Positions 1 through 64,000 of a stretch of DNA of 64,000 bases are shown here, piece after piece. Each line of letters starts with the position of its first letter. Within the stretch, counting starts at the first letter, position 1. The translations under genes were made by a program, and so were the position numbers. The notes beneath the pieces are model-generated. The model was given only the letters and a program-made list of their open reading frames with translations. It was not told the DNA's origin and searched no databases. Where the stretch lies: NCBI RefSeq assembly GCF_037042905.1, contig NC_087246.1:23064001-23128000 (forward strand), in the 5' to 3' direction. The stretch comes from Lytechinus pictus (taxonomy: Eukaryota).

Positions 1-117
1 TTGTTCGTAAATATATCCCGATGTAACTTGATTTTTTTAGGACAAATTGAACATGCATGCATGCCATTAATTTACTTTTGAAAATAGTTATGAATTGTTT
101 GTTCATGCAACAGACGT

Positions 118-312
118 TCCCTCCTCTTCATCAACTTCTTCCTTTCCTTCTTTCCTTTTCTTCTTTCCCCTCTTTTTCTCCTTCTTCAACACCATCCTTC
201 TTCATCTTCTTCTTCCTTTTCTCTTCTTCATCTTCTCCGTCTTCATCTTTTTCCTATTTGTGTTCTTTTTCTTCTTTCCTTTATTCTCCTACTCCCATTT
301 TCTTTATCCTTC
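118..312. repeat. Pyrimidine-rich (TTC/CTT-like) low-complexity tract
   Basis: Almost pure C/T sequence with degenerate TTC repeats; explains the Phe/Ser-rich ORFs 57..338 and 95..409. Confidence 0.85.
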
Positions 313-3107
313 TTTGTATACTCAAATATTTGCCATGAAATGTCGCCAAAAATATTGTATATGTGAATGTATAGAATGTTCACTACTGTACTTATATAAC
401 TATTTTTGAAAATATTTATAATGTTCTTGGTTTTTGTCTCCTCTTTATTCTCTCTGACCTCCCTCTATTCCCCCCTGTCTCATGTTTCTCATTCTGCAAT
501 ACATTTCTACTTCTATCCCCTGCTCCCTCACTTTTATTTCTGTTATCTATCCTTTGGTATTAAAGAAATAAATATATCTCCATGTAAATTGATTCCATAA
601 TGCCATTCAATCATTATTAAAGCCAAAAATTATATTTACTGTACTTCTGTTTTTTGTACTTTGTATTGATATTGTAAATTATCCATTCAGCTCTGCTGAT
701 GGTCAATTTATGTGCATATACCAATAATTACAAAAATAAATTATAAAATAAAAAATGTATTCTACTATGCAACATTTCGTTATCTTATTTTACGATTTTT
801 CGTTTTCTCGCTCGAATTACAAGCGCGCAGGCATTCATCCAGATTTCGAAAGTTATTTTTTGAATAATTTTTTTAAAGAATGTTACCTATATGATTATGT
901 ATAAATTTCTTCTGAAATTGAATATACACGGTCGCTAATTTTCGAAACATCTTACGATCAAAGTAATTCGCATCCAATGATACTTGAAAATGAAAGAGTA
1001 TTTGTGCATAATTTAAAAATCATTCTACCCTTGACCATTTTTTAAGATAGTAAATTGATGTCGGTTGATTGTGGCTGTTCTAAATTTATCAAATTTATTC
1101 TTATTTTGACAGAAAATGAGGTAGACTGGTCAGTAGTTCATCATCTTATCTATACGAAATAATATGAAACGCCCTTTTGATCAGATAACCTGTAATAAGA
1201 TTTGAAACCTACATTTCACTGGACAACTTCATGTAATGGAGATCTAATACATGTAAACTGTTTCAGACATGCTATGGCTCCAATTCTTTCCCTTTTTTTA
1301 GCTATGCTAAATTCGCTTTGTCAGCATTCTTAGCCTCGTTGTTTTAACGAGAGACGATAGAAAAATATCATATAGACATGTGGAAAATTATTGTCCATAT
1401 TACACTGTACGAATGGATAACCCCTAACTTAAAACTTGGAACTCTCGAACCCATCGCATTAACGTTATACACGACTTTACTTCTTATCTTTATTTTCAAA
1501 GACCACATGCAGTTTATGTATCTGCAAAAAAAAATGTGTTACAAAAAATGACACAGTTATATTTCAACCTGGCTATTGATTTTTTTCTTAAAGGTTTGTC
1601 TGAAATAAAATGACGACACCTTCAGAGTGTCATACAGAATCCTTCGATACCTAACCAGTTAGGTCTATGATCTAACCGTAATAATGACATCAACTATTGC
1701 CTGCTTTGGAATTCCTCTCACGTATCAAGCCTACAGTCCCACAGCAAACACAATTAGTAATGGAAAGGATCAAACATGATCAAGTCTAAGCCGTGGTCGA
1801 ACACGTGTTGCACTTGGCATCAGATTTCTCCCTCCTTCAATGAAATGCGATCGATTCAATTTCGATCTTTCATGTTTGATGAGTCGTCTGTCAAAATGTC
1901 ATACAGTCCATCGTTTGATATCGATTTTCCCTTTCTTTCTTTTTTGGCGGGAAACGTTAAAGCTAACATATCTTAAAACACTGACGAGGTCCTCTGAGTC
2001 TGAAGAAGGTACTTAGTATAACCTGTACCAATATTTATGCAGCGTTAGGATATGTTGGTGCACAATGACAACGTACTCGAGCCTTGCTCGCCGATAAGTG
2101 TTTGATCTTACGGAGATTTGCGTCCAAATTGAATTTCGATCCTTTTGCAATCGGGCATGAAATCGATAGTTTTTGCATCGAGACGTGTTGTGATTCTATG
2201 ATTATTACGTGAACCCTAGTGTGGTTAGTAACCAGTCATAACAGCAGGAGAGTAGAAGGACTGTGGTTTAATAATTGTATAATCCTGCTGTAAACTATAG
2301 AAGGTCACGTATATTCAAATCCCAGGTGAAACTTAATGATTATCATGTTGCCAAAAGAATGACTACATAAACATAACAAAATAATATCCTACATCACTCT
2401 ATATTAATTACTGGTTTAAAAAAGAAACAATCACTTCGCCTAAAAAGCATTGCGATGCTTTCATATGATTTAATTAGACCGGTTTCGGGAAGAAATTCCA
2501 TAACACGTTTATTCCGACAATCTTGTATAATTCACTCCCTCGTGTCAGTCCATGGCACAGTTTTCTTTGCAAGATGAATATTACTTTGTAAATGTATACA
2601 GCATGAACATTCGGCTAGGAAATTCAATTCAATTGGATCGGCGGTGTTCTTGATGTTACAAATGGACATAGAAAATTAACTCAGTGACGTTTTCATTGAC
2701 CTACGAAAAGGGGGCAAAAATGGATTTGGAATTCACGAGTGAAAAGTAGGTCGGAGAGCAGTGTTTCGACACTCTTTCAACCTAAATGCATGAAAAATAA
2801 TATGCGAATAATATTAAGCATAAAGCGCATGTGACATTGCGCTTTCCAGGGGGTGGGGAGACCCAACAGAGAATCCCAACTAAAAATAAGTTCGTAACCT
2901 GACTCTATGCCAGTTGTATAAGGGTTTATGTTTATTAACGAACCCTGCAGGCGAAATCAATTTAATCGCAAATATTAATGATAGTATTTCCACACTAACG
3001 AGATATATGTAATGTGTTGTATATTTCTTGGTTGGTTGATACCTATACGCATGATAACATTTGGTTGAAATAGGCCCTATTCAATTTCCTTACGATGTGT
3101 TGAAGGT

Positions 3108-3398
3108 GAATCAAGTGAAGCGGTGGTCCTGACTGTCGCCGTTCAGTCAGAGGGTCGTGGATTCGAATCCTACTACAGGTGTTAATTCCTTCATCAACAT
3201 ATTTCTCCACATTGGGTGCTCTCTACCCAAGCGAGGTGAATGGGTACCTGGTAGGAATTTTTTTCCTTGAACGCTTTAGTGCGTAATCATGACGACTCAG
3301 TTTTAGAGAAGGTAATGGTACGATACCAAGTATATTAGATTGTATCTGCGCTTTCCACATTTTGATAAATCGCAGTTTGGCCCGTTTATAAAAACATA
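3108..3398 (+). mobile_element. Degraded tRNA-derived SINE, related to the 45512 SINE
   Basis: B-box-like GGATTCGAATCC (3159-3170) preceded by CAGAGGGTCGTG as in the 45512 copy; core ACCCAAGCGAGGTGAATGGGTACCTGGTAGGA matches ACCCAGGTGCTAAATGGGTACCCGGTAGGA there; decayed GCGCTTT...TTTATAAAAA tail. Confidence 0.75.
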
Positions 3399-5697
3399 GA
3401 CGTTGTATATTTCACTCACCGGTCTAATCAATTCACATTGCACCTTTATACAGATTCCCCCGAAATAAAACATGTATTACACTGTGAACTATTTTCGAGG
3501 AAATTGTATCGTAATATTCAAAATAATACTACTTGGTACTTTAATATCTACTGTAGATAGCATGTGTTTTAATACTGCCCTTCCACATTCATAGATTCCA
3601 AACGGAAAAAAAAGATTAATTACGTGATCACTCTTAGCCAATCAAACTGCAGCACTTTGAGTATGTAGGATATATCAGAACATAGTATGACATGTTAACA
3701 TCTACTCTAGATAGTAGACATGTTATTCATTCGGATATTTTATAAATCTTGAAAATTCATATATTTTGCTGTCATATTTCAAGACGTAAAGTAAGTCGTT
3801 GATCCGTTACTCCCAATGGTGTTTTAATTGCTCTTTTAAAATATTTTTGTTAAAGTGTATACATGTACATCTAACTTTGATAGAAAGTTTGTATCATATT
3901 TTGATAAAGAGACCCTATAATTAAAAATAAATAAGGGGACAGAGAATAAATAATCAGTTATTCTCTTTTATTATTTGATCAAGGACGCCATAAATTCGGG
4001 GGACTTTAGATATTAGATTCGATTATTGTTTCATGATAATCTCATTGATCTCGTTTTTTTTCAAATTGGCTGGTTTCCTTTTTGTAAGTCAAGAAACTTC
4101 AATAACAGATAAGTTTTAGAAGAAAGACAAATTGTACGAACCCAAAACATCAATCTTTCTTGAAGTGATACCAGGTCTAATACAAGACATGCTTAAATGA
4201 GAATAATGCATTGGCGACACTGATATACCTGATATTGTGCTATTACTAAAGCAATACTTAAGTAGTATTACGTTTCTTCTTATTCATCTATTATTATCTT
4301 TCTCTCTCTTATTCTTTATCTCTTTCTACCCCCCTCTCTGTGTGTTTTATGTCAATGCATTATTCTCCTTTAAGCATGTCTTGTATTAAACCTGATATCA
4401 CTTCATGTCTTTATGTCTCTCACTCTTCCTTTTCCTTTTCTTTTCTTTTTTCCATCTCATCTAACAGCTATTCCAATTTTTCACTTTGTAAGACAATACA
4501 TGGCGTCATTAAGCGCACGTCTTTGTCATACAACTCTGAAGGTCACGTTTAAGGACGATTTGTCAGAAAGATAATGGCCCGTGCACGATCCGGGTACTTG
4601 TCTCTTGATATTTCAAGTGGTTATCAATTTCACATTATCTCCTCTTTCCGTTACGCCCCATTCTCCGTGTACATCCCACCCCGGCCTTGCCGTGAGAGAT
4701 GTGTTAACAGTCTGCGCCCAGATCCATTGGGAGTGCTTGCTGTTTATCTTTTACGCGGGAAAATCTCAATCATGAATATTCAAGGCGCAGACAGAGCTGG
4801 AAGGGGGGTGGAACGCATCGATAAATAGACACACGAATGACTGGGATTTCATACAACCTCAAGGTACTTGGACTATTATTTTAGAGGCCTTCGCGCCTAA
4901 GAAGGTCGACGGCCATTGTATATTATTTCTGAAAATCCCATCTAGACTCAAGGCGAACTATCAATCATAAAGGAAAATAAAAGACAGGAAGAATGAAGTA
5001 CATAATTTGACAAAAGCAGGTGTCATCGATATAATGTTTAGACTTTCCTGTCAAAAATTTACGATCCTCATCTCCTCTTCAGAATTTTTTTATTTCTTAA
5101 TGAAATTTAATATGACAATAAGGCCAGTCGAACGTTTTAATCATTAAATTATCAAGGGCAGCACATTCTACTAAATAAGTGTTTTTATGATTTTGTCAGT
5201 CCCGACTCTTAGAATGATTTGTAACAAAGTGATGGCCAAATTTGATTCCCTTTTTAAACCAAATACAAAATGATTTAACTCATTACAATTTCCTTCCATT
5301 GATCAACTGATTTATAACACATGAAATATAGTTAACAAGTAGGCCTACTCTATAAGTTTAGAGTAGACTTGTAGCTAGATTTCGAACTATTTGTGAACGA
5401 TTTGAATTTGATAATTTAATATGTTGTCAAACTTCACAATACTGATCACTCCCATTAACAAAACATTAACAAACAATTATGGAAAGGAAATGCGACTGCA
5501 CTTATGTTCATTAATTTTGGCTAATGACTTCATATTTCTAAAATGTTTTTTTTTTATTTCTAGACATATATTTACATATTTATTTAAATTGAGATTTATT
5601 TTGTATATTCTCTTTTACTGGTATTTATTATGTGCCATCCCACTCTTATATTTCCCTTTACAGCTTCATCTATCTTTTTTGTTGTATTTCTTTTTCA

Positions 5698-5910
5698 AAT
5701 TCCCTATGGTCACATCGAGTTACCAATGCCGTTTTTAAGTGGCTGAAATAACAAGTGATTCAGGCGCAGCTGAGCAAGGAGCTACCCGTTCGCTTCGCCG
5801 AAAGTGTCGGCATCGACAACTTCAAGCTCAGGCCTCACGCGGCCATCTAAATCCAATTATTTACCCACCAGAACGCTCACTCAAGGTTCTTATTTCACAC
5901 TTAACTGGTA
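5698..5910 (+). mobile_element. Possible 3' relic of a LINE (end of ORF2 plus 3' UTR)
   Basis: One frame reads ...SHRVTNA...ELPVRFAESVGIDNFKLRPHAAI* with one internal stop, loosely resembling the WNxLP...SxxxFKxxL terminus of CR1/L2-group ORF2. Weak. Confidence 0.25.
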
Positions 5911-7874
5911 GGTAAAGGAGCGATTTTGTAAGAGGGAGGGGTGACGAAGGGGTAAATGAGTGGTGCGAGATGTTTGGTTAACACCAGCCCTTTTACATGT
6001 GTTTTAGTACGACTGATTGTGTTGTAGAGCATCTTCGTTTCGTTCTGTCACTCCTCACATTAATTTACTTACAGTTAGAGCCATACACAAAGATATTAAA
6101 CAGTTAAAGGAATTAATTTTATATTATTGGTATATTTCCCATTCTTCGGAGGTCGTTTAAGAGAACGTCGACAAAGGTGAATCGGAAGTTGGATTGAAGT
6201 AATAAAGATGGTTTTGAATGAGGAGGATATAGGCATGGGGGGGGGGGAGAAAATCAGACGAATATGGGGCTACCCCTCTTTAAACAAGTTTGTGCGTTCT
6301 CGAATATTAAAGATAATAAATAGTCTTGAGACGATGAGAGAAATCACTGGAAAAGGGGTAATTAAGAGAGGGGAAGTCTCCAGTTTGGCGTATAAAAGGT
6401 ATATATTTTAATTCATTTTGAAATGACTAGTAAACTAATCCGTTATCTAGAGATGCCAAATTAATTATATGTTAATCAACTTATTAAAAAAGTCAAAACT
6501 TCTATTGTTTTTGTAAGTCAACATAGTGTCATTCATTAGAGATGATGATAAAAACCATGCCAAGTCAAATATGAATTGCAGTCACTGGTCGAAATGGCGA
6601 CGATCCGCGACATTAAGCATATATATTGCCCCGACGGGATACATTAAATACGTTGCTCTTTAAATAACCATATTGATATGATTCTTGAGGGCAATATATT
6701 TGATGTTCCTCCCTAGGCCAGACAATATCATATAATTATTGTTGTTTTATTATCATTATTTGTTTTTTTGACAAATATTGCAAATCAAAATTATATAAAC
6801 TACTAAAATCGTGCAGTTTGATTGGTTGAATTGATATTTTTGAGAAAAAAGTTAGTGTATGAAAACAGCACCCATCCTGACAAGACAGGTGCAACTATTT
6901 AAAAACTTAAAGCTCGAAAATCGAGGCAGACATAGAGAGAGAGAGAGAAGGGAAGGGGGAGAGGGGAACTTTCCCGATGGAATTCAACGAGGTAAACGAT
7001 AATTTCGATCTCATGACTCATTACATGTTCAGTGGTTCCGCTGCTTCCCTCTAAACAATCAGTGAGGCATAACGTAACCTGTTAAGAAACATCATGGAGT
7101 AGCATCCAGTTCCTTAGGGTTTTGTGCAGTTCATGATAAAGGATACATAGCTTTAAGCTGAAGCATGTTTTATATAATAATGTAAAGTTAGATAAACTCC
7201 CCGTTTCCGGAAATTTGGAATGGTTTGTGGCGATAAGTTTAGCTAACCACCTCCATTCTCACACGTTACTTTTTTACTGAACAATAAAAATCCATGCAAT
7301 GCTGTAAAAATGCGATTCAAAAATGAAAAAGGCCTCCGCCTGAAGCATTTTTCAGTTTTAGCTTATTTCACCTTTTGGCAAAAAAATGATATGAGCACAG
7401 TATTGCATGGATCAATTTCTGTTGATGAGCGTTTTATGGATAGCAGAACTCTGTAAAGCTCTGACTTCGAAAGGGTATACATCGGCGAGGAGTAGCTCTT
7501 CGTCAAGAATATCAGTGATGGAAACCCTTTTAAGGGCTGTAATTAAACTGTTTACGAGTCTTCCTGAATCAACTACTCCTGGTCGCCATCGGGTGAAGGA
7601 GATATCTTCCTTTTATGCCATTGACGACGATGGAAGATGGAGGGGGAAATATAAATGAAGGGACAGAATGAATACACATGAACGGAGGGAAGAAGTATGA
7701 TGCAGAATATAAGAGATGGAGAATGAAAAGGGAAAAAAAGAGTTAGGAGTGAGAGTAAGATGGTAAATGAGTGAATGATGGTGATAATGAAAAAAAAAGG
7801 GATAGACATGAGTTAAACAGTGAGAAAAAAAGGATTGAACAGATAGAAAGTGGGAGCGAGAAAGAAAGAGAGAG

Positions 7875-8071
7875 CACCCTAAAAACAGAGAGTGCAAAGT
7901 TACCCAATATTGGATAGAAAGTGAACAGGCATGTTTGCTGGGTAATTTTTCCCCAATATTAAATTTCAACGGGACATTGCGTAAAATTTACAAAATATTT
8001 AGTATGTTTTTACCCAACGAACAAGCATGTTCCCATTTTACCCAATATTGGGTACAACTTTTTTTAGAGTG
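7875..8071 (+). mobile_element. MITE with CAC...GTG ends and 2-bp TSD (CMC/EnSpm-like), family A
   Basis: Ends CACCCTAAAAA / TTTTTAGAGTG; AG on both flanks; internal TACCCAATATTGG repeats; homologous to 61633-61834 and 62738-62916. Confidence 0.8.
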
Positions 8072-8199
8072 AGAGAGAGAGAGGGAGAGAGAGAGGTAAA
8101 TGGAGAGAGATGGGGGTGGAGTGATGTTTGATTGTGACACAGAAGGAATTATATTTTTTTAGAGTTTCGTTTTGCTTTAAAAAGGAATATACAATATTC

Positions 8200-8823
8200 T
8201 ACCGTGTGAGTAAAAAGAAAATTGACATCTCATAAATCCATAATTCAAGGAAAAAATATTCCATCAACAAATAATAATTATATAGAGCTGGAAAGAATAT
8301 TATCTCCAAAATAATTTGAAACCACATTTATGTGGTATGTCTACAGGCTTGGATAATCAGTAGGTGTTATTTGCAATGATGAAGGTTTTGATTTGTGCCA
8401 AGTAAGGTGAGATGACTGCAATGGATGAATCCAGATGCCAATGATGTCGTAATCCTACATGAACTTAAGGATTTATACTAAAAAGTGTTAATTAAACAGT
8501 TATAACATGTATAATGTAAAATATTGAAAAGGTGTTTTGAAATGGATTTTAAATGTAACCCTTATAGGATTATGACATCATTGACATCTGAATTCATTCA
8601 TTGCAGTCATGCATGCTTGACTTTGGCACAAATCAAGCTTTACATCACTGCAACGAACACCTCCTGATCATCAAAGCGTTAAGACTTACAACATAAATAT
8701 GGTATCAAATTATTTGGGAGAACAAAACTCTTTCAGGCCATATAATAATTATGTGTTCTCGACATGTGTTTTCTTAGATTGGGGATTTATGATGTGTCAA
8801 TGTTTGTTTTACTCACACGGGTA
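8200..8823. mobile_element. Long foldback MITE (~260-bp imperfect arms), possibly Tc1/mariner-derived
   Basis: Left arm TACCGTGTGAGTAAAAAGAAAATTGACATCTCATAAATCC... pairs with right arm ...GGATTTATGATGTGTCAATGTTTGTTTTACTCACACGGGTA; arms remain alignable inward to ~8460 and ~8563; TA at the ends. Confidence 0.85.
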
Positions 8824-10608
8824 TAATCCATGAAAGCGCATACCCATAATTGAATATTTATATTTATATATATAACTCTCACTCGTAAGATTAGAATGTT
8901 AATTAAAAGCCAAAGGAACAAAACAAAATAAAAAGGCGAATTCTTTACGCGGTTCAAGTAATCTACAGATTTCCAGAGTTCAACCATATTTGCGTTGTAT
9001 CTAACATGCACTACTTCATTTATTACTAGTCTACTCTTCTTTCAATCCTCATCTTTCTTATTCTTTTTATTTTCTTCTTCTTCTTCTTCTTTAGGTACAA
9101 CTTGTTCTCCTTCTCCTACTATCTAATTTTCTTTATCTATCCTATACTCCTTTCGCACCTCTCGCCCCATTTCCATCCCTCAACGCTGCTCAGTATAACC
9201 GATCTTGCAGGTTCCACCCCTTTCCCCTCTCACTCTCTATATACAGAGTAGACCATCGCATACATCTTCATCAGCTACATCAATCGATGGGAATGGTTTT
9301 AGAATCGGGTAAAATGAAAAGAAACCGTCGATGTCCAAATTGACGTTGATAAATAGCGATGCCGGAAATGATGACAACGGCGTGCGGTGGATCTAAAGGA
9401 GGGGTCACCGACATCGACACGGTTTGTTACATCGGTATCGATGAGAACTAAAAAAAAAATCACATTAAAACAAATCTTACCCCATTCCATCTAACAGGGA
9501 AAATCCATTACATTGGGAGAAATGTAAAATAAGCTATTTACCCTTTAAGCTAAAATTGTACGCTTTATTCCTTCATATTCAACTCTCTCTTAATATTTTT
9601 CTTAAGATTTATGAACATCTTTTTGAAAAAAGTCAACTGCCCTGTGATAATATTTACCTATCACAGTTATCACTTTAAATATGTTATCTGAGCACATGAT
9701 TTTAACTACCTAAACAACCCCAGTCATAAAAAGTGGTATTGTATATTCATATAATGATAATCAAACACAGTTTTTGTAATAATAAACGATTTTCTTTGAT
9801 TACCTGATATAATAAGAGCACTGAATACCAACTAACATATAGATATTTCATATAAATCTTGTTTATAGAACCTCAACAATATAATTTAACAGGTATTTCA
9901 GCAATCTGATCGATATATAAATGTATTTTTTCCACAAATATTTCTGCAATAATCATATCGTAGAAACCCAGTTGAAGATACGTTTCACAACAAGAACCCC
10001 CACCCCAATAATTATGAAAACAATATCATAAGGACCATTACTTTAACCTCTCTTTGAATAACAAACGTAATAAAACAGTTCAATTCATTGCTGGAGAAAA
10101 TAATCCCTTCTGCATGGTTTAGAAGGAAGAAATCACCCGTTTAATAAAAAGCAACAACAACAAAAAAGTCACAAATATGTTAAAACCAGAAACCGTGTGC
10201 CTCCGGAACTCGACAATGCAAAGTATTTAACCTTTGGTGCTAAACATTGTTATTCTGATGCTGTTCTTTGTCTATTCACTCCTTTCTCCGCACTCCTTCC
10301 TTGTCTTCCCTCTTCCAACTTTTCTCCCTCCATCCTCTCTCGCTTTCTCTCCTTGTTTATCTCAAGGACACAGGCAAATAACTCTATTCAATTTTGAAAA
10401 ATTAGGCGTCAGTCTGCATTTCGAGAAGTGCGCTCGCGTGTTTTACCGAAAAAGGAGGAGATAAAATGTTACGATGGAGGATATGTCATGCAAAACGAGG
10501 CATCTTGACGGATAAGGATCAAAATTATACAGGTAGAGAGAGGTTTCATATTGAGAATTTAGATACAGGGAGCAGTGGCAAGACATGTTAATACCCATGG
10601 GCATTTGG

Positions 10609-10707
10609 CACTGGCGTAAATCCTTTCGTCACACCTATTGTTCAGGGGGAGATGATCTATTGTTCCACCCCCATTGAATAGCCTGACATCACCGATTTAC
10701 GCCCGTG
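10609..10707. mobile_element. 99-bp hAT-type MITE with perfect 8-bp TSD
   Basis: TIRs CACTGGCGTAAATC / GATTTACGCCCGTG (13/14 match); GCATTTGG duplicated at 10601-10608 and 10708-10715; an 8-bp TSD is characteristic of hAT elements. Confidence 0.9.
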
Positions 10708-13127
10708 GCATTTGGAAGCTGAAGACCACCCCACCATCCAAAAAATATACATATAAATTGAAAAATAAAATCCAAATAAATAAGTAATAACAAATCCTAA
10801 AACATATTGATTTCAATGCAATGTATTATAAACATATGAATTAAAAAACAAAACAAATAAATGATAATGAATACATTTTCTGTGATGTAGAAACATAAAG
10901 ATTCTAATTCTAAAATAAGGTTATCATGAACCACGTACCGGATTTTTGCACCTACCTGTTATTACAGCAGAAAATGGATCCGAGGCCGGCACCCGACCCC
11001 GCCTCGGTTCTAGTCTTGTATTTGGAAGAATAGTGTCATCATTGTTTATGTGGTTGAACGCCAGCTCAATTATATCCAGATCCTTTTGCGATGGATCCTC
11101 CAATAATATTCCTTAAGAAAAGATGATAAGAAAAGGGTGTGGCAATACGATTATCGAAATGGTCTAGACAAAACGTGAAGATACCTCTTTGAAATGTATT
11201 TGGATTTCATCTCACTATCCGCCCTTTCACATAGTAAAAAAAAATCGTAATTTGAATGATGATTCCAGTGAAAAATAAGGCTAATGACGAATTTTAAGCA
11301 CGTGTGAAACCAAACCAGAACATGATTAATACACCGAACGCTAATCATAATCACGAATTCTAATTCGACTCCGGAGGTGAATTCCAGTTAAGTTTCACTC
11401 AAATCACAGTTTTCGAGAGTGTGAAAGGTCCGATGATTCTAAAGACGAGCTGCAATCATCATTACAATGATGATTCAAGATTCACATGTGAAAAGGCCCT
11501 ATATGTCATGGATTGCTGGATTTATTCATTAATATCATCCATTTTGAAGAATTATTTCTCTAATTTCTCTCTTGTGGTACCCCTCTATATTTGTTTCCCC
11601 CCTCTCTCCAGGTCTCACCCCATTTCTCTAAGTTTTTATGTCCCCCCCCCCTCCCCTAACAGCCTCTAAAGACACTACGCCAGGAACAAGTCTTGTCTGA
11701 AGCTGCCAATGTATTGCATTGTGATTACACTCACATCCTTGCGTTAATGGAGTGACCAGTGTGGACATGCTGGGCCTCCAATTTTACGAACCTATAATGG
11801 GCCGTCATTACAAGGGACCTTACCCTTTCATGTGTGAGTATTAAGGGGCTCCATGATAAGATGTGAAAGATGTTTGTGTGTGTGAAAGAGAGATAGGAGA
11901 GAAAGAGGGATAGAGGACAGGGAGAGACAGTGATGAGGGCGCCAGTACTTACATTAGGGGGGAAAGGGCAATAGAAGGATTTGTCAAAGGATGGCAAGGG
12001 GAAAAGAGACTTGTATGATAAAGAAGGGAAGTGAATGTAGTCATGAGAAAAAAGGGAGATTATATAGGCAATAGGGAATGATGTAAAATTCATAATTAAA
12101 CAGAATGATAAATTGTCAATTTTAAAAAGCAAAATCATACTGGGCGACTTTTTTCCATGGAGATATTATCCTTTCCCCGTAAAGATATTTTATTAACTCC
12201 ATGATTTTTTTTTCAGTTTGGTTTATCTCCAGTATAAAGATAGGGTGCGCGCTGTCGTCATGTTGAGTAAGAAAGGTAAAAGATTGATTGCAAAAGAAAA
12301 AACCCTAAAGAGCGACGTTAATGCTTTCAGATGCAAGTTCTCATTTATTGTATAAAGTTATAGACAGACCATAACTTAGAAACGAATCCCTTTAAAATCG
12401 CTACACCACTATATCGTTAAGAAAACTCACAATGCAACCGTCGGAGATTTTTCCGCCATAAAAAATATAAAATCTTTCGAATGTGCCTAACCTTTTATAG
12501 CAAATAACCTACAGACAACTTCACTGATTGCAATTTTTCCTCACCCCTTTCTCAAGTCATTCCGATCGACATTTGACGTCCAAAGTGGATGAGAAGGGTA
12601 GCTGTCGGCTTTTCCGCGTAAAATAACACTCAAATTGCAAAGGCCTTGATTTTTACTGCTACGATGAGGCCCTATGGCTCGTCTGCTCTGGTCGATCAAG
12701 AACAGACCCCCCATCCTTCTCATTCGCTGTCATATGTATCTCTCTCTCATTTCCCTGTCGTTCTCTCTCTCTCTCTCTCTCTTTCTCACACACACATAGA
12801 AAGAGATGAAATAATTGTAGAATATGATGGAATTTATAGATTTTGTAGATTAAAAAAAGATATATATATATCATGGCCTTTCATTAATAGTTTTGCATTT
12901 ATTAAACGCCAATGGACATTTTGTAATCAAAGATAAAGATTTTGACCAGTTGGCGAGATATTTTTATAAAACCTTTTAAGACTGGAACATTGATTGGATA
13001 AATTTTATGATATCCATTATATTGTCCTTTAATCATGTTATCCACTGAGTGGCCGCTCCTCCTCCCCTATACTCCTAGACGAGGCTTGTCATTTATTTTG
13101 ACGCATCTATTGACCCCGGAGCTATTG

Positions 13128-13135
13128 TGACGTCA
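13128..13135. promoter_or_regulatory. Full CRE palindrome TGACGTCA in a CpG-richer unique block
   Basis: Motif seen directly (extended GTGACGTCAC); function is inference only. Confidence 0.25.
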
Positions 13136-14290
13136 CTAAATCTATGTTTCCTTAACATCACGATACTCGAATGCATTTCCGGCGGTTATTTTCGTTTTAA
13201 GAACCGTCCTCACGTCGGTGTGTAACACGAGACGAAACTTCTCAGAACCTAAAGCTAGGTCGTGGTCTGCTTTTAATGGAATAATGATTTCACAAGGCCG
13301 TTTATCTGTGCCATTTTTGCTTCTACATCTTTGACCGAGTTTGGGGCTGTTGAAAAAGAAAGATCGTGCTCCCACTTGAGAGAAAAGGCGTTTGCAATTC
13401 AAATTCCATTAGACCCCTCCCATGTGTGCGTAGGGGTGAATAAACACACCTAGTTCCATTTTTAAAATGGGGGTCTTAAGCTGTGATCAATAATTTGTCC
13501 GGGTGACTGTTTAAATTTCGTTAAAAATCTCAATTTTAAAATAGTTGACTCAGTAAAGGATCCTGATCAGATTTCTTTCACGGAATAGCAAATCGGAATT
13601 TGTCATTAGATTTGATACTTACTGCCATTGAAATATACATTTATTTGCGTTTTCCTTTGTTGTTGTTTTTCCTTTATAATTATTATCGTTTCAAAATCAA
13701 CTCATTATTAAAAGTTTTTAGGAGAAAGCTATCAAATTTTTTTAATGTTCAAGAGTTGGTCGCCTCGGTTATATTTTGACTATTCTTCACTGGTGAATCC
13801 AAGCGACGGTGACAACGGCGCGCACCATACAATTTTCTTTGTTCTTACAATACATTCCTGATATCAAATTAGTGTTTTCTATGTGTCATTTGATACATGA
13901 TACTTTTTAGAACGAAAAGCAAATAACGGAACACGATTCAATCCCAAATCCTCCTTGCATACCTTAGGACTCACCTCTTTCTAAATATGGGCTTGTATTC
14001 AGACTCTAATACAGATGATTTCGACGCATGCCGTATTTTTAACTCGTACCTTTTACAAAATTTCTTCGAATATCTAAATTTTGGGACAACTAAGCTAGGA
14101 GTTAAACAGTTTGAACTACCAAGCATCTGTTTCGTGTATTCGATATACCTTTTTTTTTTTTGGGGGGGGGGGGGGGTTAAATCGAACACATGGAATGAAA
14201 GTACGCATAATATTTTGTTACTTGATCTACAACTACGTCATAGCGATATGATGGTGTACATCTATCTGGATTCACTCACATATATGGGTA

Positions 14291-14561
14291 CACTGTTAAA
14301 AAAAACCCTGATTTTACAGAGAAAAAAGATTTTGCAGAAAGCAATAACAGAATCATTCTGTAAAACAGGAATTTTCCTGCACTTTAACAGAACAGGTCTT
14401 TTTAAAAAGGGGAAAATGTGTTTTATTTAAGGAAATTTGTAAGGTTCCATACACCAAATACCAATTTCCTGTAAGATTACGCAATCTGGTAAGATTACAG
14501 ATGTTCTCGAGACTCTGCTGCAGGAACTTATTTTATTTTAAGGATAAATTTTCGAACAGTG
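14291..14561. mobile_element. MITE with CACTGTT...AACAGTG ends and TA flanks
   Basis: 7-bp perfect terminal inverted repeat, TA on both flanks, internal TTACAG/CTGTAA sub-repeats. Confidence 0.7.
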
Positions 14562-14872
14562 TATGAAAAAACTCTTTGTAATGTTACGAAACACTTTACG
14601 AACGACGCTGACATGGAACGCCCAAAGTGCAAACAAAAATTTGAAAATTTTCACAAATTTTCATAGTAGTCCGTATGATATTCCTAAACTGAGAATTACA
14701 TACTCTATAAAAAGAAATAAGAATAACTAGATTCATAACAATACTACAACATATTGCGACTGATGAGTGGGGTCATATTTATCTTAACCATTTTTATTTG
14801 TTGTGTTTTAGAAAAAAAAAATGACTGGAAAATGTGATTACAATTACAATTGAACTCACCCGGCCCTTTCAT

Positions 14873-15021
14873 CAGGGTCCTCTTTCATAAAGACCTTATA
14901 ATAACAAATGCACAATATCTATAACACGTTTCTATCAGCAAATCAAATCGAATGATTTTAGTAGCTTTGAACTGTTATTGCCAATTTGTTGTTTTAACAA
15001 GTTTTATGAAACGGACCCCTG
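14873..15021. mobile_element. Palindromic MITE (PIF/Harbinger-like), GTTTCATAAA family
   Basis: CAGGGTCCTCTTTCATAAA vs TTTATGAAACGGACCCCTG; inner ATAACAAATG...CAA vs TTGCCAATTTGTTGT also inverted. Confidence 0.75.
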
Positions 15022-16300
15022 GTCATTGTTACTTATCTTTGTTTTTGGAATGTATACTTGGATGCTATATATTCTATTCATTCGTTAAATTGTGATTAAC
15101 TTTATGTCCATCTTTAAGAAACACCAATTAGGAATATGGAACTAGCACTCTATCACCTGGGAGTCAAATGTATCTGGTCAATTTAAAAAACGGGTTAATA
15201 TTACATATCGATACATTACAAAATCAAGCTGACTTCATACAAATCAACTTCCATCCATGTCCTATAGCAGGCTGCCACTGTGAATTTCATTTCGTTATTC
15301 CCTAAGATGGAAAATGAGAAGGATGTCTGAAATCTGCTCTCGGCGTCACCAAGACGTTCTATTCCCCGCATCACGCGCTCCCTGAGGGGCACAACGCATC
15401 GATTTTTACCTCTTTGATCCCCCTGGCCTTTAACCCCCGCCACAAAATCTGTTCTGAGTGTGCTCGTTGGAAATTTATGCTTGGGAGCACGTTTTCATTT
15501 ACTTGTTTAGCCTGTAAAATCTTATCATATCGTGACTATTGAAGGTTAAAGTTAAGGAACTGAAACTTCAAATTGAGCGGAAATCTAAGGGAAGATAGTT
15601 CGCTGAGTCGATGTTAAGTGGTAAATTCAAAACCAATTACCCCAAAAGAGTGTTTGACCAATAGTTATGGCGATGGTGTCCAATGTTAAAGTCTGAAATG
15701 AGAGACATTGCGAATTACAACTATAGAACCTTGCAGTAAATGGAAATCGACAATAAAACTATATAATCAAGAATCTTTCTATTAGCTTTTGAATAGCATA
15801 GGTCAGTTTCAAATAGTATGATTAACTAACTTTGAAATGAACGTTGGAGGCAATTTCGCCATACGGATAAGACGGATGGAAAGCTATAGTATCAAAATAT
15901 AGAAATGAGATGTTCAATCAATGAAAAATTGGTATCCAAGGCTCAGGTGATTATGTTCATTGCCATTCGCAGTTGGATTTGAGGATGGGTGGAAGGTCGC
16001 CCTTCGGAAATTTACTCTCAAATCCCACTTCAGATAAATCGAGCATTATCACTGATTTTGGATGACATCCTAAAAAGAGTTGGCACTGATTTATGATTTT
16101 AATGCTTTCCTTAAAAGCTGAACTTCCAGCTATTTCTTCAATATTTATATAATGTAGAACGTATTTACATTTTACTAAAAGAAAACAAAATATAAATACG
16201 CCCTCTCTGATGATGTTAAAATATGAAATATCATACAAAAACAAAAACAAAAATTGTCATTGTTAAAGTAAGGCATTCTTTTATTTTCCGCAGCATATAT

Positions 16301-16350
16301 GGGTGATTTCAAGTCCGATGTTGGCGTTGGTGTTGGAATGTTGATTGTTC
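16301..16350 (+). mobile_element. Truncated left end of the MITE family at 41531/41766
   Basis: GGGTGATTTCAAGTCCGATGTTGGCGTTGGTGTTGGAAT nearly identical to the left ends of those two copies. Confidence 0.75.
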
Positions 16351-16969
16351 TTGGCATAATGAACTGATTTAGTCGCATATTGGTACACACAATAAAATTC
16401 CATGAATTATATATAGTGCTATAGTATGGAACAGCATCGCTTTTTACGCATTGTCAACGAACCATGCACGCGGTGCTCTTCGCTTCAGCAAGCAAGAGGT
16501 AAAATAAAGTGGCCCGAGTTGAGCCGGTACGTGTGATCTCATCATTCCGCTTCATCCCATGTCCAAATTTTGACACAAAACGCATGAACAGACAGATTTG
16601 GATCGTCAATATTGGCTTGAATGATCGCTTAGTGATTTCTTGTTCAGCTCGTTTCTTTTCCAACAGTTCTGTGTTTTTTTTTTATGTTTTGGAGATGCGT
16701 CCACGCAGGTCAAAAATGATGTAACGTAAACTAGTTTGGTTACAAAATCATGTTGATGTCTTTATCATGAATGCGATGACTGATTTCAAAGAATAATAGC
16801 CTTAAAATTCACTGATTGTGGGATGGATCAATTTGCATATTATCGCAGGGACACCATTGGATCATGTAAGCTGCTTTTAATGAGCTATCTAAATCCAATT
16901 TTATAAAAAAAAATAACCGAAACAAGAATTGAAACTTCCTATATAAACTCATATCATGTGTGTATATAT

Positions 16970-17100
16970 AGGACACACGTTGATGCTCGAGTGCTCTTAG
17001 TTACCTTAAAAAGTCCCTCGGAGAGGACCTTAAACCGTCGGCCACATAGTTCCTCATTCACAAAAGCTTTCAGAAATTCTGGACATTTCAATAAATATCA
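16970..17100 (+). mobile_element. Degraded SINE fragment with Deu/Nin-domain-like motif
   Basis: GTCCCTCGGAGAGGACCTTAAACCGTCGGCC resembles, from memory, the DeuSINE core (GTCyTTCGGATGAGACGTTAAACCGAGGyCC); followed by an AATAAAT tail-like end. Confidence 0.4.
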
Positions 17101-17870
17101 TGTCCAACGAAATGATTCCAATCAATGAATCATTACGAAAGGCGTTTACATTATTATCAATGGTAGATGTTAACGTAGTATCCAGTGTGATTCAAGAGAT
17201 GTAAATTTTAGCATCTTTCATCCAATATACTTTTATAGTTTATAATTATAATGATATTTCTCCTATAATGAATTAATCCTTGAATATGAATAATCCTAAG
17301 ATTCATCAAATCTTTATACCGAATAGTATCAATCTCTCAATGTTGATGCTGAAATTGACTTAGTTTTAGTTCCATCGCATTATTACTTGCATACCTTAAA
17401 CCTTAATAAATCGTGTTTAACAAAATCGTTTCTATTTATCTTTGTTAGATATGAAAATATCCTGCTGGGGCCCGGAGATTTGTTAAAACATTGAGATAAA
17501 CAAAATCAAGTCACGAATGGGCTCCTCTGATTGGTTAAAAGAAAAATTACGCTTGATGTTTAAGCTGCTTTAATACAACTCTTACGGACTTCTGTAAAAA
17601 AAAAAAAAAAAAAAAACGAAGCAAACACAAGAAAGGGTAAAGTCTTATAGATTGAAATGATAGGGCTATACATTGAAAAAAAAGAAAAGAAAGTGAAAGC
17701 CAGTTAAATTAAGTTGGAATTATTAATTAAGTTGAATTAATATTTGCGGGATATTAGTTAATCAAATACTCTGTATGCGTCACTTATATTCATTTTACTT
17801 TCATTTTAATCAAAGTGGATCCGATGCCGTCACCTATTATGTTCATATCAATTCTAATAAAGGGGTAATA

Positions 17871-18109
17871 TTACACCAACGAAACACACAGCTAACTGAC
17901 TGAAGGTATGCAGCAATTAAAAAATACCATCTTAGCCTGATTGGCCTTGGACCTGTTGCATAGAGAAGTGCAATCAAAATTAACTTTAAAAATCAAACGC
18001 AATTTGATTTTCAACCAATCAAAAGCACGTATTCAAGACATGCGCTTGATATTGCGTTCAAATGCAACTCTTTCTACAACTCCCCTTGGAGTTGGCTTCG
18101 TTGGTGTAA
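17871..18109. mobile_element. Old MITE (13-bp perfect IR TTACACCAACGAA) interrupted by a nested MITE at ~17950-18085
   Basis: TTACACCAACGAA (17871) / TTCGTTGGTGTAA (18097-18109); inner element with imperfect TIRs GTTGCATAGAGAAGTGCA / TGCAACTCTTTCTACAAC, flanked by TTG on both sides. Confidence 0.6.
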
Positions 18110-20138
18110 ATGCGACACAATACGTTACATTGGAGCTAAAAGACGCGTCTGTGTGTCTGAACCTTATAGAATAAAGACTAATTTCTTTTCCGGTCATGTG
18201 ATCTGCCTCTTTATGGAGTTTTTATTGTACTTAAAAGCATAAGAGGAAACGAGATATTAAAGAATTACGTGTATGTGTGTGGGTCTGAGGAGGAGGGTGG
18301 TTCTGTTTTGAAATTTATAGAGGAAAGGGAGATAGAAAGAGAGAGGGGGGAGAGGCGTGTGTGTCTATGTGATAGAAAAAAAAGAATATAGATAATAAAA
18401 GAAAAGCAATATACACAAGTTTTCCTTAAAATTTGAGATGAAATAACGAACTCATCAGGCTCATGGTAAAGTGTGGCATCGTTTGAGTGAAAATTGATAT
18501 GAGCAGGCTGATGATGGAATTTCCATCTTTGTCTTTCGTATTTTATCACATGAAATTACTTTCTGATCCATGAATGTACTTGTTTAATGTGTAAGTACAT
18601 AATTGCTGTAATTCATTTCGTAACGAGGTGAAATATTTTGTATGACAAATGGGGAAAGGACACTGATCAATGATTGCATTTGTTCCATCATGGCATATTC
18701 TTGATGTAGGCCTTATTCGTTAAAACTTTTCCACCGAAATGATGAAAAACATAAAAATACAAAAACTTCGTTATTTTATCCCATTTTGATTATTGTTACT
18801 TTTCGGTGGGTACTTCTTTAATTGTACTAAAACAATCATATCATTTCAGTCTTGAGTCACCCTTTTCAACACGAACACACTGTCTAATTAAAACATACAT
18901 GCTCAATCAATGTTAAGCATGTTCAAAACAAGTAATATTTTCACCGCCCGTTGAATAACCTAGTATATGGGCCCTGTCCTTCGTTCTTCATTGTTGATCA
19001 ACATTGAGGACAGCAGGATATAATAACAACCATTATCATAACCATCCCTGTATAGACATACACCATCATGCTGCAAATCAGACAATTTGTGTACGATAAT
19101 GTTTATGATTGGAGAGTCAATTAGCCATGAGATGTCTAAAATGGAAAGCCATTCTCGAGCAAATTGGATATTATAAGGTGAATGTACCTGCAAGCATGCC
19201 AATTTGAGGGGTTAAAGGATGCGTTCAATGTAACATTGGACTCTGTTATTGAAGTGTTATGCTTCGCTAGGCTAAATGATTCGACCTGCTTGACGGGAAA
19301 TTGCAGGGTTGGAAAATGTGCACGCGCTTGAACAATAATATGTGGGCAATGTTTCTAAATATACATCGTAAACCCTGGATTCCAATAATTCTAGGCATAA
19401 TGGCAGAGAGAACGTTTGTTTAGATCTATTTTTTTTCTTCAATATTTTACCTGTGAGCCTATACTTCTGAATAAGACACTTTCACGTACCTTGTAATGCC
19501 GACTACACGCTGTCAATTATATTTGTGTTATTGTATATCATATTCAACATACCGGTATTTTGTCCCATATATCATTTCATACACAAAGGGAATGCACACC
19601 TGCGCTCACACGTTTAGGTAGACTGTGGCAAGCCGTTTTGTTAATTCTAGTTAAACAAGGAAGAATTTTCATGACTATTGTTAACATAATGCAATTATTG
19701 TTATTAGGAATTTGGATTAAAGGACAAAACGACTGACCAAGAAATTACAGTACGTCATGGCTAAAAAGCACAGGTGAGTGTTCTAAATAGTATTCCATAT
19801 CAGTCTGTTTTCTTCAAATGAGCATATTAAGGAGGCATATTTTATTTACATCAGCTGAAAATAAAGAAAATGTGTTGGAAATTGGTACACTTATAAAGAT
19901 TAAATGAAATGGACGACTGTTCAGTGCACACTTTCTAGCACTTTTCAGAAAGGGATGGATAGTGTTCCAGCGGCTTACATGTAATGCCCCCACCCTCCCC
20001 AACCTTCCATTTCACCCCTTCATCGAGAATGAGCTGGTTGGACTGTCAAATTCCACTACTCTGTTCGTGTTTCGCCCTGGTGAGTTTTCCTTCTCAATTA
20101 CGCCTTCTCCAACAGATTGATAACGCTCGTTAGATGAG

Positions 20139-20146
20139 TGACGTCA
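20139..20146. promoter_or_regulatory. Full CRE palindrome TGACGTCA in a CpG-richer unique block
   Basis: Motif seen directly; function is inference only. Confidence 0.25.
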
Positions 20147-22349
20147 GACGCCGTTCCCTGTTAGAACAGCGGTCTGGAACTTATGAGGAAAGATGCCGTT
20201 GTACCCTATTTTTATATCACTTTTAATATCTCCCTATCAGCCGAGACAGGGTGATGTAAATCACGGAATGGGTGTTTTTAATCTAGAGTCCGGAGATTGG
20301 TATTCGGTGGTCATGGTGGTAGAGCCATTATATGTATAGGACAGAACATTGTAGACCATCGTTAGAATAATGGGTACTGCATAATAATTACAACCATGAT
20401 GAAATGTGGAATGTGCAGTGTTCAACATGATACACACACAGAAGATAATATGGAAAGTAGAGAGAGAGGGAGGGAGGGGGAGGGAGGGGGAGGGAGACCC
20501 AACACCTCCTAAACAACCTGAATGAAATGGTGAGATGTAAAATATGAAGTATGGCTCATTTGGATGTCATTTTGCATCCATTGACACATTTTCTTAAGTT
20601 TCTTATTGAGCAAAGCGAGCAAGCTAAAAATCAATTAATTTCATACAATTGTTTCATTTTGTTACAGGTGAAGTGTTTAAAAAGGGTGGATTCGCCCAGA
20701 TATAAATCTGATGAATGCTTTAATGTTGGAAAATGCAATGGAATTATTAAGGTCGAACAAAAAATATTACATTTGCAAAGTTTCGCTTGGGCAGACGCAC
20801 CACAAAATGCACAGCCCAAAATCAACTCGCCAGTGATCATAAGAAAACAAAGAAAGTTCTACGAACAAATTTTATTAAAAAAGAAACAAAATATTTTTTC
20901 TCATTTAATCATCAATTTCTCACCGGTGCTTTAATATCTACCGCATGAATGCTGCCGAATTCAATTCCTTTGTTCTTGTTCCTTTGTTCTTTATTCGATT
21001 TCCCAGTCCACCTGAATAATAAATCATATATTCAAAACACAAACACCGCGCCACGCCTTTCATAAAATAGCGACACGAACACGCCGTCCTTATACCGAGA
21101 TTGTAAATTAATATCTGCGAACAAAAAAAAACTCATTCACTTCACGAATTTACAATCTTGTACCCGCATTGTATAGGAGCAAATTTTGCCGCTCATTTAG
21201 CTCGCAATGCGGGGTCAATACCCTTACGAGAAAGGTGGTATTCCGTAGCCGACATCTCAATGACACATCCCACATTTCAAGAATATTATTACACAGCTTC
21301 GATCCCAAGAATTTGTTGGATGAAATTATCACGAAACCCGGGTTCCATTTCGATTTTCTAAAGTGGGTTTTTCTGCTGCACGGTGTTGCGTGATCGATCT
21401 AACTTTTCCTTACACTCCTACGCATTTTCTTGGTTATGATCATATACACTGTGAGGAGGGTGATATTTTGTCAACGGTTTAGTTCATGAAAAATCATTAA
21501 CGTCCTTCGGCAGACACCAGACAGTGATTCAAATCTGGTAGGACGATTGTTCCTCACCTTCTTTTTCGATTTTCCTTTGCCCTTTGTATAAGGAATGCTT
21601 TCTCATCATATAAGATGCGCGAATTTCAGCAGTTTTTGACAGTAATTGTCATTGGCATTCATTTGATAGAAATAGCTCCAAATGCTTCCCATACCTGTTT
21701 TTACATAGAAATGCAAGGTGGTTCCCTACTCTTTTTTGTTTTTAACGTACGATGCGTCAAAGTTTGATGTATAAAGATTAAAGAGGAAAACATTTCAAGA
21801 GGCTGGATTTTGGACAAAATTCCAATATTTCGGAAATTTAGCGAGCGAAGGAAAACAAGTTAGCAAAAATCCCCATTTATATTATCAAATTCAATATGTA
21901 TCATTAGTGGTGCCATAGCTCTGGCTTTTTAAGATTATTAAATTTGATAATTACCAATGTTTCGTGTCGAAAATAATAATGCAGTAATTCAACACAATTA
22001 TATATATATATATATATAAAAGGTACTACAACAGCCTTCCAACCCCCAAGTGCTCCAATGCTATGGAACGAAATTAATGATGTTGGCTATGATTATATTG
22101 TTCAACCAAAAACTGCATTGTAAACATGCAGTTTATTGTACATAAAATACAGAAGAAAAGTGACCGCAGAACGACATATTCTGTGTCTTTCTGTTAAATT
22201 TAATGTATGCAGTCACACCAATAAAAAACAACTCCGAACCGATCGACGGTCATTGAAAATAAAATAGTAGTTTTGATCAGTCAGGACTCAGGAGGTTGTT
22301 TTTGTCGATGTGACTGGGTATTCGGGAAGCTCTATGCAATGCATCCAAG

Positions 22350-22516
22350 CACTGGCGGATCCACGGGAGGGGGGGGGGGGCACATTCGCCCGTGTGCACC
22401 CCCCCCCCCTTTGAGAGCCTGAATCATAATTTTAATTGGAATATATCGCTCATACAGTGGACCTTTTTATTTTGGCTTGTCAATTTTTTTTTTCGGGAAA
22501 TGTCCTGGATCCGATC
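22350..22516. mobile_element. Degenerate CAgTGGCGGATCC-type MITE with G/C runs
   Basis: Starts CACTGGCGGATCCACGGGAG + poly-G + GCAC...GTGCACCCCCC; ends CCTGGATCCG. Similar end fragments at ~24421, ~26750, ~53190 and ~58490. Confidence 0.5.
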
Positions 22517-24070
22517 GAGTTCATTCTGCATGTATCCAGCTGGGCAGGAAAAGTTTCAAGTGTTTGGTTCAATTTCAGAAGGCGAGGGTGTACCAATCAC
22601 TTAATTCAAACATGTTTTCATTTTCAGCTTGAGCCTCTATAAAGATGATATTTTAATTCAGTCTCTAGGTCCTACACGGTTTCCAGGAAATGTGTTAAAA
22701 GGTTAAATACATTGGAATTGTTAATCCCAGCGAGAACTGTACGCGAATGTTGGTCACAGTAATAGATTAAATATTATTCAGCAATTTAACAAGAGCAATC
22801 GGGAGAGTATATGAAATAGATCTCAATCCATGTGCTACACTTAATAAAAAAAGGGTATATCATGAAAAGAAAACCAATTCTCTTGTCATATACATATTTT
22901 TCCCCAATGCTATCATATCAAGAAACTCCCTTCATCGATAAACTTCACAGTTCTTGACAGCAAAATAACAAAACTATCTTGACAGAATTTGATGACTTGT
23001 TCTGTTCTGTTATCAGCAAGTTTTGGACGGCTAGTTAGGGAAGTTTAGTTGACCTTTGACCTTTTGGGGTTTTTTCCCAGATTTTTTTACGAGAAAATGC
23101 TTCCGAGAATGGTGACTTTTTATTGTCAGAAATTTTTTCCCATCCTGACGAAGCTTCCCTGGTACACGACAGGCCAGATGGATGGAAAAAACGGCGTGTG
23201 TCATTACAAGTTGACTAAACGAACGAGTGGAAAATAATAGGCCTATCTTTTTTTTCTATGTGATTTATCATTTCTGATTTGAGATGAAATTGACCGTCAA
23301 GAAAAATGGCATGCATTTGTCATCATTTTAGTTAGCACTAAAAAAAAACTCGTGTACGAGATGGAAAGTTCGTGGCATAAAATGAACTTCAACAGCACTT
23401 GCAGAATAAGGTCAGTCATCAGTGTCATTTGTTAGCGTGTGACATATGGTCTGGTGTATGATAATGAACTTATATATCTAAAATGAACGTGATCTAGTTT
23501 TAGCTAAATATTTTCACTGTGACAAATAAACAAATTGAGAAGGTTTTAAGATGTTGGTCATGCACTTAAGCCTCCATTACGCTCTCGAAACCGAAAACAA
23601 CATGGATAAAAAATGGGTCATCGCAATTTTTGCGAGACATTGTTTTGATGACTTTATTAATGTCGTTCTACTATAAATTGAAAAAGGAAGTATTTACGTT
23701 TAGGTTTAATTTATCATGTGGATATTGTCTAAATTGAGACCGAGACGTTGTGATTAATTTGAATTACTTTCGGTTGTAGAACTGCATTGGCGATTGTTGA
23801 CATTAAACCACCAGAAAGTCAGTCTAAGGTTTAACTTTCATCAGACACAGACAAAGGTTTCGCATGCATAAAATCACAAAAATAGGCGTGTATATGTGTT
23901 TGTTGGGGGTCCTAAAATTGTTCTTAAATTCGACTAAGGCCTATAACCATGAAATGGATGACAGAAAGATCTATATTTTAAAAAATACTTTTAAAAATAA
24001 ACGCTCACCTTAAAATGTAAAACATTAAACATTCTAGAAATCGATAATCATTTATTTCGACATCTAGACG

Positions 24071-24110
24071 TTTTTTTTTTTTTTTTTTTTTTTTTTTTTG
24101 GGGGGGGGGG
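24071..24110. repeat. T29 immediately followed by G11 homopolymer
   Basis: Directly visible. Confidence 0.95.
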
Positions 24111-24267
24111 AAGTGGGGGGTGTGTGGTTCATTACTCTATATTTCTGTCCTGAACATGATTGTTGTACCTACCATTGCGGCCAGACTTTGTATTTTAAAA
24201 TCAGGAGCACGTTCAACATGTTCGATATACATGAACATGTAATCCTATATGGGGTCGTGTATTCCGA

Positions 24268-24318
24268 GTATCCCGAGATAGTCCACATACTAAGAGTATG
24301 TAGACTATCTCGGGATAC
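24268..24318. repeat. Near-perfect hairpin: 24-bp stem (1 mismatch), 3-nt loop
   Basis: GTATCCCGAGATAGTCCACATACT-AAG-AGTATGTAGACTATCTCGGGATAC. Confidence 0.9.
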
Positions 24319-25894
24319 ATTGGCTTTTAGTGCACGTGCCCCTTAATGCAGTGTATTCATCCCAAGATGTCTTACTCAGATAGAGCGGCGTATAACGAGG
24401 AGAGGCACATTGGTCCAATCCAGTGGCGTACTTTGAAAAGTCATGGGGGGATGGGCAAAAATTTCTGACAAAATGAGGTCAAAGGTCACCGTAAATTCTG
24501 TCAGCACTTTCCTGTCTAAGAATTACGACAATAAAAAAGAAAAGGTCATTCAAATTTTGCAAGATTTTACTCTTCCCCGCTGCCCCCCCCCCATTCGGGT
24601 GCATTAGTGGTACAAACTTAAACATAGAAAATGGTAAAATAAGAGAGAGAAGTGGAGGAAAAAGGGAATACGAAACCGTTAACTCCTTCCTTAATAAAGC
24701 TTAACAAGATCTGTTGATTTGGTCATATATTTATCAGAGTTTAAAAAGACATGTATGTCATTGCTCTTATGTAACCATACATTTAGTTAAACAAAACACC
24801 CAACGGTTTAGTTGCATTTTCAAAAATGCATTTTTAGTTTGCTGCACCTCTCCCTAGTTTTACCATCGTACTATGTTCGTATGTGAGGCATGTGATTGCA
24901 TCCATGTCCCACTGTAGATGAGTACATTCTACCCTCTAATGTTACTGATTTATAGAGTAGATCCAGGTTCTTTTTTACAAACTCATGTGCTTATCTGTCT
25001 ACTCCTCTTAAACCTGAACAGAGTCCCAGGCAAGTCTAATTGGAACAGGATTGATTTACCTCTGATGAACGAACTCTTGTCACAATCACTAATAGTGGTT
25101 GTAATTCTCTTGCAGGATTTTAAAAACTTTTCAAAGGACCGCCAGTTTGGCAGAGAAGAAAATTCAGATAGATTAAAATCATTAAACAGGTGCCCATGTC
25201 GCGTGTCGGAAATATATCTGTAATTAACCTGTCTCTTTTGATTGAATTGATAGTCATTATTATTTGATATATAATTTTTTTTATCAAAATGCCTTTTTCC
25301 CCGGAGGATGGGGGTTGGTACAGCTTACCTTTCCCTTCATCGTTCTCCTTCTTTTCTTTCTACGGAATACATTGAATCGACGTCACATGGATTGATAATC
25401 CTAATACCCAATTAAAACTTTTTTTATTAATTGATCAATAGGGCCATTTGATTATAAAGTTACGAGACCCAAATGTTTTTGACAACATCACTTCTTTTCT
25501 CTCTTTTTTCTTCCTCTTTTTGTTCTTTCCATTAAATACTTGAAAATTGTAGGGTGTGTTTGCCCTACCCTCCTTGTGTCACCGCCCCTTTAGGATCACC
25601 CCACACAACAGTATTATTCAGCTATTGCAACCTTGACAGAATGTGGATATGGATCATAAGAACATCCAGTGATAACACCACTCAATCAATGTGGTCTAAA
25701 CTGACATACCAAATTAGATTGCCTCTTCATTTCAGCTTAAAGAGAGATGGGTCGGTGCAGGGTATAAAGTTTTCATATCAACTTCCAATTAAAAAGGACT
25801 TATGAGCCATACTATCCGTGGCATATTTAACCTTCAAGTATGGAGTTTGTGTGGGGGTGGTTGGTGGTGGTGTCCTTGTTCATTGCAATCCATA

Positions 25895-26081
25895 CACACT
25901 TGAAATGTTGGACAACGTATACTGTCCACTGTATTGGGTAATGTATGTTGGTTCTGGGCAATTATCATCCAATTGAGCGTTTTAGTACCCAATTGGACAG
26001 ATTTTAACCAATAGTTGTGTGGACAGTATGTTGCCCAGGGTTGGTTAAAAGTTGGGCATTTTTGCCCAACTATTTTAAGTG
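25895..26081. mobile_element. MITE with CAC...GTG ends, distantly related to family A
   Basis: CACTTGAAATGTTGGACAAC vs TTGCCCAACTATTTTAAGTG; internal inverted ATACTGTCCAC / GTGGACAGTAT; TA flanks. Confidence 0.65.
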
Positions 26082-26513
26082 TACAGTTCGCTTTTAAATA
26101 GATTAACCACAAAAAATTGTAATATGAAAAAATACAGATTTTTTGCTTTTGAATGTAAATTTCACTTATCCTTTTCTCTTTAAAATGTGTTACAGTTATA
26201 CTTTTGATGCTGACTATCGACTATTTATGAGATAATAAGCAACCTATTTTTTTGCACTTTGAAAACTGTGTTTATGCTCATAAATTCGACAAACCGCTAA
26301 AAATATAAGACGGCCATAAGGCAAGTAAACTAGATTGGAGGAGGGAGGGGGCACATGTTCTATTATTGCCCCTTAGTTGTACAGAAAATCATATTGTAGC
26401 AATTTCCTTTACGTTTGGATCCACTTTTGGAGGTGAGAATTACAATATGGCCTTCTGTGGAGTGATGACCTTTTTATTTTTACAGAACACTTTCATCAGT
26501 TGGGGATGATTAA

Positions 26514-26692
26514 TTAAATATATTTTAAGCTTCGACCAACCTTTAATTTACATGGGAGAAATATACGGAGATACAGACCACCACAGGCAGCAAACTTTGT
26601 GACTAATCAATTGGCTTGAGAAAGTCCATAGGAGTGGACGAAAGCTCGCCCCATATAAATTAAAGGTTGGTTGAAGCTTAAAATTTATTTAA
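26514..26692. mobile_element. MITE with ~43-bp TIRs bounded by TTAA
   Basis: TTAAATATATTTTAAGCTTCGACCAACCTTTAATTTACATGGG vs reverse complement of the right end, TTAAATAAATTTTAAGCTTCAACCAACCTTTAATTTATATGGG (3 mismatches). Confidence 0.85.
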
Positions 26693-27805
26693 CTTTCTAT
26701 TTTTGTTTCTAAACCAAAGTCGCCAAACAGAACAAAAGTGCCCCCACACCCTGGATCCACTCCTGTCATTCATGTAAACTATCACTTTCACTATCATACA
26801 TTTTAACTATTCTTATAACACACACAATTGGAAGCAAATTTTATCATCTCATCTAAAAAAAAACAGTATCATCAACAGGGTCAATTTGGCCCTTCTGTGC
26901 ATCCTTCAAGAAACATTAGACAAATGCATTAGGCAAAAATCTATTCTAAGGCAATAAAGTATAGATAGTCATATGCAAGCACATGGACCAGATGCTGATG
27001 TTTCCGCGGCGAAATAGGTTATTGGGCGACTCACGGACCCTGGATCAACTCCTTCCGGAGAATGTCCGGCGAACGTGATAAAGGAAGACTATAGCGTATA
27101 CATCGCTGAGATGTAGAGAAGAAAACAACATACGACATTTAATCTTCCTCTCAATTACTACACTAACTGCATGGTATAAGGCAAGCACGTATAGTATAGT
27201 TCTCCTTTCTCTTTTTTGTTTTCTTATTCGTAGCAAAGTGCGTCATTACATTGTCTCATGACCCGCGTTTTATTCCCATTTTTCTGTGGCTGAGGGGGCA
27301 CAAAGGGCTTTCCAAGATCTAAATAATTTTCTTTCTCATTTTATAAAAAAATGTTATACAGTCAGAAAAAACAAAACCATTAGCGGGATCTGGCAGGATT
27401 TATATGTGCCGCGGGTTTTGATAATGTGTTATGACAATGACCAATAACCCCGTTCCCTTTCTTTCATCGAGATAAATAGAAAGGTATATAATACATATCG
27501 TAAAAAAGACAGAAAGAGAGGTAGATGTATCACTAGATAGATGGATAATTAATAGATAGTGAGGTAGAGGTTGCGGTCATCTCAAAACATCGACTAGTGT
27601 TTTTGGACACCGTATTTTTTTTATCTATATCTTAGATCGATGGTGCATACGTATTTCCCTGACACGGTCAAACACGAAACCATTATCATTTTGAAAAGAT
27701 GATAAAAAAGTACTTGACACACCAAAGTTAGCCGGAGACATTTTGTTGATTCTTTGATGGTGTTTCAATGGGGGTGATTATCAGAATGATACCAGCTTTC
27801 TTAAA

Positions 27806-28038
27806 CAGGTGGGTGTTTCATAAAGCTGTTCGTAAGTTAAAAGCAACTTTAAGAACGACTGGCGATCCTTTCTTAGGTAAATGTTGTACACCTAAATCAA
27901 AAAAAGATACATACTAATTAGTATATACATCTCTATGACCTAAATGTTCACTGGCAATGGTTTAGCGCATAAGAAAGGTTCACAAGTCGATCTCAAAGTC
28001 GCTCTTACTTACGAAAAGATTTTTGAAACACCCACCTG
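27806..28038. mobile_element. Palindromic MITE (PIF/Harbinger-like), ~70-bp imperfect TIRs
   Basis: CAGGTGGGTGTTTCATAAAGCTGTTCGTAAGT...CCTTTCTTA vs TAAGAAAGG...ACTTACGAAAAGATTTTTGAAACACCCACCTG. Confidence 0.85.
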
Positions 28039-30579
28039 ACATGGCGACATGGTGAATGTTATAGCGCCAGATATACAGGACGCGATAAAGAACCACTTCA
28101 GTATTCTCTCATATGGTATAGTACGTGTAACTCTTCAAGGAAAATTAGCAATCAAATTCACTATGACATATATTACAAATAGACAACCTTTATTGAATAA
28201 ATCAAAGATACATGTACACTCTACTTGAATGAAGTAAATAGCTGAATGTGTAAATCGAACGTATGAAATAAATGATGAATGTAGATTAATAATAAAAGAC
28301 TCATAAATCAAAGAAAATACATTATATGTGTAAAAAAAAGATAGTGTATAAGCTAAAGAAATACCGTGCATGTAGACGATTATACATGGTCAATAGTCAT
28401 AGTCTGGATAATAAACAAGACAGTATCTAAACCACATTAAGAAGAAACCACACCATAACAGCATGCTTACAAAATGAAGAATAATCTTTGATATACGACA
28501 TCCCCATTATCAAGAAAATGTCATACTCGCGTAGGCCTATAAGGATCTGTAAAAAAATATATATAAATTGACGATCACCAAGTGATCTGAAATCCAGCAT
28601 CCATGAAAATGCTTGAATTGAAATTTGCCAATCATTAAGTAAATATGTAACATGACATTTCATTCGGTATATAAATATTTTAGAATTTTTTTAAATACAA
28701 AAACAGTTAATATAACAAGGGTCAATTTTTATACCGAATTGCGAAAATTTTACACAGCGGCATTAGACGTTATTTCACCCAACAAAATGCCTTTTACCTC
28801 TTTATACAATTTCAGTTAAACATTGTTGAGGGTGTTTGAGCACTACAGCACTACTGATTGGATAAGGTGATATTCTTTTTCATGACTGTACTTGACAGTA
28901 TCTGTACAAATAATTATGAATAGTGATGCCATGATCATAATTAGAAACGACTCGAACCCAGGGGGAGGCTTGTTATTAAAATACCGCGGCCTCCCATGCT
29001 GTTCTACATATTCCTACATGGTCATGTTCCCATTGCTATTTTTTCCCGACTGGAAACTGTTTTTTTATATAACGATGATTTTTTTTATTCTGGTATTTTG
29101 AGCGATCCTATTTCATTTCCATTTATATGCTTATTGTATCCTTTGCTGTAGTATGTTATCTTATTATTAATATATTCCGCATATTGGCGATTGATTGCTA
29201 GTTGCAGTCGATCGGGATTTGCAATCAATTGCAACTCAACTTTCTTGCAACGCCCCATAAAGAATCTTGCTATAGAATTTGTCAAAAGTCAATCACGGGA
29301 TAAAGGGTAATCATATTAATAAAGCCGATACAAGACCGATACAAAATGTTATTTCAAATACTATCGATCATTATGGAGGCAAGTTTATTAGTGTTCTCGG
29401 TGTGACCACGGTGTTATGGCAACTCATCTATACCAACAAATTTCATTCTCGTCATATCTTATATATCTTAACGATCTTTATTTGTTTTTGTTTTTATTTC
29501 TATTAAATTTTCTGATTTTCTCCATTTTCAAAAGTGCTATTGATGGGAAGTAATATGGCATTTTTAGAGCGGTTCATAATAGGCTAATCACCTTAGTAAT
29601 ATGAACATGAAAATCACAAGACTGGATTGTTACTTAATGTTTCTCAAGAGTGACACGAATTATCTTATTCCATGACCATGATCACTACAATTTTCGCACA
29701 TGTCGTTATCAAAGATTCAATATCCATGAACAGCAATATTTATTTGGTTCATGAATGATCTTTTTTTTGTGTAAACTCTGATTCATACTCGTGATGTAGG
29801 ACAAATGCGGGGTCAAAACTATTTAATCATGCCGATTCAAAATACAGTTCCAGTAAAATAGTTCCGTCAATGCGAACGGTGCTACGTGATATCGTTATTA
29901 AAGGAATGGTCACCGGACAAGGCTGTTAACCCTCATTTCATTCAATGTTTGTAACGATTTTAACCATGACGTGGATAAAAAGACCGTGGTAAAAATTAAG
30001 TCAATGCAAGGTCGTTTTAACAGCATAAGTGACAGAAATTGATTACAGAATGTGGTGAAGAAATACATGTATATGAATTAGTTCGAGTCCTTCGTGAGCG
30101 TGGCGAAGGGCTAGTTTGATATTAAAATGGAACGGAGATTGTAAAGCGTTGCGGAAGTGAAAAAGGGATGTGAGGGTGATTGCTTACAATGGCGATGATA
30201 CGGGCGATGATTATAGTTGCCGTTATAAATCATAAAACATCTTTCAATATATATTATGTTTGAAGTGGTGTGTTGGGCTTTAATTGTTTGTATAAAAGAC
30301 CGTGCATCAGATCAAATTCTAGGCAATTCATTCCAAATAAATATCTTAACAGTTTTACAATTTTTTTCTTACGGAAAATCGGAAAAGAAAAGATAGTAGG
30401 TAAGAGGGACAGTGAAGAATAACAACAACAATAATGAGAAGAAATGTAGAGGAGAAGAAGATGGATGAGTAGGAAGATAAGATGAAGAAAAGGAAAGAGA
30501 AGAAAAGCAAAGAAAGAAATGAATGGAGGAGGAATAAGAACATGACCGTTATGGTCTGTGAGGACGGCGCTGCTGCTTC

Positions 30580-30705
30580 TGGTGATGATGATGATGATGG
30601 TGGTGGTGGTGATGATGATAATGATGATGATGATGATGATGATAATGATGGTGGTGGTGGTGATGATGATAGTGATGATTGTTGTTGTTAATAATGATGA
30701 TGATA
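30580..30705. repeat. Compound (GAT)n/(GGT)n microsatellite
   Basis: Directly visible; source of the poly-His/Ile/Asp ORFs. Confidence 0.95.
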
Positions 30706-31414
30706 TTTGAGCTTGATATTTTTGCTGGAATGCTCCCAAGTAAGGGAAAAAATGACATTACTGAGCTGGCAAGCTGAAATTCAATATCCGGGGAAAAGAC
30801 ATTTCTGTAATGGGCTTAGAAATGTTCTCAAGTAATAAAAACGGATTATTAATGGAATTATTTCGCTTTCTATCTACTTTCTAAATAATTTTGAGTTCGT
30901 AAGTCAAATTCTTATTTGTAAATGTATCGACTCTCCTATAGTTCGCTTGCAAATTTTCAGAGTATACCGTATACAATGCTCATTCATCCTTCTATTTCTT
31001 TTCTTTATCATGCTCCTTATACTAATCGGATGGTAAATGCGAAGATGACGCTTACACTCATGGTAACTGCCTTGATGACCTTAATGCATTGTCCACTGAA
31101 ATTTCCCTCTTAATTTCCCTCTTCCCCGCCCCCATATAAACCAGCCCCCTTCCTGACTCCATGACGTATTTTGGTATTGGTTAATTCAATGTGACAGATC
31201 ACTGCGGTGTTAATGGAACAATTGTTTACCCAGGCAACCGGAGTCGTGTTCTCTTTTAATGTGTTTCCTAGACACTTAATGCTTTTCTACAAATTATTCT
31301 GACCGGGGTCTAGCGAGGCCTATACTCCATCCAAACAATATAACCCATGGTAGTTAATTCTGTTTCATAGGGTATATTAAAGACAGTAGTTTTTCGTAAT
31401 CTGATGTACTTAAA

Positions 31415-31733
31415 GGCCAGTATTCTGAAGTCGGGTTTAATTTAAACTCTGGTTTTAAGTTGTGGTTTAACTATGGAAATCCAGTTGTTACATAAATCTC
31501 TAACAGTAGAGGTTCAATGTATCAGCTCATTTGACTCCCAATTCCCAAAACATTATTAACTGCCTTGGAAGGATAAGTATGACAATTGTCTTCACCATTA
31601 AATAATTAGTGAAGAGCACAGTTAACCTGAGAAGCATTCACTGTAAACAACATTTTGAAACGTTTGGTTTCCCATAATTTTAGCACAGAGTTAGACCATG
31701 GTCTAAGTTAAACCCGACTTCAGAATACGGGCC
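31415..31733. mobile_element. MITE with ~30-bp TIRs (GGCC ends)
   Basis: GGCCAGTATTCTGAAGTCGGGTTTAA vs TTAAACCCGACTTCAGAATACGGGCC (25/26). Confidence 0.9.
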
Positions 31734-34700
31734 AGTGTGTCCTGTTCAGTACACAATAAGAACACGCCGTTGCACAAATGAAAACATGTTTTAATCAAAT
31801 CAAAATAAAGAATAAAACAAAGAAAATACATGTCATTGACAAGCATAAAAGAAAAATGCTACCCTCACAAATTTGGCAAAAATATAGGCACAGTACTCCG
31901 TTTGTATGGACGCAGCCGGGGGGGGGGGGGGTTGACATAGAAACAATTTATATTTCCTTCCTTAACACTGTTAAGGACAAATACTGTCCGACATGCAGCC
32001 CCCAGTAAAAGTATTCATCTCCTTTACAAATCCCTAGGAGAGGGTTTTAACTATTGGTTTTCTGGTTTCATATTCGGAAACTTTCCTAACTGGTTATTAG
32101 GTTATAACAACATCCAAGCACATCCGTTGCGTGATAAGACTGTAAATGATATGCCTAGATTAGATTGCTATCTTTGTTAGATCTGAAACTGTTCATTGCC
32201 GGTTCTCTACTTTTACATAATCCTTCGCCCTTTATGATTCATTTCCTTCCTTTTTCTGTTCCCTTTACAATATAAATCTCCCCTCATCTGCACCCTTTGC
32301 TATTTCTAACCAGGTCACGAGAGGTATCCATAAAAACATAAAAGAAACAAAAATGAAGTAGTTCGTGATGACAGACGTGGTGAAAATTTTTCATTTTCCT
32401 GATCACCATTTCCCTTGACATGCATCAGCCCCCTGGTAATATTGCGCTAGGTATGTCAATGTCAGAGCTAATTGTCAGTTTGCTGGATGGGATACCCTAA
32501 TTGCTTCACTTTACTTTCTTTCACTTTCCTTTCCCCTGTATTCAAGCCCCGCCCTTCGCCTCATTACCCTTTCGTCCTTTACCTATATCACCTGATTTAC
32601 TTATGCTGATGGTTCTTCTTCCATTCTTAAAATATTTTAACTTGAACACTTTTCTCTTCTCTCTCCTTGTTTTCACTTTATCAACTTCTCTATCCAGCTT
32701 CGCTCCATCTCTAAATTATGTTTTTTCTCTCTTTTACTTAATGGGCATCGCAAACCAAACACGTTTTGTCAAATAAAAGTGATCGTTATGATATTATCTA
32801 ATCTTTTCCCGTATCAAAGCATATTCCCTGTTACTGCACAGTCACTTACAAAATCAATATTTCTTCCCAACCAAATATTTTGAGAGTGACGTGAATTGAG
32901 GAGTGTATTAATTCATTCTGTTACTTTGTTCTAACTCTATTTTTATTAACCTTCAACAGTGTCGAATACTTCTCAATCAAAGGTATAATTTCTTGTTTTT
33001 GTCATGTTACAGCCGCAAACCCCCTTCCCATCAAAACGTTGGAAATATATAGGAAGGTTACCCAATACCTCGCGAGCACCCTCGCTGTTTATATAACGAA
33101 ATGTGATTAGCAGAATGGGATTTGGAAATGAAATGGTAAAGGTGGTTCTGTCATGTCTACAAGCCAATGGGGGAAGAACTGCTCCACCCCATTTCTGAAA
33201 GTCTTTGACGGTGCAACTTTTCCATAATAAAAATTAAAATTGCACTGCTATGACTTCGGATTAATGAAAATATATATAAGTGTTCAACTCTTACGTGTCA
33301 AGAACTCTTGAGCTTAAATATGAATTCCCCTTAGAGTGTTAAAACAACAATAACAGTATTTACTTACGATAACAGTTAGCGCGCTCCCTATATCCGGGTT
33401 TTTACCAAAAATATTGGGTAAAGAGACACATTTTATTCAACGTTGGAAAAAGAAAGTCCACTCAACATTTTTAAAGAGCACCGTTTGTGCTGTTTAAATG
33501 AAACACAGATAATGGATTATAGGGGGGGGGGGGGGCTTGAATCCACCTTTTTATCCTGCCTATACAAAAAATGGGTTCGTTTGATAGGTTCACTGAATAA
33601 AGATAGTCATCAAGTTTATCATGCCAGAGCGTCTGGCTACCTCTGAGATATTCAGTGCGTTGCCTTTGAAGGTTACACAAACACCGATTCTACATCACGA
33701 ATACGTAAACCTAATAATTTTGACACAGCTTAAGATGGCATGTTCACGTTCTTTGGGAGAAGATGCCTCTTAGAATTGACACTTTTCTTTTTTAGAGGCA
33801 CTTCTTCATTTGAAGGAGTTGTTGTTTCATGTGAAGGAGGTGTTGTTTCAAATGGGAAAGACATTCAAGTCTCGAGTCTAGACATTCTGTATCTCATCCA
33901 CGCATAAGTATCATTTCGTGAAGTAATTTTTCCAATATTACATGTAAGGGTTTCTTCTAGATGAAATGCCTGTTCTATTTAAAATGTGATTTTCCTGTGT
34001 TTCGTTTTTTTCGTTATTACGTTTCATCATTTATTGACCGTCACGTCGAGAAAACCAATAATACTAAACATGAATCAAAATATGAACCATAGCAGTTTGT
34101 TTCTTTATAAAAAAAGAATGGATGTTACTTTTTCAATTATATCGTCCATTTTGTATTCGACTCTCCATAGCTCTATTGATATGCACATCAACGTTTTGGC
34201 ATTTTCATGATTGGAATTATTTTTCGTTTCATTTTCTTTATGAGAACAGAAAGTTACGAAGTATATAGAAGAAGAAACTGACTGGGCAGGGTAAACTGAA
34301 CGAGTCGACCCTAGGTATTAAAGACTCCCTTAAAATCGAAATGTCTCGTTTTCACTACAGGCTTATGTTTTGGACGGCATGGATTTCTAACGTTCTTAAA
34401 ACGTACTATTTTTATTCTCAAATAAACATTTACTTATGGTAACTAGGGGAAAAGGTGGTATTATATGTATTATTTCTACACGTATATTGCATGGTTAATG
34501 TCCATTTACAAAATCTAGTAAGTATCGGGCGTTTCATCATAAATGGTATTGAACAAACTTTGGAAAACAATGTTTGCATCACTTTGAATATTCAAAATGA
34601 CAGATGATATAGTTGTGACACTTCAAGAATCATGAAACTACAGAAGAGTCGGAATTAGGTTTGCTTAAAGAGTGTTCGCAAAAACCACGCGTGGAAACGA

Positions 34701-35141
34701 TGTGCTACCCACTGCTTCGCTCGTGTAAAGGATTCGAGTTGGAAGCAAATATGGAAAGGTTGTTATATCACGAGGGACAAGGACCGCAGCAGAGAACAAA
34801 TCCTCAATATCAATGTACCAAAGAGAATCACAATATGGATCATGAAGGATATACCAATAAAGGGTTATAATCTCAAGGGGTGGCTCTGTGAGGATCGAAA
34901 GTAGGGCAATAGTATACTATCGCCCCGGTTCTAGTCATTAATACGAGCAGCTGTATCCACTGGTGCGAGCATTATCCATCTACATGTGTAAATGTCAGAA
35001 GAAGATATCATCTGTGCACAACGTGCTATAATCTCATGACGAATTATCGAATACTTTTCTTGCATTTTTTTGCACCAAACTTACCAAACATGATATCTTT
35101 TTCCAGCACTGTAGGGTCCACTATGTGTGTTAAAATGACAT

Positions 35142-35335
35142 GGGCAATTCCATAGAATATGTAAGTCAGATCTGTTTGTGGGACCTTCATGAAATTTTCT
35201 TTCTCTGATTTCTGGTTCTTTGACAGTCTGTAATGCTCTCAAATATTGCCTCCCATGACTTGGTCAGTATATGAAGTGAAGTAGAAAAATGGGGGTCGGA
35301 TGTACGAAAAGGTAGATTATTTTACGGAATTGCCG
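35142..35335. mobile_element. MITE with GGGCAATTCC TIRs and AT flanks (ISL2EU-like)
   Basis: GGGCAATTCCATAGAATA vs TATTTTACGGAATTGCCG; AT on both flanks. Superfamily call rests only on the AT TSD and GG ends. Confidence 0.6.
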
Positions 35336-38300
35336 ATATTATATCTTATTTGCAGTACAAAATGATTATTCAATGAATAAGCCTACATAATTACAGACAC
35401 ACTAACAATATCCTACACTCATACGACTTATATGATTGCAGACGCACGCATACGGCGCATGATTATACAAAAGGTGAATATACGGCCATTCGTACCACGT
35501 ATGGATATACGTCATATCAATCGCAACTGCCCTTTCGATCTAAACGACGTAAGATCATTCAAACGTTAAAAAATCTTATAAACTTGTATACACAATCCTA
35601 TATACATGCGTCGGAAATCAATGCAAGAACAATCTCGTCTGGAAGATGGAGGGTGGTATTTGTTAAATTGTCAATATAGTCATGTCTGCACCATCATATT
35701 TCGTAATCTATGCTATTTTATATAAAAATGTATATCTGTCAATCTATAATAGGAAAGAGGGTCGAGTGTATATCTTTCGGCAGTATAAGCAATATCATTG
35801 TCAATTATTATCCGTCGTAAATATTTAAAGACGTAATCTACTGCTACATGTATCTTAGATAATAAATAAATATAATTATTTATTTAAAAAGACTCAATCA
35901 ATTAATTTTACAGTGACAAGTGGGACGCCAAGTATGGCACGGATGATGTAAGTATCGAATGTCGATGGTCAGAACACAGAGTGAAGAGATTTACCAGGCT
36001 TTAATCTCTGCCTCCATCTTCTTCGTCATCTCCCTCCTTCTCTCTCCATCACCCTCATCAAGAACCATCGGGATGCAGGCGACCAAATTTGACAGCTAAT
36101 GGGGCTTAATCGAGCATAAGCCAGCCGCGAAAAAACACCAAGGTCAGAAGACCCGATCCTATCTCTTACTTGGAGTTTCAGCTTCCACGCGGAGGGCGAT
36201 TCCAATTTTCGATCATGGAAACATGCAGGGATATCCCTTACTATACCCTGCAGCAGACATTCTGAGACAGTACATGGAATGTGAGCACAGAAGTGCTGCA
36301 AGGTATAGTAAAATAATTTAATGTAACTCACCAGAATGGGTAGAATGTGAGGAGAATTTGAACAGGAGGTGTAATGGGAGGAAAGTCAATAACGAATATG
36401 CTTTAGTAGTGAGTATGAAAGAATCTAAAGTTGGTTTATGCGATTACTGGAAGAAAGCTGAGATTTTCATGCAAGCAAGGGCTGGGTTTCCAGAAGATTA
36501 GAGTTGGAAAAAAAGCGGGAAGGCAGTTTTCTGAAAACTCGTCAAGTTGAGTGAAAGTCTCGACAAATCCAACTTGATATGAAATGTCTCGTGGCAAAAA
36601 ACAAACAGGTAAGGAAGTTTGAAACTAACGTATATACTTTTTGACGAAATGGCTAGATAAAATTATGGTCAAGTCGACTCAATAGCCCTGTCATCTCGAT
36701 CTATTGATTAATTTCTTATTACATAGCGACATATTAATGTCGACTTATAAAAAAGTTACCTGTCGCCATTGGGATTGGAAAATTTCATTATTCGTCATGA
36801 TAAGTGTTGTCTTGAGGTGATACCTTTATGTAACCATGCCGTCAACATGGTCAAATAGAACATCATGTAAATGTTTCTCATGCAGCAATACTCCAATTGT
36901 TAAGAGGTAGATATAAAAAAGAGCATTAACTGAGTGTAATTATTCACCTTGTCTATATAGCACCAGTAACATTCTTGTGTAGTTTAAGGTAGATCAAAAC
37001 ATTATGAAAAAGAGGTGTAACGGCCAATATGTAGGAATAACTCTCAATAGGACATGTCAAAACAGAAAAAAAAAGCGAAATCGGGAAAGATTTCTCCCCG
37101 TTTTCATGATTCTTCAATATAATCATAAAGAAAAATATTGCTGTAAGGTTCGATATCATAGTAAGCCACACATCAGAACCATACTATGCAAAATCCTTCA
37201 AAGAATCGCATGACCCTTTCCGAAACTGCAACATTACAACATTTTGTATTGGAGTAAGTTCTACTTCCGAAATGAAGCGTACAAAATACTGTCGAGAGCA
37301 CATCAGCCTAGATCTATTAGAGCTCTGTTGATATCAAGTTCGAGATATAAATATGTAATATGAGAAATTGTGCAAACTAAAATTTAGAGCAGTGTTTCCT
37401 CATCTAGAGAGCGGATCAAAGACTCGTTGTTCACCAAAATCTCGTATCAGAATCCTTTGCTTACTCACACCCTTTGAATATCAAAGAAGTTTGAGATTCT
37501 CTTTATGAAAAAAGGAAACTTTCATCACCACTAAGCTTGTGCCCTTTTAAGCAAGTATTGAAATTGAAATTCTAGCACTTTTTTATAGATTCAAATGAAA
37601 TTGTGTGACGACTTTCATTTCGGCTTCTAAGCCGGAAATATCAAGTCGAAGAGAGGAAATTTGAAATCTTCAAAAACTTCCCCTCAAACTATCCCATTAA
37701 CCGTCTGCGTTCAAACACTTTCGAACACCTTCTTAAAACGTTGAATGGATAGTGGCTTAAAATGATACATTAACCTAAATATAGGATCAAGTAGAATACT
37801 AACGCGTCTTATGGAAATAGAGCACTGTAAATGATGTCTTTAAAAAGTGAAAGCAATGGAGTTCACACGGTATTTGTCTGATCTGAAAAGGAACAAATGG
37901 ATGATCAGAATTATCTAACATATTTAAGTATTTTCTTAACGGAATGCAATATACATTTTGATATATTGATCATTGTCCTTGTTATAACATTTAACATAAC
38001 TTTTTATTATCTGTAGAAGGATGGGGCTATTGAAAGAGAATGATACAAAAAGGGGACAGAACAACCACTGAATAAATAAAAAAAGAAAGGGTGAAAAATA
38101 ATTAAGAAAGAGAAAAGAAAGAAATATAGAAATACAGAGAGGCGGAGAGCCATAAACAATATGGCAAAGAGACAAAGACTGATGCAGAGAGAGAGAGAGA
38201 GAGGAGGAGACAGAAGGGGGAGAGAGTGAGGGATGGGGGAGGGGAAGGGGGAACAAGGTGGAGGAGAGGAAATGGATTGATACGCCAAACATTTGATTCA

Positions 38301-38969
38301 TAGAATGTCATAAAAGTAAATATTACAATGCAAATAATGATTAGATAGAGTTACAAGTCCGAGAAAGAGGTGTACAATACTATAGGGAGTTATAGAAAGA
38401 TGGAAGTTTATGGAATATGTTAAATCCTTTTTTGTTTTCCTTTTTCTGTCTAGACAATGTCGTCCCTCAACTGTCCCCCCTCTCTTTCTCTCTAACCTCT
38501 CTGTCTATCTTTCTCCTCTCTCTTTCCTTCTCTTCTTTTCCGTCAACTCTCTATATTTCTTCTATTGTCAGACAAGCCACCTCCCAACATTGATTTCCAT
38601 CTTTCGCTATACTGTCTGAAATAATGTCTGTCGTGTTCAAGCATAATATTAACCCCTGGGCATGCTGGGCATGCAATGGCACTATATTATTGCCCTTTCC
38701 CCTTGTCTTTGTAATTTCTCCTATTTTATTCGGCCATTATTCGTCTGGAGCCGCTGTTTTAACATCTGTTGTAGGAATCTTAATTTCGTTTCATGTTTAT
38801 TGCCTATAGAAGAAAGAGATTGCATTCCTTGCAGTTTTGGCGGTTTTGTTTTGTTTGGAAGATGAAATCTAAACTTACCACATTATCAATATTATTCTCG
38901 CTCTCATTTTTTTTTCTCTCTCTCTGTTTTATTTATTTCTAGCAATATCACTTGTACGTCTACTACTTT

Positions 38970-39225
38970 CACCACTTCTCACTACTACTACTACTACGAC
39001 AACAACAACAACTACTACCACTACTACCACTACTACTACTACTTCTATTACTGCTAATTTTAAAACGATATATTTCCTTCATAATCGTCATCGCCGTGCA
39101 TGACCACCACAACCTTTATCATCGTCATCATCATCACCATCATGACCACCACAACCATTAACAACCATTATCATCGTAATCATCATAATCATCACCATTA
39201 TCTTCACCATTATCATCACCATCGT
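38970..39225. repeat. Compound (CTA)n/(CAA)n/(CAT)n microsatellite region
   Basis: Directly visible; includes CATGACCACCACAACC twice. Confidence 0.9.
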
Positions 39226-39491
39226 AAATATGGTATGGTCCCTTGAATTCATGGAAATAACGTTATTCTATCATCACAAATGATATCGCCCAAATTCAGT
39301 TAAAGGAAACCAAAACTCATTGCATTAATGGAGGTGTATAAAGGGAAACACTGGATGCAGGATATTAAAAAATTGTCATGGTATTGATTCTGCACCGTGT
39401 GGCGATAAACCAGCTATGAATTTAATTGTTTCATCCTGTTTTCAAACCATAGATGCATCCCTGCCATAATTTGCGAGCTTTTCCCCCACTT

Positions 39492-39620
39492 GGGGAGCGT
39501 TTCACGATACTATTAACCTGTGATTTTTCGCTAACAAATGTTATAAGCTACTAAAACCATTGAATCCCATTGGCTGTGAGCAAATTTGTCAGTGACAAGT
39601 CGCTTCGTGAAACGCTCTCC
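39492..39620. mobile_element. Short palindromic MITE (GTTTCA family)
   Basis: GGGGAGCGTTTCACGA vs TCGTGAAACGCTCTCC; inner CTAACAAAT / ATTTGTCAG. Confidence 0.7.
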
Positions 39621-41033
39621 TGTTGTCTTCCTGATCCACTTTACAAAAACGTGGCAGGACAAACAACCTCAAGCTCTTTACCCTTCTTGAGAGAAATAGA
39701 CGATGATTCATAAGAGAATTATCATGATATGACATACCCTCACAAACTCAGTTGAAACGCATTGACGCAGTGTCGAGATGACAAAGGGTAATTCTTATGG
39801 AAGCCGAACGCTAAAGCGCCGCTTCTGATATACCGCAAAGCGACAGTCTCATTAACAAAACGGACCCCGATACACAAATATTCACAATCAAAGCACACAA
39901 TATATAATTTAGTCCACAGTTGTTTACGAAAATGCAAAATTATCACTGCTTTATTAATTAGCATTGTTCTTGAAGAGTCGTAATTGATCTCAGTTATTTG
40001 TGTTACGGGGCATAAGTTTCCATAATATAAAAAAACGCTGTTATCTTGGTCTTTTTTGCCATGGTGGTAAATAATTATGATATTTTACCACACTGAAGTG
40101 TGAACCTTTATTTCTATTTGGCCAGCTGGATCTTTTACAAGGCAAAGTGGGAAGGTAGCAGAAGTTTGTATGTTTTTTGCCGTTGAAGTGATTTTTATGA
40201 CAATTGCATTCAGTCACAGAAAGAAATATGTGACTGTTTCGTCGGTGTGATTCTGGAGCACCCCCACCCCCACCAAAACACATGTACATGTTAGTATCAA
40301 TTTTGCCTATTGTAATCTTATGGATTTGATGTAAGATTGAAAGTGTCATGTATATAAAATGCCTTGCTGTAGGGCATAATTATAGTGATGTCCCATCGAA
40401 CCTCGAACTGTCATGTAGTCACGCACCTACAACCACTCAAGCACGGCACCTCATTTCTGTTCGAACAAAAATTACAATACCTATACGTGCAATTGTCTGT
40501 GTATCGCTCGATTCATTTGATGTGACTGGGACTCCGGCGGACTGTGGAAAGAAGACTTAATAACCATTGACTTGATGAAGGGAAAGCGGAGATACATCAA
40601 TATCAGCAACAGCTAGAGACGTCATCTAAAGAATGCCCTTGGAGAAAGTGGCTTCATCCATTCATGGACGGGATGTTGACACGTTTGGAGGACGTCCAAA
40701 AATATGACAATATGAGTCTTAGCAGTGAGCAACAATATTAGTAAACAGATAAGCTGGTTCAGTGGTAACCTTATCATTGCAGGCAAAAATCAGGCTAGCA
40801 AATCCGACAACTTGCATATTTCACATAGTTTGACACACATGCTGATTCTTTTGTCAAGGTTCTCGAGTCTTCACCCGTATACACCATAATTAAATACAAT
40901 GCTTTTATACCAATATTGTTATGTGGCGCATATTTATACAATACTTCTGTACCTGATAATTGAGTTTCATTTCACTTTCTCCTTCATAGGCATTTTCAAG
41001 CCCTTCATTCTACAGTCACACCCATGAACCTAA

Positions 41034-41448
41034 AGGCGACCGCACACCTTACGATTGGTCTGCGACCCGATTTCAAAATAATATGTTGTAGAATTTGATG
41101 CTAATATTGAGACTTGGAATATCTTACTGTGTAATGTTCGAAATCATCGTACGAATACCTATGTTCAAATCTGTGACTATGCTATCATCCTTCTTAGAAT
41201 AAAAGCGAATTTAATATCTAGTCGTAATGTCGTCACAGCAGTCGTACGATTGGCTACGATTTGAAACTAATTTGGCCTTTACTCCAAAATAAAGCTTTGC
41301 GATCTTTCAAAATGGTTATATTAGTATTCTTTCAATCAATATTAACCTCAAGTAAAATGATATGTTCCATTCACATTTACAGAAAATGAGCAAAGTGCGA
41401 TTTGCTCCAAAATCGGATCCCGAACAGTCGTAAGGTGTGCGGTGGCCT
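41034..41448. mobile_element. PIF/Harbinger-like MITE
   Basis: TIRs AGGCGACCGCACACCTTACGA / TCGTAAGGTGTGCGGTGGCCT (20/21); flanks TAA and TCA, compatible with a mutated TWA TSD. Confidence 0.85.
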
Positions 41449-41530
41449 TCACTCCAGATTGACCAACGCTATATTGCGTTATTTCCAATGACCTATCATC
41501 GGTCGGTTTCGTTGGTGTGACTGCTGCATT

Positions 41531-41745
41531 GGGTGATTTCAAGTCCGGTGTTAGCGTTGGCGTTGGAATTTGGATTGCTCCCCTAGCTCCAAAACCTATT
41601 CTGAATTTGTAAAACTGATCCAGATCACATCTCAACAACTATAATGAGTTACTTTTCAATCTTCATTTTATGTTTGATGTTATACTCGTGTAAAAATTGA
41701 CCTAACACCAACATCAAAAGTTCAACACTGAATTTGAAATCACCC
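41531..41745 (+). mobile_element. MITE, GGGTGATTTCAA family, copy 1
   Basis: TIR GGGTGATTTCAA / TTGAAATCACCC; homologous along its length to 41766-41993. Confidence 0.85.
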
Positions 41746-41765
41746 ATTGAGCCAGACCCGACCCT

Positions 41766-41993
41766 GGGTGATTTCACGTCCGATGTTGGTGTTGTGTTGA
41801 AATTTGGATTGCTTCCCCTAGCTCCAAAACCTATTCTGAGTTTGTAAAACTGATCTAGATCACACTATTGACATCTCAACAACATGTGAGTGACTTTTCA
41901 GTACCATCTTCATTTTTTTGTTTGGTGTTATACTCGTGTAAAAATTGACCTAACACCAACACCAAAAGGTCAACACTAAACTTGAAATCACCC
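41766..41993 (+). mobile_element. MITE, GGGTGATTTCAA family, copy 2 (tandem)
   Basis: TIR GGGTGATTTCA / TGAAATCACCC; CTG at both boundaries; shares CCCTAGCTCCAAAACCTATTCTGA and TACTCGTGTAAAAATTGACCTAACACCAAC with copy 1. Confidence 0.85.
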
Positions 41994-43041
41994 CCTGTAT
42001 AATAAAAGCCCAATCGCATCGTAACCCGTGATGGAGCAGTCACATTGCCCTGTTCTTGAAACAAATTCGGCAATAATCAATACTGACATTTGCCACCCTT
42101 GAACAAACCCTTCAATTAGTCGCAACTATTCCCCTTGTCTCTTATCGAATGCTGGGGCTGGACTTGGCTAAGGGCAGTCGTCAGATATCGAAATGATCAA
42201 GCTTATCATGCCATGCACGGACAGGGGTCAACTACCGCGATCAGAGGCTACTTCACGTTTTTGTTTCCTCACAAGGAGGGGAAGGGGGTGTCCAAATATA
42301 TCACACCTCCATATGGAATTTCTTTTACATCGAACGAATTAAGTTTCGACGTTAGGTGCAAGTATGTAAGTTTAACTCTTCATTAACATAATCGTTTAAC
42401 TTTGTCTTTATTCATTTCTATAAATAGGAACGTTGTTGTATGAAATGTAATTTTCAATGTATTCCCAAGAAAACAGTTGAGACACTTTTTTTCTTCAGGA
42501 CACTGCAAGTGCAACCTAATTGCTAACAACCCATTTGATTATTAGTTGTTTGATAACGAAAATGTGCAAAAAAATCCGAGTACCGTGTGTTATAATAGAG
42601 CAGTCCCTTGGCATATCTGTTTGACCATATACGCTTCTCTAACATGCCTAACCTAATGGTATTATTAATAAGGTTGTTATGTTTATTGATGTGAGTCATT
42701 CATGGTAGCGATGAATGACCATTGAATTGCCGTTGTCCTATTCAATTAGGATCATCATTTGGCATAATATGTCTGTCCTTCTTCGTTACCGAGCCAAATG
42801 AACGGCATGCATTTCAATTAAATATGTCAAACCGTCTGTTTACTCTGTATACAGTGTCACGTATCTTCTCGAATGAAAATATGTTTTTTCATCTTTATTT
42901 ATCCTTCCGTTCATCGCTCTATCACATATATTTAGTCCTTACTCCTTGACCCTTCCCTCTCTCCTTGAAAGTTCAGTCGTCCTTTATCTTTGTTATTTTT
43001 CTTAGCATTCCCCCTTTTCTACTTCCCTTCCCTTTCCAACG

Positions 43042-43204
43042 NNNNNNNNNNNNNNNNNNNNNNNNNNNNNNNNNNNNNNNNNNNNNNNNNNNNNNNNNNN
43101 NNNNNNNNNNNNNNNNNNNNNNNNNNNNNNNNNNNNNNNNNNNNNNNNNNNNNNNNNNNNNNNNNNNNNNNNNNNNNNNNNNNNNNNNNNNNNNNNNNNN
43201 NNNN
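43042..43204. other. Assembly gap (163 N)
   Basis: Run of N. Confidence 1.
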
Positions 43205-43684
43205 AAAAATAGCTATTCATTTTAGTTCAGAATTGAAATTGTTAAGAAGAAATAGCGATGCAATCGCTCTTATGACCTTTCGTATTCACTGGATCAAATA
43301 CAATATGATAGTTTACTTTCCCAGGGCAAGACACATGGTGAAAGGGGTGTCTTATCTAAGGCATAAGGCTGTGTCCACTATGATTACACAACCCTATAGG
43401 CATTCATCTCAACTTACAATTCAACATCTTTCTGTTATAGTGAACGAGAAAAAGCGAGGTTTTTGTCCCATTTCTTTGATTCCACTGTATAAATGCAGAA
43501 GTTTTTTTCCGATTCCAGCTTAAAACGCCATGTTCAGTTTAGGTATGATTTTATAAAGGAGAAAACAAAAATGAACACACAAGAGGCGACAAATATACGC
43601 CAAACCTGTTTTATGTTTTCAACCGACAAGGACTTGTCACAGACATGACTGAATCCCGGTCGTGCAATTCATGTAAGGCAAAAA

Positions 43685-43812
43685 GGTAATTGGGCTAAAT
43701 GGCAGTTATAGGACATGAGACCAGATGGTTAGTACACTAAATGATTGTAGACGAAGTGGGATTAGACCAAATGCATGATTACGTAGAAATAAGTCTAAGT
43801 GGCAATTTGCCC
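43685..43812 (+). repeat. Degenerate ~15-bp tandem repeat (TAGACCAAATGG-like)
   Basis: Recurring GAGACCAGATGG, TACACTAAATGA, TAGACGAAGTGG, TAGACCAAATGC units. Confidence 0.45.
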
Positions 43813-45065
43813 GAGCTATCTGTTAAGCTAATGAAACATCGTTTAAACCTGATACCTACTGGAGCCATGTAATCCCTGTATATAAAGTCTACAAACAAAA
43901 TATAAGAAATAGTAGTCAAGTTTCAGTTTCGGGATCTGATTCAAGAAATTCCCCGGAACACATGAGTGAGATGATAGTTAATATGACATACATATCCCAA
44001 TATTTAAGGCAGATAACTTGACGATTTAATTTAATAAGTTTTAGATCCATCTCCTTCATGCTGACAACAGTACACATGGGCTTTAAGCTGGCCTCTTGAA
44101 AAATTTGTCCGCATTGCGCACCCGGCTCACAACGTGCCCCTCACCGGCAGGCATGGCTTGCAACCTGATGCCAAAGTCGTTTTGATCAGTTTTGCCTTGT
44201 GAATTTAAGAAATTGAATTCGTCTCATTGGCTTGTAATCTGACTTCTCCCACATCAATGTCAAATTGTAGAGGAAGGATACCTGGAGGGAGCCGGCTGGG
44301 TATCGGATTCCAGCCTGTGGAACAAGGGGTCCTGTACGCCTTGTCAATCTGGTTTTGTCTTTACGGTTTGTATTTCACTCTAAATAGGCAATCTGACATG
44401 AATCAGCCAATATGAGGTTTCTGACTTACATTTTCCGCATTGAAACAATCCAATTTAGTATGAGATATATCATTAGAATATTGCTAATATTGCTCTACCA
44501 CTTCTTGCTGAGAAATAGAATAGTCTCACATTTTTTTTAATTTACACCAGTTTCAGGAGCTTATTCTTCTTGCTTTGAAGTGTTAATTTAGGACCTCTTT
44601 CAAAACAAATAATCGACTTGGCACATTTTTCGTTTTTGAGCAAATTACAGGTACAGCCTTGCACAAATTGGATCAGAAAGATATAAAAGTGCACCCATTG
44701 TGGAATTTTCGAAGGTGCTATAGTTCATTTCCCCACTATGACTATGACTATCGAATTTATCTTCACTTTGTCTATCAGCTTGCCCATCTGATTAGCTATA
44801 AGATCCATATAAATACGTTTCTTTAGAAGAAAGAAGATTGTAGACTGTTTGTATGTTACCCATGACTTTGCGCACGACGTGCAACCTATAACTTTGTTTT
44901 TCCTGCATGAACATAATTTGGGTAGAATTTTCTCGAATCCTAATCAAATTTTAGAAATTATAAATTTATGAGACGCTTGTTAGCAGAAGTACTTTTACTT
45001 AAACTTAAACTTGATCTTTAGCCGATGGGAATCACAATCATTGACTGATTTGGCATCCAAGAAAG

Positions 45066-45229
45066 CAGGTGTTTCATAAAGCTGATCGGAAAGTTACGCA
45101 TGAATTTACGCACTGAAACATGTTAGTGAGTGCTATAATCAGCTACATAGAGATACACAATTTAGCTCTGAAAAGGGACACCAATCGTGTGTAAGTGGTG
45201 CGTAACTTCACAAACAACTCTATGAAACC
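45066..45229. mobile_element. Degenerate palindromic MITE related to 27806-28038
   Basis: GGTGTTTCATAAAGCTG...AAGTTACGCA vs TGCGTAACTT...CTCTATGAAACC; a half copy lies at ~51441-51490. Confidence 0.65.
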
Positions 45230-45511
45230 ATATTTTGTATGAAAATTATCTATTGCAAACCAGGTGGTTTCTTTACAAAGAGTACGGGAATAACATACTC
45301 CAGTAGTCAAAGGGTTAATCTCTCTGATCACAAGAGGGTGTCCACGAGGGGAATCGTTTCATATCTACTACTGATAGCGATATAATGGAGAAGTGATTTC
45401 AAAAGACAAGGCACAACTACGTCTGATGCTGAAGGATCCAACGGGCACATTGATTAATTACATGCACTACCAACCTTTTATTGTAGGAATTGTATACATG
45501 GTATACATGGT

Positions 45512-45872
45512 GGAAGAGCCGTGGTGTAGTGGTTCTGACTCTCGCCTTGTAAACAGAGGGTCGTGTGTTCGAATCCCACCGCGGTCTAGCGTCCTTTGGC
45601 AAGGCGTTAATCCACACTTTGCCACTCTCGACCCAGGTGCTAAATGGGTACCCGGTAGGATGCGAAAGATATTGTATGTTTGATTTTGCCAGCGCCATAA
45701 TGAGGCTGCGATGAATGCAAGGAATGCTCCCCAGGGAGTGGAAACTGTGCACTTTTCGTGCGGGATTGAAATGAATCCAATGACCAGGGTAATAATATGC
45801 TGTAACGCGCTTTGAGCCATTCTGGGAAAAGCGCTTTATAAAAATTGGCTATTATTATAAAAATTGGCCATT
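45512..45872 (+). mobile_element. Full-length tRNA-derived SINE with CORE-like centre and L2-like tail
   Basis: A-box TGGTGTAGTGG (45522), B-box GTTCGAATCCC (45567); centre GTCCTTTGGCAAGGCGTTAATCC...AAATGGG resembles the MIR/CORE domain; tail TGTAACGCGCTTTGAG...AAAAGCGCTTTATAAAAATTGGCTATTATT resembles L2/MIR 3' ends; possible TSD ATGGT (45507 and 45873). Confidence 0.9.
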
Positions 45873-46982
45873 ATGGTATAGCTAACGCATGGAGATGTTC
45901 TTCCTTATAGAGCACAACCTCTGACTTGCGATGACCACCTATTTTTATTTATCTTACTGAATGAACAGATTCTCAGCATATCTTTTAAAAAATTGAAGTC
46001 AAGGAAAACAATACGTGGAGAGGGATTGAAACAGAAGAACCCACTAGCCGATTCCCTAATTCCCACGATCTAATCAATTGAAAAGTACGGCGAGCTCTTA
46101 TTTCATGTCAAACATTTGAGAGAACCCAGTGCTTCATGTGCCCTCCTGAATGTTCTCACTTTCAGGGGAGGCTCCAGATTCTCTTAATAAAAGGAGGTGT
46201 TGTAATCATTACGGAAATACATGTAGGCATACATGCTCTCTGACCTTCTGGGTATTCTCAATTGTCTTCTTTAATGCACCTATTCTCGTAACAGTATATT
46301 GAATGTCAAATTTAAAATGACTAGCGGCTCTTTATTTATGCTACTGGTGTCGCATAATGTAAAACACATCTATTCTCGTTGAATGTTACCCCTTCCGTTC
46401 ACCCCTCTTCCAAAATCTGAATGGCCCCAGGGTCCACGGTCTCATTCAAAGCGGGGTAGTATACCGTTTCACACACGTACATCGGATTAAAGAATGATGT
46501 TAATTAAGCAATGCTGAAAAGCCTAGATTTATACGACGAAAGGATAGGTCCAGACGGTGTAAACATAGATCCGGCTGACGGCCAAAAAGGCGGAAATTAG
46601 GAAGGAAGAACTAGGTTAGGCGCATGTTCCAGGGTGCAATCATTTACTCCGTAAATTGGCAACTCTCGCTGGGTATCATGCGCGGGAAAGAATGCTTGTA
46701 TGTTGGTGATCAGCACGTAAATGTATATCTGAGTTAGGATAAATGTGAGGGAAATGTGACATCTCCTGGCAGATTTCATCCGTAGAAATCAGTAAATCGT
46801 GCCGTTTCGCCTGTTATGGAGATCAATAACCAAAATGGATAATGAAGAGGACAAATAAGTGTAGTACGGCCTACGACAGCAGGTTGATGCATATTTATAG
46901 TGTTGTAAAGTAAATTATAATGCATATTTTGTCATGTTTGTTGTTAGAATTGTTAATGTACCGAGTTTTGAAGCAGTATTAT

Positions 46983-47448
46983 GGTGTCACGCGCGTAAAA
47001 CATTCCCCATAGACTTGTGTGTTAGAATGGCACTTTTGAAAAATTCATAAAAAATAAATGTGAAATTAGAGGGTGTAATGTTTACTACCAATGGATAGGA
47101 TATATATCTGACGTTCCAAATCTGACCAGGAAAGGGTACCGTAGCCAGCTCATTTTAAAAATAAATCGCCATTTGTGAAGATAACTATGAATCGATCGAA
47201 TTCATCAACTGGAGCAGTAAAATAGCCCTAATTATTCCGCCAGTCAAAAAATAGTTCCAAGTCACTTATTTATCTTCCCAATTTGGGCAAAGTAAGTTCA
47301 GTAGTTACCATTTCTAGAATCAGTGTTAGATTTTGAATCACATTCATACATTTTTGTCAATCAGCAATATCAAATTGACAAAAATTCGAATGGGTTGGGT
47401 CGAACGAATATCTTTAGCCCTCCTGATGTAATTAGGCTCGTGGAACCT
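46983..47448 (+). mobile_element. ~465-bp non-autonomous DNA element, copy 1
   Basis: Imperfect TIRs GGTGTCACGCGCGTAA / TTAGGCTCGTGGAACC; differs from copy 2 by only two substitutions and one A indel by my alignment. Confidence 0.9.
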
Positions 47449-48421
47449 ATATTATATGACCTATGTATTTTATTTTTTTGAATAGCTACTTTGCTATTCT
47501 TTTATATCTGTACACTCACACTAGCACAAAGAAATGCATTGAAAATTCCTATTTTCTATGCAATGACCCATTTTAATGTGTTACCCATACATGTTATTTT
47601 CACTATATATGGATGTATACAAATCCTACCTGCATAAAGACCAACAGTGAATGCAATGACAATATAGGTCCCTATCAATTGTAATATAAAGGTGTATGTA
47701 AATTCTGTGTAGATATCAGGATACCAGAACTGCCCCAAACATAATTACCAAATATACATGAGATTGGATGAGGAAGCAATAAAAGAATGACATACTACTT
47801 TAGTATATTTGCATTTCCTAGGGCTGTTGTCTCTCAGATGTAAGAAGGAAGAGATACATAAATAGAGAGAGAGAAAGAGAAGGAGAGAGAGAGAAAGAAA
47901 AATAATTTTATAGATGGCATGGCCTAATAAAGAGAGGGGGGGGGCTATTCTAAGATTGCAGCACACAGCCACCCCCCCTCCCTCCTTAGTTGAGCACTAT
48001 TAGATACCTTACCTTACTCTGTACCCTTTTCTAAATACCTTCTTGAAGGTACCACTCTAGTTCTCTTCAGTAAAGTTCTCAAAGTTCTATCTCCTCTCTA
48101 CCTACCCCCTTCCTAAGAACAATTTTAACATGAGCAATTTCTACAGGTCTTTCTAATGCTAAGTAGGTGATGTACACTAACACAAATCAATGATAAATCA
48201 GAACATAAAGAGGCCTTGACTATATACATTGACCAGTCTACATACATTCCTAGGCTACACAGACCTACTAACTTTACCTGATGTAGCCCTGCTAGCCATT
48301 AAATCAATTTTTTTGCACCACTTGATGACTAAACATATTGATATCAGTGAGAAATTGTTTGCTACTGAAGAGTTTGGCCAGGTATTCCATCCACTACTAG
48401 GGATTTCCCATATTACTTACA

Positions 48422-48886
48422 GGTGTCACGCGCGTAAAACATTCCCCATAGACTTGTGTGCTAGAATGGCACTTTTGAAAAATTCATAAAAAATAAATGT
48501 GAAATTAGAGGGTGTAATGTTTACTACCAATGGATAGGATATATATCTGACGTTCCAAATCTGACCAGGAAAGGGTACCGTAGCCAGCTCATTTTAAAAT
48601 AAATCGCCATTTATGAAGATAACTATGAATCGATCGAATTCATCAACTGGAGCAGTAAAATAGCCCTAATTATTCCGCCAGTCAAAAAATAGTTCCAAGT
48701 CACTTATTTATCTTCCCAATTTGGGCAAAGTAAGTTCAGTAGTTACCATTTCTAGAATCAGTGTTAGATTTTGAATCACATTCATACATTTTTGTCAATC
48801 AGCAATATCAAATTGACAAAAATTCGAATGGGTTGGGTCGAACGAATATCTTTAGCCCTCCTGATGTAATTAGGCTCGTGGAACCT
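48422..48886 (+). mobile_element. ~465-bp non-autonomous DNA element, copy 2 (direct repeat of copy 1)
   Basis: Same sequence as 46983-47448 (~99% identical), different flanks. Confidence 0.9.
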
Positions 48887-51749
48887 TATTATGAGAGGAA
48901 GATGGGCTAAGATGAAAACTGGTGAGAAAGCTTAAGAGGAAGGATAACATGTACTGAGAGAGGTATTAAGCAAGAGAGAGAGAGGAAGGGGGGGGGTGAA
49001 AGAAGTGACGGGGAGTACTGAAAACAGAGCTGAGTAGCCTTGCCATTATCATTGTCATCACCCTGCGTATTTGAGTAGCACGCTTTACATTCAATAACGA
49101 ACGCCCATCCATCAATATGATTAATGTACTATGTGTGGTTGACAACTTGTAGGGCTCACAGTTACGGCTCATAACCATCCAATAACAAAAAGAGCTTCTA
49201 TTCAAGTTCTATCCAAATTTTTATACACACACACAAACCCACCCTCACCCTCACCCTTAAGCTCCCACGCACACAAATCATTATTCATCCGTGTGAATTA
49301 TTGTCCGCTGAACAAGTCAAATCTCGTAGTTTACTAGGGTAATTTAGCGGAAAATTGTTGAACGTAAACGAAATAGTACATAGGCCTACCATAGAATAGT
49401 TAAAGCCGACATGCTGGAACACACTGCTTTTTCATTGCAAATTCGTTCATGAATAAAGAGGCTTAAATAATCATGTACTGATTATGAACCAAGGATCCAT
49501 GTGATGTAAACGATTTGGGGGGGGGGGGGGGATTTTGTCCACAAATTTAAACAAGTCATGCAGGTATAGACTTTGATTCTCATGAACAAGTTTTAAGCTT
49601 TACCTAACACTATTATGACCCGACAGTGCTCATACAATATCATTGTCACTGAGGAAATATTTAATAATGTAATTTCCATTGGGTGATTGAGACGCGTGCA
49701 TTTTATCAATGAATCATGCAATATCGACTCATAAAAGACTTCTCTTACGAAAAACAATCTGGACGCGTCCGATTGTCAGGCATGCGATTGATTATGATTT
49801 TCTTCATTTTTTAATTTTTTTTTCTTTACAATACACGCATTTATAGGCGAATTCCGAAATTTGTGCCACAGCCTATGAGACAAGTTTGTCTTGTCCCCTT
49901 TAAAAAGACAAGAAATCAAAAGAAATCGTCGAGTATGTACACGTCCGCTCATCAGAGATGACCGGTTTGAAAAAAAGCGAAGTAAAAAAAATCATGACAA
50001 TAAACCATTATGACACAATATTATTCGATAGTTGGCTTTGCTACAATCAAGAACCACCCGAAAACGAGTGAGTTAATGGGAATAATAAATGTATATTTCA
50101 TTCCTAATCTACTTCAAACATTCAATCTTTCCACGGAGATGATTGAAAGGAAATAGTTTGAACCCTTCTCTTGATGTACTATCGTCCGTAGATATGAACT
50201 GATTATTACAGTCGGAATGATTAGATATACTTCAGCCCTGTACTTCGTAGAAACATAACACACACAAGAGATAGAAACGGGTCACGCTATGCCCACAACG
50301 CTTTTTGGCATAAATATTTAATTAAAAGTAGACTATCCGACTAGCAGACTATAGAAGCAAGGTCAATGATATTCTCCGTAAGGTGATGTGCTATATCAAT
50401 TAGGACGGAAGATCGTCATTTAATTCTCATCTATAAAGTACATGAAACGAACTAATCTATGATTTCATGGACAAGCTTTCTCAAGAGAACACTTCATTTC
50501 TGCAGTCCTCTCCGAATACCCTCATATTTTAATCATTATCAACTATCTTTTCGATTATGAATCTGACAAAGTAATGATCAATTGCCTCAAGCAATGTGTA
50601 AATTTGACACAACAGTTAATTGTTTGCGTACAACTCGTGAATGTGGGATTATGTAATTATGAATGTTTGCGGAAAATCTTGTATCGATCTCTTCGACTTT
50701 GAAAGTTACTTTTACATCACGTCGTTTTGAAAGAGCTCAAAGCCGTCGGTACCCTAGTTTCCTACTTTTTAAAAAATAAAAATACTTGAGAATAACAAGG
50801 AAACATGTTCAAATTCATTAATTGCCCAACAATATGTGTGGACTCTCTCTGATTGAGTGTTATGTATAGCTAGTCTAAAATATACCTTTTGAGACAATAC
50901 ATACATGTACATAATTATATTAGCCTATAATTTGCATGTGAAAGCAAAGGAGAGGAAAGGTACTTGTTTTGCTAATTGGTAGTTGTGCTATGAATGTGTT
51001 GAATAGTGAATTACAATGAAGTATGATAATAATTCAAGCCCGCCCGTACCCCGGTACAAGACAACATTGCTTAGCATGATGCATTATGGGTTAGGGACTT
51101 GGCCAGATTTGACTAGTTTTTTTAATAAAAAGACACAAAAAGAGAAAAAAAGAGGGTGCTATATGCTGAATTGAAATTCTAACGGCTGATAACACATTCA
51201 ATGACCACTGCACTTGTGTAATATTGAAATGATTTGATTTGATTAATTTTAATTGTTTTCTTCTGCATTCATATCAATCCGAATAAAATATTTAGATATA
51301 TTTCAGCGTGGAATGTTATACAATACTCGAGTATAATTCACATTACCGGTTAGTTATCATAGCTTAGATGGGCTTTAAACTTAATATTTAGTACTTTTAA
51401 ATAATTTATATTTGGTATTGAAATGTCAATGTACTTTTTTCTGGGGCGTGTTTCAAAAAGCCGTTCGTAATGTTACGCATCACTTCAGGAAGGATACGGC
51501 AAGCAACTTAGGCGTATTAATCAGTTTAGATTGAACTAGGTCAAGTTGATATATGCGAAAATGTTATCTAATAATGATTCCATTCAGACACACTTTTTAA
51601 GTAATATGATGTAACATCGTAGATGAATTTCACACTTCAGAAATGCGGTCGGATATTATTTTGGCGCTTAAATCCCGGTCGCTAATAAACAAAAATGCGT
51701 AAATTGACGAAGGGTTTTTTGAAGCATATCCACGATAGAATTTCCTTTT

Positions 51750-51878
51750 AATAATGACGATAATAATGATGATGATAATAATAATAACGGTATATTTACC
51801 CAGGGTAGCCACTTCAGTTCCAAAAACTGTGCTCCCAGCGGGCCCTGCTATTATCATTACCTCGGCTAAGCTAGGCAT
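51750..51878 (-). mobile_element. 5'-truncated SINE/LINE 3' tail with (ATT/ATC)n end
   Basis: Minus strand GCAGGGCCCGCTGGGAGCACAGTTTTTGGAACTGAAGTGGCTACCCTGGGTAAATA matches the tail of the 52719 SINE (GAAGTGGCTACCCTGGGTAAATA identical). Confidence 0.8.
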
Positions 51879-52718
51879 AAATTAATGTTTCTATTTAAAA
51901 CTATGGTTTATTGAAACCAAAATGTTTCTTGAGAAGAAGACTACATCCCAATAATATTTTGAACCAACAGAAACATTCTTATTTAGCTCAATCCTCATGA
52001 CTATATAATCACTCTGCTTGGATCAAACCGACACGAAATTAAACCACGTAATATCAATTGACATTTTTTACTTCTTGTTTGTCGAATGTGCTTCTTCGTC
52101 GATGTCTCTACCTAAACGAGCCAGCCTGGGTAGCTATACATGCTTTCATTCCGATGCGATGGGTTCAGCGAAATATCACTACCATGAAAGCGGAAATCGT
52201 GGCGACTGCTCGTCTTCCTCATGTTTGGTTCAACACACAAAACACACAGTGCACAAACACAGCAATGTGGAAGAGGGAGAATGACGTTATTGTATTAGAA
52301 ACCCTCGATTAGTTACAGATACAATCTATGTACACATCTGCACAGTATTTATACAGGGTGTGTCATGAAAAAGAATAAATTCAAAATAAGAAAAACCTTT
52401 CAAAAATGAAATATTGCCAGTTTATTAGATCCTTAACCTTAAAAAGAATATGAGAATATATTGACAAACGAAAAAGGATTATCGATCCTATTTACTTGCA
52501 AAATATGTAAAATCTTATTTTGTTCAATTGACTGAATTTATATTACACGATACGCTTAGGCCTTCGTGAAAAAAATAAACTTTTAGTAATTTTGGAAAGC
52601 ATTTTGCATAAGTGTTTTTCATCTGATGCTCGCATAGGAATCAAGAAAAATAATGCAAAGTCAAAAGCATACCGTTTTCACTTAATCTCCGTAATATTTT
52701 AGTCGAGGATTCAATAGG

Positions 52719-52957
52719 ACCGGCCATGGTGGCCCAGTGGTAGAGCGTCCGCCTCATGAACGGGAGGTCGTGGGTTCGATCCTCGGCCGAGTCATACCAA
52801 AGACTTATAAAAATGGGACCTTCTGCCTTCTTGCTTTGCGCTTAGCATTTAGATTGGAGTAGGGTAATACTAACATATTATGTTATGCAGGGCCCCCTGG
52901 AAGAGCAGTCTTATGATCGAAGTGGCTACCCTGGGTAAATAAAATTTATTATTAATA
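52719..52957 (+). mobile_element. Full-length tRNA-derived SINE with Meta-domain-like centre
   Basis: A-box TGGCCCAGTGG (52730), B-box GGTTCGATCC (52773), anticodon-like loop CTCATGA; centre GTCATACCAAAGACTTATAAAAATGGGACCTTCTGCCTTCTTGCTTTGCGCTTAGCATTTA resembles the MetaSINE domain as I recall it; TSD AATAGG at 52713 and 52958. Confidence 0.9.
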
Positions 52958-54036
52958 AATAGGGGTTGAGCAAAGAAACTGGATTTATTTCGAATTTTCT
53001 ATAAAAAAGCCGCCCCCCCGAAATAAAAAAAATCAGTTCTCATTCCCCAATTAGAAGAAGCAAGAAAACAAGAAAAATAAGCATCTCATTTCGAAAAGGA
53101 ATGGTGGGGGCACAACAATGGTAGGCCATGATGACTGAATCTTTGCCAAAAAATACATGAAATCAGGGCACGTGCCCTATTAAGTGCTCTCCTGGATCCG
53201 AGCCTCTTTTAAATGTGTGTGTGCGTGGGAGGGTGCTTGTGCGAGTGTTTGTGTTGCAATCATAGAGCTAACTCTATATTCTGAATTATAATTTTCATTT
53301 AATATTGATCACCTCGTTAATTAATCTTTCCTGAAAACCATTTATCTTCCATTATAAGTCAGACAGAGTCTGACAATTTTTTTTTCTCCATAGCATTTTT
53401 TTTCTAGGCACTCTGTACTACTTAATTTGTCAGTGTCATTCCACTTTTAAATCGATGGAATTTCATTACTGCATTATGACCTTTATGAGAGACCCTATAC
53501 CTATCAATCATAGCATGATGTATCCAAGCATCATCCCAAAACAAATAGCGTAATCATTTTCATAATAATTTTTATCTATAGTACTCTAGGAAATTAATTC
53601 AAATCGTATTGCATAGTCATCTTTATTTAGAGATAAATGACACATATCTTGTTTGACATGCCTTGATGTGGATATATTGTCTCGGTATTTTGATATTCAC
53701 CAATCTCGTCAGACTTCGTAATGTTGTAGGTTGAATATGTTATACAGATTACCTATCTTTTTGATTTCTTTAACTGGAACGCCTGAATTTCCCCACCCAC
53801 ACCCGTTTCAATTGACTAATCATTTAGGGAAATGCGCTTTAGATGAATAGATTTCACGAAAATGAGACCAATAAGGGTGCAATTATTTCCATTTGAAATT
53901 ATCGAATTCAAACACTACTATTCGAATATCGGCACATCGGCCAATTCGCCACCCCCCCCCAAAAAAAAAAAAAGTTGTTTGGAATTACTCCACTGATTAA
54001 CGTGTATTGTTGTCAGTATTAACATATCATTATGTT

Positions 54037-54159
54037 TTAAAGACCAAGCCAACCCGAACAAAAAGTTGATTTGAATAGAAAGAGCATTGCTACCAGTTTA
54101 TTTTTACATTTTCATTATTTTAAAGTCCACTTTCTGCTTGGATTGACTTGACCTTGTAA
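54037..54159. mobile_element. Internally deleted Kolobok-like MITE
   Basis: TTAA + AGACCAAGCCAACCCGAAC vs GCTTGGATTGACTTGACCT + TGTAA; TTAA target with purine-purine start is Kolobok-like; degenerate. Confidence 0.45.
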
Positions 54160-57100
54160 TTTGGAATGGGAGTTGGGACTCCTTCCTCCATGCACCTCCT
54201 CCGCCCCATCTCCTGAAGGGTTTACTCTATAAAGTATGAAAAGAAATTACGATTCCCAACATCACAGTGAGCTACAATGAGCCACCATCACAAAGATATA
54301 CAATAATAGGTGACTGGGACCCCTATCTGCCTTCCGATACCCCCAAGGCTGTTTAGGAACCCCTTTTCTCCTCCCCAACCGTTCTTCCAAATCCTCCCCT
54401 GTTGAGGGGTATATATACCACGAAAGAGGCTCTCGAATGGGAAAGCACGTGCGCCCGATCCCGTTGTGGGCTCATACTATAGTCCGTATGACATGACGTG
54501 GAATAATGACCTTAAAACATCATCCAAGCCAGTCAGGTTGGGGCCTTTCTTGCTATATTTGGAAGACGATGCGGGGTGACAGCATCATGCAAATAAAGCA
54601 AATAAAAACATCACGTGATTTCTGTAGGAAAGTAAGGATGGCAAACTTCAATCAAGATTTAGATTGCTTAAACATTTTTGTCATCCTCATTACCCCCGGC
54701 CGGTCAATTCCATATCACTTGGTTTATTATATTTGGTAAGTGGTTGTGAAAGTCATCGTCGTATAAATAAGAGTTTGATTTCAAAATGGTGCCAACGCCA
54801 TGTTGTTTCCCCTCAAAATATTTGGATCATTACGTTTTTTCGGATCTCGTATACAACTCGACAGGGTTTGCAATATAGATAACAGACAAACATGTTTGGT
54901 TTGAATCATTCTTTTTTTTTCATTTTGATATCATACGCAAGTATGATGTAATCAGCTTAACGTAATCGTATCCCGAAACAGTTTTTTTTTCAGTATGCGG
55001 TTGGTTATAAATGACAAAAATTGATGATAAATGAATAATGAAGAGTTTTATTTCACTGAATCTTATCGTGATAATACAACATCTCATTCTCTCTCGATGG
55101 AGATGATTAAGTTTTACTTGATATTGGGTTGTAATTTTAATACATTACTCTATTAGCGAGAGAAGGCTGATAAAGGAATATCGTCATGATCACTCCATTG
55201 CGAGTGCGTTATCGCTCGATTTCGAATGGAAGTCCTTTCGTCGAATGAACGAGTGACTGATTCACTCCTTAACATTTCCAAAGAGATAAATTTTCATATC
55301 CCCTGTCTTGAAAATGAAAAGGTAAGCATTTACTCGTCATTGTGATGCTTAAAATGCTGGATATGTAATGGTGGATCTGGAGTTGTGACTGGTCAAGGCA
55401 CACCAATTATTGGGATAACGTTTTGTAGGCCTACTCTCTTTCGAATATCGGTATGTAGTATAGTTCACTAATGTAACTGGGTCTCATTAATGATATTAAA
55501 ATGTAATACTATGTGCAACATTATGAGAGCTTCCAGCAGGTGTGTTTTTTATTAACAGTATTAAAGCCTCATGAGCATCCAAAATTAGTTAATGATCACG
55601 ATCACGAATGCCAAAGTTCCACTTTGCAAATACATGGAAGATGTGACAAAAAATGTAAGACGAAGTAATAAAATGCCTAATTCCTGGCTTCATCAATTTT
55701 CATGACCTCCATCCTCTAACAACTATATAATTACACCATACAAAATCATATAGACGTATGTGAAATTAATATGTGCGTTGTCATAGTTACATACTGTAGA
55801 GGTCTAATGAACTTAATTGTTGAAAAATTAATACCTTGTCAAGCCTTGGGAATTCGTCAGACTAATGTATGTACTGTAAATATAAAAACTTAGTTGGGAA
55901 GAGAGAAATTATATTTCACCGAGGCAGTCCGATTATTCGACGAAATATAATTACCTGTATACGTACTTCTGTAATTACAGACATGAACGGGGAGGGAGCA
56001 ACATTCAAATCACACACTCCGTTTATGAACAAGACATATGAAGTCTGCATCTTCCGCAAAATAAGATACTTGGACAGTAACGCAAGACAAAATCTTTGTC
56101 TGGATTATTATCAAACGGATATTAATTGGTGTGGGGGTATGATTGAATGGATATCAATCGCTATTTCATATCGAATAATATCCATTTCAAAATGTCAATC
56201 ACAATTAAACATTAAGATCAACACCAACACCAATAACAACATCTAGCAGCAGAAACAACAACACCACCAGCAGCATAAACACAGGATTTTTCCTCTTAAA
56301 TCATATACTACCGTGTTAAGATTTAGAGGAAAAATGTGATACCAGTATAATTATTAATGAAATTACACAAGAAAATTTGAAAAATGTTAACATCTATGAC
56401 AAGTGTTTGATAGCAACGATAATTACATTAGATACGATGACTACAAACAAAGCTCTTGGGAAGGTTTAGTTTGTACCAATGACAAAAATTTTAATATAAC
56501 CAGCAGTCCTGTTCTAATTTTTTAGTTTTATACTGCTGCTGCACAATTAATTTTCGAACTCTGTGACCCACATCACATGAACTAGAATTAAATTGTACAG
56601 AAACGAAATTTAGCCTAAAATTATTTCAGAATCTTGAGTACGATGCTTACAAAGTGATATCTAAGAAAATACAGATAATGTCTCCATTACCACATTATTG
56701 TTGAAAATTAACAAAATTGTTCACGAATCAAGAAAAACAAATATATTATTCAGAATGTTAACATTTCATTTTTAACCCATTCAACCATATGCTAATACAT
56801 TCAGATATTCTTTACGGCGTGCAATTGATTATTACACAAACATTAAAGTGGCGCCATAGCAGAATATATCACGTGATGATATCATAGCAGCCAATCAGAC
56901 GCTGCGATTCATTCAGGTCGTTGGTGGGGTGACCTTGGTGCAGTAACTAATACAGTTTCCATAAAAAGATGGACATCGTTATGATAATCCCATTGCTTTT
57001 GAATAAAGATTTTGATCTTGTTATTTCGTTCCGAGAAGAAAACATAGAAACTAGATTGTGATTAACTTCAAGGCATGCGTCATTTTATTCGATTAGCAAG

Positions 57101-57547
57101 GCAACGCTCACGGCAGCATATTTCATCCAACGCTTCGCACCAGTTCACCTAAAATTCATATGTCTCACATGCAGTAAAGAGTTAAAGGTTCAATCGAAAG
57201 TTATTTTTTAAAAACTATGTAATAAGATGACTGTTTCTTAGTCTACATGGTAAATTGTTTATATTCATATATACATCCCTACCCATGCTACCCGTGATAA
57301 CAAATTATAAGGAAAAAGTGAAACAGAGTTATCCAAATCAAACTTAAACATATTTCGACACAGTTTACTACTCTACTTTGTTTGAATAGCTGACGATTTT
57401 CGAATAAGTTTTAGTTGAATTTAGTTCCTTTCATTGTTTTTACCTTTTGGTCTTTCTGGTACGTTTAATTACCATCAATAGATATTGCTTTCACACATTA
57501 ACACACATAGTCCATGCTCTATATTAATATAACATAGTCGAAATTGG

Positions 57548-57687
57548 GAGAGAGAAACACAGAGAGAGAGAGAGAGAGGGGCAAACTGAAAGAGGGAAAT
57601 AATAGACTTGTTGGTGTATGTGTGTGTGAGGGAGAGAGAGAGAGAAAGAGAGAGGGGGGAGAGGGGGGGGGGGGGAGAGGGGGAGGG
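57548..57687. repeat. (GA)n/(GT)n/poly-G purine-rich tract
   Basis: Directly visible; similar GA/CT tracts at ~6934, ~8072, ~12762, ~38185 and ~47864. Confidence 0.9.
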
Positions 57688-58702
57688 TAAAACTGTCTAT
57701 TGCTCCACCTACTGTGCCGTTGAATAGCAATGAAATCCCACTTTAAGCGCATTACGGTGAAGGGTGTTAACCAGTGGTCAATAATGTCAAGGGCGCCAAA
57801 ATCTTGCCTCTGAATGGAATCAAATTCCTCATAAAGCGAATTCCCGCGCCAAAATATTGACAAATTTCCCTTGCAGTCATACCAGAAGAATGACAGTAGC
57901 GATATATCCGATTACTGTTCGCACTTTGAGTAATATCGTTTGGGGATTTTGCAGCCGGTGATATCGATATTTTTACGTCATGATTTTTGGCGGTGTTTTT
58001 CATTTGACTACTGACCGCCTTTTTTCCTTCCACTGTCCCTTATTCTGCCTTTTCAATAAAAATGAAATATGTATATAATGTAAAATGGAATAGAGATATT
58101 TTGTACGGTTTAATGACAAATTTTAGAAATTTCAAAATGATATCCACCAATTCGAGCAGTGCATACCTCCCAATGGAAAACGAAAACAAAACTATATAGA
58201 TGTGTATTTTAAAAGAGTGCTTGATAAGATGGTCGACTACTAGTACATGAACATGTTATGCACAATTTTAAAACTTCTAAAATTTTAAAGTATCAAGAAA
58301 ATTTCGCAGATAGCATGACAGGGGGAGGGGCAGATACAACATTCCCAATACAGAATTTTATGACTTTGTTTTGCTTGTCAGTTTTGACCGGAAAGTGTTT
58401 TTGTAATTGGCGATGATTTTACCTTTTTTCGGGGGGGGGGGGGGAGGGTTCTCATAAAATCATTGCTCCTCCTAACGAGGTTATCCATGTGCGCCACTGC
58501 AGTTGATATTAACTAAAACACCGATTTTACAAGATAATGACTTCAAAGCAATCTATAAAAAAATGAAAGTGGTGATATTCGATGTGTGAATTTTACATCA
58601 CAGTAATGTCTCGTAATTCATAATCATAAAACATTGAATTTCTACAATGTTAAATTGGTCACTATGAATATTGTTTACGAAATTTCAAAAGTATGACGAC
58701 TT

Positions 58703-59205
58703 GAACACACTGCGAACACACTATAAACACAATGTGAACATAGTACAAACATACTGCGGACACACAACAAAACACTGTGATTACACTGCAAACACAATAT
58801 GCACACCGCAAGCACACTGTGAAGACACTGCTGTCAACACACAACAAATACATCATGAGCACACTACAAACACACACTGGGAACACACTACAAACACACA
58901 CTGGGAACACACTACAAACACACCCTGAACACACTGCAACACACTGTGAGCACAAGGCAGCCCACCGTAAATGCACTCTGAACACACTACAACTGTGGAC
59001 ACATTGCAAACACACTGTGAACACACTACAAACGCATTGTGAATACACTAAAACACACTCTGAACACAATGCAAAACACCTTGAACACAGTAAACAAACT
59101 GCACACACTACAACAGTAATACAATACAAACACACTGTGAATTCACCGCAAACGCACTGTAAACACATTAGAAACACGTGTGAGCACACTGCAAACACAC
59201 TGTGA
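58703..59205. repeat. CA-rich minisatellite (~11-12-bp unit AACACACTGCA/AACACACTGTG, ~22-24-bp higher-order repeat)
   Basis: Dozens of degenerate ACACACT units; ACACTACAAACACACACTGGGAAC is perfectly duplicated from 58861; explains the ORFs at 58662-59258. Confidence 0.9.
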
Positions 59206-59949
59206 TCAAAATAGAAACAAAGTGAAAAACACATACCACGGAAAACGCGTTCAGACAATGTCTTTTTGGGGGTTGGTAAGACAAATAATTCACTAGAGAC
59301 GTTTTGTAATCAATACTCATTCATGATTATCACTGATTTGACTTTAATCTTAAATTAAACCTCAAGTTATACATTCAACAAATCATAATTCAACACGATA
59401 TGATTCCAGTTAATGAATAGTCAACAATTTTGCATAAACAAGATATATTCTGAAAGAATAATTTTCATAAAATTATATTATACTGTCCATCGATGATATA
59501 CGTATTTTCAACAATGCTATTCACATTTTGGAATCACTTGCATCAAAATGAGCGTATTCTAGTTTCTATATATAATTTTGTTGCAATTGACATTTAAATT
59601 CAGATTCGGTAGAGCCCTGTTGATTTCGACTAAATGCTGGAACAGCATCGTTCAGATTTAAATAAATCCTTATATTGTCTTTATTGATCTTCACATGACA
59701 TTAAACATAGAGTTATAAACACTATTGGATTACCACATCAAATCCGTTTAGCCATGTTAGTAATTAAGACTGGTCTCTGTTTTTATTTGAAATTCAATTA
59801 AGGATATGTTGGGTTCTGCAGTCTTTCAACATGAGGCGTTCGTTGTCTGCTGCTCGGCCATTCCTTATCATAACCCAAGCTACTCGTGCATTTATCCCCA
59901 AATTAAGAAACAGATAATTCCATTCATTTCTTTAAAACCGAAACAGATT

Positions 59950-60068
59950 TTATTATTATTATTGCTATTATTATTATTATCATTATGATGATATATATGA
60001 TAGTGATGATGATGATGATTATTATCATTATCATCATTCTTTACTGTTATTATTACTTTTATTATTAA
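59950..60068. repeat. (TTA)n/(GAT)n microsatellite
   Basis: Directly visible. Confidence 0.9.
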
Positions 60069-61632
60069 TATATATGTTTATGTACATATCAAACAAGTAA
60101 GAGGGAAAAGGATGGGGACATACAACCTCGTGCTTTAACTTAACTTGTTCTGATATTTTAACATGATTTCATTATTCTATTTACATACATATACACGAGC
60201 ATTGCAAAAATTCGAGTGTGTAAAAATAATACAGCAAATTAACATATGTACTTCCTGAGTTTTTATCTCTTATTTTTTATGTGTGATTTTGTTCGAGTTC
60301 CGTAGATTGCTCTGGATTGTTATGAGAAATTTGCAGTAACATCAATAATATAATTCTGAGAGCCGGCATTAGAGATATACATGGAGGAGGGGAGAGAGAT
60401 AAAGATGCAGTGTAGTTGTGTGTATCTGACAACTTTGGGTGCGTGTGGGTGGGTGTTAGAATAATCGTGCAATACCATGCAGTGTATGGTTTCTGTCATT
60501 GTGCATTAGTGAAAGAGAGAGAGAGAAAATAAAATAATGACAGATAAATTTAATATTTTTTAACAGGAGTGGAAGGGCGGGGGGGGGGGAATCCGTTAAC
60601 CGGTGACAATACATGTATTTGGGCATGTTATCGCTTACAGTCATGATAGTACGATCTAGCTCAGATATTTTTTCTAAAGCTGTTCACCACACTTTTCGAG
60701 TTACAATGGGGTGCCGGTGGCAATCATGATGACATTCTGAAAGTCACGAAAAATCTCTTGTCAACAACAAACAATATCTCAGCATGATATTTTTGACATT
60801 ACCAAGTTACCATGGTCTCTGGGATCGCTAGAGATCGTATAGGTGGTCGTCCAATTTCTTTAACCGTTTTTTTTCTTCATTTTTAGTGTGTATATGTGGG
60901 TGGGGTGTGTTTGTGTGTGCAATAACGACGTGTAGGTTTCAGATGAAAAAGAGAAGATTGTCAAAATAAATATAAAAAAGTACCAGACATGTTATCTCAC
61001 CGCTACATTTCAATTTGCTCAATATTCCAACCCTTCCAACTCTCAATTAAAAAGAAATTTAACGAATGGATTCAGTGATGTGTGAAACTAGGGCCAGGTA
61101 TGCTGGAGGTATATCGTGGCCCTATTACGTGACAGGGTCGAGAAGCCGAAGGAACTGCGATCGATTTCCAGGAAAATTCAAAATGACTCTTTCAAAAGGA
61201 AATTTAATACGCACAAAAAAAAATCGAAACTGCAGTTATTGGTTTGCTTTTATTCTTACTCATTCCTCTTTATGTAAGATTTTTTTTAAAATAATTCTGG
61301 AGCAATTCTGTTATAAGTTCATGATATTGATTTTCATAAATAAAAGAGGCGAAAGAATGGCTACTAGCCTAATTTAACCGGTCAATACACAGTATATCAT
61401 CTTGAAATTTTTTTAAGGAACATTTATTTCATTTGCTTGTAAGCAAAGAAAATCGATCTTGTCACAAACTGAAAAAAATATAATCTAGAGCTGACGCAGA
61501 AAGGCAATAGCCATCGACTTTGGCCAGTGGAAGCAGCTTTTGCACCTGAGGCTTCGGAAAGTTAAATTTGCAAAAATATGTAAGCGAATATTGTTGTATG
61601 ATACACCCATTTAGATTTGTGATAAAAATGTA

Positions 61633-61834
61633 CATCTAAAAAAAAGTTTACCCAATATTGGGTAAAATGGGAACATGTATGTTTGTTGGGTAAAAAGATA
61701 CCAAAGATTTTGTAAATTTTACGCAATGATGCATTGAAAATTACCCTTAAAACATGCATTGGGGTTACCTAGCAAACATGCATGTTCCCTTTCTACCCAA
61801 TATTGGGTAATTTTTTAATCAATGTTTTAATGTG
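61633..61834 (-). mobile_element. Family A MITE, opposite orientation
   Basis: Reverse complement of the 7875 and 62738 elements (TTTACCCAATATTGGGTAAAATGGGAACATG...); TA on both flanks. Confidence 0.8.
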
Positions 61835-62737
61835 TAAAAGGCATATATACATTTTAATCGGCGAAAGCTATAAGATATGATTATTAAATGTCAGTGTTAT
61901 CAAGTCTTATCTGATTAAGGACAAGCGCAAATGTAAGTGTAATTCTGCTTTCATGGTTAAGTAAAAAAAAAAGTTTTAGCATCGGATCTCACGGGAGAAC
62001 ATAGCACAGCCGAGATATTTTGATCTTTCAAAAGTTAAGATCTCCTTTCTCCGTGCAACATTTTTTTTTATCAGCTCTTAGTATGAAGGCAAAGGACAGC
62101 CGTCGACGGGATGCACTGCTTACGGCGCCGGTGCACAGTGGTTGACGTTAGCGAGTGAGGTTCCGCCAGTAACGGATACCTTCAATCCGCCCAGAGCGCT
62201 AAGCTTAGCCCTTACAATTTATCTTTCTTCCTTCCTTGATTCTCTTTTCTTGATCTTCAGAGCAAGTTGGGTTGATGCTTAACTGGCATCTTGCTTTGAC
62301 AAGACAGATTTACCCATGATTCAACGGTTAACTTGAATCTGTAGTCACACGATACAGACGCTTTATACATGGAGAGAAAACATGAACGTTTTGCTAAGTA
62401 GGCCTAGTTCGTCATCATCTTATGTAGATGTAAAGTTTTACGATTCGTTGCATTGATCATGTGCAATAAATCGTTCAAATCAACTGTACGATCCATTACT
62501 TTACTTTGGAGTTCGACTACACCATAATCGATATAACTGTTGCATGTGCATTTTTATTAAAGGGAACACAATAGTCACCAATCCTTTTTTTTCTTTTCAA
62601 AATTGCATTTAGTAGGAAACTATTTGTGTTATTCTGCCCTTTTTATTGTTAGAAATTTATGTTCAACTGCAGTCTGCTTTCTGGAAAGTGAATGAAGCAT
62701 TGTGGAAAGGGCTAACACGCAACTAACCCTCAACATT

Positions 62738-62916
62738 CACTCTAAAAACACTGAGTAAAATTTTACCCAATATTGGATAGAAAGGGAACATGCATGTTTG
62801 ATGGGTATTTTTTTTATCTCATATTGGGCTATTTCAACGCAACATTGCGTAAAATTTACCAAACCAGCATGCATGTTCCCATTTTACCCAATATTGGGTA
62901 AACCTTTTTTAGAGTG
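62738..62916 (+). mobile_element. Family A MITE with 2-bp TSD (TT)
   Basis: CACTCTAAAAA / TTTTTAGAGTG perfect ends; TT on both flanks. Confidence 0.85.
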
Positions 62917-63475
62917 TTCGTAGGTTGTCGGACAGCACTCTGCCTACACTGCTACAAGTTAGTAACTTAATGCTTTAAACATGCAAATTTAGAAAATTTG
63001 ACTTGCCCAATAGGCGCGTCGACAGTATTATGATAACCTAGTGTTGCCAACTTTAAAAAGAAGAAATAAAAGAAGGCGGTTAATTCTGTGAGCAGAAAAA
63101 TCAAAAGATGGCAAAGAAATATGAATGCATTAGAACTATATCCGGAAAACTTAGGGCATTGTGTAGGTTTTTAAGACAGAACTTTAGGGAGAAATTATTG
63201 CATCAAATGCTGTTTTTTTATAAAATGAACGTCATGGCTATGCCATCCTCTTTCGCTGTAAGAGTAATTAACGTAATTAACGCCCTCAGTTTGCCGGTCA
63301 CAATCAACGCATATCCCATTGTATTATACGTCATAATATCCAATGGACCACTCTTATCGGCTCGATCGACAGTAGCTTTCTTTTTATGAGTAGCACTTTC
63401 AACCTCTTAAAATAGAATAACAACGTTAACAGGGACGCATGTGATGGTGAGGTAAAAGTTATCGCTCCAAGACAC

Positions 63476-63487
63476 TGTGACGTCACA
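63476..63487. promoter_or_regulatory. Extended CRE palindrome TGTGACGTCACA
   Basis: 12-bp perfect palindrome; function is inference only. Confidence 0.25.
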
Positions 63488-64000
63488 AGTGAAATTATTA
63501 TCTATGTCCCGGACCCCTTCCAAACATTATTTGTTATTTGTTCTCCGCATTTAATTGAATGAATCGAATTAGATGACTCTTTTAAAACATGGAGAAGAAG
63601 ACAAGGGTTGTTCTATGTAAGATGGGATAACGTTGGGCTAATAAAATAATTTGTCAGACAATCGATTCAGTCAAAAAAACAAAATGGAACGAGAATGGCA
63701 TCAAAGAAAAGTGCCGACCTTCTACCAGAGCCGGGCAGTTCGGCGAGTTATTAGTATGGTGTGTGAAAACGACATTATATGAAAACAAAATGGAGACATG
63801 AGATTGAAGATTGGCATAATACATAACATTTATAGTTCGATGATACTTATTCAGTGCTTTACTCAAATGAATACTCTTCGAAGTATTGTCAATTATCATT
63901 AGAAAGGTGTTTTCATTCATTATTCGAAGTAAAGGACAAAATGTATTTCCCAAACATGGCAAAAAGTATCCATTTTTAAATTCATACAGTATATGTGATG

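What the first reader, a model, noticed from the sequence alone, without database searches (positions are those of the whole stretch)
46977..48892. Candidate composite transposon: twin ~465-bp TIR elements bracketing ~970 bp of cargo
Seen: two direct copies (46983-47448, 48422-48886) differing by only ~3 positions, 973 bp apart, while other repeat families in the window are much more diverged. Each copy has imperfect TIRs (GGTGTCACGCGCGTAA / TTAGGCTCGTGGAACC). TATTAT lies immediately left of copy 1 (46977-46982) and immediately right of copy 2 (48887-48892); copy 2 has no TSD of its own. Known: bacterial composite transposons move cargo between two IS copies. Inference: the 1.9-kb unit arrived in one event, either by compound transposition or by a circle carrying one element recombining into a resident copy. 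Caveats: the flanks are AT-rich, the TATTAT reading is one base asymmetric relative to the TIRs, and copy 1 alone can be read with a TAT/TAT TSD.
Basis: partly seen in the sequence, partly recalled or inferred. Interest (0 to 1): 0.75.

Follow-up and report, generated by a model that had tools for sequence, protein, structure and literature searches.

The report
Known sea-urchin KolobokP composite-like transposon copy

Summary
Two direct copies (46983-47447 and 48422-48885) differ by 2 transitions and 1 A-run indel. Each has a 16-nt imperfect TIR (GG...CC), and they lie 974 bp apart. Neither the repeats nor the spacer occurs elsewhere in the window.

A literature search led to Kojima & Bao 2022 (PMC9587614). 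They describe KolobokP, a Kolobok-superfamily DNA transposon lineage built as LTDR-INT-LTDR. LTDR means long terminal direct repeat, about 450 bp, each with its own TIR of 11-18 bp.

Their Table S1 gives this family a full length of 1904 bp, LTDRs of 465/464 bp, a 16-bp TIR and a 4-bp TSD. It counts 313 LTDR copies and 156 INT copies in L. pictus. The window copy is 1903 bp with LTDRs of 465/464 bp. It is flanked by a perfect 4-bp TSD, TTAT.

The composite-like, single-unit reading therefore holds. However, the middle is the family's own deleted internal region rather than captured cargo, and the family is already described. LTR-retrotransposon hallmarks are absent. Interest is low. One small open point is that both LTDRs share about 3% differences from the published consensus yet differ from each other by only 0.4%.

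The parts
46979..46982 (.). Left target-site duplication, TTAT
   Evidence: Read directly from the sequence. It matches 48886-48889. The family's TSD length is 4 in Table S1 of PMC9587614.
46983..47447 (+). Left long terminal direct repeat (LTDR-L), 465 bp. Its own TIRs are at 46983-46998 and 47432-47447.
   Evidence: Repeat pair. TIR 12/16, P about 2.4e-4. Matches the KolobokP-N2_LyPi-LTDR consensus text of 465 bp. Termini are GG...CC, i.e. RR...YY.
47350..47385 (.). Hairpin-forming palindrome inside LTDR-L, with a 12-bp perfect stem. The same feature lies at 48788-48823 in LTDR-R.
   Evidence: the repeat finder I1. DNA fold gives -10.5 kcal/mol, z = -5.0, and 0 of 200 shuffles fold as well. 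Its role is unknown; a protein-binding site is only a guess.
47448..48421 (+). Internal region (INT), 974 bp, non-coding. It contains a GA-rich tract (about 47840-47900) and a G9...C7 inverted repeat (about 47936-47978).
   Evidence: Starts TATATTATATGACC and ends CCCATATTACTTACA, as KolobokP-N2_LyPi-I does. Four of six internal 12-14-mers were found in the consensus file, all four in that consensus and in order. No ORF with a Pfam hit. Only sub-threshold miRNA-like Rfam hits, all on the G/C hairpin.
48422..48885 (+). Right long terminal direct repeat (LTDR-R), 464 bp. Its TIRs are at 48422-48437 and 48870-48885.
   Evidence: 99.4% identical to LTDR-L. Table S1 lists LTDR lengths of 465/464 for this family.
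48886..48889 (.). Right target-site duplication, TTAT
   Evidence: Read directly from the sequence.

Best explanation
Window 46983-48885 is one monomeric copy, in + orientation, of KolobokP-N2_LyPi. This is a non-autonomous member of the KolobokP lineage of Kolobok-superfamily cut-and-paste DNA transposons, described from the painted sea urchin Lytechinus pictus. The window therefore most likely comes from that species or a close relative (inferred).

The element has the lineage's LTDR-INT-LTDR plan. Two 465/464-bp non-coding direct repeats, each ending in its own 16-bp imperfect TIR, flank a 974-bp non-coding remnant of the internal region. [quoted passage not shown]

The copy encodes nothing, so it must be moved in trans. 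The most likely route (inferred, not shown) is that a transposase from an autonomous KolobokP acted on the outer TIR of LTDR-L and the outer TIR of LTDR-R. It would then have inserted the 1.9-kb unit into ...AAGCAGTA-TTAT-TATGAGAGG..., duplicating TTAT.

What is shown here is the architecture, the termini, the TSD, the absence of coding capacity and the sequence match to the published consensus. What rests on the paper's analysis of other copies and species is the family's Kolobok affiliation, its copy numbers and its TSD length.
For: - Two direct repeats with TIRs and a 974-bp spacer.
- A perfect 4-bp TSD, TTAT, abuts both outer ends, with chance about 0.005.
- K-mers from the repeat hit only the Lytechinus pictus KolobokP LTDR consensus sequences in the paper's Data S1. 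The full consensus text is collinear with the window repeat.
- Four of six k-mers from the spacer were found in Data S1, and all four hit KolobokP-N2_LyPi-I. Its first and last 30-40 nt equal the spacer's ends.
- Table S1 gives full length 1904, LTDR 465/464, TSD 4, TIR 16, and copies of LTDR 313 and INT 156. The window has 1903, 465/464, 4 and 16.
- The paper's lineage definition is LTDR of about 450 or 660 bp, TIR of 11-18 bp, termini RR...YY, non-autonomous families of 1738-3261 bp, and presence in Echinoidea.
- By eye, the INT ends of N2 resemble those of the autonomous KolobokP-1_LyPi-I.
- The window is eukaryotic, 36% GC and without Alu. It carries a tRNA-derived SINE of marine-invertebrate type (the type assignment is from memory).
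Against: - Percent identity to the consensus could not be computed. The consensus exists only as machine-read PDF text with no reference, and that text doubles letters in homopolymer runs.
- By eye the LTDRs differ from the consensus by roughly 3%. INT carries an approximately 18-nt deletion and a longer GA tract. The copy may therefore belong to a subfamily or to a sister species.
- No other copy, empty site or autonomous partner could be examined, because none of the searchable collections holds this genome.
- Whether this copy arrived by outer-end transposition or was built in place cannot be told from one locus.
Confidence: 0.93

Rival explanations
1. The family is the same, but this copy was assembled in place. 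A solo LTDR first inserted at TTAT. Later an extrachromosomal circle (one LTDR plus INT, like an IS26 translocatable unit) recombined into it, or an unequal crossover or nuclease-induced repair resized a multimer. The result is LTDR-INT-LTDR with the old TSD unchanged.
For: The paper proposes exactly these routes and notes that they leave TSDs unaltered. Solo LTDRs are about as common as complete copies (313 LTDR copies against 156 INT copies). The two LTDRs are nearly identical to each other while both differ from the consensus, as expected if both derive from one template (by-eye comparison, note).
Against: Nothing in the locus distinguishes this route from direct transposition. The 465/464 length difference equals the family's own left/right figure, which suggests that both LTDRs were inherited as a pair.
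Confidence: 0.2
2. [quoted passage not shown]
For: Near-identical direct terminal repeats, a short non-coding interior and a TSD of 4-6 bp are also the plan of a TRIM. TRIMs are known in marine invertebrates.
Against: The repeats begin GG and end CC in both orientations, not TG...CA. There is no TGG-initiated primer-binding site next to the 5' repeat: none within 30 nt in + orientation, and 11 nt away and AT-rich in - orientation. The 15 nt before the 3' repeat are only 33% or 60% purine. Each repeat has a 16-nt TIR. The autonomous relatives encode a DDD/E transposase, not a reverse transcriptase.
Confidence: 0.01
3. This is an opportunistic composite. Two independent insertions of a 465-bp MITE happened to bracket host DNA, and the pair then moved once as a macrotransposon.
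For: Macrotransposition by paired elements is documented for Ac/Ds in maize. The inner junctions carry no TSD that matches the outer one.
Against: The spacer equals the catalogued internal region of a 156-copy family from first to last base. Its ends resemble those of the autonomous element's interior. It is therefore not locus-specific host DNA.
Confidence: 0.02
4. The structure is an assembly artefact. The repeat graph flank-LTDR-INT-LTDR-flank fits any (LTDR-INT)n-LTDR, so the true allele could be a solo LTDR or a multimer that the assembler threaded as n=1.
For: The window is a scaffold with an N gap at 43042-43204. The paper warns that multimers are common and often poorly assembled.
Against: All four junctions are present without gaps. 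The two LTDRs carry distinct variants. The monomer length matches the family's.
Confidence: 0.06

Closest known systems
KolobokP-N2_LyPi (Kojima & Bao 2022, Mob DNA 13:24, PMC9587614)
   Same: The LTDR and INT sequences match. The length is 1903 against 1904 bp. LTDRs are 465/464 bp, the TIR is 16 bp, the termini are GG...CC, the TSD is 4 bp, and the element is non-coding.
   Different: By eye, both LTDRs share about 3% substitutions against the consensus. INT has an approximately 18-nt deletion and a longer GA microsatellite. The copy may be a subfamily variant or come from a sister species.
Bacterial composite and pseudo-compound transposons (Tn5/Tn10 type; IS26 translocatable units)
   Same: Two TIR-bounded repeats flank an interior, the outer ends define the unit, a single TSD flanks the whole, and a circle of one repeat plus the interior is a discussed intermediate.
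   Different: Here the flanking repeats encode nothing. In autonomous relatives the transposase sits in the interior. The architecture is a stable lineage trait across 7 animal phyla rather than an opportunistic assembly. The host is eukaryotic.
TRIM/LARD non-autonomous LTR retrotransposons
   Same: Direct terminal repeats, a short non-coding interior, a short TSD, and the occurrence of solo repeats and tandem multimers in the family.
   Different: There is no TG...CA, PBS or PPT. The repeats carry long TIRs. The element moves as DNA through a DDD/E transposase.
Ac/Ds macrotransposons of maize (alternative transposition)
   Same: The termini of two separate TIR units act together to move everything between them.
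   Different: Macrotransposons are one-off events carrying host DNA. Here the pairing is the family's normal form.

Membership tests
KolobokP (Kolobok superfamily DNA transposons) | LTDR-INT-LTDR architecture with direct long terminal repeats | tested here: met
   Direct repeats at 46983-47447 and 48422-48885 around a 974-bp interior.
KolobokP (Kolobok superfamily DNA transposons) | LTDR length of about 450 bp or about 660 bp | tested here: met
   465 and 464 bp.
KolobokP (Kolobok superfamily DNA transposons) | Each LTDR carries its own short (11-18 bp) perfect or imperfect TIR, with termini 5'-RR...YY-3' | tested here: met
   16-nt TIR with 12/16 matches, P about 2.4e-4. Termini are GG...CC.
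KolobokP (Kolobok superfamily DNA transposons) | A TSD of 3-5 bp flanks the whole unit (4 bp for the L. pictus families) | tested here: met
   TTAT/TTAT abuts both ends, with chance about 0.005. Table S1 gives TSD 4.
KolobokP-N2_LyPi (the specific family) | Sequence match of both LTDR and INT to the published consensus | tested here: met
   K-mer look-ups and line-by-line reading of Data S1. This is qualitative only. Percent identity was not computed, because the consensus has no reference and the text is machine-read.
KolobokP (Kolobok superfamily DNA transposons) | DDD/E transposase of Kolobok type plus a His-Me finger nuclease in INT (autonomous members) | tested here: not met
   No ORF longer than 89 codons and no Pfam hit in the unit. 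This is expected for an 'N' (non-autonomous) family and does not count against membership. The autonomous partner is not in the window.
LTR retrotransposon / TRIM | LTR termini TG...CA | tested here: not met
   GG...CC in either orientation.
LTR retrotransposon / TRIM | tRNA primer-binding site next to the 5' LTR and a polypurine tract next to the 3' LTR | tested here: not met
   No adjacent TGG. Purine fraction of the last 15 nt is 0.33 (+ orientation) or 0.60 (- orientation).
Retrozyme / Penelope-like pLTR element | Hammerhead ribozyme in the terminal repeats | tested here: not met
   The Rfam scan of 46500-49400 at E up to 10 lists only weak miRNA-like hits on the G/C hairpin of INT.
Bacterial-type composite transposon | Flanking units are autonomous insertion sequences encoding the transposase | tested here: not met
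   The LTDRs have no ORF with a family match.

The most novel reading that the evidence does not exclude
Both LTDRs of this copy share roughly a dozen substitutions against the published family consensus, yet they differ from each other by only two. If that pattern holds across the family's roughly 156 complete copies, the two LTDRs of a KolobokP element are regularly regenerated or homogenised from one template. Possible routes are a one-LTDR circular intermediate or nuclease-induced repair. This would make KolobokP a DNA transposon whose terminal repeats evolve in concert as LTRs do, and it would give direct genomic support to the circle/homing-nuclease model that the describing paper left as speculation.
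Probability: 0.15. Interest if true: 0.45.

Novelty: already known. Interest (0 to 1): 0.12.

Why it matters
The main value is as a resolved call. The locus adds one well-preserved, TSD-flanked monomer and corrects the TSD to 4 bp.

The only point that could repay further work is the left/right LTDR identity pattern. Studied genome-wide, it could show whether KolobokP ends are copied from a single template.

Tried and rejected
- **Searching for other copies:**
  - Exact-pattern scans of viral contigs with three parts of the repeat gave 0 hits.
  - A metagenome scan with the left 19-mer gave 2 hits. Both are bare 19-mer chance matches in GC-rich (54-61%) contigs.
  - A protein word search with the 89-codon frame across the INT/LTDR-R junction found nothing.
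  - The searchable collections therefore do not hold this genome. I ran no further search on spurious ORFs.
- **Paralogous empty site in the window:** none found for either flank or for the reconstructed empty site.
- **Coding capacity:** ten stop-to-stop frames from the unit and its right flank have no credible Pfam match.
- **Structured RNA or hammerhead:** none found.
- **LTR retrotransposon:** rejected on termini, PBS and PPT.
- **Helitron or Helentron (considered from memory of their A|T or T|T insertion sites and lack of a TSD):** rejected, because LTDR-R is preceded by A, the ends are GG/CC and a TSD is present.
- **Tandem duplication or satellite of period 1438 bp:** rejected, because the sequence after LTDR-R is unrelated to the start of INT beyond T-TATTAT.
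- **Human origin:** rejected, with no Alu motifs at up to 3 mismatches and a match to a sea-urchin transposon family.
- **Step not done:** I did not align the window to the consensus in a script. The consensus exists only as text in a paper supplement and has no reference, so I did not paste it.
Full report
**Observation**

Reading 46700-49200, together with repeat finding, blastn of the parts against the whole window and a pairwise alignment with 30-nt flanks, confirms two direct copies of a roughly 465-bp sequence. They differ by two transitions and one A5/A4 run indel. Neither the repeat nor the spacer has any other copy in the 64 kb. All other repeat pairs in the window are 71-94% identical.

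The repeat's ends form a 16-nt imperfect inverted repeat, GGTGTCACGCGCGTAA / GGTTCCACGAGCCTAA, with 12/16 matches. A match that good at fixed ends 465 bp apart occurs at a frequency of 2.4e-4 in this window.

The window is eukaryotic non-coding DNA:
- GC content is 36%.
- Only nine ORFs of 120 or more codons are present.
- Rfam reports one tRNA-like hit.
- There are no Alu motifs.
- A tRNA-derived SINE lies at about 45505-45860, with a tail I recognise from memory as a marine-invertebrate type.
- One N gap lies at 43042-43204. I left it alone.

**First attempts at identification**

Nothing in the unit codes for protein. The longest stop-to-stop frame is 89 codons, and ten frames gave no credible Pfam hit. 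Rfam at E up to 10 shows only sub-threshold miRNA-like hits on a G9...C7 hairpin in the spacer, and no hammerhead.

Looking for further copies in the collections failed:
- Three exact-pattern scans of viral contigs were empty.
- The one metagenome scan returned two 19-mer chance matches in GC-rich contigs.
- A protein word search with the junction-spanning frame returned nothing.
- Neither flank has a paralogue in the window that could serve as an empty site.

LTR-retrotransposon hallmarks are absent in both orientations. The ends are GG...CC, there is no adjacent TGG primer-binding site, and there is no polypurine tract.

**Identification**

A literature search for miniature terminal-repeat elements in marine invertebrates returned Kojima & Bao 2022 (PMC9587614). 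The paper describes KolobokP, a lineage of Kolobok-superfamily DNA transposons found in seven animal phyla, including Echinoidea. Its architecture is LTDR-INT-LTDR, with these features:
- Long terminal direct repeats of about 450 or about 660 bp, each carrying its own 11-18-bp TIR.
- Termini 5'-RR...YY-3'.
- TSDs of 3-5 bp.
- Non-autonomous families of 1738-3261 bp.

Looking up 11-14-mers from the window repeat in the paper's supplementary consensus file hit only the Lytechinus pictus LTDRs. The printed KolobokP-N2_LyPi-LTDR (465 bp) is collinear with the window repeat from GG...CACGCGCGTAAAA to ...TAATTAGGCTCGTGG.ACC.

Four of six k-mers from the spacer were found in that file, and all four hit KolobokP-N2_LyPi-I. 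That consensus begins tatattatatgacctatgtattttattttttt... and ends ...ccatccactactagggtattcccatattacttaca. These are the spacer's own first and last bases.

The family's published figures and the window copy compare as follows (Table S1; window values):

| Feature | KolobokP-N2_LyPi, Table S1 | Window copy |
|---|---|---|
| Full length | 1904 bp | 1903 bp |
| LTDR lengths | 465/464 bp | 465 (left) / 464 (right) bp |
| TIR | 16 bp | 16 bp |
| TSD | 4 bp | 4 bp (TTAT) |
| Copies in assembly UCSD_Lpic_2.0 | 313 LTDR, 156 INT | not applicable |

**Revised anatomy**

Using the consensus boundaries, the parts are:
- LTDR-L: 46983-47447.
- INT: 47448-48421.
- LTDR-R: 48422-48885.
- Flanking tetranucleotides: TTAT at 46979-46982 and TTAT at 48886-48889.

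This is a perfect 4-bp TSD abutting both ends, with a chance of about 0.005 in this window. The extra TA on the left and TAT on the right are simply AT-rich flank.

**Is the middle cargo?**

It is not. It is the family's internal region, catalogued in 156 copies. By eye, its first roughly 150 nt and last roughly 100 nt resemble the corresponding ends of the interior of the autonomous KolobokP-1_LyPi, which is 4984 bp with LTDRs of 466/467 bp. N2 is therefore best read as an internally deleted derivative of an autonomous KolobokP that has lost the transposase and the His-Me finger nuclease genes.

**Mechanism**

The locus shows a non-coding unit with two TIR-bounded direct repeats and one 4-bp TSD. 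From this I infer mobilisation in trans by a KolobokP DDD/E transposase acting on the two outermost TIRs.

The paper adds three points from analysis of other families:
- Single LTDRs can also be excised.
- Solo LTDRs and (LTDR-INT)n-LTDR multimers are common.
- A circle of one LTDR plus INT entering a solo LTDR, or nuclease-induced unequal crossover, could rebuild or multiply units without changing the TSD.

I give it about 0.2. The assembly caveat is that the true n of (LTDR-INT)n may differ from 1. It remains open, because the paper notes that multimers are poorly assembled and this window is a gapped scaffold.

**An open point**

I compared the two window LTDRs line by line with the printed consensus. 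I ignored homopolymer-run lengths, because the machine-read text inflates them: it has 474 letters for a 465-bp sequence.

On that basis, roughly 12-15 substitutions are shared by both window LTDRs against the consensus. Only two substitutions are private, one in each LTDR, and in each case the other LTDR keeps the consensus base. The excess of shared over private differences means that the left and right repeats were homogenised, or copied from one template, somewhere in this copy's ancestry. Alternatively, the window comes from a subfamily or sister species whose founder already had matched LTDRs.

Against regular regeneration, the family's left and right LTDR lengths differ by one base (465/464), and this copy shows the same 465/464. 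One copy cannot settle this (note).

Each LTDR also holds a hairpin with a 12-bp perfect stem (47350-47385 and 48788-48823), with a DNA fold z-score of -5.0. Its role is unknown.

**Limits**

The consensus sequences exist only as text inside a paper supplement and have no reference. I therefore did not paste them into a script, and no percent identity is given. The match rests on k-mer look-ups and on reading the sequences side by side. The species assignment (Lytechinus pictus or a near relative) is inferred from the family match alone.

**Verdict**

The feature is real and was accurately observed. Its interpretation as a composite-like single unit is right in form. However, it is a catalogued copy of a published family, so it is already known and of low interest.

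Noticed in passing
window 45505-45873: A tRNA-derived SINE. It has a tRNA-like head at about 45505-45580 and a tail '...GCGCTTTGAGCC...AAAGCGCTTTATAAAAAT', which I recognise from memory as a type common in marine invertebrates. It ends in a 19-bp tandem duplication (45836-45854 / 45855-45873). Spurious ORFs of 111 and 117 codons run across it on the minus strand.
   Followed up: partly
window 52723-52794: A tRNA-like sequence just above the Rfam gathering score (30.4 against 29 bits) that ARAGORN did not call. It is followed by an A/T-rich tail, so it is probably another SINE head rather than a working tRNA gene.
   Followed up: partly
window 8202-8820 and 27806-28038: Two stretches that match their own reverse complement over their whole length (72% identity over 640 nt and 244 nt). 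They look like foldback or long-TIR elements.
   Followed up: no
window 7875-8071, 61639-61828, 62738-62916: Three copies (74-80% identical, in mixed orientation) of a repeat family of about 190 bp. GA-rich tracts like the one in INT lie next to some of them.
   Followed up: no
window 41530-41993 and 16300-16350: A tandem pair of units of about 230 bp (85% identical), with a 51-nt relative at 16300-16350.
   Followed up: no
window 58704-59219: A degenerate CA-rich minisatellite with periods of 11, 22 and about 120 bp. It produces the window's longest spurious ORFs on both strands, of 198 and 142 codons.
   Followed up: no
window 47916-48001: A G9...C7 inverted repeat inside INT draws several sub-threshold miRNA-family hits (best 23.5 bits against a gathering score of 100). 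The same G-run/C-run pair is in the published INT consensus, so it is a family feature and not evidence of a miRNA.
   Followed up: partly
PMC9587614 Data S1, KolobokP-N1_LyPi-I (not in the window): The printed interior of the sister family N1 contains an INT-end/INT-start junction in its middle ('...cgctgtattacc|tatatattatgacc...'). It therefore looks like two N2-like INT units joined without an LTDR, the INT-INT form that the paper ascribes to LTDR excision.
   Followed up: no
window 43042-43204: An assembly gap of 163 N. I left it as it is.
   Followed up: no

What the first reader, a model, noticed from the sequence alone, without database searches (positions are those of the whole stretch)
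47449..48421. CpG-free ~970-bp island between the twin elements: signature of a methylated origin
Seen: I find no CG dinucleotide in 47449-48421 although C and G are both common (roughly two dozen or more expected from composition), while the elements themselves and the flanks (e.g. 46500-46900) contain many CpGs. Known: invertebrate CpG methylation is mosaic and concentrated in gene bodies, which lose CpG over time. Inference: this segment evolved in a methylated gene body elsewhere and was relocated into this CpG-retaining region, independent support for cargo transduction.
Basis: partly seen in the sequence, partly recalled or inferred. Interest (0 to 1): 0.7.

Follow-up and report, generated by a model that had tools for sequence, protein, structure and literature searches.

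The report
CpG-free core of a KolobokP transposon
The CpG-free stretch is real, but it is the standard middle part of a jumping-DNA family with hundreds of copies in this genome, matching by eye one published in 2022, not a captured piece of a host gene; its missing CpGs were likely eroded by methylation during the element's own history.

Summary
Confirmed: 0 CpG in 47448-48421 against 31 expected. But the segment is not unique cargo. With its two 465-bp flanking repeats it forms a 1,903-bp LTDR-INT-LTDR element with a TTAT target duplication. The genome holds 507 exact repeat-core junctions, as monomers and tandem arrays. By eye it is the published non-autonomous family KolobokP-N2_LyPi (PMC9587614 supplement). 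Six of 8 segments of the core align, in order, to the two ends of the internal region of an autonomous KolobokP copy that encodes a transposase and a His-Me nuclease. So it is an internal-deletion derivative. CpG poverty is a family trait: 81 of 127 distinct cores have none, and five autonomous relatives have internal regions at o/e 0.29-0.36 against 0.54-0.66 in their repeats. Methylation of the element's own interior is the likely cause (inferred; no methylation data). Host-gene transduction is not supported. The CpG split is not in the paper's main text. The scan noted KolobokP before on other DNA of this genome.

The parts
46979..46982 (+). Left target-site duplication, TTAT
   Evidence: Identical to the 4 bp after the right end; 33 of 43 LTDR-INT-LTDR units examined have an exact 4-bp duplication
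46983..47447 (+). Left long terminal direct repeat (LTDR), 465 bp, GG...CC ends, imperfect 16-bp terminal inverted repeat (12 of 16 match), 13 CpG
   Evidence: matches the published KolobokP-N2_LyPi LTDR text by eye; 91% identical to the LTDRs of autonomous copy L112
47448..48421 (+). Internal region (INT), 974 bp, starts TATA and ends TACA, no coding capacity found, 0 CpG: the finding
   Evidence: matches the published KolobokP-N2_LyPi INT text by eye; 40 further matches at 93% listed
47448..47944 (+). 5' half of INT: homologue of the first ~507 bp (non-coding leader) of the autonomous internal region
   Evidence: Score 223 against at most 41 in 20 shuffles; four sub-segments reached by 0, 0, 0 and 1 of 100 dinucleotide shuffles against L112
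48019..48142 (-). Likely decayed start of the His-Me nuclease gene (DNA-level match to -454..-350 from the autonomous INT end)
   Evidence: 0 of 100 shuffles against L112 but 80 of 100 against L114; the protein-level match is not significant for this copy, 53 of 200 shuffles; the ORF start lies 354 bp from the INT end in L112
48248..48421 (+). 3' end of INT: homologue of the last ~200 bp of the autonomous internal region
   Evidence: z 22.6 against L112 and 17.4 against L114, 0 of 100 shuffles each
48422..48885 (+). Right LTDR, 464 bp, 13 CpG; 2 substitutions and one 1-bp indel from the left copy
48886..48889 (+). Right target-site duplication, TTAT

Best explanation
The segment is the internal region of a young 1.9-kb non-autonomous KolobokP DNA transposon, most of it derived from the two ends of an autonomous element's internal region, and it likely lacks CpG because the interior of this transposon lineage was methylated for a long time while its terminal repeats kept their CpGs. 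Shown: the LTDR-INT-LTDR anatomy, the target duplication, the copy number, homology to the autonomous interior, CpG poverty across the family and its autonomous relatives, and new CpGs accumulating in cores after insertion. Inferred: mobilisation in trans by the autonomous transposase; methylation and deamination as the cause of the loss; that the 5' half inherited its void while the 3' half lost CpG after the deletion; and that the repeats keep CpG because they act as promoter or protein-binding DNA.
For: Identity: published family is 1904 bp with LTDRs of 465/464, TSD 4 and TIR 16; the window copy is 1903 bp, 465/464, TTAT/TTAT. Counts in the genome: 1006 exact LTDR 5' ends and 507 exact LTDR-INT junctions. 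Ancestry: autonomous copy L112 (4957 bp) has PF20700 at E 2e-44 and PF05551 at E 5e-11, and 6 of 8 core segments align to it in order. Family-wide void: 76 CpG against 3886 expected in 127 distinct cores, many of them array siblings. Five autonomous copies (L111-L114, L116; three families judged by their repeats): first 800 bp of INT o/e 0.04-0.16, whole INT 0.29-0.36, LTDR 0.54-0.66. Transposase CpG across codon positions 3-1 is o/e 0.11, 0.18 and 0.42 in L112, L114 and L116, so the loss reaches silent coding sites. Methylation-type mutation acts on the family: private transitions at LTDR CpGs run 3.6-fold (p 0.003, right repeats) and 2.4-fold (p 0.13, left repeats) above other C/G sites. The genome has CpG-poor domains: 99 of 400 windows below o/e 0.5. 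Of 19 CpG positions in 43 cores, 16 are private to one copy, and CpG number rises with an age proxy (rho 0.66 over 42). Echinoderm methylation is bimodal and highest in gene bodies and repeats, lowest at promoters (PMC12550476, passages).
Against: No methylation data were seen. TpG is only mildly raised (1.19) and CpA not at all (1.02), against a background of 1.17 and 1.15, so the expected product excess is missing. Zero is more extreme than the CpG-poor 10-kb background stretches (o/e 0.35-0.5); even o/e 0.2 gives P(0)=0.002. Site-by-site loss in the 3' half is weak: 0 of 17 L112 CpGs are CpG in the window core and 6 read CA, TG or TA, but only 4 of 21 GpCs are kept and the alignment is 50% identical. 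LTDR CpGs are themselves hypermutable after insertion, so the repeats are not simply unmethylated. That excess did not depend on flank CpG level (p 0.58). Another KolobokP lineage in the same genome is little depleted (L108 INT o/e 0.72; L106 transposase 0.78). In two RNA runs the autonomous transposase ORF had near-zero depth, which gives no support to transcription-coupled methylation; those reads were mostly under 95% alike and only about 6% of each run was read.
Confidence: 0.68

Rival explanations
1. Same element and ancestry, but CpG is kept out of the core by selection: copies whose interior gains CpG are silenced or transpose and multimerise less, so the source copies stay CpG-free.
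For: The young and older subfamilies differ at about 9% of core sites yet only 1 CpG is shared by a whole subfamily. 11 of 188 private changes create CpG (3 of 100 and 8 of 88), which predicts about 5 (my arithmetic; Poisson P about 0.04). CpG gains after insertion are near neutral in older copies (4 against 4.5 expected). There is no TpG/CpA excess. PMC8857917 (abstract and passages) reports that methylation targets young transposons in cnidarians.
Against: Fast deamination in methylated source copies predicts the same pattern. The deficit of CpG-creating transitions fell from p 0.0016 (array copies and gap-near columns included) to p 0.09 (filtered). The repeats carry 13 CpG each without evident cost, and the L106/L108 lineage thrives with CpG-rich interiors.
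Confidence: 0.2
2. The whole element is methylated about evenly, or passes often through methylated gene bodies. All CpGs decay, and those in the repeats survive only through purifying selection on transposase or transcription-factor sites.
For: LTDR CpGs are hypermutable after insertion: 23 of 56 left-versus-right transitions touch a CpG, gains and losses pooled. Autonomous LTDRs are partly depleted, o/e 0.54-0.66.
Against: Insertions lie mostly in CpG-retaining DNA (median flank o/e 0.79; 8 of 43 below 0.5). A 2- to 4-fold excess is small for full methylation. It would need about 13 CpGs per repeat all to be constrained.
Confidence: 0.08
3. One reading: a piece of a methylated host gene body was captured between two mobile repeats and carried here.
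For: The host genome has CpG-free runs of this length (one of 984 bp in 400 kb). About 180 bp of the core remain unassigned. The own-genome search scored only 40 of 1257 candidates, so a diverged donor was not excluded by search.
Against: Both ends and most of the length align in order to the autonomous interior. The unassigned 700-810 piece lies between two matched segments at the expected spacing. The core has the family's TATA/TACA ends and fixed boundaries in all 28 young units listed (TACA or TAAA).
Confidence: 0.03
4. Misassembly: a foreign contig joined through the repeat.
For: Long repeats can cause false joins; no long reads spanning this site were seen.
Against: The outer 4-bp duplication is exact, the two repeats differ at 3 positions, and the same unit was published from another analysis.
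Confidence: 0.01

Closest known systems
KolobokP-N2_LyPi, non-autonomous KolobokP family described from the painted urchin Lytechinus pictus (Kojima and Bao 2022, PMC9587614, Table S1 and Data S1)
   Same: Length 1904 against 1903 bp, LTDR 465/464, 4-bp TSD, 16-bp TIR; LTDR and INT text match the window by eye, including the INT's first and last letters.
   Different: Only copy-level differences; copies here are about 93% identical to the window core including microsatellite indels. The paper lists 313 LTDR and 156 INT copies; this assembly gives 1006 and 507 exact motif counts. The main text has 0 occurrences of 'CpG' or 'methyl'. The match to the published sequence was read by eye, not computed.
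KolobokP-1_LyPi, autonomous partner (4984 bp in Table S1)
   Same: L112 is 4957 bp with LTDRs 91% identical to the window's, a PF20700 transposase and an opposite-strand PF05551 His-Me nuclease. Its INT ends are homologous to the core.
   Different: The window element lacks about 3 kb including both genes. The L112 transposase is split over two frames, so that copy is not an intact source. INT homology is distant, 50-61% in alignment, so the core split off long before the LTDRs did.
TRIM / tandem-array TRIM non-autonomous LTR retrotransposons (discussed in PMC9587614; defining features recalled)
   Same: Two direct repeats around a short non-coding core, solo repeats, and tandem arrays that share a repeat.
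   Different: Ends are GG...CC with a 16-bp inverted repeat, not TG...CA. I saw no primer-binding site or polypurine tract on reading the junctions. The autonomous relative encodes a DDE transposase and a nuclease; no reverse transcriptase family was hit in its two proteins scanned.

Membership tests
KolobokP | [quoted passage not shown] | tested here: met
   465 and 464 bp, 3 differences
KolobokP | Each LTDR has 5'-RR...YY-3' ends and its own short (11-18 bp) terminal inverted repeat | tested here: met
   GG...CC; 12 of 16 match
KolobokP | Short (3-5 bp) target-site duplication without strong sequence preference | tested here: met
   TTAT here; 33 of 43 units have an exact 4-bp TSD of varied sequence (one of the 43, L104, is really part of a dimer)
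KolobokP | Solo LTDRs and (LTDR-INT)n-LTDR multimers | tested here: met
   14 of 20 LTDRs sorted as core-free have a 4-bp TSD; four of the other six belong to full elements. Arrays with period about 1442-1460 bp
KolobokP | INT-INT junctions with a few bases lost where an LTDR was excised | tested here: met
   12 junction matches in 9 partly overlapping loci, each with one 4-bp end instead of two
KolobokP | [quoted passage not shown] | tested here: met
   Met in relatives L112 and L114. Absent from the window copy, as expected for a non-autonomous member (longest ORF 89 aa)
KolobokP-N2_LyPi | Sequence identity to the published consensus | tested here: met
   By eye on supplement passages plus four matching size features; no computed alignment
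KolobokP | Transposition in trans by the autonomous transposase | not testable with these tools
   Inferred from shared termini and TSD length
TRIM (LTR retrotransposon) | TG...CA termini, primer-binding site, polypurine tract | tested here: not met
   Termini are GG...CC; no PBS or PPT seen by reading the junctions
   6 of 8 segments trace to the autonomous interior; about 180 bp unassigned

The most novel reading that the evidence does not exclude
One KolobokP lineage carries a built-in CpG architecture like a miniature host gene: CpG-keeping terminal repeats around an interior that is actively held CpG-free in the copies that propagate, either because the element draws methylation onto its own interior wherever it sits (for example in its tandem arrays) or because CpG-free interiors escape silencing. 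The 974-bp core would be the end state, and the CpG-rich L106/L108 lineage in the same genome a natural control.
Probability: 0.3. Interest if true: 0.55.

Novelty: already known. Interest (0 to 1): 0.27.

Why it matters
As an element it is ordinary: one young copy of a family published in 2022. What is left is the sharp split between CpG-free interior and CpG-keeping repeats, shared with autonomous relatives and absent from a second lineage in the same genome. Whether invertebrate methylation targets transposons directly or only through gene bodies is debated (PMC8857917, passages). A family with hundreds of copies, mostly in CpG-retaining DNA, in monomer and array form, makes that testable with existing long-read methylation methods. 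It is also a caution: a CpG-free island between twin repeats need not mean captured host DNA.

Tried and rejected
Rfam scan of 46500-49400: 8 weak microRNA matches, all far below gathering scores, so no snRNA or rRNA array. ORFs over the element: none above 89 aa. Pattern was miscounted by one base; no information. A pattern for the autonomous LTDR-INT junction found nothing; autonomous copies were then found through PF05551 (110 matches). A search with L112's 3' interior listed only itself and one tandem family among 40 of 106 candidates scored. A tree-based mapping of changes was not obtained, so old and recent changes are separated only by private alleles and left-right differences. The protein-level nuclease remnant is not significant in this copy. 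No dependence of LTDR CpG decay on flank CpG level. Sequencing runs: no RNA holder listed. Two raw RNA runs laid on the element gave mean depth about 50-110 on the LTDR and 0-29 on the INT, 55-57% of reads ran on into unlike sequence and most were under 95% alike, so they mainly reflect other family members; 15 and 14 reads crossed an INT-end/LTDR junction. Two metagenome scans for KolobokP loci of other hosts found none, so no cross-species CpG count was made; 21 homologous proteins came without DNA. By eye, supplement passages of about 600 letters looked CpG-poor for some bivalve INTs and CpG-rich for amphioxus and starfish ones (not counted, a lead only). Not in print as far as searched: 'KolobokP' gives 2 papers (the second seen only as a listing), and searches listed no paper on CpG content inside KolobokP; subscription papers are not covered. 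Supplement file 3 was seen only in passages, and files 2 and 4 were not searched for CpG or methylation.

Full report
Observation. The segment 47449-48421 has no CG against 30.9 expected. The gap between successive CGs is 990 bp and the next longest in the window is 434 bp. The window averages o/e 0.80, each flanking repeat has 13 CpG, and GpC in the segment is normal. In 400 kb of background taken at 40 evenly chosen places, 0 of 400 1-kb windows had zero CpG, 3 were below o/e 0.1 and 99 below 0.5. One unrelated 984-bp CpG-free run occurred. So the genome is mosaic, and the feature is real and rare.

What it is. A search of the own genome with the segment listed 41 matches from 40 of 1257 candidates scored: itself and 40 others at 93%, nearly all in tandem arrays with a period near 1442 bp. 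The repeat gave the same picture on many contigs. Parsing the loci showed a fixed unit: a 465-bp repeat with GG...CC ends, a 958-1008-bp core that starts TATA and ends TACA or TAAA, and the repeat again. In the window the unit spans 46983-48885 (1903 bp) between two TTAT copies, and the repeats differ at 3 positions. Exact patterns count 1006 repeat 5' ends and 507 repeat-core junctions. Of 43 repeat-core-repeat units with non-core flanks, 33 have an exact 4-bp duplication (L104 is in fact part of a dimer and was dropped only). Solo repeats with duplications (14 of 20 sorted as core-free) and core-core junctions lacking one 4-bp end also occur.

Known family. This anatomy is that of KolobokP (PMC9587614; I read parts 1-4 of 6 of the text, and passages of supplements 1 and 3). 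Table S1 lists KolobokP-N2_LyPi at 1904 bp, LTDR 465/464, TSD 4, TIR 16. Its LTDR and internal sequence match the window by eye; I could not align them by program. The main text does not contain 'CpG' or 'methyl'.

Where the core comes from. A PF05551 search gave 110 matches, many in tandem arrays. Locus L112 holds a 4957-bp element with LTDRs 91% identical to the window's, a PF20700 transposase and an opposite-strand His-Me nuclease. Core positions 1-497 align to its internal positions 1-507 (score 223, shuffles at most 41). In a segment test against 100 dinucleotide shuffles, 6 of 8 segments matched L112 in order (0 or 1 shuffle reaching the score); segments 500-570 and 700-810 did not. Against the more distant L114, 5 of 8 matched. 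The core is therefore an old internal-deletion derivative, with about 180 bp unassigned. A nuclease remnant is suggested at DNA level but is not significant as protein in this copy.

CpG is a lineage trait. Of 127 distinct cores, 81 have no CpG and the pooled count is 76 against 3886 expected; many are array siblings. Five autonomous copies of the related group have INT o/e 0.29-0.36, 0.04-0.16 in the first 800 bp, 0.39-0.79 in the last 500 bp, and 0.54-0.66 in the LTDR (boundaries taken from self-BLAST, a few bases uncertain). Transposase CpG across codon positions 3-1 is 0.11, 0.18 and 0.42 in L112, L114 and L116, but 0.72 in L106, whose lineage (L108, 70% and tandem relatives apart) has INT o/e 0.72. 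So the 5' half of the core descends from DNA that is already nearly CpG-free in autonomous elements. The 3' half descends from DNA that has 17 CpG in L112 and none here, but the alignment is only 50% identical and the GpC control is barely better kept (4 of 21), so loss in place is suggested, not shown.

Recent dynamics. Among real copies, private transitions at LTDR CpGs are 3.6-fold (p 0.003) and 2.4-fold (p 0.13) above other C/G sites in right and left repeats, so methylation-type mutation reaches at least some copies. It did not track flank CpG level (p 0.58). In cores, CpGs arise after insertion: 16 of 19 positions are private and counts rise with an age proxy (rho 0.66). A deficit of CpG-creating transitions seen at first (3 of 122 against 54 of 472 sites, p 0.0016) weakened to p 0.09 once arrays and gap-near columns were removed, and was absent in older copies. 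Yet subfamilies 9% apart share only 1 CpG where about 5 would be expected from the private rate (my arithmetic, P about 0.04). The void is thus a property of the propagating lineage and is not maintained in dead copies.

Mechanism. Most likely the interior of this lineage behaved like a methylated gene body, with CpG lost by deamination over many rounds of copying, while the repeats, which would hold promoter and binding sites, kept theirs. This fits echinoderm methylation being high in gene bodies and repeats and low at promoters (PMC12550476, passages). It is inferred: I saw no methylation data, TpG and CpA are not above background, zero is more extreme than typical CpG-poor host DNA, and two RNA runs of a diverged genotype showed almost no reads on the transposase. 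Selection against CpG in source copies is the main rival; even methylation with constrained repeats is a second. Host-cargo transduction and misassembly are unlikely.

Verdict. Observation confirmed, interpretation partly supported. The element is already known. The CpG split inside it was not found in print in my searches and is a modest, testable lead. Interest 0.27.

Noticed in passing
L086, L138, L139 (G000:C2:67.63-67.66 Mb): A non-LTR retrotransposon with long open frames (392 aa and 1266 aa; endonuclease and reverse transcriptase by Pfam) sits inside the core at about position 505-519 and was multiplied with the KolobokP array (period about 6725 bp, 4 junctions listed). It keeps much of its CpG. 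This is a real case of cargo amplified by the array.
   Followed up: partly
L215 (G000:C10:15,000,001-15,010,000): A satellite of about 574 bp whose unit contains about 200 bp 75-84% like the 5' part of the LTDR; possibly a satellite born from a KolobokP repeat.
   Followed up: no
L106, L107 and contigs C109, C157, C174, C200, C214, C219, C273, C361: Long, nearly identical tandem arrays of autonomous KolobokP units (periods about 4348 and 4461 bp) with open 696-723-aa transposase frames in the units read; several unplaced contigs appear to consist of them.
   Followed up: partly
L106, L108: A second KolobokP lineage whose interior is little CpG-depleted (INT o/e 0.72; transposase 0.78), perhaps a more recent arrival in this genome.
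   Followed up: partly
L222:7124-8107 (G000:C1, near 13.007 Mb): A 984-bp CpG-free run unrelated to the element, partly made of short inverted and tandem repeats.
   Followed up: partly
L226, L228, L237: A dispersed tandem repeat of about 150 bp, CpG-poor in the copy read, shared by 3 of the 40 background stretches in the part of the output shown.
   Followed up: no
window 45529-45579 and 3123-3173: Two 80%-identical copies of a sequence that looks like the tRNA-type head of a SINE (the label is my reading).
   Followed up: no
window 7875-8070, 61635-61828, 62738-62910: Several copies of one small inverted-repeat (MITE-like) family.
   Followed up: no
LTDR versus INT across families: The window's LTDR is 91% identical to the autonomous one while the INT ends are only 50-61% identical in alignment, which suggests that LTDRs are exchanged or renewed faster than the cores they flank.
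   Followed up: no
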